Below are positions 1 through 33,728 of a DNA stretch of 33,728 bases, in pieces. Every line of letters begins with the position of its first letter. Position 1 is the stretch's first letter. This DNA comes from Candidatus Hermodarchaeum yapensis (lineage in GTDB: Archaea; Asgardarchaeota; Hermodarchaeia; Hermodarchaeales; Hermodarchaeaceae), in contig JAEOSK010000025.1 in NCBI GenBank assembly GCA_016840405.1, positions 1 through 33,728 on the forward strand. The letters are read 5' to 3'. The position numbers and the translations under genes are program-made. A model generated the notes under the pieces. That model had not been told where the DNA came from and did no database searches. It saw only the letters and a list, made by a program, of their open reading frames with translations.

Positions 1-552
1 GAGGTTGGTCTTGAGCCTTATCACGCTGAACGGTTTCCTCATCAATTTAGTGGGGGACAACGCCAGCGTATCGTGATCGCCCGAGCGTTATCAGTTGACC
101 CCGAATTTATTTTCGCAGATGAACCTGTAGCTTCATTAGACGTTTCTATTCGTGCTCAGATATTAAATCTGATGGTAGATCTACAGAAAAAGAAGAACTT
201 GACTTATGTGTATATCTCACACGATCTTGCTTCAGTTCGCCAGATTTGTGCGCGAGTTGTCGTCATGTATCTCGGTGAAGTTGTTGAAATTGGCCCAGTG
301 AAAACCATTTTTGAAGAATTCCAACACCATTATACTGAAGCCCTCATGAAAGCTATCCCCGTGCCAGATCCTGACCGAAAACGAGAACGTATCGTTCTGT
401 GGGGTGAAGTTCCCAGTCCAATAAATCCTCCATCGGGTTGCCGATTCCACACCCGATGCCCAGCAGTACAAGATAAATGTGCTCAAGAGAAACCTGAGTT
501 TACTAAAGGAAAGAAAGGGCACTACTACGCCTGTTGGTTTCCGGTATCCTGA
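1..552 (+). CDS. oppF: Oligopeptide/dipeptide ABC transporter ATP-binding subunit (OppF/DppF type), 5'-truncated by window edge
   Basis: Frame open from base 1: [15 protein letters not shown] (ABC signature), ADEPVASLD Walker B/D-loop, SHDL H-loop, C-terminal [19 protein letters not shown] domain. Confidence 0.92.
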
Positions 553-613
553 CATTAATATCCTACTAGTTTGCTTTTTTTCTATGAGGCGCTTAGCACC
601 TCAAGGGTCTATT

Positions 614-1243
614 ATGAACGCAACTAAACAAGTAAACGAAGAACCAACAACAAGGAGTTGGATATCAACGTTCATAGTTTGGCTAAAAAGGGTTCCAATT
701 ACGTTCTGGATTTTTTTTCTGAATCTTTTGATGTATTGTTATACAGCAATCCTGAGCCAGAATTTTTATATCATTGATATTGGGGTACAAGAATTTTTCG
801 GGGTTTCCGGAGAGAGTTTTAATGCAGGGAGGTTTTTTGTTTTTATCACTGCGATGTTCGTTCATCAAGATCTCCTCCATTTAGGACTAAACCTTTTCTC
901 GTTGGCGGTGATTGGTTTCGTTTTTGAGACAAGAGGAGGGCGAACAAATTTCTTGATAATCTATTTTCTGGCAGGACTGACGACTAATGCTCTATCACTC
1001 ATTCTCTTTCCTCAATGGACCTTTGTTGGATCTTCTGCCGCGATTTTTGGTATTGCCGGAGCTACCATTATGCGTTTGCTACAGTCAGTCATTTTTGGTG
1101 CTCTCTTCATCTTGGCATTATTTGCCATGGCTCCACCAATGAGCTTTCTTTCACATGGTATAGGTGCAATTGTGGGAGTAGTAACAGACTATTTTCTCAG
1201 GAAGAGAACCGATAAGAATAATCAAAAAACCAGAAATCGCTGA
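614..1243 (+). CDS. Rhomboid family intramembrane serine protease
   Basis: Multi-TM; HQDLLHLGLN (HxxxxHxxxN), VGSSAAIFG (catalytic Ser, GxSx), SHGIGAIVG (catalytic His). Start placed at ATG 614 because the longer ORF overlaps the upstream gene. Confidence 0.85.
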   Translation: MNATKQVNEEPTTRSWISTFIVWLKRVPITFWIFFLNLLMYCYTAILSQNFYIIDIGVQEFFGVSGESFNAGRFFVFITAMFVHQDLLHLGLNLFSLAVIGFVFETRGGRTNFLIIYFLAGLTTNALSLILFPQWTFVGSSAAIFGIAGATIMRLLQSVIFGALFILALFAMAPPMSFLSHGIGAIVGVVTDYFLRKRTDKNNQKTRNR

Positions 1244-1319
1244 GCCTAACATTCTCTTTCTAGTAGTGACGTAATTTTGTTCGAAGTTGCGTTGTTAAAT
1301 GGAAGTAACTTGTCACATC

Positions 1320-2249
1320 TTAGATAAACACGACAGCTAAAGCCGTGAGGATTATCCCAACAAAGCAGGCAATAATTCCGATAACCGTCTTGATGTCCAG
1401 TTGTTCCTGGAGACTCCGCCATCCAATGAGAGCAGCAAACAGGGGTGTTAGGGAAGAGAGGAGGGCTGCTGATGTGGTATCCAAGAGTTGTAGAGAAAGG
1501 GCAAACCCGAGATACCCAAAGCAAAGGGCAAACAATCCCCCGATACTTAAGAATAGAATCTTTCGTTGACTTAGGGGAGCTTGTTCCTGGATTATTCGTT
1601 GTCCCACCATTAAAGGAAGGAGGATTATGAATGCAATGACTAACCGGATTACTGCAACTAAAACCAGATTTGTAGTTTGCAAGACTTCTGAAAGAAGCAG
1701 GATACTGACACTCCAACAAAGGGCCGTACCAATTGCAGCTCCGACGCCAATCCACATAGTTCGTCGGGTTCGAGTTTGATCAGTATCGGAGGAGGTTTCA
1801 AGTTGATGGCTCAGTATTGCTACACCCGCAACAGTGACAAGAGCAGCGGGAAACATCAGAAGGCTAATCGGTTGAGCAAAGAAGACTACTTGAAATACTA
1901 AGACGAAGAGAGGATAAATCGCGGTTAGAGGCACTCCTCGACTCACTCCGATATTCTGAATAGTAACAAAGTAAAGAGCATCTCCTACCACGAAGGCAAA
2001 AAGACTACTACCAAAAATTAACCAAAGCTGCCGAGAATCCAAGAATGGAATGATGTCATAAAGGTTCAAGAATAGGGCTCCGATGGCAAGAACGAAGAGT
2101 GGAGGAATAACACGGATGAGATTCGCTGTGATAGGTGATACATTTTGAGCCCCACTTTTGTAGAAGACAGCGCTAATAGCCCACGATAATGCTGCGGTCA
2201 ACGCTGCGAGGATTCCAATAATCAGCATTAGGAGTCGCCTTTCCTCCAC
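1320..2249 (-). CDS. DMT/EamA family transporter
   Basis: About 10 TM helices in two EamA repeats (AALSWA...IGVSRG..L...YPLF; ALCWS...SAALLSSLTPLFA..GWRSLQE). Confidence 0.9.
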   Translation of the reverse strand: MEERRLLMLIIGILAALTAALSWAISAVFYKSGAQNVSPITANLIRVIPPLFVLAIGALFLNLYDIIPFLDSRQLWLIFGSSLFAFVVGDALYFVTIQNIGVSRGVPLTAIYPLFVLVFQVVFFAQPISLLMFPAALVTVAGVAILSHQLETSSDTDQTRTRRTMWIGVGAAIGTALCWSVSILLLSEVLQTTNLVLVAVIRLVIAFIILLPLMVGQRIIQEQAPLSQRKILFLSIGGLFALCFGYLGFALSLQLLDTTSAALLSSLTPLFAALIGWRSLQEQLDIKTVIGIIACFVGIILTALAVVFI

Positions 2250-2329
2250 CCTTCCTCCCTTTTACCTTTATCATCGCACGCACAGACCTTTTATCCTTGA
2301 GAGACACCAGTGCGAATGGTGTTGACAAA

Positions 2330-2749
2330 ATGGTGACATACACAGCCGATATACAGGTTGAAACTCAAGGTGAACCCGACATCATCGACATCACAAAAAA
2401 AGTCGAAGAACAAGTAAAAAAGAGCGGAGTTCAGTCAGGGATTATTACGGTATTTTGTACTGGTTCAACAGGTGCGATAACCACCATTGAATACGAACCC
2501 GGATTACTCAAAGACCTTCCAGAAGCCTTTGAAAGATTTGCACCACGCGATGCTGTTTACGAACATCATCTTCGATGGCAGGACGGGAATGGACACAGCC
2601 ACGTACGAGCAAGCATCATCGGACCCAGCCTCACAATTCCGATAATTGAGGGTCGGATGCCATTAGGAACCTGGCAACAAATAGTCTTCCTGGAACTAGA
2701 TGTGCGATCACGAACTAGGCGGATAGTAATTCAAGCCCTCGGAGAATAA
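2330..2749 (+). CDS. yjbQ: YjbQ/UPF0047 family protein
   Basis: IIDIT..VE, STGAITTIEYEPGL..D, NGHSHVRAS, LGTWQQIVFLELD signature motifs. Confidence 0.93.
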   Translation: MVTYTADIQVETQGEPDIIDITKKVEEQVKKSGVQSGIITVFCTGSTGAITTIEYEPGLLKDLPEAFERFAPRDAVYEHHLRWQDGNGHSHVRASIIGPSLTIPIIEGRMPLGTWQQIVFLELDVRSRTRRIVIQALGE

Positions 2750-2760
2750 TTCCCTCCGAA

Positions 2761-3534
2761 CTATTTCTGTCCTTTAGCCAGGTAGATGCCCTGAGGATCC
2801 AACCCACGTAATTTTTCAAGTTCATGTTTTGTTGGTTCAGCCGTTATGGGTACATCTTTTCCAATACTGAGATCGAACATGACGTTTTCCTTTACCCAGT
2901 CCACTGTTACTCCTGGATGTACCGATTTCAGGCGAATCCGCTTTGAATCTGGATCGAAATCCATTTGACATTTATCTGTCACAACTAATGAAGGCCCGCC
3001 CCCAATCAACCCAAGTTTTTCTCGACTTCCTGGTCCAGATAGATGCCCTGGGCTTGTCAGGTAATCTAATTTTTTCACAAATTTTCGGGCATCATGGGTA
3101 AACATGAGGATGATTCGTCCTGCTGAGCTCGCAATATCATTCCCTCCACCACTCCCTGGAAGGCGAACCTTAGGGGCGTCAAAGTCACCGATATATGATG
3201 TGTTGATGTTCCCAAATTCATCGATCTGTGCCGCACCGAGAAACCCCACATCGACTTTTCCTCCCATCATCAAGAATCCCAATGTCTCAATAAGTCCGAT
3301 TGAAGCAGCCGCACGATAACCAAGGCGGGAATCCGCGACTGATAGTGCAAGGTCCTTATTCTGGGTATCAACATTTCCTCCCTCATAGATGATAATTGCA
3401 TTGGGAGCATGGGTGACTTTGGCAAGCATAGCACCCAAGACAGGAAGCCCGGTTCCAGCGAACACACGTTCGCCATCCTTCACCGCATGAGCTCCACAAA
3501 CAGCCATCATTTCTGTTGAAGTATACTCTACCAT
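2761..3534 (-). CDS. gctB: Family I CoA-transferase beta subunit (glutaconate CoA-transferase-like)
   Basis: FAGTGLP, IYEGG (catalytic Glu position), GFLGAAQIDEFGNIN, RLPGSGGGNDIAS; SD GAGGTG upstream of ATG 3534. Confidence 0.88.
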   Translation of the reverse strand: MVEYTSTEMMAVCGAHAVKDGERVFAGTGLPVLGAMLAKVTHAPNAIIIYEGGNVDTQNKDLALSVADSRLGYRAAASIGLIETLGFLMMGGKVDVGFLGAAQIDEFGNINTSYIGDFDAPKVRLPGSGGGNDIASSAGRIILMFTHDARKFVKKLDYLTSPGHLSGPGSREKLGLIGGGPSLVVTDKCQMDFDPDSKRIRLKSVHPGVTVDWVKENVMFDLSIGKDVPITAEPTKHELEKLRGLDPQGIYLAKGQK

Positions 3535-3544
3535 CTTCTTCACC

Positions 3545-4456
3545 TCAATATCCAAACTCTGGATCTGCACGTAGCTCCTTCAACCGTTTAGCTCCAATTT
3601 TCTTCAGTAACCCCTTGTGATTGCCAACATCGAGAATCCATTCGTTCATGTATTCTTGCCACCCTTCCTCAGTCTTACACATCTGCATATACATCTGAAG
3701 ATGCGGCAGGTCATAGTCATAGAGCCCATATACTTGCATTGGCCAACTTCCAAAGGGCACTTCCACGACATAATCAACATAAAGCCCGGGAATGGCCGTT
3801 AGGTCAGGAGCCCGACGAATTTCTTCATTTGAAATGATTTCTTCAGCACAGACAATCGTAGTTTTAGACCCTCGGACGATTTCGTTATCTTCCCCTTTGA
3901 TTCCATAAAGCTGTACATTCCCTTGCATATCCGCTTTCTGGGCACAAATCACACCGAAATCCGCTTGAACAGAGGGTAGTAACACAACGGGATTTCCAGT
4001 GAAAGGACAATCGATGACCTTGGCTTTGTCCTTGCGAAGTTGTGTTTTTTCTAGCATGTCTGATCCAATCATATGGCGAATTGGCATAAAGGGGACATTC
4101 AGTGCCCCACCTAGAAATCGTAATGCCATTGCCAAATTGGAATAGTCCTCAAATTTGACCTTCCCCTCTTTGATTCGACGACGCAAGTTAGGGGCAAGTC
4201 CTAAAGCTTCAATGGCGAAAAATGCCACTTCGTATTCCAGACACACTTCCGCTCCAGTTAGAATATCTAAATCATGTTCACTGCCACATGTGTAAATTCT
4301 CAAGTTTCGTTTCTTTTGGCGGATGAGTTCCATTGCAAAAGCTTCAGGCGGGCGTTGATAACCAAATCCGCCCCAGGCTATGTGTGCACCATCATGGACC
4401 TTCTTCACTGCTTCTTCCAAGGTAATCCGCTTGTCTTCTACTGTTGGTTCTATCAT
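3545..4456 (-). CDS. gctA: Family I CoA-transferase alpha subunit (glutaconate CoA-transferase-like)
   Basis: GGF..R.P, EDYSN..MALRFLGGALNVPFMP, GSD, CPFTG, AQKAD..GN, VVEVPFGSWP; directly upstream of beta subunit. Confidence 0.88.
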   Translation of the reverse strand: MIEPTVEDKRITLEEAVKKVHDGAHIAWGGFGYQRPPEAFAMELIRQKKRNLRIYTCGSEHDLDILTGAEVCLEYEVAFFAIEALGLAPNLRRRIKEGKVKFEDYSNLAMALRFLGGALNVPFMPIRHMIGSDMLEKTQLRKDKAKVIDCPFTGNPVVLLPSVQADFGVICAQKADMQGNVQLYGIKGEDNEIVRGSKTTIVCAEEIISNEEIRRAPDLTAIPGLYVDYVVEVPFGSWPMQVYGLYDYDLPHLQMYMQMCKTEEGWQEYMNEWILDVGNHKGLLKKIGAKRLKELRADPEFGY

Positions 4457-4628
4457 GTTGCAACCACCAGGGGAAAATTGACTTGCACTATTGGCGGTGA
4501 ATGGTGGTAAAAAGGCTTGCTTCGTTGAAAGTCTAGTATTCAATGACTATTTGTTAAATGGCACTAACTTATCAATTTAAAAACCAGATAATCCTATTAG
4601 TGTCTCAGTAGGCTTTGGAGATACGAGG

Positions 4629-5090
4629 TTGGGCCAACGTAAGCGGGAAAATGACATCCTCAAAAAGAGGGATACCACTACTCCGCCCCCTAAAAGCAAT
4701 AGAGTTGATCGGCACCTCCGAGCCTTACACTACAAAGCTGCCGGGAAACGTCGTCAAGCGGCCACCACCTTGGGGAAGTTGGGAGACCCACGCGCTGTCG
4801 AACCACTCATTAATGCCCTTCAAGATTCAGCCTTTGGTGTTCGACGGTGTGCAGCCCTGTCCTTAGGATTACTTGGAGATCGTCGAGCAGTTGATCCTCT
4901 TATCAAAGCTCTCAGGGACCGGAATAAGACCGTACGAGAAGAAGCCGCGTTAGCCCTTGGACTTCTTGGTGATCCACGAGCGATAACTCCTCTTAATCAG
5001 ACTTTACGAGATACAGATGAAACGGTTAGAAAACGAGCCGTGTTAGCCTTGTTATTACTTGGTGAAAAACAAGAAGAAGCACTATCATAA
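4629..5090 (+). CDS. HEAT/PBS-lyase repeat protein
   Basis: Three to four tandem R..AA..LG.LGD.RAV.PL..AL.D repeats; basic N-terminal tail. Confidence 0.85.
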   Translation: MGQRKRENDILKKRDTTTPPPKSNRVDRHLRALHYKAAGKRRQAATTLGKLGDPRAVEPLINALQDSAFGVRRCAALSLGLLGDRRAVDPLIKALRDRNKTVREEAALALGLLGDPRAITPLNQTLRDTDETVRKRAVLALLLLGEKQEEALS

Positions 5091-5127
5091 ACTTATACCC
5101 AGAGCATTTCATTACATGTATAGGGTT

Positions 5128-6552
5128 TTAGCGTTTGAGTTTAGCTTGAAGGACATCTTCGACTGTGAAGACTTCGATGATATTGGTTTTTCCTGGGACT
5201 AATGGGGAGGCGCGGACTACGATAAGGCGTTCTTTTGAAGAGATGACTTGATCTTTGTGTAGTTGTTTGAGGATTGTTAAGAGAAGCTCATCTAAGTTTT
5301 CGTGATGTTTGACGAGAATGCTTTCAGTTCCCCAAAGTAATTTCATTTGTCGGTGAACCCGGGGATGCGGAGTACTGGCAATTATGCGCACTGGAGGTCG
5401 ATACTTGGAAACCATACGCGCTGAATATCCAGCCATAGTAAAGACGAGAACGGTTCGAACCTCCAAGTTTTTAGCAATGGTCACCAATGCCCGACCCAAT
5501 TCCTCAGCAACCAAATATTTCCCCGAGTCATAATAGGACAAATCACGTTGAGGGAAAGAGGGAATGACAGAGCACCCAATAGTTTCCATCACTCGAACGG
5601 CTGCCACGGGATGCTTTCCTACTGCGGTTTCTGCGGAGAGCATCACCGCATCCGCTCCATCGAGAATCGCATTGGCCACATCACTTGTTTCAGCTCGTGT
5701 TGGACGTGAATTTCGAACCATGGATTCGAGCATCTGAGTTGCAACAATAACTGGTTTACCAGCTTGGTTACACTTCCGGACAATCTCCTTTTGCAGGAGG
5801 GGAACTTGCTCAGGAGGAATTTCCACTCCTAAATCTCCACGAGCCACCATAACACCGTGGCTTACATCAAGGATAGCATCAAAGTTATTGATGCCCATTT
5901 TGTGTTCAATTTTTGAAATCATGGGCATATCGATGCCTTCATTCCGAAGGAAATTACTCACCTTTTCTACTTCGCTAGCCCGTTTCACTGCAGATACAGC
6001 CACAAAATCAGGTTGAAGGTCAGCGATAACCTTCAGGTGTTCCATATCTTGGATAGTTGGGACTTCTATTCCCAAATCAACCCCCGGAACATTCACTCCT
6101 TTGTTACTGCTAATTTCACCGCCAGTTACAATCGTGCAGAAAATCTCGTTACCTTTGATCTTATCGACGTGAAGTTCAATGATTCCGTCATTTACGAAGA
6201 TGCTCTGGCCTGCATCAATTGCCTTAGGTAACGTCTTCCACGAAACAGACACGCGAGTGGCATCACCTTCAATTTCCTTTGTGGTCAATGTGATGTGATC
6301 ACCATCATTTAACATGACGACCTGCGCCATTTCACCGATCCGAACACGGGGACCCTCTAAATCCATGATAATTGGTCTATTTGGTAGATGTTTTCGAATA
6401 CGTTGGAATCGGTCACGATGCTCATCGAGTGTCCCGTGGGAGAGATTCAACCGTAAAACGTCCATTCCCGCCTGCGCCATCTGAAGGAGTGTCTCACTAC
6501 TTTCACAGGCAGGTCCAATCGTGCAGACGATTTTTGAACGAGTAGGAATCAT
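5128..6552 (-). CDS. pyk: Pyruvate kinase
   Basis: KIVCTIGPA, RLNLSHG, DLEGP, SKIE, VMVARGDLGVEIP, ATQMLESM, PTRAETSDVANAILDGADAVMLSAETA. Confidence 0.98.
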   Translation of the reverse strand: MIPTRSKIVCTIGPACESSETLLQMAQAGMDVLRLNLSHGTLDEHRDRFQRIRKHLPNRPIIMDLEGPRVRIGEMAQVVMLNDGDHITLTTKEIEGDATRVSVSWKTLPKAIDAGQSIFVNDGIIELHVDKIKGNEIFCTIVTGGEISSNKGVNVPGVDLGIEVPTIQDMEHLKVIADLQPDFVAVSAVKRASEVEKVSNFLRNEGIDMPMISKIEHKMGINNFDAILDVSHGVMVARGDLGVEIPPEQVPLLQKEIVRKCNQAGKPVIVATQMLESMVRNSRPTRAETSDVANAILDGADAVMLSAETAVGKHPVAAVRVMETIGCSVIPSFPQRDLSYYDSGKYLVAEELGRALVTIAKNLEVRTVLVFTMAGYSARMVSKYRPPVRIIASTPHPRVHRQMKLLWGTESILVKHHENLDELLLTILKQLHKDQVISSKERLIVVRASPLVPGKTNIIEVFTVEDVLQAKLKR

Positions 6553-6728
6553 GTATTAGTCACCTGTTCTCCAAACCTCATCATTGTTGAATCCCTCGCA
6601 GAGGTGCTATTTAGTCTTGCCCTTCAAAATTGAAGGAAATAAGATGCAAGAAAGCCCTTATCTTTTTGATAATAGAACCTTCGTGACGTTTATAACGGAA
6701 GGACCTGCAGAGGAACAGCTGAGCCACC

Positions 6729-7013
6729 ATGTTTGTCACGGTTCGATACCTCAGCGTCATTCGGGAGATTACGGGAACCCGAGAAGAGGTCATCGAAATC
6801 AGTGATGGAGGAACCGTGGATGATATTCTCCAAACCCTCTCCCGGAAATATGGGAAAGCGTTTCAGCGGATGATACGTTCTGGACGAGATCTCCGTGGAT
6901 TGAAAATCATCTATTTTATTGATGGCAAAAACATTGAGAACCTGGATGGCTTTAAAACTCCGGTTCATAATGAGAGTGAATTGGTGCTCATTCCCCCGGT
7001 TGCCGGTGGATAA
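6729..7013 (+). CDS. MoaD/ThiS/SAMP family ubiquitin-like (beta-grasp) protein
   Basis: 94 aa, ends PPVAGG; TTTATAA TATA-like box at 6689-6695. Confidence 0.9.
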   Translation: MFVTVRYLSVIREITGTREEVIEISDGGTVDDILQTLSRKYGKAFQRMIRSGRDLRGLKIIYFIDGKNIENLDGFKTPVHNESELVLIPPVAGG

Positions 7014-7018
7014 AATCT

Positions 7019-7963
7019 TTACATTAAACTAGCTGGGCTATCATAATGATGAGCCTCAGTGTGCACTCTTTCAATAAGGCTCGTTTCGAAAACTTCGGAT
7101 TCAGTTAGACTTCGTTTGATGTAACCCATCTCTTGGAGAACAGGAATAAAATCTAATGTGGATTTGATATACTCAGGTGGCAAGCTAGCACAATATTTTG
7201 GAGAGACTTTGAACACCTGTTGTAAGAATTCTCGTTTAACGATAGCGATTTCCTTCACAGCAAGTTCAGCTGCTTTAGAGGGTTTTTCACGGATTAGGTT
7301 GCAGGCATCTTCGTGTATTCTAAGAAAGCCTTCGATGAGTTCTGGTTTTTCACTAATCATTGTTTGTGTGGCTATAATTCCGTAACTGGGATTATAAGGC
7401 CAAATGGAACTCGGGGGCAAAACAAGAGGAGCATTGAGATACCGATTAGCGAGAACCGCTAGGGGCGGAGTTCCACAGCCTCCAGCAACTTTCTTGTCTT
7501 CCATAGCTTCTAAAATAAAGTCAGCCCAGGTGAAATTTTCTATTATAACAGAATCTCCTAATCCTGTATCTGCAACCAGTTTTCGGATGATGACATCATG
7601 AATCGAACCGCGTGTGGGTGTCCCTATCTTCCTACCGATAAATTGCTCTAAGGTCTCCTTAACGGATCCCAAAACCGTGATGGGCTGAAATTCGGGAAGC
7701 GCGGTTACAACTGTCCCTTCGACATGACCTCCTCCCACACATTTGATGTCTAAACCTTGTTCCATTCCAATCATTGCTGGTGGAAGACCGATATAACCGA
7801 TATCCAATTCACCCTTCTGAAACGCTTGCACCATGGCAGGTCCAGTGGGAAAAAGGCTCCAGTCGGCCTTGACCTTCATTTTCTCCTGAACCCAGCGACC
7901 ACCCATTAAGATAAAGGCTGTATGGTAGGCCGTAGAAAGGTGGCCAATGCGAAGTTCTTTCAT
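7019..7963 (-). CDS. NitT/TauT (SsuA/THI5-like) substrate-binding-fold protein lacking a signal peptide
   Basis: LRIGHL, FPTGPAMVQAFQKGELDIGYIGLPPA, GRKIGTPTRGSIHD, A..LIREKP..AA. Confidence 0.82.
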   Translation of the reverse strand: MKELRIGHLSTAYHTAFILMGGRWVQEKMKVKADWSLFPTGPAMVQAFQKGELDIGYIGLPPAMIGMEQGLDIKCVGGGHVEGTVVTALPEFQPITVLGSVKETLEQFIGRKIGTPTRGSIHDVIIRKLVADTGLGDSVIIENFTWADFILEAMEDKKVAGGCGTPPLAVLANRYLNAPLVLPPSSIWPYNPSYGIIATQTMISEKPELIEGFLRIHEDACNLIREKPSKAAELAVKEIAIVKREFLQQVFKVSPKYCASLPPEYIKSTLDFIPVLQEMGYIKRSLTESEVFETSLIERVHTEAHHYDSPASLM

Positions 7964-8008
7964 GACAACAGGTCTTCTCTTCTTTACGCCACTTAATTGC
8001 TCCTATTG

Positions 8009-9154
8009 CTAGAATGTCCAGAATCCAAGAACTGCTAAAATCCAGCGTCCGAAAAGCGCTAGAAAGAGAATGAGATAGGTGACCGTAATGTCCCAGTACG
8101 CAGAACGGCCTTTTCGAAATGGTAGCCAAAAGTAGGCGAACACCAGAACAAGGACAAAGTAGCTGATTATGATTAAGGTGAGTCCAATGACCTCTAGGGC
8201 GCGATAGAAACCTAAAATCACCCCGATTAGTGTGATCCCATAGAAATGATGAGCAATATACGAAATTAAAGCAATCTGCCCATTCACTTCTATGAACCGA
8301 CTCGCTAGATTCCACCAGCCCCACAAGTCTACTGTGGTTACGACACTCGCAACTGCAAATAATGCCATTCCAGTTGACAGAAATAGGAAGCCACTTGTTA
8401 GGGGGTATTGAGTAACCGGGTCACTAAACAGAACTAGTAAGGGAAGAACCAACAGGCACATGCTCCCTCCAACAATCAGTGAGCTATAGACAAGGCGTTG
8501 AGGATTAGAGGGACGTTCAATAAAGAATTCTCCAAGAATCGTTCCAATAATTGGACAGGCTAGCCAAGGAAAAATTGGTGCTTTACCTGTAGCAATGATT
8601 GCTGACAAATGATCAAACAACGTAGATGGTGGTGCATACTGAATGTTTCCAACAGTTCCAACCACCACATCATAATTCAGCCAATCTTGAACAATAGGCA
8701 TCAACGCAATGAAGATGATAGGAAGGATGAGTCGATACCGCCAAGGAATAAACAAGACTATTTGGCAAATGATGAGAGAGAAACCGATAAGCTGGAGAAT
8801 ACTCCAATCAAGCCACCAAACAGGACCAAAGAATGTTATCGCAAAGAGGTAGCCTGAACCCATAATAAGCACGCCCCGAATAAACACCCACTGCCAGATA
8901 GTTTTCTTAGATGCACCCTTCTTCTGCATTTGGTGATTGGTCAACACAACTCCAATTCCAGCAACAATATAGAAGAGCGGAGCAGGAATTATTCCGAAGA
9001 AGAGAATAGCCGCAGCAACCGGAGAATGATAACCACCACCCACAAAAGTTTGACCAAAATGATTGATTACCATAAAGACAAGCGCCACACCACGAAGAAC
9101 GTCAACTGACCGGATCCGGCTATTCTGTTCAGCAAATGATGCAGCTTCGACCAT
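8009..9154 (-). CDS. DUF1624 / HGSNAT-like membrane acyltransferase family protein
   Basis: RIRSVDVLRGVALVFMVINH, PLF....G, RG, ILQLIG, PIFPW, G..AL..Y..HH; about 10 TM. Confidence 0.85.
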   Translation of the reverse strand: MVEAASFAEQNSRIRSVDVLRGVALVFMVINHFGQTFVGGGYHSPVAAAILFFGIIPAPLFYIVAGIGVVLTNHQMQKKGASKKTIWQWVFIRGVLIMGSGYLFAITFFGPVWWLDWSILQLIGFSLIICQIVLFIPWRYRLILPIIFIALMPIVQDWLNYDVVVGTVGNIQYAPPSTLFDHLSAIIATGKAPIFPWLACPIIGTILGEFFIERPSNPQRLVYSSLIVGGSMCLLVLPLLVLFSDPVTQYPLTSGFLFLSTGMALFAVASVVTTVDLWGWWNLASRFIEVNGQIALISYIAHHFYGITLIGVILGFYRALEVIGLTLIIISYFVLVLVFAYFWLPFRKGRSAYWDITVTYLILFLALFGRWILAVLGFWTF

Positions 9155-9382
9155 TATGATGTCACCATTTCAAGGAGATACGAAGAGTGTTTCGAGATGC
9201 TACCGGATACGCTCAAATATAAAAAGCATGCAAGAAATTCTCAATAAACCGCGAATTTGTATATTTGAAGCTCTCATCTCCCAAAGGCTAATAATACCTC
9301 AAAATGAGAGGAGAAGGTAACTGGGGAAGCACCCATTTCGGAGAGACACACCTAACCTCATAACAGAGGGGGTAAATACATA

Positions 9383-10618
9383 GTGTCCGGACAGGTCCCA
9401 CCAGCGGTCTGCACCTACATCTATCGTCACGAACGCCCCTGTCATAAACGGGGTGAACGTTGTTCGCACCCTACAGTTCCGGGTAGCCCGTATTGCCGGT
9501 GGCACCAAGTTCTTCCGGATAAAGATCTCCGAGGTATCGATTTTAGTCAAAGCGAGGAAGAACAGAAACACCTCTGTGAAGCATATCTGGTGGACGGTAG
9601 ACTTGATGATGCTATCATGTTGGAAGTCCTATTGCATGATGCGAACCTCCATGGGGCTTCGCTTACCAATGCCAACCTTCAAGGTGCAAATCTAAGTCAA
9701 GCCAACCTTCACGAAGCAGACCTATGGGGAGCAAACTTGAAGGGAGCCATTCTGTGGGGAGCAAACCTGCGAAGAGCTCAACTGATTCTTACGCAACTTC
9801 AATATGCGGATTTTGTTCGGGCAGATTTACAGGGAGCCATGTTTGACAGTGCAAAATTGGAATACACGGATTTGCGAGGAGCCAACCTCGTTTCAGCACA
9901 CTTTGATAGCACCCATATTGATAACGTGTATTTTGCTGGAAAATTTGGATCAGCACAATTAATGCTTTGTACGTTGAAAAACGCGGCTTCACTCGACAAT
10001 CTCGTTGCCCACAAAGAACGACTTGGGCTTCGATCTGACGCGGGAACAGGAAATCATCTCCGGACATATACACTTGAGGACTACAACATTGAGCCACGAG
10101 ATGTAGAGGATATCGTCCGTGATCACCGAGTCCTAAAAATCTACTTCAAACAAGAAGGCCGATTAGACCTGAGCAGTAAACATTACCTGAAAGAAATGCG
10201 ATCCACCCGTCAATCCTCTTGGAACAAAGCATCCAACAAGGAAACCGAAAAAGGCGTCGAACCGCTTTCATTTGGACAACGTATTCGTTGGGGTCTTCGT
10301 GGAGTAAACAATAAATTATTAGACACTCTGTTTGGCTATGGCGATGAGCCCTCGAAACTATTAGGATGGACATTTCTCACCGTTTTTCTCACGGCTCTAG
10401 CTTTGTATATGATTACCATGCAACAGAGTGTAATTCCCCTGGATCCCCTCATCACATTCACGTCAAGCCTCGCAATAGCGTTAGTATCCTTCGCCGTTGC
10501 CCCACCAATACCCTTCGATGCGATACCCGCATTTTGGCTCGCCAGTGTTACCGCCTTTGTTGGAAAATTCTTCCTTGCCTTGTTCGTTTTCATTCTTGCC
10601 CGCAAGGTTGAACGCTAG
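9383..10618 (+). CDS. Pentapeptide-repeat protein with N-terminal Cys/His finger and C-terminal membrane domain
   Basis: A(N/D)Lxx repeats (ANLHG ASLTN ANLQG ANLSQ ANLHE ADLWG ANLKG), GYGDEP before TM helices; its TAG stop is shared (CTAG) with the convergent LLM gene. Confidence 0.85.
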   Translation: MSGQVPPAVCTYIYRHERPCHKRGERCSHPTVPGSPYCRWHQVLPDKDLRGIDFSQSEEEQKHLCEAYLVDGRLDDAIMLEVLLHDANLHGASLTNANLQGANLSQANLHEADLWGANLKGAILWGANLRRAQLILTQLQYADFVRADLQGAMFDSAKLEYTDLRGANLVSAHFDSTHIDNVYFAGKFGSAQLMLCTLKNAASLDNLVAHKERLGLRSDAGTGNHLRTYTLEDYNIEPRDVEDIVRDHRVLKIYFKQEGRLDLSSKHYLKEMRSTRQSSWNKASNKETEKGVEPLSFGQRIRWGLRGVNNKLLDTLFGYGDEPSKLLGWTFLTVFLTALALYMITMQQSVIPLDPLITFTSSLAIALVSFAVAPPIPFDAIPAFWLASVTAFVGKFFLALFVFILARKVER

Positions 10619-11724
10619 CCAGATAATGTCGGATAAATTTCCTCAGCGAGTATCCGTGAAACATCAAAATAAGTAAACGGCGCATGGCGTTTACTCGCTC
10701 CATTAATGATTTCAAAACAGAAATGATCAACTCCTGCATCGATGAAAGCCTTGATTTTCTTTGCAAGCTCATCAGGATTACCTGCCAACATAACTTTCTT
10801 CAACTCCGATTCCGGAATATCTGAAACCAATGGAAGGAGTTTACTGATATAGAGCTTAGCGATGTCATCTGCATCATATGTTAGAAGACTGAGGCGGTTT
10901 GGATCTAGATCCATATCGCGAAAAATTTGGTCAAATCCATCCTTCCAATACCCAATTTCACGAATTACCCAAGGATTCAGAGCCAGTTCACCACGGAATC
11001 GGTTCACATATTGATCAATGTTGTCTGGGTCATCATGCATATACACTCGTCCCCAAAACCCACATGCTAACTCAGCGGGATCCCGACCAAAGCGTTTCAT
11101 GTTTTGATGAATATCTTCGAGACCTTCTTTGTAAAACCGGGGTAATCCAGGAAAGGGAAACCACCCATCCCCATGTTTAGCTGTAACACGACGTGTAACA
11201 GGACCATTTCCTGCAACCCAAACAGGTACTGATGGTTGTTGCACTGGTTTAGGAAGCAGAACAGCTCTTCGCAAGGAAAAGAAGTCTCCTGAAAAATCAA
11301 CAGGACCTTGTGCTGTCCAGAGAAGTTTCATCACTTCAATAGATTCGCGCATTCGGCTTACAGCTCGCTTTGTTGTGAAGCCATATGCAGTGAGATTCAT
11401 CTTCTCCCCTGCTCCTATTCCCAGAATAAACTTGCCATTTGATTGATGATCAAGAGATGCGGCATTTTGTGCAACGATGGCTGGATGGAGTCGAATTCCA
11501 TCAGTGACTGCAACGCCAAGAGTCAAATCTGGTGCTAATTCGGCAAAAGCACCAAGCATTGTCCAAGGTGATAAAAAATCATCAATCACGAATGGAGGTA
11601 ACCCGCGAAGATGATCAGGCACCCAGCATGAGCTCCAATTCTGTTGCTTAATCATCATTGCGACTTTCTTTTTCACTAAATCCCAGGATCGAGAAAAGAA
11701 GAGCTGTTGTCCAAATTGAACCAT
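10615..11724 (-). CDS. LLM (luciferase-like) flavin/F420-dependent oxidoreductase
   Basis: WVPDH, LGVAVTD..R.HPA..AQ..ASLD..SNGKFILGIGAGE, PVWVAGNGP, GDGW; SD AGGTGA upstream of ATG 11724. Confidence 0.9.
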   Translation of the reverse strand: MVQFGQQLFFSRSWDLVKKKVAMMIKQQNWSSCWVPDHLRGLPPFVIDDFLSPWTMLGAFAELAPDLTLGVAVTDGIRLHPAIVAQNAASLDHQSNGKFILGIGAGEKMNLTAYGFTTKRAVSRMRESIEVMKLLWTAQGPVDFSGDFFSLRRAVLLPKPVQQPSVPVWVAGNGPVTRRVTAKHGDGWFPFPGLPRFYKEGLEDIHQNMKRFGRDPAELACGFWGRVYMHDDPDNIDQYVNRFRGELALNPWVIREIGYWKDGFDQIFRDMDLDPNRLSLLTYDADDIAKLYISKLLPLVSDIPESELKKVMLAGNPDELAKKIKAFIDAGVDHFCFEIINGASKRHAPFTYFDVSRILAEEIYPTLSG

Positions 11725-11844
11725 AAAATTCACCTTCAGCGAAGCGACGATGAAAAAAGGTATGGGGCTCAAACTTCTTAAGTGTAAATGGGAGAGGTAC
11801 TTATTAGAGAACTGCAATTCATCCATTTTTGGAGCTTGCGAAAA

Positions 11845-12831
11845 ATGAAGCGGAAACCTCTAGTTGCGTTTCTTCTGATCTTTCTATTCCTGATGATGAC
11901 ACCCAGCATTGCCAGCGCTCAGACACCACCATTTCCACAAATTGGTCAAAATTGGACTTATGCTATAACCGGTGAAGCCGATTGGGACGATCCTATCGAT
12001 GGCACAATTCAATATTCGGCAAATGCAAAATACACCGTGCTTGACGCTCAGCCTGACGATTTCCTTGTTCAACAAGAAGTTTCAGGAACAGTTACCTGGC
12101 CAGTCTTAGCCGGTGAAGGTGACATTGTGCTAGTAGACCTTGGGGGAGGATTATCTTATGATGAAACCATCAACCCCTCCAATTCCAGTTTCAGTTTTTC
12201 CACGACAGGGCTAATACACTTCAATGACTCACTGACAACCGGATTAGGTCTCGACGAATATTCAGCAGTGTTCTTAAATTACACAATAGGCTCGGATACT
12301 ATCCTCGCCTATATCGGCTACACGTGGGGTCTGTGGATCTTCATCTTCATGCCATTGCCCTTTCCACCGTTCTTCTTAACAGAAAACCTCCACACGATGG
12401 TCTACTGGAACACTTCTTGGGCCCCCTATGGTGATATCGTAACCGGAGCGCCTTTGGAAGTGAATGCTGCAGCTTGGACCGAAGAGAGCCTCAACACGGC
12501 TGCAGGTCCTCGGATTGCAATGAAGAACGAAACACACACGCTAATTGAGTTTTTGCCAGATTACGCTGAAACTAACATCACTACTTGGATAGACAAGGAT
12601 ACAGGAATACTCCTGAAAATCACTGATGAAGTGGATATTCTGTCAACCGGTTCGTTAGATGTGACTTCAACAACTACCATTGAACTCATCAGCGCTGACT
12701 TCTTCGGCATCATGGGCTTTTTGATGTACTATAAACTATTTGGTATATCCTTGCTCTACATCCTGATAGGTGTGGTAGTACTGATAATTATCATCTTAAT
12801 TGTGGTCATCCTAATTCGAAGACGAAGATAG
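11845..12831 (+). CDS. Secreted, C-terminally anchored surface (glyco)protein, hypothetical
   Basis: MKRK+hydrophobic signal ending ASA-Q; acidic, Thr-rich body with 7 N-x-S/T sequons; C-terminal TM helix followed by RRRR. Confidence 0.8.
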   Translation: MKRKPLVAFLLIFLFLMMTPSIASAQTPPFPQIGQNWTYAITGEADWDDPIDGTIQYSANAKYTVLDAQPDDFLVQQEVSGTVTWPVLAGEGDIVLVDLGGGLSYDETINPSNSSFSFSTTGLIHFNDSLTTGLGLDEYSAVFLNYTIGSDTILAYIGYTWGLWIFIFMPLPFPPFFLTENLHTMVYWNTSWAPYGDIVTGAPLEVNAAAWTEESLNTAAGPRIAMKNETHTLIEFLPDYAETNITTWIDKDTGILLKITDEVDILSTGSLDVTSTTTIELISADFFGIMGFLMYYKLFGISLLYILIGVVVLIIIILIVVILIRRRR

Positions 12832-12848
12832 AATACCAACGGACTCAA

Positions 12849-12869
12849 AAAGGGCGTTAAACGCCCTTT
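12849..12869. terminator. Inverted repeat between convergent genes, probable bidirectional terminator
   Basis: AAAGGGCGTT-A-AACGCCCTTT perfect palindrome, A-run on the left and pyrimidine run on the right. Confidence 0.6.
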
Positions 12870-12880
12870 CCTCCCTTTTC

Positions 12881-13066
12881 TCAACCTGCCCGATTTATTC
12901 GCCATCTCGAAATGATTATGAAAATTACAAAAAACACAACCACCAACCCAATGACAAGCCACATGTATACCCATCCATGATACAACGCCAGATACCCACT
13001 AGCTAAGAGAATCACCACGACCATTAACCCAACACATATCCAGTCTACTTTACCCAATTGCGCCAT
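12881..13066 (-). CDS. Small two-TM membrane protein, hypothetical
   Basis: 61 aa, two clear hydrophobic helices, basic C-terminus, fills an intergenic gap. Confidence 0.6.
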   Translation of the reverse strand: MAQLGKVDWICVGLMVVVILLASGYLALYHGWVYMWLVIGLVVVFFVIFIIISRWRINRAG

Positions 13067-13281
13067 TCAAATACCCACTCAAGTTTTTCTAATTCTATTA
13101 TTGAAAGTCAAAACTCAATATTGGACCGACCAGACTGGTCTAGTGAACACACAAACAACGAGACTATAAGCTTGACGATTTACAACGAATCCGCAACAAG
13201 CCGCACACTTAAATCACTCCTCCCGCCAATGAAAAGTCAACTTTCCTAAACCAAACTATTCCTCCTTGAATGGTGAATTTC

Positions 13282-14340
13282 ATGATTAAGACTAAACTCA
13301 CAGAAATGCTCGGCTGCAAACACCCCATTATCCAAGCTGCAATGGGACCCTTTTACACCACCAAACTCTGTGCAGCTGTTAGCAACGCCGGTGCCTTCGG
13401 CGTCGTCTCTCACACTAACCTCCGAAACATGGACCCTATCAAAGAAATGGAGAAGAACATCCTTGACGTCGTTGAAAACACTGATGGACCCTTTGGTGTC
13501 AACATCCGAACCGCACGACTTCAAATCGATTACCCAGAACTCATCAAGCTCATCCCCCGGATTCGCAAAGAAAATAAAAAAGTGCGGGAACAACTCCGAC
13601 TTGTCATCACTTCCGCAGGCGACCCACGCCCTGGCGCCCATCATTTCAAAGACGTCGATCCAGATATCCTCGTTTTCCACGTAATTCCCGCCAAATGGCT
13701 TGCTGAAAAAGCTCTCAACCCCGCTTGGTTCCAGAAGAAATTCCCCGGCACCAAAGGAGTTCTTGATGGCATCATCGCAACAGGTTATGAAGGCGGCGGT
13801 CACAACAGCTATGAAAAAGTCGCTACCACCGTACTTACCGCTGAAATGGTTGAATTTGCTGGAGACACTCCCGTTGTATCCTGCGGAGGCTGGTATGACG
13901 GCAAGGGTCTTGCCGGTGCCCTCGCTATGGGTGCCGTTGGCATTCAAATGGGAACACGCTTCATCGCAACCAAAGAATGCGAATTCCACGACGATTACAA
14001 AGCCCTCATCCTCCCAGCAACCGACGAAGACACCGTTATGACGACTGGTGCATTTGGTCCGATTCGGTTGTTAAAGAACGAGTACTCGAAAGAACATGGT
14101 GTAGCTGTTCCAGATCGTGAAGCACGGATGGCAGAAGAAGCATCGATGACAGCTGATGACTTACTTGATGAAATGGAACGCTATGAGCTAGTTTACAAGG
14201 GCGATGTTCAAAAAGGTCCTATCCTAGTTGGACAGACCATTGGTGGCATCAGTACTATTCCAACAGTGAAAGAGGTTGTTGACAGCATCGTCAAAGAAGC
14301 AGAAATGCGTTTGAAAGCCGTAAGTAAACTACTGAGCTAG
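13282..14340 (+). CDS. Nitronate monooxygenase / FabK enoyl-reductase-like FMN oxidoreductase
   Basis: KHPIIQAAM, AAVSNAGAFG, PFGVN, ATGYEGGGH, GG..DGKGLAGALAMGA.GIQMGTRFIATKEC, GQ..G; SD GGTGA before ATG 13282. Confidence 0.9.
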   Translation: MIKTKLTEMLGCKHPIIQAAMGPFYTTKLCAAVSNAGAFGVVSHTNLRNMDPIKEMEKNILDVVENTDGPFGVNIRTARLQIDYPELIKLIPRIRKENKKVREQLRLVITSAGDPRPGAHHFKDVDPDILVFHVIPAKWLAEKALNPAWFQKKFPGTKGVLDGIIATGYEGGGHNSYEKVATTVLTAEMVEFAGDTPVVSCGGWYDGKGLAGALAMGAVGIQMGTRFIATKECEFHDDYKALILPATDEDTVMTTGAFGPIRLLKNEYSKEHGVAVPDREARMAEEASMTADDLLDEMERYELVYKGDVQKGPILVGQTIGGISTIPTVKEVVDSIVKEAEMRLKAVSKLLS

Positions 14341-14365
14341 AGCGAAAATTATTATGAACATAATT

Positions 14366-14402
14366 GGGGCTGGTCTTTATCCAGTCCCTTATTCGTTTTT
14401 TC
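14366..14402 (+). terminator. Hairpin plus U-tract terminator
   Basis: GGGGCTGG-TCTTTAT-CCAGTCCC (one G.U pair) followed by TTATTCGTTTTTT, about 25 nt after stop. Confidence 0.55.
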
Positions 14403-14478
14403 TTCCTTAGCTAGATAATGCTAGTCAGAGTATTGCCATTTAGTTTAGATTTTTATGCTATGGCATTGAGGAGGTTTC

Positions 14479-14871
14479 ATGTCTGACCCAGAGTACAAGA
14501 ATATTCACCAGAGTATTGCCACCTTTGTTGAAGGGTTACGAACATTGGATTATTCAAAAATTTCACAAATTTTCTATCAGGATGGATTGTCAGTTGGAGT
14601 ACGGAATGGGCAAATCTCTTTCGTACGCCGAGAGCATTGGAAAGAAATGCGAGACAGGGAATTGGCAGAAGGGATCGACAATACCGACAATGTGGCCTGG
14701 TTTGAAATTAAATCGTTTGAACGATTTGGTAATGCAGCGTCGGTAGTCATCGAGTTGAGCTTTACAAGTGATCCTGTTGATTACATTGACTTGTACCATA
14801 TGCTAAAGACCGATGATGGCTGGAAAATTGTCAATAAAATATACCATCATATAGAGAAGAAAAAAAGATAA
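14479..14871 (+). CDS. NTF2-fold protein (putative lumazine-binding family)
   Basis: I..FVEG...D.....IF, GNAASV, YIDLYHMLKTDDGWKIVNK; SD GAGGAGG. Confidence 0.82.
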   Translation: MSDPEYKNIHQSIATFVEGLRTLDYSKISQIFYQDGLSVGVRNGQISFVRREHWKEMRDRELAEGIDNTDNVAWFEIKSFERFGNAASVVIELSFTSDPVDYIDLYHMLKTDDGWKIVNKIYHHIEKKKR

Positions 14872-14964
14872 CTGCTGAACAGAATCATTGGTAGATACCT
14901 TTGATTCTGGATAAGGAGAGAACAGAAGGATTAAGAGGGTTCGAGTAAAGAAAGGCAGTGGTAG

Positions 14965-15753
14965 ATGTCAATGGCGTCTGAGATTGCCCAAGATATTGAA
15001 GCAATCAGTGAAGAAGTACTAAGCGTCATTGTAACCACTTTAGTAGATAACCAGACTACTCAACCTGACCTTCATAGCGTTCATGGACTTTCCCTATACA
15101 TTGAAGTTCAGTTTCCTGGACGAAGTGACGCAGTACTCTTTGACATTAGTGGTAGCGCCCAAGTTTTCCGCCATAATGCACAGGCCTTGAATTTGGACTT
15201 TTCAAATCTTCGAGCGTTGGTTATCAGCCATTTTCATCATGATCATTTTGGTGCCCTTGCACCAGCCTTGGAACTGATCCGACATAGTGACCTTGTTGCG
15301 TTCTTACCTGCCCATCATGATGCGATTGAACAGACACTTAGTGAGGCAAATGTCCGACGACAGATAGCTGAAGAGAGCAGGTTGATTCGGTCTGGAGTAG
15401 CCACAACTGGAGCCTTGGGACCAAAAAGGCTCAAAGAGCAGGGTATAGTCGTTAATGTGGAATCGAATGGGTTATTACTCTTGACGGGGTGTTCGCATCC
15501 CAAAGTGAGTCAGATGATTAAGGCTGCAAAGAAAGTGTTTCCGGGACGTCCCCTACAAGCGGTAATTGGTGGTTTCCACATAAAAACCGAAGAAGAAGGG
15601 CGAGCAGCAGGCGAACTCTTTGTAAAGGAGGGCATCAGGTTAGTATCTCCCTGCCATTGTACAAGCAAGGAAGCAAAAGCAGGGATTCGCAGTGTTGTAG
15701 GTGAAGCCGTATACCGAGAAAACGGATCAGGAACAACCTTTGAACTTCGATAA
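14965..15753 (+). CDS. MBL-fold metallo-hydrolase (COG1237 type)
   Basis: HGLSLYIE, LFD, SHFHHDH, EQ, LTGCSHP, IGGFH, PCHCT. Confidence 0.9.
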   Translation: MSMASEIAQDIEAISEEVLSVIVTTLVDNQTTQPDLHSVHGLSLYIEVQFPGRSDAVLFDISGSAQVFRHNAQALNLDFSNLRALVISHFHHDHFGALAPALELIRHSDLVAFLPAHHDAIEQTLSEANVRRQIAEESRLIRSGVATTGALGPKRLKEQGIVVNVESNGLLLLTGCSHPKVSQMIKAAKKVFPGRPLQAVIGGFHIKTEEEGRAAGELFVKEGIRLVSPCHCTSKEAKAGIRSVVGEAVYRENGSGTTFELR

Positions 15754-15884
15754 TCAACCTCAACACAGTTAGAGTTTCTAACATTTTTCCACCCAAAACA
15801 GTGTAAGATCTGTAATTTAATCAATAATCTCAGGTGTGTCATTAAATTAATGAAGATGAGGAGACGAATCTGTTGGGGTTTTCA

Positions 15885-16796
15885 ATGAAGCCACAACAAC
15901 TTATCTTCACAACAGTCATATTCCCCCGAAAAAGTTCAGAAACCAATACACTTCTTCTCGTTGAAAGCATCCGATCCTTTGCCGGAACATTATCCGAAAA
16001 CCCCATTTGGATTTTCACACCAGACTCACCCCAGCAATTATCCACTGCGACAAAAAACCGATTACAGGCTCTCGATACCAAATTAATTTCCTTCGCACTC
16101 GATGAATCCAAACTACCATTCTTTTTTGCTAGCGAACTTCAAGCAATTGGCTTTGCCGAATCAATGGCAAAAACCGACACAGAGTTACTTGCTTGGCTGG
16201 ATTCTAACACACTAATCCTAAAAGAACCCAAAGAATTCCTGATCTCAGATGAGAAGAGTCTAGGATTTCGGCCAGTACACCACACATTAGTAGGATCACG
16301 TTTTAATGAACCACTCGACCCATTCTGGACACAAATTTATCGTTCCTGCCAAGTTCCTGAGGATCGAGTTTTTCCCATGGAAACACATGTCGACAATACT
16401 ATAATCCGTCCCTACTTCAATGCGGGCCTACTCATCACACGCCCCACGAATCATCTATTCCGAACATGGCACGACACATTTTTCGGAATTTACCATAAGG
16501 CAGAGTACAAAGAATTCTATCAACAAGACGAACGATACCACATCTTTGCCCACCAAGCAGTACTTTCTGGTGTAATTCTCTCTCTGTTTCCAAAAGCAGA
16601 GCTCCAAGAACTTCCTCCCACTTACAATTATCCACTCCATCTCTTTTCAGAAGATGTTTCTAAAACTCGCCCAGCCACTTTAGAAGAACTCGTCACTATT
16701 CGCCATGAAGGCTTCTACGAAGACCCTGAATGGCTTAAACAAATCCCTGCGAAGAAAGCTTTGAAGAAATGGATTTCTGAACGAGTGACACTCTAA
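15885..16796 (+). CDS. Hypothetical protein with GT-A/GT8-like features
   Basis: LLVESIR.F.G, WLDSNT, YFNAGLL, HQAVLS, ELPPTYNYP. Confidence 0.6.
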   Translation: MKPQQLIFTTVIFPRKSSETNTLLLVESIRSFAGTLSENPIWIFTPDSPQQLSTATKNRLQALDTKLISFALDESKLPFFFASELQAIGFAESMAKTDTELLAWLDSNTLILKEPKEFLISDEKSLGFRPVHHTLVGSRFNEPLDPFWTQIYRSCQVPEDRVFPMETHVDNTIIRPYFNAGLLITRPTNHLFRTWHDTFFGIYHKAEYKEFYQQDERYHIFAHQAVLSGVILSLFPKAELQELPPTYNYPLHLFSEDVSKTRPATLEELVTIRHEGFYEDPEWLKQIPAKKALKKWISERVTL

Positions 16797-16886
16797 AAAA
16801 AGCGCTGATAACTCGAATATTGCCAGCATTCATTCAGTGAGAGATGGAAAAAATGAGTCTGTGAACTTATTATTCAACATCTAGCC

Positions 16887-17429
16887 TCATTTTAGGACCT
16901 GTAGAATAAGGTTCACATCATCCACAAGCTCAGGTGGCTCATTAATTACCTGCAGAGAAGAGAGGAGTGTGGCAAGAGCTTTGACTTGGGGCCCAGATAA
17001 GCCTGAAGCCTTTTGATCCCTTGCTCGTTGCACCAGGGAATGAATTGCCGGATAAATCTGAGTAGTCAAATAATCGAAAATTACTTCACGTTTATTGATG
17101 TCAACATAATGCAATTCCACTCCATATTTGTAGCATGCACCAAGGATACGTTCACGGATTTCCTCGGTGGCCACACCAGTAGGAATGATAACGACGGGAG
17201 TACCCTCAGGCATCGCGACTTTATTTTGTACACAACGACCCACAGCCTCGTATACATCGCCAGGGCTACGAATCCATTTTGCTTCCGCAAGGAGCGTTCG
17301 ATCTCCAGATTTCGCCAAGATGTCGACAATACCACCGGGTATTATCGCCTTTTGTTCCACATCATATCCATTGGCTTCAAGATAACGTCGATAAACACTC
17401 AAGAGGAGATATTCCGACATCGCTGACAC
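16887..17429 (-). CDS. PD-(D/E)XK restriction-endonuclease-like domain protein
   Basis: E..L...YLEANGYDVE, VDILAK....LLAEAK, EAVGRC; helical C-terminal extension; start may be ATG 17420. Confidence 0.7.
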   Translation of the reverse strand: MSAMSEYLLLSVYRRYLEANGYDVEQKAIIPGGIVDILAKSGDRTLLAEAKWIRSPGDVYEAVGRCVQNKVAMPEGTPVVIIPTGVATEEIRERILGACYKYGVELHYVDINKREVIFDYLTTQIYPAIHSLVQRARDQKASGLSGPQVKALATLLSSLQVINEPPELVDDVNLILQVLK

Positions 17430-17579
17430 ACCACAAGTTAACTGCTACGAATATCCTTTTTGAGACTGTCGGAAAAATCTGAAACACTCAATTAATTAGA
17501 TAATTTCTCTCAGATACGAATGGAGATTTACCTTTTAGCTCGCTGACGGGCTTGTTCACGTTCTCGTTTGATTTCGGCT

Positions 17580-18974
17580 TTAGTCAATTATGGATTGTGT
17601 ATGTTTCATTAATCTACGTTTACGCAGATACCAACCAACATACACTGTTACACAAATGACTGTAGGAACCAATACAATAGAACTTAACCATGGAAACATA
17701 TCGTGAAAATCAAATGGCGGAAGCAATCCCACATTTATCATAACTAAATTCCGAACCTCAGCTCGAAATCGCGAAAGGTCCTGCCATTCCTCTGATCCCC
17801 CAAGTAAGATGCTATTCACATTTATGAGCATGATATATCCGAGTTTCGTTGTTGGATTGAAATAGAGAAGCCCAGTAAATCCTATGGTGGAGCCTCCATG
17901 ACCAAAAATTCCGTGGGAGAAAATTTCTAAGCCTAATCCATAGCCTTCAGAGCGCAATTCTTTTTCAAGATAAATATCGCTAAATTGACTATGTGTCCTT
18001 TCTCGCATCATAACTATAGTGTCTTGCTGGAGCAGTTGAAAACCATCAAACTGTCCTTCATTCATTAACGTAATTATCAGATGTCCAAGGTCACTCACTG
18101 TACTTCGCATCATATACTGTCCATTCCAGACAGGTAACGCGATATTGGAATCAGCAACACGTGTGTGGGGAATGGCATGATGCCCTGTATAATCTGAGGC
18201 ATTGAATCCAGTATTCTGCATCCGAAGTGGCTCAAAGATGTATTGTTTCATGTATTCGGAGATAGTCTGGTTAGATATAGTTTCTAACAGAAACATTAGA
18301 AGTTTATAACCCGAATTAGAATAACTCCAATCTGTTCCCGGTTCGAATATCCAATTTCTTGAGGAACAATATGAACCACCAGGAGCTAGGCGTTCAGTCA
18401 AAAACTCACCTAGCGTGATTCCAATTGCTTGAGGATAGTATGTTCCGTCGAAATCAGGATAATATAGCCCTTCCCAGTCATAGCAGAATTCGTGAGGAAG
18501 CATTTGAGCAAGCCCTGAACGATGGGCGAGTAGCATGAATATTGTCACGGAAACGTTAGGAAAATTAGGGTTCCTTACCGTGAAGGGAAGATAGTCACTC
18601 ACATCATCATTCAGATCTATCTCACCTTTCTCGTAGAGTTGGAGTATTGAAATGGCCACCAGCACTTTTTGTATAGAGCCAATTAAGAAAACAGTATCAT
18701 TACTTATCTGTTCGCCAAATCCCCTAACCCAGACGAGTTCATTACTCGAAACAACACCTAGATATAGGGAAGGGATCTTCTCGTCAATGACCAGCCTTTG
18801 AATCTCTTCATCAATAGAAGACGAAACAATTTCTGTGTCAATCGCTCTTGGTTGTGGAAGCGCCAGACAAACCTCGATGAGTAAACCACTGGATACCGGA
18901 AGAGACATTGCAGTGATAGAAAAGAGGACTAACAATGCAATTCCGACGAACGTTGATTTCACATTAATCGCCAT
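17580..18974 (-). CDS. Beta-lactamase-family (class C/AmpC-like) serine hydrolase, signal peptide plus C-terminal TM anchor
   Basis: SxxK (GSIQK), LL.HRSG, YSN, GHGG; N-terminal hydrophobic signal; C-terminal TM then LRKRR. Confidence 0.9.
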   Translation of the reverse strand: MAINVKSTFVGIALLVLFSITAMSLPVSSGLLIEVCLALPQPRAIDTEIVSSSIDEEIQRLVIDEKIPSLYLGVVSSNELVWVRGFGEQISNDTVFLIGSIQKVLVAISILQLYEKGEIDLNDDVSDYLPFTVRNPNFPNVSVTIFMLLAHRSGLAQMLPHEFCYDWEGLYYPDFDGTYYPQAIGITLGEFLTERLAPGGSYCSSRNWIFEPGTDWSYSNSGYKLLMFLLETISNQTISEYMKQYIFEPLRMQNTGFNASDYTGHHAIPHTRVADSNIALPVWNGQYMMRSTVSDLGHLIITLMNEGQFDGFQLLQQDTIVMMRERTHSQFSDIYLEKELRSEGYGLGLEIFSHGIFGHGGSTIGFTGLLYFNPTTKLGYIMLINVNSILLGGSEEWQDLSRFRAEVRNLVMINVGLLPPFDFHDMFPWLSSIVLVPTVICVTVYVGWYLRKRRLMKHTQSIID

Positions 18975-18975
18975 A

Positions 18976-19000
18976 ATGTTTACCAGATTATGGTAATCTT
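18976..19000. promoter_or_regulatory. Operator-like palindrome, copy 1 (serine hydrolase promoter)
   Basis: ATGTTTAC-CAGATTATG-GTAATCTT, 1 nt from the hydrolase ATG; minus-strand TATA-like TTTTATTTAT at 19011-19020. Confidence 0.6.
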
Positions 19001-19095
19001 AAACCGACACATAAATAAAAACTAATGGGAACCAAATGGTTCGATTTCTAACTTTCTTTGAAGAAAGAACCTTGAACCGCGATTCTTCCCCAATG

Positions 19096-19133
19096 CAAAA
19101 GTATATAAATGTTTACTAATAATTGGTAAACAT
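19096..19133 (+). promoter_or_regulatory. BRE/TATA plus operator-like palindrome, copy 2
   Basis: CAAAAG-TATATAAA running into ATGTTTACTAAT-A-ATTGGTAAACAT (19109-19133; 11 of 12 arm positions complementary). Confidence 0.7.
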
Positions 19134-19197
19134 GTGAGATGAAGTATCTACAAACAAAGATACACACTCACAAACACAAAACACGAGGAATATCACG

Positions 19198-19692
19198 TTG
19201 GGCACCCTATCCCCAGACGAAGAAACAGTTTGGCGGCTATTCAATCACGGCCAATCCACCAGCGCAATTTCCAAGGCTGATGGAAAACGTCGTTGGTCAG
19301 TAGCATACGTCTCGCGCGTCTTAAATCGTGCCCGGGGAAAGATTGCCAAAGCCCTCCAAACACAGGCGAAAAGCCATCGTCTCGATGTGGAAAGCCTACT
19401 GCCTTATCATGGCCTCTTAATCGGATTCGATTACCAGGCCAACACTGTAGTATACATCGTCTTCACAGTGAAACTTGGAATCGTGGTGTGGTACAAACAT
19501 GCCTCCTATGCGGGGATGTTATGTCATAACTGTCCAAAAATAAGCGAGTGTCGCGAAACCTTAGATACGATTATTGAAGAGTACGATATCAAGTTGCGGC
19601 CTGATGAAGAAGTTCTACCGATGACGCAGCAATCTTCCATCATTTTCAACAAGTTGGCGGCAAAAGAGATTCCTCGATATCAACGGAGTTAA
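19198..19692 (+). CDS. Putative HTH transcriptional regulator with C-terminal CxxC-x5-C motif
   Basis: LSPDEETVWRL..GQSTSAIS...SVAYVSRVLNRARGKI resembles a sigma70-region-4/LuxR-type HTH; CHNCPKISEC; TTG start with GAGGA SD. Confidence 0.7.
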   Translation: MGTLSPDEETVWRLFNHGQSTSAISKADGKRRWSVAYVSRVLNRARGKIAKALQTQAKSHRLDVESLLPYHGLLIGFDYQANTVVYIVFTVKLGIVVWYKHASYAGMLCHNCPKISECRETLDTIIEEYDIKLRPDEEVLPMTQQSSIIFNKLAAKEIPRYQRS

Positions 19693-19697
19693 TTAAA

Positions 19698-20432
19698 TTG
19701 GATACAGAAAGAGAAGAGAGACGGATCATCCGACCGCCAGGAGAGCGCATCACCCATGGACGAGTTTTCAAACCAGCCCCAGCTTATTTCCGCAAGCGCG
19801 TCGCCGACTTAGGACTTCTAGCAGTATTTATCTACGTACTTGTCATCGGATCCTGGTATTTAATCTCCCTCATTGGTTTTTTTGACCCTGATTTGCTGTG
19901 GATGAACATTAACGTTTGGTGGCTCCCAATCACCATTGGAATATGGGTGTTTAATATCATCTGGTTCTTTCCCTCATTAATTGCAGTCCACAAGTATGCA
20001 GGAAGTATGGAATACTCAGTCATCTCAGAATCAGGAGAAAGCATGCCTGAAGTGTATGTTCAAAAAGGCCTCTTCAACGTAACAAAGAAACACGTCCCCT
20101 TCCGAACCATCACGAATATCAGTACCAAGGCAGGCCCGTTAGATCGGCTCTTCGGAATCGGAAGCGTGAATATCGAAACCGCGGGCTTCTCAGGTCAGAA
20201 GAAGGAACCGGAAGAAAAACTCGAAGGCATCGAATTCTATGAAGAGGTCCGAGATTTCATCCTCCAAGAATTACGGAGGTTCCGGACACCATACACTACT
20301 GGCACTGAAGCTGGCGCCGTTTGGGACGAAGACATTCCGAAGTTACCGGATTCCTTGGATGATGAAATTCTCATGACGTTACGCGATATGAAAGTCATCC
20401 TTGAAGACATCTCGAAAAAGCTGGAAAAATGA
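19698..20432 (+). CDS. bPH_2 (YdbS-like) membrane protein
   Basis: Two TM helices then Y.....VYVQKGLF..TKKHVPFRTITNIS..GPLDRLFGIGSVNIETAG; 5 nt after regulator stop. Confidence 0.85.
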   Translation: MDTEREERRIIRPPGERITHGRVFKPAPAYFRKRVADLGLLAVFIYVLVIGSWYLISLIGFFDPDLLWMNINVWWLPITIGIWVFNIIWFFPSLIAVHKYAGSMEYSVISESGESMPEVYVQKGLFNVTKKHVPFRTITNISTKAGPLDRLFGIGSVNIETAGFSGQKKEPEEKLEGIEFYEEVRDFILQELRRFRTPYTTGTEAGAVWDEDIPKLPDSLDDEILMTLRDMKVILEDISKKLEK

Positions 20433-20457
20433 ACAGGCGATGCGTAACCGAAATGTT

Positions 20458-20491
20458 AGGAAGAGGTCTCCTCTTCCTTTTTTTCTTTTTT
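20458..20491 (+). terminator. Hairpin plus long U-tract terminator
   Basis: AGGAAGAGG-TCT-CCTCTTCCT followed by a T run (TTTTTTCTTTTTT). Confidence 0.7.
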
Positions 20492-20619
20492 ACTATTTTC
20501 TTTTAAACCAGTAGGTTCATCGTAAACTATAAACTAAGGTTATTTTTTGTAGACTGATACGAGAACAAGAGTCACTCATTTCAGATTCGCGTTCAATAAA
20601 TGATTCTTTGGTGCGACGA

Positions 20620-20931
20620 ATGGCAGACGTTGAAGAACGATGGGCAACCGCTTCATTTGAAGAAAAATACAAAGCAATGATGGCAAGCATGACTGAGGCA
20701 GATCAAAAGAGAAGCACTGAGCAAGTAACCTATATGTGTAAATGTAGAACATGCCCAACCTACACAGAGAGTGGAGATACAAATCTTGCCTTCTGCAATC
20801 AAGGAAAAAGTGCAGCAACCCAGGAGCAAAAGGGCTGCCTATGTTCAACATGCCCAATGACTAAAACAATGAGCCTCCGTTGGGATTACTATTGTACTCA
20901 AGGTTCAGCTTTAGAACTTTCAGATTTGTAA
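20620..20931 (+). CDS. DUF2769-like Cys-rich protein
   Basis: CKCRTCPTY...FC..GKS....KGCLCSTCP......YYC.QG pattern. Confidence 0.8.
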   Translation: MADVEERWATASFEEKYKAMMASMTEADQKRSTEQVTYMCKCRTCPTYTESGDTNLAFCNQGKSAATQEQKGCLCSTCPMTKTMSLRWDYYCTQGSALELSDL

Positions 20932-21011
20932 CAGGTAAAAAGAGAGTCAATAGTAAATGAGGGAGCATAAAAAACCCCTTCCTCGTTTTTTAGACAGGGA
21001 GATTTGAACTA

Positions 21012-23114
21012 TTGTCAAGTAAATCAAAGAAGCCCACGAAGAACCGGTTAGCTAAAGAAAAAAGCCCGTACTTACTTCAACATGCCCATAATCCTGTTAA
21101 CTGGTATCCATGGGGGAAAGAAGCATTTAGTAAAGCGAAGAAGGAAGACAAACCCATCTTTCTATCCATTGGCTACAGCACCTGCCACTGGTGCCATGTG
21201 ATGGCACATGAATCATTTGAGAATGAGCGAATTGCCAAACTCATGAATGATGCGTTTGTAAATATTAAGGTGGACCGAGAAGAACGTCCGGACATCGATT
21301 CGTTGTACATGACGGTGACCCAGATGCTGACAGGAAGCGGGGGGTGGCCATTGACAATTATCATGGCGCCAGATAAGCAGCCGTTTTTTGCAGCAACGTA
21401 TATTCCAGCCGAAACCCGGTTTGGTCGGATGGGTATGGATGAACTGATTCCCGAAATTCAACATTTATGGAAGGAGGATAGGAACCGCCTTAACACGATC
21501 ACTAAGAATATTTGGACCAACCTTGAATCATCTTCCCAAGGCTCGAAGGGGGCTGAACTCGGGGAAGGCGTCTTGGAAATGGCGTTTGACTCACTAAAAC
21601 AGCGGTTTGACGAAGAATACGGTGGTTTTGGTTTTCGTCCGAAATTCCCGTCTCCCCACAATCTGATGTTTTTACTTCGATACTGGAAGCGCACGAAGAA
21701 CAAAGAATCTCTTCGGATGGTGGAGTCGACGTTGCAGGCGATGCGGATGGGAGGGATTTTCGATCAGGTGGGGTTAGGATTTCATCGGTATTCCACGGAT
21801 CCAAAGTGGTTGCTTCCACATTTTGAGAAGATGCTTTATGATCAGGCTATGCTGATCATGGCATATGCTGAAGCATACCAGGCGACCAAGAAGGACGAGT
21901 ATGCTCAAACAGTGCGAGAAATCATCACTTATGTATTAAGGGATATGACGAGTCCTGAGGGGGGTTTCTATTCAGCGGAAGATGCGGATAGTGAAGGTGA
22001 AGAAGGGAAGTTCTATGTTTGGACTGAGGAGGAAATCCAGAAGATTTTGTCAAAGAAGGAAGCGGAGGTGTTTCTGAAGGTCTATAATTTTGAACCCGAT
22101 GGGAATTTCCTAGAGGAAGCTACTGGGAAACGGATGGGTACAAACATACCCCATCTTAAGAAGACTCTAGCGACTGAGGCAAAGGCTCGAAAGACAACTG
22201 AGAAAGTCTTATTGAAATTGCTGGAGGGAGCTCGGGAGAAGCTATTTGATGTTCGAAGACAGCGTATTCATCCCCATAAGGACGATAAGATTCTTGCTGA
22301 CTGGAATGGTCTGATGATTGCAGCTCTCGCCAAAGCCGCACGAGCACTTAATCAACCGTCTTACACAGATGCAGCGAAACGGGCTGCAACCTTTGTGCTG
22401 ACCCAAATGCAAGATGGAAAAGGCCGGTTACTCCACCGCTATCGAGATGGAGAAGCAGGCATTCTTGCCTTCTTAGACGATTACGCCTTCCTGATCTGGG
22501 GATTACTAGAACTCTACGAAACTACACTAGAACCTGAGCACTTGCAGAAGACCGTTGAGTTGAACGCGGAGCTTTTAACTCATTTCTGGGATGAAGCGGG
22601 TGGCGGATTCTTCTTCACAGCAGATGATGCCGAAGACCTATTGGTTCGCAAAAAAGACGCCTATGATGGAGCGATTCCATCAGGAAACTCAGTTGCCATG
22701 CTCAATCTCCTCCGATTAGCCCGCATCACCGCCGAATCAGATCTTGAATCAAAGGCAGCACAAATCGGACAAGCCTTCTCAGGTGATGTGCTCAGTGCTC
22801 CACCTGGATTTACCCTGATGATTAGTAGCGTAGATTTCGCAGTGGGACCTAGCTTTGAAATTGTGATTGTTGGTGATTCGGCAGCCCCAGATACACAGAA
22901 TATGATAAGAACTATCAACGATCAGTTCATTCCCAACAAGGTTACGCTCCTCATTCCAACTGATAAAAAAGCCGAGACAGTAATTCAACTGGCACCCTTT
23001 ACAAAAGATTACAAAACCTTTGACGGGAAGGCAACAGTATTTGTCTGTGCAAATCATGTGTGTCAAAGCCCCACCACAGACGTGAAAACAATGCTCAAAC
23101 ACTTGGACTCATAG
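21012..23114 (+). CDS. yyaL: Thioredoxin-domain protein, YyaL/SPATA20 (DUF255) family
   Basis: [72 protein letters not shown]...WNGL. Confidence 0.95.
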
Positions 23115-23858
23115 CGATTTCCGGGCACGAATACAGATAAATGAGGGCCTTCGACGGACCTTATCCCAATCCTCCGGGTTCGCGCGTTTGAAGTCTTCCG
23201 TGGGTTGGGCTTCAATGAGTTTGTCTAAGTGAAATCCAGCTGAATGTAAGCATTCGAAAAAGGTGCTTAATGGTCGACGATAGGATGTGACTCTGACAGG
23301 TTTTCCAAATCCCCTCCATAAGAAGTCGACAATTTCAAGATTGAAGTAGTTTTCTGGGCGCCTTTTTTGCCTAGGATCGTCTCTAACTTCCCATTTGGTA
23401 GATGGATGTTCGTTTGAGAAGATGAAGTATCCATCATCCCGTAGTATACGGGAGAATTCTGAGAAAAGGGAATTCCAATTTTTGATGTAATCCAAGACTA
23501 GCGAGGACAACACAATATCTACTGAATTATCAGCCATGAAATCCAACGGTTCTTCAAGATTTGCACGCCGTATAGTGGCTCGATCTCCTAGACGCTGTTT
23601 GGCAAAGTGAATCATTTTGGGGCTGATGTCGATTGCGGTGACTGTTGCCCCTCGGTCGAGAAGGATTTCGGCATAAAGGCCCGGTCCGCAGCCGGCATCG
23701 AGCACATGTTTGCCTTTAACATCTGGTAGAAGCGATAGTGTGGCTGGTCGTTCAAGATAAGCATTATAACTCTTGGTTTCGATCCGAGCATCAAATTCTT
23801 CAGCCATAGCCTCATAAGCCTCTAAGGCAATTGGTTTTTCTTTCTCTCGCTCACTCAA
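23109..23858 (-). CDS. Class I SAM-dependent methyltransferase
   Basis: [36 protein letters not shown]; start placed at TTG 23858 (uncertain). Confidence 0.88.
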
Positions 23859-24009
23859 CGGAAGCACCCCTGGCGTCAGGAAAGCTAGGAAACTCAAGAA
23901 CATTTCGGTGACAAAGATTGCATGGAGAAATACAAACTGTAGGTAAATCCAATTTCTTATAATCAGCGAGAACCCGATAATATCATTCAATTTGATGTTG
24001 ATGATAGCA

Positions 24010-24355
24010 ATGGATGATGATATGAACGAATATTTCAAGACTGCAGGTGAGACCCTCCGAGCCTTGGGACAATTCAATTCAAAATCCATGAAAAGATTAA
24101 GAATTCATGCAAGCCGTTAAGGCGGATGGTGCGTTATCGAAGAAAATCAAGGAAATAATTGGTATAGGCATCTCAGTCTATATTCAATGCCAATTTTGCA
24201 CTGCATGGCATGTGAAACGTGCTATGGAAGCGGGTGCAACCCGTGAAGAAATACTAGAGGCATGTCAGGTTGCCGCAATGGTTGGTGGCGGACACTCGCT
24301 GATGTCTACCCACTATGCATTCAAAGCCATTGACGATTTCAAAAAAATAGAATGA
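24010..24355 (+). pseudogene. AhpD/carboxymuconolactone decarboxylase family gene split by a frameshift near 24088-24106
   Basis: MDDDMNEYFKTAGETLRALGQFNSKSMKRL in one frame joins EFMQAVKADGALSKKIKE...CQFC..WH...GATREEI in the +1 frame. Confidence 0.7.
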
Positions 24356-24368
24356 ATGGTGAACAGTA

Positions 24369-24764
24369 ATGGTTGAAATCTTGAAGAAAAAGCTCAACAT
24401 GAGTTTTGATGAAGCCGTACAACACGTGGAACAGATTGTTCAGGAGGAAGGATTCACCGTCCTATTAACCAAATCCATTGACGAGATTTTCGCGAAGAAA
24501 TTAGGGATTACTGATTACCCCATGTATACCATGGTTCTGGGATGCGGACCTAAATTTGCTAAAGCGGCACTTGATGTTTCATTTGATGTAGGTCTTCTCT
24601 TTCCATGTAGTTTTGTTATCTATGAAGAGGCTGATGAAGTCTTTGTGTCTCATAGTTCGATTATGAAAATGGCAGCAGAACTTGGATTTGCATCCATAGA
24701 AGAGATGCAACCAGTTATCGAGATGACTGGGGAAGCGGTGCATCGAGCGTGGTCAAGATTTTAA
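24369..24764 (+). CDS. DUF302 domain protein
   Basis: SFDEAV......EGF.VL, LGCGP..A..AL, GLLFPCSFVIYE; SD GGTGA. Confidence 0.85.
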   Translation: MVEILKKKLNMSFDEAVQHVEQIVQEEGFTVLLTKSIDEIFAKKLGITDYPMYTMVLGCGPKFAKAALDVSFDVGLLFPCSFVIYEEADEVFVSHSSIMKMAAELGFASIEEMQPVIEMTGEAVHRAWSRF

Positions 24765-24833
24765 TTCGCCTAAGTTGCTGATGGGTGAGCGCTGACATGT
24801 TCACGGAATGAAGATAAGCTATACTATGACAAC

Positions 24834-25244
24834 TCATTCAACCATTAGACTCGTTATTTTGAGTTGATGAATACCCCTCAAACTCTGAAGCTTGGAAGCT
24901 AAAACCTTGATCTCTTTAGCAGGTCCATTCACTACCACAACAAGGAGACAATGGTGGTCAAGGTGAATATGAGTCGTCGATGAGATGGTTTTAGGAAACT
25001 GATGTTGAATAGCCGTTAGCTCAGTCTCAAGACCCGGAACTTCATGGGAATAAATGAACGTAATTGTCCCCGCTAAGCGGGTTAATGGATCATATTCCCA
25101 TTGGTATTCTGTAATGAAATCCCGCATAGCCTGTTGAATCGCCTTTGACCGATCATATCCAATATTTGAAGTGACCTGATCGAAGTTCTCTAAAAGAGTG
25201 GGGGGGAGGGAGATGCTGATGCGAGCTACACCGGGTTTCACCAT
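24834..25244 (-). CDS. nikR: Nickel-responsive regulator NikR (RHH plus metal-binding domain)
   Basis: RISISLP..LL..FD...GY.RSKAI..A.RD; Y.H; QH...HIHLDHHC retains the His/His/His/Cys ligand set. Confidence 0.9.
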   Translation of the reverse strand: MVKPGVARISISLPPTLLENFDQVTSNIGYDRSKAIQQAMRDFITEYQWEYDPLTRLAGTITFIYSHEVPGLETELTAIQHQFPKTISSTTHIHLDHHCLLVVVVNGPAKEIKVLASKLQSLRGIHQLKITSLMVE

Positions 25245-25299
25245 GAATCATCACACCCATTCAAAAGTCTCTCATATAGTGTAAAAGTTTTTATCCTAT

Positions 25300-25331
25300 T
25301 AGTATTACTTTTTTGTTAGAGAGTAATACTA
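25300..25331. promoter_or_regulatory. NikR-type operator
   Basis: Perfect TAGTATTACT-N12-AGTAATACTA; core GTATTA-N16-TAATAC matches the spacing of E. coli NikR GTATGA-N16-TCATAC; adjacent to nikR. Confidence 0.8.
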
Positions 25332-26623
25332 TGTTGAATCGGATTGCTAATGATCGACTTGCGAAGAGCTTTGCCAAAATTAAATTCAAATACCAGACAG
25401 TGGACTGGGACGCGATTCCAACAAAGCATATTGGGATCTACATTCACGTTCCCTTCTGTGAGCAGTTATGTGCTTTCTGTCCTTTTCATAAAGTAGTGTA
25501 TAAAGAAGAATTGAAGCGACTCTACCTAAAAGCCATTGAAAAGGAAATTAAAGAGCGAACAATGGAAGGAAAGGTCGAATGGGTGTATATTGGCGGTGGG
25601 ACACCAAATCTCCTTACACCTTCTGAGATTGGACGAATACTTGAAGCTCTTCGAGAATACGTAGATTTAACAAATATAGGGATGGAAGGGAACCCCTTAC
25701 AATTTACTCCAGAGTATCTCCATCAGATTCGAGAACTGGGAGTTGAGAAACTTAGTACTGGAGTGGAATCCCTCAAGCCAGATACATTATCCCATGTGAA
25801 TCGGGCTAAGGCAGATGAAGCACAAATTACATCTATCGTCGAACTTGCTCGAAAGCTTGGATTCTCAGTGAATGTTGATTTAATGGTCGGGTTACCAAAG
25901 CAGGCGCCTGAGGATTTTTTGTATGATGTGGATAGGGTCGGCGATATCAACCCTCAACAAATTACAACATATCCGTTTATGGATATCCCAGGCGTTCAGG
26001 TCGCTCCAGAAATGAATTCAAAAGAAATGTTTCACCTAATTGAGCAAGCCCATGACACGCTCGGAGACCACGGATATAACCGAGAGAGCATCTGGGTATT
26101 TTCCAAAACAAAAAAGATTTACGATTCAGCTCGTGATGAACTGGTGATTGACTATTTGGGGTTTGGTGCTGCAGCTTTTAGCAAAGTAGCAGGACAACAG
26201 ATTGTGAATCCCCCGCTCCCATTATATTTAGACATGCTTCAAAATGGAAGAACAAGGGCTTTTCAAACTACCGTTGATGAAAAATCTGAAAATTGGCGGA
26301 AGTTTGGTCACGAACTTTATAATCTGTGTTTGGATCCTAAGGTCATTCAGGATATGCCACGTAGTATCAAATTTATTTTGTCTTTATTGAAGCTGACTGG
26401 AAATGTGAAAGGGGATCAGGTGACACAGAAAGGGCGATTTTTCGTGCATGATTTGACAAAAACCATTGTGGAAAGTCTTCCCTTTCCTGTGAGTAATCCG
26501 GCTGCTATCATCAACTTCGAAGAGTATCAGAAGGAACTTCAGGCAGCACAGGAATTATTACGAATCAGAGAAAAAACAGAACAACCTATTGGTGAGCCGC
26601 CGGTAAAGCCAATCAAACATTAG
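25331..26623 (+). CDS. HemN-like (class C) radical SAM protein
   Basis: YIHVPFCEQLCAFC (CxxxCxxC), YIGGGTP, EGNP, LS.GVES, NVDLMVGLP.Q, DYLGFGAAAFS. Confidence 0.9.
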   Translation: MLNRIANDRLAKSFAKIKFKYQTVDWDAIPTKHIGIYIHVPFCEQLCAFCPFHKVVYKEELKRLYLKAIEKEIKERTMEGKVEWVYIGGGTPNLLTPSEIGRILEALREYVDLTNIGMEGNPLQFTPEYLHQIRELGVEKLSTGVESLKPDTLSHVNRAKADEAQITSIVELARKLGFSVNVDLMVGLPKQAPEDFLYDVDRVGDINPQQITTYPFMDIPGVQVAPEMNSKEMFHLIEQAHDTLGDHGYNRESIWVFSKTKKIYDSARDELVIDYLGFGAAAFSKVAGQQIVNPPLPLYLDMLQNGRTRAFQTTVDEKSENWRKFGHELYNLCLDPKVIQDMPRSIKFILSLLKLTGNVKGDQVTQKGRFFVHDLTKTIVESLPFPVSNPAAIINFEEYQKELQAAQELLRIREKTEQPIGEPPVKPIKH

Positions 26624-26698
26624 ACAACTTAGATAAAATGGAGTATTATCGCCAAATCCACATAGAGCTACCCAATTGAGGCATTTGAACCAGTTTTT

Positions 26699-26854
26699 TC
26701 AACAATCATTAGGGATTTCAATGGGATTCACTATAATGTAGAAGAATCCATGTCCTTCAAGTTCTTTGAAAAACTGACCAATTGAAGCGCCACAAGATAC
26801 ACACTCTAGAGAATCACCGGAAATCCATTCTTCACATTCTGGGCAACGAATCAT
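26699..26854 (-). CDS. Small zinc-ribbon protein (possibly a remnant)
   Basis: MIRCPEC-x10-CVSCG; 51 aa. Confidence 0.45.
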   Translation of the reverse strand: MIRCPECEEWISGDSLECVSCGASIGQFFKELEGHGFFYIIVNPIEIPNDC

Positions 26855-27016
26855 GTCTGACACCCATACTAGGGGCAGTAAGTTCACACCTAAAAATTTC
26901 AGTACACCGATGAGGATCGAAAAACGCCTATCACTTTGTAAAACCGACATGAAAGAGAATAGCAGGAATCATTATGTTGGTTTATTAATCGAAAGAATCA
27001 GATTCCACAATACATT

Positions 27017-27811
27017 CTACATAGATTGCAGAATGATTTGTCGTTGAAACCAGGCTATTACAGCATTAACTGTCTCCTCGTATGCCACTGGACTTGATAA
27101 ATTGTGATCTGCTCCTTTGACAACGACCATCTCTTTCGGACCCTTTGCTGCATCGAAGAGCCGTTTTACACCAGATAAATCGATGCCAAGATCCGCATCT
27201 CCAGTGATGATGAATAGGGGACGTGGAGCAACTTTGTCAATTTCGTTCAGGGGATTCAATCGTTTAGCATCTTCAACCATCCAGTGAAGAACGTCCTTAC
27301 GAATTTGCGGATCGGTGAGCCCGTGCATTTGATCAGGAGCATTTTGAATCAGTTCTTCGACAGCCATAGGAATCATTGGTGAACGAGCAAACCACAAGGT
27401 ATCGTATACAGGAGCTCGTAGACTAACAACACTAATTCGCGAATCCCGGGCTGCAGCGAGCACCGCCACCGCTGCTCCAAAACTAGGTCCATGGACTCCA
27501 ACCCAGTCTCCTTTGGTGTGATGAGATTCAAGTAAATGAGTGATAGCAGGTTTAGCGTCTTTCACTTGGTTAGCCAGACGAAACAACCCATCACTGCTGC
27601 GAAACCCCCGAAAATCAAATGTCAACACGGCAAATCCCGCTTCAGCTAATCGTGTTGCTATCCCACCAATTTGGTCAGATGATCCGGGAAGACCATGGAA
27701 TTTACAGATACCTGGAAATGGTCCAGTTCCGTGGGGAAGCACAAAATGGCCCCGGAGCGTCTCTCCTTCGGAAGTGAAAGAGGTTGGTTGAACTTCGATT
27801 TTCATTGGCAC
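27017..27811 (-). CDS. Alpha/beta hydrolase
   Basis: FHGLPG, FDFRGF..SDG, GPSFG nucleophile elbow, GDAD, GADH. Confidence 0.9.
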   Translation of the reverse strand: MPMKIEVQPTSFTSEGETLRGHFVLPHGTGPFPGICKFHGLPGSSDQIGGIATRLAEAGFAVLTFDFRGFRSSDGLFRLANQVKDAKPAITHLLESHHTKGDWVGVHGPSFGAAVAVLAAARDSRISVVSLRAPVYDTLWFARSPMIPMAVEELIQNAPDQMHGLTDPQIRKDVLHWMVEDAKRLNPLNEIDKVAPRPLFIITGDADLGIDLSGVKRLFDAAKGPKEMVVVKGADHNLSSPVAYEETVNAVIAWFQRQIILQSM

Positions 27812-27996
27812 ACCCTCTGTTTTATGAGAAAAGTGGATTTCTATTCTGATGAGGTCCTTTAATTTCTGCTGTATTGAGTTTAGCTATACATTGACTTAAA
27901 GAATTCTAGCGCCTGTTGTTGTGTTGGGTAGCTAAGAAGTTACAAAGAGTTTTTGGGAACCATAATCTACTGTAAAAAAAGGAACGGTGACAAGCA

Positions 27997-29751
27997 GTGC
28001 AACAAGATGAGATATCTCTGTTAGTTGGTGGTGAAGCCGGTCAAGGTATCAATGCCGCTGGTTTCCTGTTAGCCAAATCCTTCTTTCGGGGAGGTTTACA
28101 CGTATTTGGTTCCATTGATTATCCTTCCCTAATTCGAGGGGGACATAATTTCTACACCCTACGAGCAGCAGGCTATCCGGTATACAGTCACTGGGATACC
28201 ATCAATCTCGTCATTGCTTTAGATGCATTGACGATGAAACGCCACCACAAACACGTTTCCAAGGATGGCGGTTACATCTATGATAGTGATCGCATTCCCG
28301 CGGACCACCATGACATCCCCACTGATAAGAAATTCCTATGTCCCATCCCATTGAAAACTCTACAGAAGGAAATTGGAGGTACTCCTGTCATTCGGAACGT
28401 GATTGCTCTGGGTGCCACCTTAGCTGTTCTGGACTATGATGTCACAATCCTTGAGGTGATACTTCGGGAGAACTTCCAACGCAAGGGCGATAAAGTCGTC
28501 GAGATGAATCATCGGGCAGTTCGTGCTGGATATGATTATGCAAAGAAGAACTTCTCGAACGAGTTCACATATCAGATCAAAGCCATCTCCAAGACGAAGC
28601 AGAACCGGATACTAATCCCTGGGAGTGAAGCGATAGCAGTGGGAGCAATGGCGGCAGGGTGTAAATTCTATTCAGCCTACCCCATGACTCCCTCCTCTGG
28701 TGTCCTCCATTTCTTTTTCGCCCAAGGCGAACAGTTTGGCATAGTGACGCACCAGCCCGAAAGTGAAATCGCGGCCATTAATATGGTCATTGGAGCTGCC
28801 CATGCAGGGACAAGGGCAATGACGGGAACTTCGGGTGGAGGTTTCTGCTTGATGACGGAAGCCTTCAGCATGGCGGGCATGACGGAAACCCCGCTGGTAG
28901 TGATGCTTGGTCAACGAACAGGACCTAGTACTGGGTTACCGACTTACACTGGACAAAGCGATTTGCTCTTCGCAATCCATGCTTCGCACGGTGAGTTTCC
29001 ACGAATCTTGCTGGCCCCTGGTGACGTTCAGGAGTCCTTTGATCTCACTATTGATGCTTTCAACCTGGCTGAGCAATTCCAACTCCCTGTAATCATACTC
29101 ACTGACAAACACCTACTCGAAAGCCACTATACCAATGACACTTTCAAACTCGATAACGTACCAATTGACCGGGGCAAACTACTCCCCATGACACCCTATA
29201 AGGGTGAGAAACCATATCTTCGTCATCGTTACACCGATGATGGTATCTCCCCCCGGTTAATCCCAGGAACCCCCAATGCATTAGTCCATACAGATTCGGC
29301 GGTCCACAAAGAAAGTGGGTTTCAAGGAGACCACTGCGAAATCGCTGAAAGGCAAGCGAATAAACGCTATCAGAAAATGCCTACATTAATGAAAACCCTC
29401 TCAAAACGCGATACCGTGAAGATACATGGACCACATGACGCGAAAACGAGCATTGTTAGTTGGGGGTCACCTAAAGGGGCAATTCTTGAAGCCTTGAGAA
29501 TTTTGCATAAAGAACACCAGAGCATTAACTTTACACAAATTCTCTATATTGAACCATTTCCGGTTAGTGAAGTTGAAAAGGCGTTCCAAGGCAAGCGCCT
29601 AATTCTTGTGGAAAATAACCAGACAGGTCAACTCGGGAGCCTCATTCAGCAATACACGGATTACAAAATCAATTACCGCATCCTCCGATATGATGGACGA
29701 CCCTTTGATCCTGGTGACCTGACAGACCGTATTCGGGAGGCCCTTAAATAA
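27997..29751 (+). CDS. korA: 2-oxoacid:ferredoxin oxidoreductase alpha subunit (gamma-alpha fusion)
   Basis: GGEAGQG, SLIRGGHN, YPMTPSS, ESEIAA, TSGGGF.LM.E, QRTGPSTGLPT, ENN..GQL. Confidence 0.93.
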   Translation: MQQDEISLLVGGEAGQGINAAGFLLAKSFFRGGLHVFGSIDYPSLIRGGHNFYTLRAAGYPVYSHWDTINLVIALDALTMKRHHKHVSKDGGYIYDSDRIPADHHDIPTDKKFLCPIPLKTLQKEIGGTPVIRNVIALGATLAVLDYDVTILEVILRENFQRKGDKVVEMNHRAVRAGYDYAKKNFSNEFTYQIKAISKTKQNRILIPGSEAIAVGAMAAGCKFYSAYPMTPSSGVLHFFFAQGEQFGIVTHQPESEIAAINMVIGAAHAGTRAMTGTSGGGFCLMTEAFSMAGMTETPLVVMLGQRTGPSTGLPTYTGQSDLLFAIHASHGEFPRILLAPGDVQESFDLTIDAFNLAEQFQLPVIILTDKHLLESHYTNDTFKLDNVPIDRGKLLPMTPYKGEKPYLRHRYTDDGISPRLIPGTPNALVHTDSAVHKESGFQGDHCEIAERQANKRYQKMPTLMKTLSKRDTVKIHGPHDAKTSIVSWGSPKGAILEALRILHKEHQSINFTQILYIEPFPVSEVEKAFQGKRLILVENNQTGQLGSLIQQYTDYKINYRILRYDGRPFDPGDLTDRIREALK

Positions 29752-29763
29752 GGAGTGAAGGAA

Positions 29764-30627
29764 ATGCAAAAACCAACAGTTGAAAATTTGGATACCCTTG
29801 AACCAAATACCTGGTGTAAAGGCTGTGGAAATTTTGGGTTGTTACGTGCATTAAAGGCAACCCTCGCTGAGTTGGAAGTTCCTAAGGAACAATACTTCCT
29901 TGTGACAGGAATCGGTTGTCATGGCAAACTCTACAACTATGTTGACGTGAATGGATTCCACGGCATCCATGGACGTACACTTCCCTTGGCAACTGGTGTA
30001 AAACTCACAAACCATGAACTGACAGTAATCTGCGCCGCCGGTGACGGCGACCAATACGATGAAGGACTCGGGCATTTACCCCATGCGGCAAGGCGTAATA
30101 TTGACATCAAACTCTTCACTCATGACAACAAAGTGTATGGTCTAACGACTGGACAGACAGCACCAACCGCCATCCAAGGATACCGAAGCAAAACAACACT
30201 GCATGGAGCCCCCTCACCTCGCCTAGAACCCCTCAAAATCGCTTTAGCAAGTAATGCCAGTTTTGTCGCCCGTGGATGGGTTGGTGACCTTGAACATTTG
30301 AAAGGACTCATGAAAGCCGCCATTCAACATCGGGGCTTCGCATTGCTAGATATTTTTCAAGTTTGTTTTACCTTCAACCGAGAACAAACCTTCCAATTTT
30401 ACCGTGACCGTGTATACAAACTCGAAGACGAAGGTCACGATTCCTCAGATCTCCATCAAGCATGGACTCGTGCCCAAGAATGGGGAGACCGAATACCCAT
30501 TGGACTCTTCTACCAAGAAAACCGCCCAATTTACCGCGACTCTCTGCCCCAACTCAAGAAAGAAGCACTCATCAAGCAACCACTTGCTCCCAAGGGTCTT
30601 GAAAAACTCTTGAAGGAATTCATGTAG
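29764..30627 (+). CDS. korB: 2-oxoacid:ferredoxin oxidoreductase beta subunit
   Basis: WCKGCGN, GIGCH, HGR, GDGD TPP motif, DN.VYGLT.GQ.APT, Q.C.TFN. Confidence 0.93.
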   Translation: MQKPTVENLDTLEPNTWCKGCGNFGLLRALKATLAELEVPKEQYFLVTGIGCHGKLYNYVDVNGFHGIHGRTLPLATGVKLTNHELTVICAAGDGDQYDEGLGHLPHAARRNIDIKLFTHDNKVYGLTTGQTAPTAIQGYRSKTTLHGAPSPRLEPLKIALASNASFVARGWVGDLEHLKGLMKAAIQHRGFALLDIFQVCFTFNREQTFQFYRDRVYKLEDEGHDSSDLHQAWTRAQEWGDRIPIGLFYQENRPIYRDSLPQLKKEALIKQPLAPKGLEKLLKEFM

Positions 30628-30735
30628 CTTCTATCCACGATCAAAGATCTCGTCATATCATATTCGATATTGCTGAAATCACAAATCCCGAGTATTATAA
30701 GTAACAGGACTTCCCTTGGAGTAACGGCGAGTCGC

Positions 30736-31650
30736 GTGGATCTGCAGCTTTGTCAACGTCTTATCAAAACCTGTTGTCCCCAACTTCACATCGAGGATAT
30801 TATTCCGAATACTGAGGGATTGGTGTATTTCATAGCCGAAGTCAACGGCGAATACATTTTTCGGTTCCCTCGATTCCCGGAATCCAATAAATACCTTAAC
30901 ATAGAAGCTGCCATCCTCCCAAAATTAGGGTCCTGGATTGAATTATCCATTCCAAAGTTTGAATTCATTTGTAAGAAGAATCCCGATTATCCATGGATGT
31001 TCGTAGGTTACCCAAAGATTCCCGGGATTCCCCTAACGAAAACGCAGCTGAATACCACTGATCCCTATCAATCTGCCAAGGACCTAGGATTGTTTTTGAC
31101 GCAACTCCATAGCTTTCCAGTGGAACAGGCCAGACAGGCAAAGGTCCCGTTCTTGGATTCTGCCCAATGGCGTACCATCTACGAGAAGTTCTATCAACAA
31201 ATCAAAACAGAAATCTTTCCTCTTCTGGACTCCCCCCTGCAAACGCACCTTACTAGCCTATTCCAAAAGTTTCTGGAGAATGACCAGAATTTCCATTTCC
31301 AACCCACTCTCATCCACCGGGACTTAGGAGAAGAGCACATCCTCTGGGATCCAAGCGCGAAGCGAATCACCGGTATCATCGACTGGAACGATGTCAGCAT
31401 CGGCGACCCTTTCTTCGATTTCACAGGCATCTTTGGATCATATGGTGAAAAGTTTACGATACAGGTCGCAGAGCACTACCCGCGGCTACCTGACGACACC
31501 ATCTTTGATCGTATACGGTTCTATTCGAAAATCGGTTGGTGCCACTTTATCCTCTACGCTGAGATGATAAGAGATCAGAAACTACGTGAAGAATCAATAC
31601 AGCAGCTACAAAGCGCAGTGATTGAAAAAGAGAGAAAGGGAGCCTGCTAG
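30736..31650 (+). CDS. Aminoglycoside phosphotransferase (APH) family kinase
   Basis: YIFRFPR, E..IL, FL.QLH, IHRDLGEEHIL, GIIDWND..IGDP..DF; start uncertain (GTG 30736). Confidence 0.88.
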   Translation: MDLQLCQRLIKTCCPQLHIEDIIPNTEGLVYFIAEVNGEYIFRFPRFPESNKYLNIEAAILPKLGSWIELSIPKFEFICKKNPDYPWMFVGYPKIPGIPLTKTQLNTTDPYQSAKDLGLFLTQLHSFPVEQARQAKVPFLDSAQWRTIYEKFYQQIKTEIFPLLDSPLQTHLTSLFQKFLENDQNFHFQPTLIHRDLGEEHILWDPSAKRITGIIDWNDVSIGDPFFDFTGIFGSYGEKFTIQVAEHYPRLPDDTIFDRIRFYSKIGWCHFILYAEMIRDQKLREESIQQLQSAVIEKERKGAC

Positions 31651-31656
31651 CATAGG

Positions 31657-32094
31657 CTAGGCAGGCTTGATGAAGTAGGCGAGGTCGCCGCTATCGAGTT
31701 CTTGTGGTTCAATTTTAACCTTCATGCCAACCTTAGGTTTACTGGTTAATCCTTTCAAGTGACCTGTGAGGAGAAGGTTGTCTTCAAACTCAATGACACC
31801 AACCGCATAGGGAACATTGGTTTTCTTGGCTATGCCTTCAGGGGCAAAGTGTACGATGGACCAGGTATAGAGTGTTCCTTCAGGATTCACTTCAAACCAC
31901 TTCAAGTCCTTACCACCGCAAGGACAGGTAAATCGGGGTGGCATGAATTTCTTCCCACATGACTTACACTCAGTGGCAAGGAATTTACCTTCCTTGAGTC
32001 CGTTAATAAATTTGCGAAATTCAGCGGTCATTCGTTGTCGATGCTTGACATCCGTTGATAATTCTTGTACTAAGCCTAATTGGGGTTCACTCAT
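31657..32094 (-). CDS. DUF35 Zn-ribbon/OB-fold protein (thiolase partner)
   Basis: CKSCG..FMPPR..CPCG, GTLYTWS, PYAVGVIE, KVGMKV; SD GAGGTGA. Confidence 0.92.
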   Translation of the reverse strand: MSEPQLGLVQELSTDVKHRQRMTAEFRKFINGLKEGKFLATECKSCGKKFMPPRFTCPCGGKDLKWFEVNPEGTLYTWSIVHFAPEGIAKKTNVPYAVGVIEFEDNLLLTGHLKGLTSKPKVGMKVKIEPQELDSGDLAYFIKPA

Positions 32095-32105
32095 TGCATC
32101 TCACC

Positions 32106-33317
32106 TCAGGGCTCCAAAATGAAGACATTCACAAATTGACCATGCTGGCCAACATTGTGACATAATGCAACTTCGGCATCTGGAACTTGCCGTTGCTTTT
32201 CGGCAGTCCCAAAGACTTGTTTGTATGCGTCAACGACTTGCCCGATACCTGTAGCACCTAATGGGTGACCCTTGGATTTGAGTCCACCATCGACATTCAC
32301 CGGAACTCCAGGTCCGTCAATATAGGGTCCACGTTCTTCAGTCCATTTACCTCCTTGACCTCGTTCACAAAAACCAAGATCTTCATAGGCCATGATCTCT
32401 GCAATGCTAAAGCAGTCGTGAACATATGCCACATTAATATCCTTTGCAGAGCGACCTGATGATTTATAAGCCATCTCTGCAGCCCTAACCGAACCACCCA
32501 GATTAGTTAGATTGGGACGATCCGTAACACGCATCGTATCCGAAGAACAGCCAAGACCAGTAATCCAGAGTGGATCACTTGACATCTTTTTGGCTTTTTC
32601 TTCGTTCGCGAGAATGACGGTCGCTGCTCCATCGCTAATTAAGCAACAGTCATAGAGTCGAAGGGGTAGAGCAATTGGGACCGCTCCATTAGCATCTTCA
32701 ATTGATACTTTTCGACGCAGATGTGCTAGCTTGTTATAGTAACCATAGTAATGGCTTTTAACGGAAACAGCTGAAAGCTGGTCACGTGTTAGCCCATCAA
32801 CAGCCATCTTTCGTGCAGCATAAAGAGAGTAGAAGGTTGGAAAACTAATTCCATACGGATACTCCCACCTGTGGTCTCCAGCTACTGACATCAGTTCAGT
32901 TGCATAAGCAGTAGACACCCAGGTCATGGTTTCAACGCCAATGGCAGCCATAACATCGAATTGCCCGGAAGCAATTTGTGCCCAGGCTGTTCTGATGGCT
33001 GTGGAGCCAGTAGCGCATGCGGTTTCAACTCGCATTGTGGGTTTGCCTATAATGCCGACTTCATCGGCGATAAGTGCTGCAGCAGCACCTTGACCTGCAA
33101 AGGCTTCTGCGGCAATGCCGATGACGCTGGCCTCGACGTCATCATTTGTAATTCCTGCGTGTTCGATTGCAGGGAAGTAAGATTCGTGGGCGAGTTCCCG
33201 GATTGTAACGGCGGGGTAGGCCGCTTTCTCACCTTCGATGTCTTCTTCGATGATTTTACCGCGTTTACCGTATTTGCTGTGGCCGATACCCACAATTGCG
33301 ACTTTTGGAATTGCCAC
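32106..33317 (-). CDS. SCP2-type thiolase (acetyl-CoA acyltransferase family)
   Basis: VETACATG, DCC..SDGA, HDCF, VN.DGGL.SKGHPLGATG, HNVG. Confidence 0.93.
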   Translation of the reverse strand: MAIPKVAIVGIGHSKYGKRGKIIEEDIEGEKAAYPAVTIRELAHESYFPAIEHAGITNDDVEASVIGIAAEAFAGQGAAAALIADEVGIIGKPTMRVETACATGSTAIRTAWAQIASGQFDVMAAIGVETMTWVSTAYATELMSVAGDHRWEYPYGISFPTFYSLYAARKMAVDGLTRDQLSAVSVKSHYYGYYNKLAHLRRKVSIEDANGAVPIALPLRLYDCCLISDGAATVILANEEKAKKMSSDPLWITGLGCSSDTMRVTDRPNLTNLGGSVRAAEMAYKSSGRSAKDINVAYVHDCFSIAEIMAYEDLGFCERGQGGKWTEERGPYIDGPGVPVNVDGGLKSKGHPLGATGIGQVVDAYKQVFGTAEKQRQVPDAEVALCHNVGQHGQFVNVFILEP

Positions 33318-33407
33318 TTATTTTTCACCTACTTTTTAGTTCTTATTTTGATGCTTCTATCGCGATTTTCACTAATAGAATCTTTTGTTGTCTTAGTTTT
33401 GCTGTGT

Positions 33408-33728
33408 CTATTTACCCTTAAATTTAGGCTTGGATTTGGAGAATACAGCAGCAATACCGGTTGCTAGGTCTTCGGTGTCAAAGGTAGCGAGCATGCCATC
33501 AAGTTCTGTTTTGTTGCCTTTTTCAACTGGAACATCGAAGGAATGGTTCAATGCTTCCTTGGCAAGTTTGAGTGCGATCGGTGCATTGTCAGCTAGTGAT
33601 TGGGCCATGAAGAGGGCTTCACCATGAAGTTCGTCACTTGGTGCAACCTTGTTTACAAGACCCATTTCAAACGCCTCATCAGCCAGAACGTCTCTGCCAG
33701 TGAGGACAATCTCTTTTGCTCTGCCCAT
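33408..33728 (-). CDS. Enoyl-CoA hydratase/isomerase, C-terminal part (5'-truncated by window edge)
   Basis: RAKE..LTG....A.EA..MGLVN, P.AL..AK, TED...GI.A...K.KPKFKGK. Confidence 0.9.
   Translation of the reverse strand: MGRAKEIVLTGRDVLADEAFEMGLVNKVAPSDELHGEALFMAQSLADNAPIALKLAKEALNHSFDVPVEKGNKTELDGMLATFDTEDLATGIAAVFSKSKPKFKGK

Follow-up and report, generated by a model that had tools for sequence, protein, structure and literature searches.

Within the window, by which we mean the whole analysed stretch of 33,728 nt (contig JAEOSK010000025.1 of Candidatus Hermodarchaeum yapensis, GenBank assembly GCA_016840405.1; 2.7-Mb genome, 86% complete), a nikR gene is divergent from a gene encoding a 430-aa class C radical SAM enzyme (Table 1). 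The initial annotation had described this arrangement, and the ORF coordinates bear it out, with the start ATG of the enzyme at 25331. It had also stated that no Ni transporter is adjacent, and Pfam scans of about 20 kb around the locus indeed detected neither a Ni transporter nor a Ni enzyme. Besides nikR, no conserved partner gene of the radical SAM enzyme was found, so its chemistry is left unconstrained by the neighbourhood. The DUF302, CMD, hydrolase and zinc-ribbon neighbours were rejected as functional partners because their synteny is limited to the genus.

Table 1 Features of the nikR–radical SAM locus (positions in the window)
Feature	Position	Strand	Basis
nikR, ribbon-helix-helix + NikR_C nickel-responsive regulator, 136 aa	24834..25244	-	Pfam, NCBIfam, PhNikR alignment
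TATA-like box TTTTTATC, putative radical SAM promoter	25288..25295	+	A/T-rich octamer in aligned loci
Perfect 10-12-10 palindrome, proposed NikR operator	25300..25331	.	arms 100% complementary, conserved in orthologues
Left half-site GTATTAC	25302..25308	+	published NikR-box GTGTTAC with G3 changed to A
T-run, 5' part of spacer	25309..25314	+	same spacer side in nearly all family boxes
Purine run AGAGAG, Shine-Dalgarno-like, 3' part of spacer	25318..25323	+	predicted role
Right half-site GTAATAC	25323..25329	+	GTATTAC in two orthologues (L009, L010)
HemN-like class C radical SAM enzyme, 430 aa, distinct uncharacterised family	25331..26623	+	Pfam Radical_SAM
CxxxCxxC (C43, C47, C50), [4Fe-4S] cluster	25457..25480	+	invariant; aligns with HemN C62/C66/C69
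GGGTPN (G88-N93), class C signature at SAM sites	25592..25609	+	invariant; aligns with HemN G111-T114

Between the two genes, the arms TAGTATTACT (25300-25309) and AGTAATACTA (25322-25331) form an inverted repeat 12 nt apart, and the last base of the palindrome is the A of the radical SAM ATG, so that both coordinates and arm complementarity confirm the perfect palindrome previously noted at this position. Its core, GTATTA-N16-TAATAC (25302-25329), is better written as GTATTAC-N14-GTAATAC. The TATA-like box reported upstream of it was also found, as TTTTTATC, 4 nt ahead of the palindrome, and 14 aligned loci of Asgard and Bathyarchaeia-type contigs have an A/T-rich octamer at -43..-36 relative to the ATG; the box may also serve the divergent nikR. 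Positions -14..-9 are purine-rich in 14/14 aligned loci. On the basis of the TATA spacing and the purine run, transcription of the radical SAM gene probably starts at about 25315-25319, giving a predicted leader of about 12-16 nt, which makes the transcript's earlier description as probably leaderless doubtful. The T-run of the spacer is possibly an A/T-rich proximal promoter element just upstream of this predicted start.

Class, rarity and conservation of the proposed operator

GTATTAC-N14-GTAATAC is one symmetric substitution away from GTGTTAC-N13/14-GTAACAC, the NikR box described for delta-proteobacteria and defined on nickel transporters, among whose listed sites is GTaTTAC (PMC545781, Table 4). 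Two 7-nt half-sites 13-14 nt apart within a promoter, the arrangement typical of this class, are present at 25302-25329, and position 4 of the right half-site tolerates A or T, since L009 and L010 carry GTATTAC there. We thus assign the palindrome, as a predicted operator, to this delta-proteobacterial class, here in an archaeal host, and not to the GTATGA class of E. coli. The earlier reading of the palindrome as a NikR operator is retained by sequence, while its placement with the GTATGA boxes is replaced.

The genome-wide scan found the exact GTATTA-N16-TAATAC only once in the 2.7-Mb genome, at the radical SAM gene, and no match was obtained in 100 dinucleotide shuffles of the window with 1 mismatch allowed. 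The loose form GTRNYAC-N13/14-GTRNYAC occurred 4 times genome-wide, with ~2e-4 expected per 150 nt. Allowing one mismatch across the genome added 8 further sites, all within ORFs or beside genes without a nickel link (e.g. a GNAT and an unassigned 142-160 aa ORF), and they were rejected as regulon members. No box was found at any nickel transporter in the window's own genome, where the palindrome is the only perfect site, and a radical SAM paralogue of the same genome (47% identity), serving as an internal control, has no box. Across 201 Asgard genomes, the frequency of GTRTTAC-N13/14-GTAAYAC was not above that of the reversed control, so the box is significant by position and context only. 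A methyltransferase gene of the window (23109-24089) was compared with a box-preceded methyltransferase of another Asgard genome, and this link was dropped because the similarity was that of a generic fold only.

Position and context were followed across the family. The box is kept in 7/7 same-genus loci with an invariant left half-site and spacing, while the remaining intergenic region diverges, and divergent nikR together with the box is present in 6/6 same-genus orthologous loci having enough flank. The 35 family loci (211 kb) contain the degenerate box 20 times, 19 of them directly upstream of the radical SAM gene and 1 upstream of a nikR-radical SAM operon, with 0 elsewhere; in 14 loci it ends 1-2 nt ahead of the start codon. 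Three further Asgard genera likewise have nikR next to the gene, as do two metagenomic lineages, of which one is apparently bacterial, so the linkage is not unique to this genome. The box itself extends to other Asgard genera, to Bathyarchaeia-type contigs without adjacent nikR and to two apparently bacterial lineages, the Bathyarchaeia-type sample being metagenome contigs that encode family members rather than a broad genome set; loci with the box and without adjacent nikR are L012/13, L025, L026, L029, L032, L033, L121, L126, L129 and L152. Several family members lack the box, namely L031 of Thermoplasmata, L034-36 of Spirochaetia and Clostridiales, and L127, L130 and L150. A profile search of genome contigs with the family alignment recovered at least 6 true family loci, the rest being generic HemW-like proteins, and among 251 genomes of the class of Bathyarchaeia genome G201 the family was found in G201 alone.

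The same box also precedes other genes. In G201 it lies ahead of cbiM/nikM and of an operon with an FmdE-domain protein and Peripla_BP_2; in other Asgard genomes it is ahead of ZnuA-like and Peripla_BP_2 binding proteins, and in related sediment archaea NikR boxes also precede a CobN/BchH-like chelatase subunit. These sites bear on whether the palindrome could instead act in RNA, controlling translation as a leader hairpin that sequesters the ribosome-binding region and start codon, which we regard as highly improbable. The region 25296-25345 does fold as a 14-bp hairpin up to the AUG (-13.9 kcal/mol, z = -4.1), in which the T-run pairs with the purine run via G-U pairs. However, the TATA-like box stands only 4-8 nt ahead of the left arm; the predicted transcription start then falls within the spacer, and the left arm would stay untranscribed. 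Moreover, the half-sites are kept by sequence and not by compensatory change, L009, L010, L029, L019 and L124 carry direct-repeat versions, the box stands ahead of unrelated genes at other distances, and the palindrome fits the known NikR box and co-localises with nikR.

The NikR regulator and its likely effector

The window NikR was recognised by Pfam NikR_C (E 3e-25) and scored above the cut-offs of two NCBIfam models (NF002169, 130.6 bits vs 111; NF003381, 110.6 bits vs 105). Its closest solved structure is that of P. horikoshii NikR (PDB 2bj1, E 3e-30), with which it aligned over its full length (PhNikR residues 4-128). Both proteins have the R-x-S-x-S ribbon-helix-helix strand, whose Arg (ARISIS in the window protein) is common to all radical-SAM-linked NikRs, and a high-affinity site whose His/His/His/Cys ligands all align and are conserved in orthologues. 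The intact His3/Cys site claimed by the initial annotation is therefore upheld, though the window protein has one residue fewer between HxH and Cys (HxH-x4-C vs x5) than PhNikR and the genus orthologues, whose loop is of canonical length.

The genome encodes three NikR paralogues. The other two, whose candidate operators are different, lie beside a P-type ATPase and a ZnuABC-type transporter, so nickel is not necessarily the signal for every NikR-family protein of this genome. The window regulator might likewise sense another metal or a small ligand, with the radical SAM enzyme being part of that response, as its shortened ligand loop would allow. Pointing in the same direction, the CbiM-type and ZnuA-type transporters that bear the box elsewhere are not strictly nickel-specific, and one Bathyarchaeota homologue of the enzyme adjoins a DtxR-type regulator and feoAB. 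We nevertheless consider another effector unlikely: the window NikR is the best-scoring of the three, exceeds the NCBIfam cut-off and has all four ligands, the loop is of canonical length in the genus orthologues, and the operator fits a box class defined on nickel transporters. Nickel is thus the effector adopted in the reading below.

Placement of the radical SAM enzyme

An AF2 model of the enzyme (pLDDT 89.4) gave E. coli HemN (1olt) as the top Foldseek match (E 2.5e-26, TM 0.72 over 424 columns), with the next matches at TM <=0.41; according to this model, the protein has the full HemN architecture of radical SAM barrel and C-terminal domain. It shares with HemN the CxxxCxxC and GGGT motifs and equivalents of Y56, H58, E145, R184 and D209, and in 38 family rows C43/C47/C50, Y37, H39, G88-T91, E119, R158 and D183 are invariant or nearly so. 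In contrast to HemN, with which it has 26% identity, its N-terminal segment differs, the RNFQGY motif is absent, the region being gapped or replaced in the alignment, and the position of Gln172 is an invariant Glu in the family. Against the NCBIfam models, the enzyme scored below every equivalog cut-off, that of HemZ included, with 133.7 bits for HemN (TIGR00538, cut-off 324.95), 140.8 bits for HemW (TIGR00539, 205.4) and 138.3 bits for ChuW (TIGR04107, 400). An ESM Atlas search returned generic radical SAM/HemW-like clusters only.

HemW resembles the enzyme in size and radical SAM core and is its second-best NCBIfam match, yet HNxxYW is absent from 38/38 family rows, as had been noted for the window protein, and present in E. 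coli HemW and in 11/21 HemW-like bacterial proteins. The ChuW model aligned with residues 32-381, nearly the whole protein; ChuW was rejected as the closest relative on pairwise scores with E. coli proteins (HemN 119 bits, HemW 87, ChuW 68.8) and on the tree, in which the family forms its own clade with a long stem (SH-aLRT 100) apart from E. coli HemN, HemW and ChuW. Among the Pfam domains listed for the neighbourhoods studied there were no heme-uptake or ChuX/ChuY-like proteins, and no tetrapyrrole importer is nearby.

That the enzyme is an ordinary HemN/HemW-type protein or heme chaperone, next to nikR merely through shared promoter space, is distinctly unlikely on these results. Such an identity would agree with the best solved-structure match and with public annotations that name homologues 'coproporphyrinogen III oxidase-like', and HemW-like proteins are widespread among anaerobes. 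Against it stand the sub-threshold scores, the lack of both diagnostic motifs, the separate clade and the failure to find ALAD, a marker of the tetrapyrrole pathway, in the 86%-complete genome. Furthermore, the box accompanies family members in distantly related lineages, including at loci that lack a neighbouring nikR, and a chance juxtaposition cannot account for this.

Nickel context and proposed role

The window genome is nickel-demanding, with at least 5 [NiFe]-hydrogenase large-subunit loci, CdhC and HypA. The carriers of the family are anaerobes relying heavily on [NiFe]-hydrogenases and CODH/ACS, in habitats whose nickel is tied up as sulfides or in organic complexes. We propose that the locus serves as a nickel switch dedicated to an orphan class C radical SAM enzyme, a reading to which we give a probability of roughly 0.75, with the effector, the sign of regulation and the physiological role deduced from sequence. 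The box match, its position and its conservation all favour a NikR operator in repressor geometry on the HemN-like gene, as the initial annotation had suggested, and the predicted nickel-dependent repression of this gene is well supported by comparison.

In the proposed mechanism, Ni(II)-loaded NikR from the adjacent gene would bind GTATTAC-N14-GTAATAC as a tetramer. The operator fills the interval from the TATA-like box to the start codon and covers the predicted transcription start, and from this position NikR binding should block RNA polymerase recruitment and may, towards nikR, also interfere with TFB. Once nickel becomes scarce, NikR would be released and the cell would produce the enzyme, in some organisms along with the products of genes for nickel uptake.

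NikR regulons have been described as nickel importers and a few nickel enzymes (PMC545781, PMC2667541). The closest precedent is the delta-proteobacterial regulons, which likewise pair inverted half-sites of 7 nt across a 13/14-nt spacer close to the promoter, and which include a predicted Fe-only hydrogenase, hydAB, as a non-transporter target repressed when nickel is plentiful (PMC545781). Here, by contrast, the target is a HemN-like radical SAM gene under an archaeal promoter of an Asgard host, with a single site. Literature searches that paired NikR with radical SAM, HemN or coproporphyrinogen, or nickel with HemN-like proteins, gave no relevant result, and relative to the literature searched a HemN-like radical SAM gene as a putative NikR target has not been reported.

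As to its function, the enzyme most likely uses SAM-dependent radical chemistry to help the cell obtain, mobilise or do without nickel. The roles put forward by the initial annotation, namely the opening of Ni-tetrapyrroles such as F430, the making of a metallophore or the replacement of a Ni-dependent step, are speculative. An Anaerolineae homologue is divergent from hypB-hypF-hypC, which hints at another speculative role, in an accessory step that matures [NiFe] centres when nickel is low. A more specific idea, which we hold to be doubtful, is that the family is the catalytic core of a route that scavenges nickel from its organic complexes and would thus be for nickel what ChuW is for iron. 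ChuW/HutW is a Fur-controlled class C radical SAM methyltransferase that opens heme anaerobically, and the logic would be alike: when a metal runs short, the cell induces a class C radical SAM enzyme that could contribute to its supply. In nickel-starved cells, the enzyme would then open or modify a Ni-tetrapyrrole (F430 of methanogens or ANME living nearby, or Ni-porphyrins of the sediment) or another Ni-chelate, so as to free the metal. A hint of this comes from the chelate-type Peripla_BP_2 binding proteins and the CobN/BchH-like chelatase subunit preceded by NikR boxes in related sediment archaea. However, none of Peripla_BP_2, CobN, CbiM and ALAD was found in the 86%-complete window genome, which leaves no visible route to import or make a tetrapyrrole here.

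The dedicated nickel switch would give an orphan class C radical SAM family a physiological cue, nickel scarcity, and points to a nickel-economy step absent from current schemes. With its NikR box, the family spans Asgard, Bathyarchaeia-type archaea and some apparently bacterial lineages, and the site before the radical SAM gene is often the only clear one in the genome. The order TATA, half-site, start, half-site and ATG also offers a compact archaeal promoter-operator module for studies of repression in Asgard archaea.

The nikR-radical SAM intergenic region

The genome to which the window belongs as contig C5 is a 2.7-Mb MAG (86% complete, 44.7% G+C), and the closest protein relatives carry the labels Promethearchaeota, Hodarchaeota or Hermodarchaeia, which identifies the organism as an Asgard archaeon. 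The HemN-like radical SAM ORF can be extended to a TTG at 25313 in the ORF listing; its start was taken as ATG 25331 because the database protein and all homologues begin there. Between nikR and this gene lies a perfect inverted repeat with 12 nt between its arms, containing the half-sites GTATTAC and GTAATAC (N14), then one T and the ATG. Chance is a very unlikely origin of the palindrome: no match to it arose when the window was dinucleotide-shuffled 100 times, even with one mismatch allowed, it is the sole exact match in the 2.7-Mb genome, and GTRNYAC-N13/14-GTRNYAC, a very loose form of the site, is present there just four times. The ORF positions, the perfect arms and this uniqueness bear out the arrangement described in the initial annotation. 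The neighbours (window 21012-23114 and 27997-30627) include a two-subunit 2-oxoacid:ferredoxin oxidoreductase and a DUF255 thioredoxin-domain/GlcNAc-2-epimerase-like protein of 700 aa, two ordinary proteins that have no link to nickel.

The palindrome had been read as a NikR operator of the E. coli class, GTATGA-N16-TCATAC. The operator reading held, but the class had to be revised: the GTGTTAC class fits better, as the window site is the NikR box of delta-proteobacteria, GTGTTAC-[N13/14]-GTAACAC, with a symmetric G-to-A change, GTaTTAC being a variant half-site (Rodionov et al. 2004, PMC545781). We aligned the promoters of 14 loci whose box borders directly on the start codon and found one fixed module common to them (Table).

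In archaea, the TATA centre usually lies ~26 nt from the transcription start, and by this spacing transcription should begin at about 25315-25319. This would leave a leader of ~12-16 nt that contains a Shine-Dalgarno-like purine run; a leaderless transcript, thought probable before, is therefore not predicted. The predicted start would be flanked by the two half-sites; bound at such a position, several archaeal repressors prevent the recruitment of RNA polymerase. The palindrome might instead work as an RNA hairpin, since the region could form 14 bp as RNA (-13.9 kcal/mol), but we ranked an RNA mechanism low because the transcript probably lacks the left arm and some versions of the site are direct repeats.

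Table. Features of the nikR-radical SAM locus and of related loci (promoter positions relative to the start codon refer to the 14 aligned loci)
Feature	Coordinates	Relative to start codon	Strand, size or context
nikR	24834-25244		minus, 136 aa
nikR-radical SAM intergenic region			86 nt
TATA-like octamer	25288-25295	-43..-36	
Inverted repeat, left arm	25300-25309		TAGTATTACT
Left half-site	25302-25308	-29..-23	
T-run		-22..-17	
Purine run		-14..-9	Shine-Dalgarno-like
Inverted repeat, right arm	25322-25331		AGTAATACTA
Right half-site	25323-25329	-8..-2	
Radical SAM gene	25331-26623		plus, 430 aa
NikR paralogue	G000:C39:82198-82605 (L117:4399-4806)		divergent from 659-aa P-type ATPase
NikR paralogue (RHH + NikR_C)	G000:C40:6700-7245 (L116:4201-4746)		between ZnuA-like binding protein and ABC ATPase/ABC-3 permease genes
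Radical SAM paralogue	G000:C42:105401-106567 (L120:4369-5586)		47% identity, no NikR box, 3' of rubrerythrin-like gene
GTGTTAC-N13-GTAACAC	L012/L013		nikR not adjacent
GTAATAC-N14-GTATTAC	L026, L032, L121, L126		Bathyarchaeia-type contigs, nikR not adjacent
Box variants	L029, L025, L033, L152		nikR not adjacent
Box-preceded FmdE/Peripla_BP_2 locus, Bathyarchaeia G201	L139:245-965		
Box-preceded cbiM/nikM locus, Bathyarchaeia G201	L149:1-328		
Five box-preceded gene types, Asgard genomes without the HemN-like gene	L164:1-1497 (G028:C60), L153:1544-2605 (G029:C9), L154:421-1482 (G026:C1), L170:1541-2524 (G105:C180), L163:607-1491 (G006:C2)		

Conservation of the nikR linkage and the box

Among 201 Asgard genomes searched with the radical SAM protein, 19 had a match at E <= 1e-60. 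A divergent nikR was present in 6/6 same-genus orthologous loci with enough flank (73-78% identity). Across seven same-genus loci, counting the window's own, AGTATTAC-TTTTT..-AGTA[A/T]TAC is retained and stops 1 nt short of the start codon, the remaining intergenic sequence being poorly conserved. Three other Asgard genera have nikR beside the radical SAM gene (L019, L020 and L022), in upstream co-directional, downstream co-directional or divergent orientation. Homologues at 38-53% identity keep the box without an adjacent nikR (Table). On an apparently bacterial contig (YbeY and 7TMR-HD neighbours), GTGTTAC-N13-GTGTTAC precedes a nikR-radical SAM operon; on a second, the radical SAM gene begins 12 nt after GTAGCAC-N14-GTAACAC. 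In another metagenomic nikR-radical SAM pair, the box has one mismatch.

In a formal count over 35 distinct family loci (211 kb), the degenerate box occurred 20 times, once per locus, with 19 directly upstream of the radical SAM gene and one upstream of nikR in an operon, and nowhere else in these loci. An Asgard paralogue clade, the C42 copy in the same genome included, served as negative control and had no box; its members sit after a rubrerythrin-like gene. In the comparison proposed by the initial annotation, linkage and operator proved conserved across genomes, from same-genus loci through three other Asgard genera to Bathyarchaeia-type and apparently bacterial lineages. This sequence comparison across domains strongly supports control of the HemN-like radical SAM gene by NikR, for which no report was found in the literature searched and which appears unreported.

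In L020 and L021, GTATTAC and GTGTTAC lie ~100 nt ahead of the radical SAM gene and are 24 nt apart rather than 13-14. Their centres are thus some three turns of the helix apart, and the pair is possibly a variant operator; the L020 nikR lies downstream of the gene. At C42, ~4 kb separate the paralogue from a gene for a [NiFe]-hydrogenase large subunit, and the rubrerythrin-like gene has an unrelated second radical SAM gene in divergent orientation to it. In a Bathyarchaeota locus (L029:4536-8383), a box-preceded family member has a Nitro_FeMo-Co (NifX/NafY-like) gene on one side and, on the other, a DtxR-type regulator with feoA and one further gene behind it, so that it forms part of a general metal-homeostasis island.

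The radical SAM enzyme

Radical_SAM was the only Pfam domain in the enzyme, and its NCBIfam matches (PRK08629, HemW, STM4012, ChuW/HutW and HemN) were all sub-threshold. Only HemN (core residues 29-225) and NocN matched in a PDB sequence search, and against E. coli O157 proteins the scores were 119 bits for HemN, 87 for HemW and 69 for ChuW. In a maximum-likelihood tree of 61 rows, a long branch (SH-aLRT 100, length 0.87) separated all 38 family rows from E. coli HemN, HemW and ChuW and the HNxxYW-bearing HemW-like proteins; NikR boxes occur in both family subclades. The enzyme indeed lacks the HNxxYW motif of HemW, and the RNFQGY motif was looked for and is absent. It has in common with HemN the cluster cysteines, GGGT and the equivalents of Y56, H58, E145, R184 and D209, all invariant in the family, whereas the position of the SAM-contacting Gln172, unlike in HemN, HemW and ChuW, is Glu in 38/38 family members (E146, window 25766-25768; family alignment A1), a possible signature residue. 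The AlphaFold model (pLDDT 89.4) matched HemN over its full length (TM 0.72), and the family alignment contained no additional conserved Cys or His cluster. Judged by its separate branch, conserved cluster and SAM residues and predicted HemN fold, the protein is most likely active and represents a new subfamily of class C enzymes. No ALAD, CobN or Peripla_BP_2 gene was found in the 86%-complete genome, and the enzyme is unlikely to serve ordinary heme biosynthesis. The roles proposed in the initial annotation, such as opening Ni-tetrapyrroles, making a metallophore or replacing a Ni-dependent step, are speculative; for tetrapyrrole scavenging by this organism, no importer of such a compound was visible in the genome.

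NikR, its paralogues and nickel

The window NikR contains a NikR_C domain (Pfam), exceeds two NCBIfam NikR cut-offs and has P. horikoshii NikR as its closest solved structure (E 3e-30), with which the His, His-x-His and Cys ligands align, confirming an intact His3/Cys site. A one-residue deletion between HxH and Cys is absent from the genus orthologues and may reflect real variation, an assembly error or altered metal affinity. The window protein reads THIHLD-HHC (24930-24960, residues ~95-104) versus THIHLDxHHC in all genus orthologues, and the P. horikoshii loop is also longer.

The Bathyarchaeia genome G201 has three AT-spacer palindromes of the box type, one before the radical SAM gene, one 13 nt before cbiM/nikM and one abutting an FmdE-domain/zinc-finger gene that is followed by a Peripla_BP_2 binding protein gene. 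The box occurred at background frequency overall in a phylum-wide Asgard pattern scan. Clean T-run palindromes were found 4-19 nt before genes for a CobN/BchH-like chelatase subunit, an HmdB/BioB-like radical SAM protein (beside LipS1 lipoyl synthase), Peripla_BP_2, ZnuA-like and class I methyltransferase proteins in Asgard genomes without the HemN-like gene, which points to a putative, unexplored Asgard NikR regulon. An Anaerolineae MAG (L127) has hypB (cobW domain), hypF and hypC divergent to its family member, and in the stretch between them (4854-5000) three direct repeats, GATTTACTTTG/GATACTTTG, take the place of a NikR box. The window's genome has five or more loci for [NiFe]-hydrogenase large subunits as well as CdhC and HypA, and so is nickel-demanding; a search for CbiM in it, at 86% completeness, gave no gene. 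Together, the G201 boxes, the box-preceded Asgard genes, the hyp neighbourhood and the nickel demand support a predicted metal-uptake-type NikR regulon. Nickel is most likely the effector, and the radical SAM gene would most likely be derepressed under nickel scarcity.

Two further NikR paralogues are encoded in the genome, both with Ile in the DNA-reading RHH strand, where every radical-SAM-linked NikR has Arg. A different perfect palindrome, TTATTAAC-N13-GTTAATAA, precedes the C40 paralogue, and we read each paralogue as having its own operator and local target. The C39 paralogue suggests a separate metal circuit; TTAATA/TATTAA repeats are abundant between it and the P-type ATPase gene.
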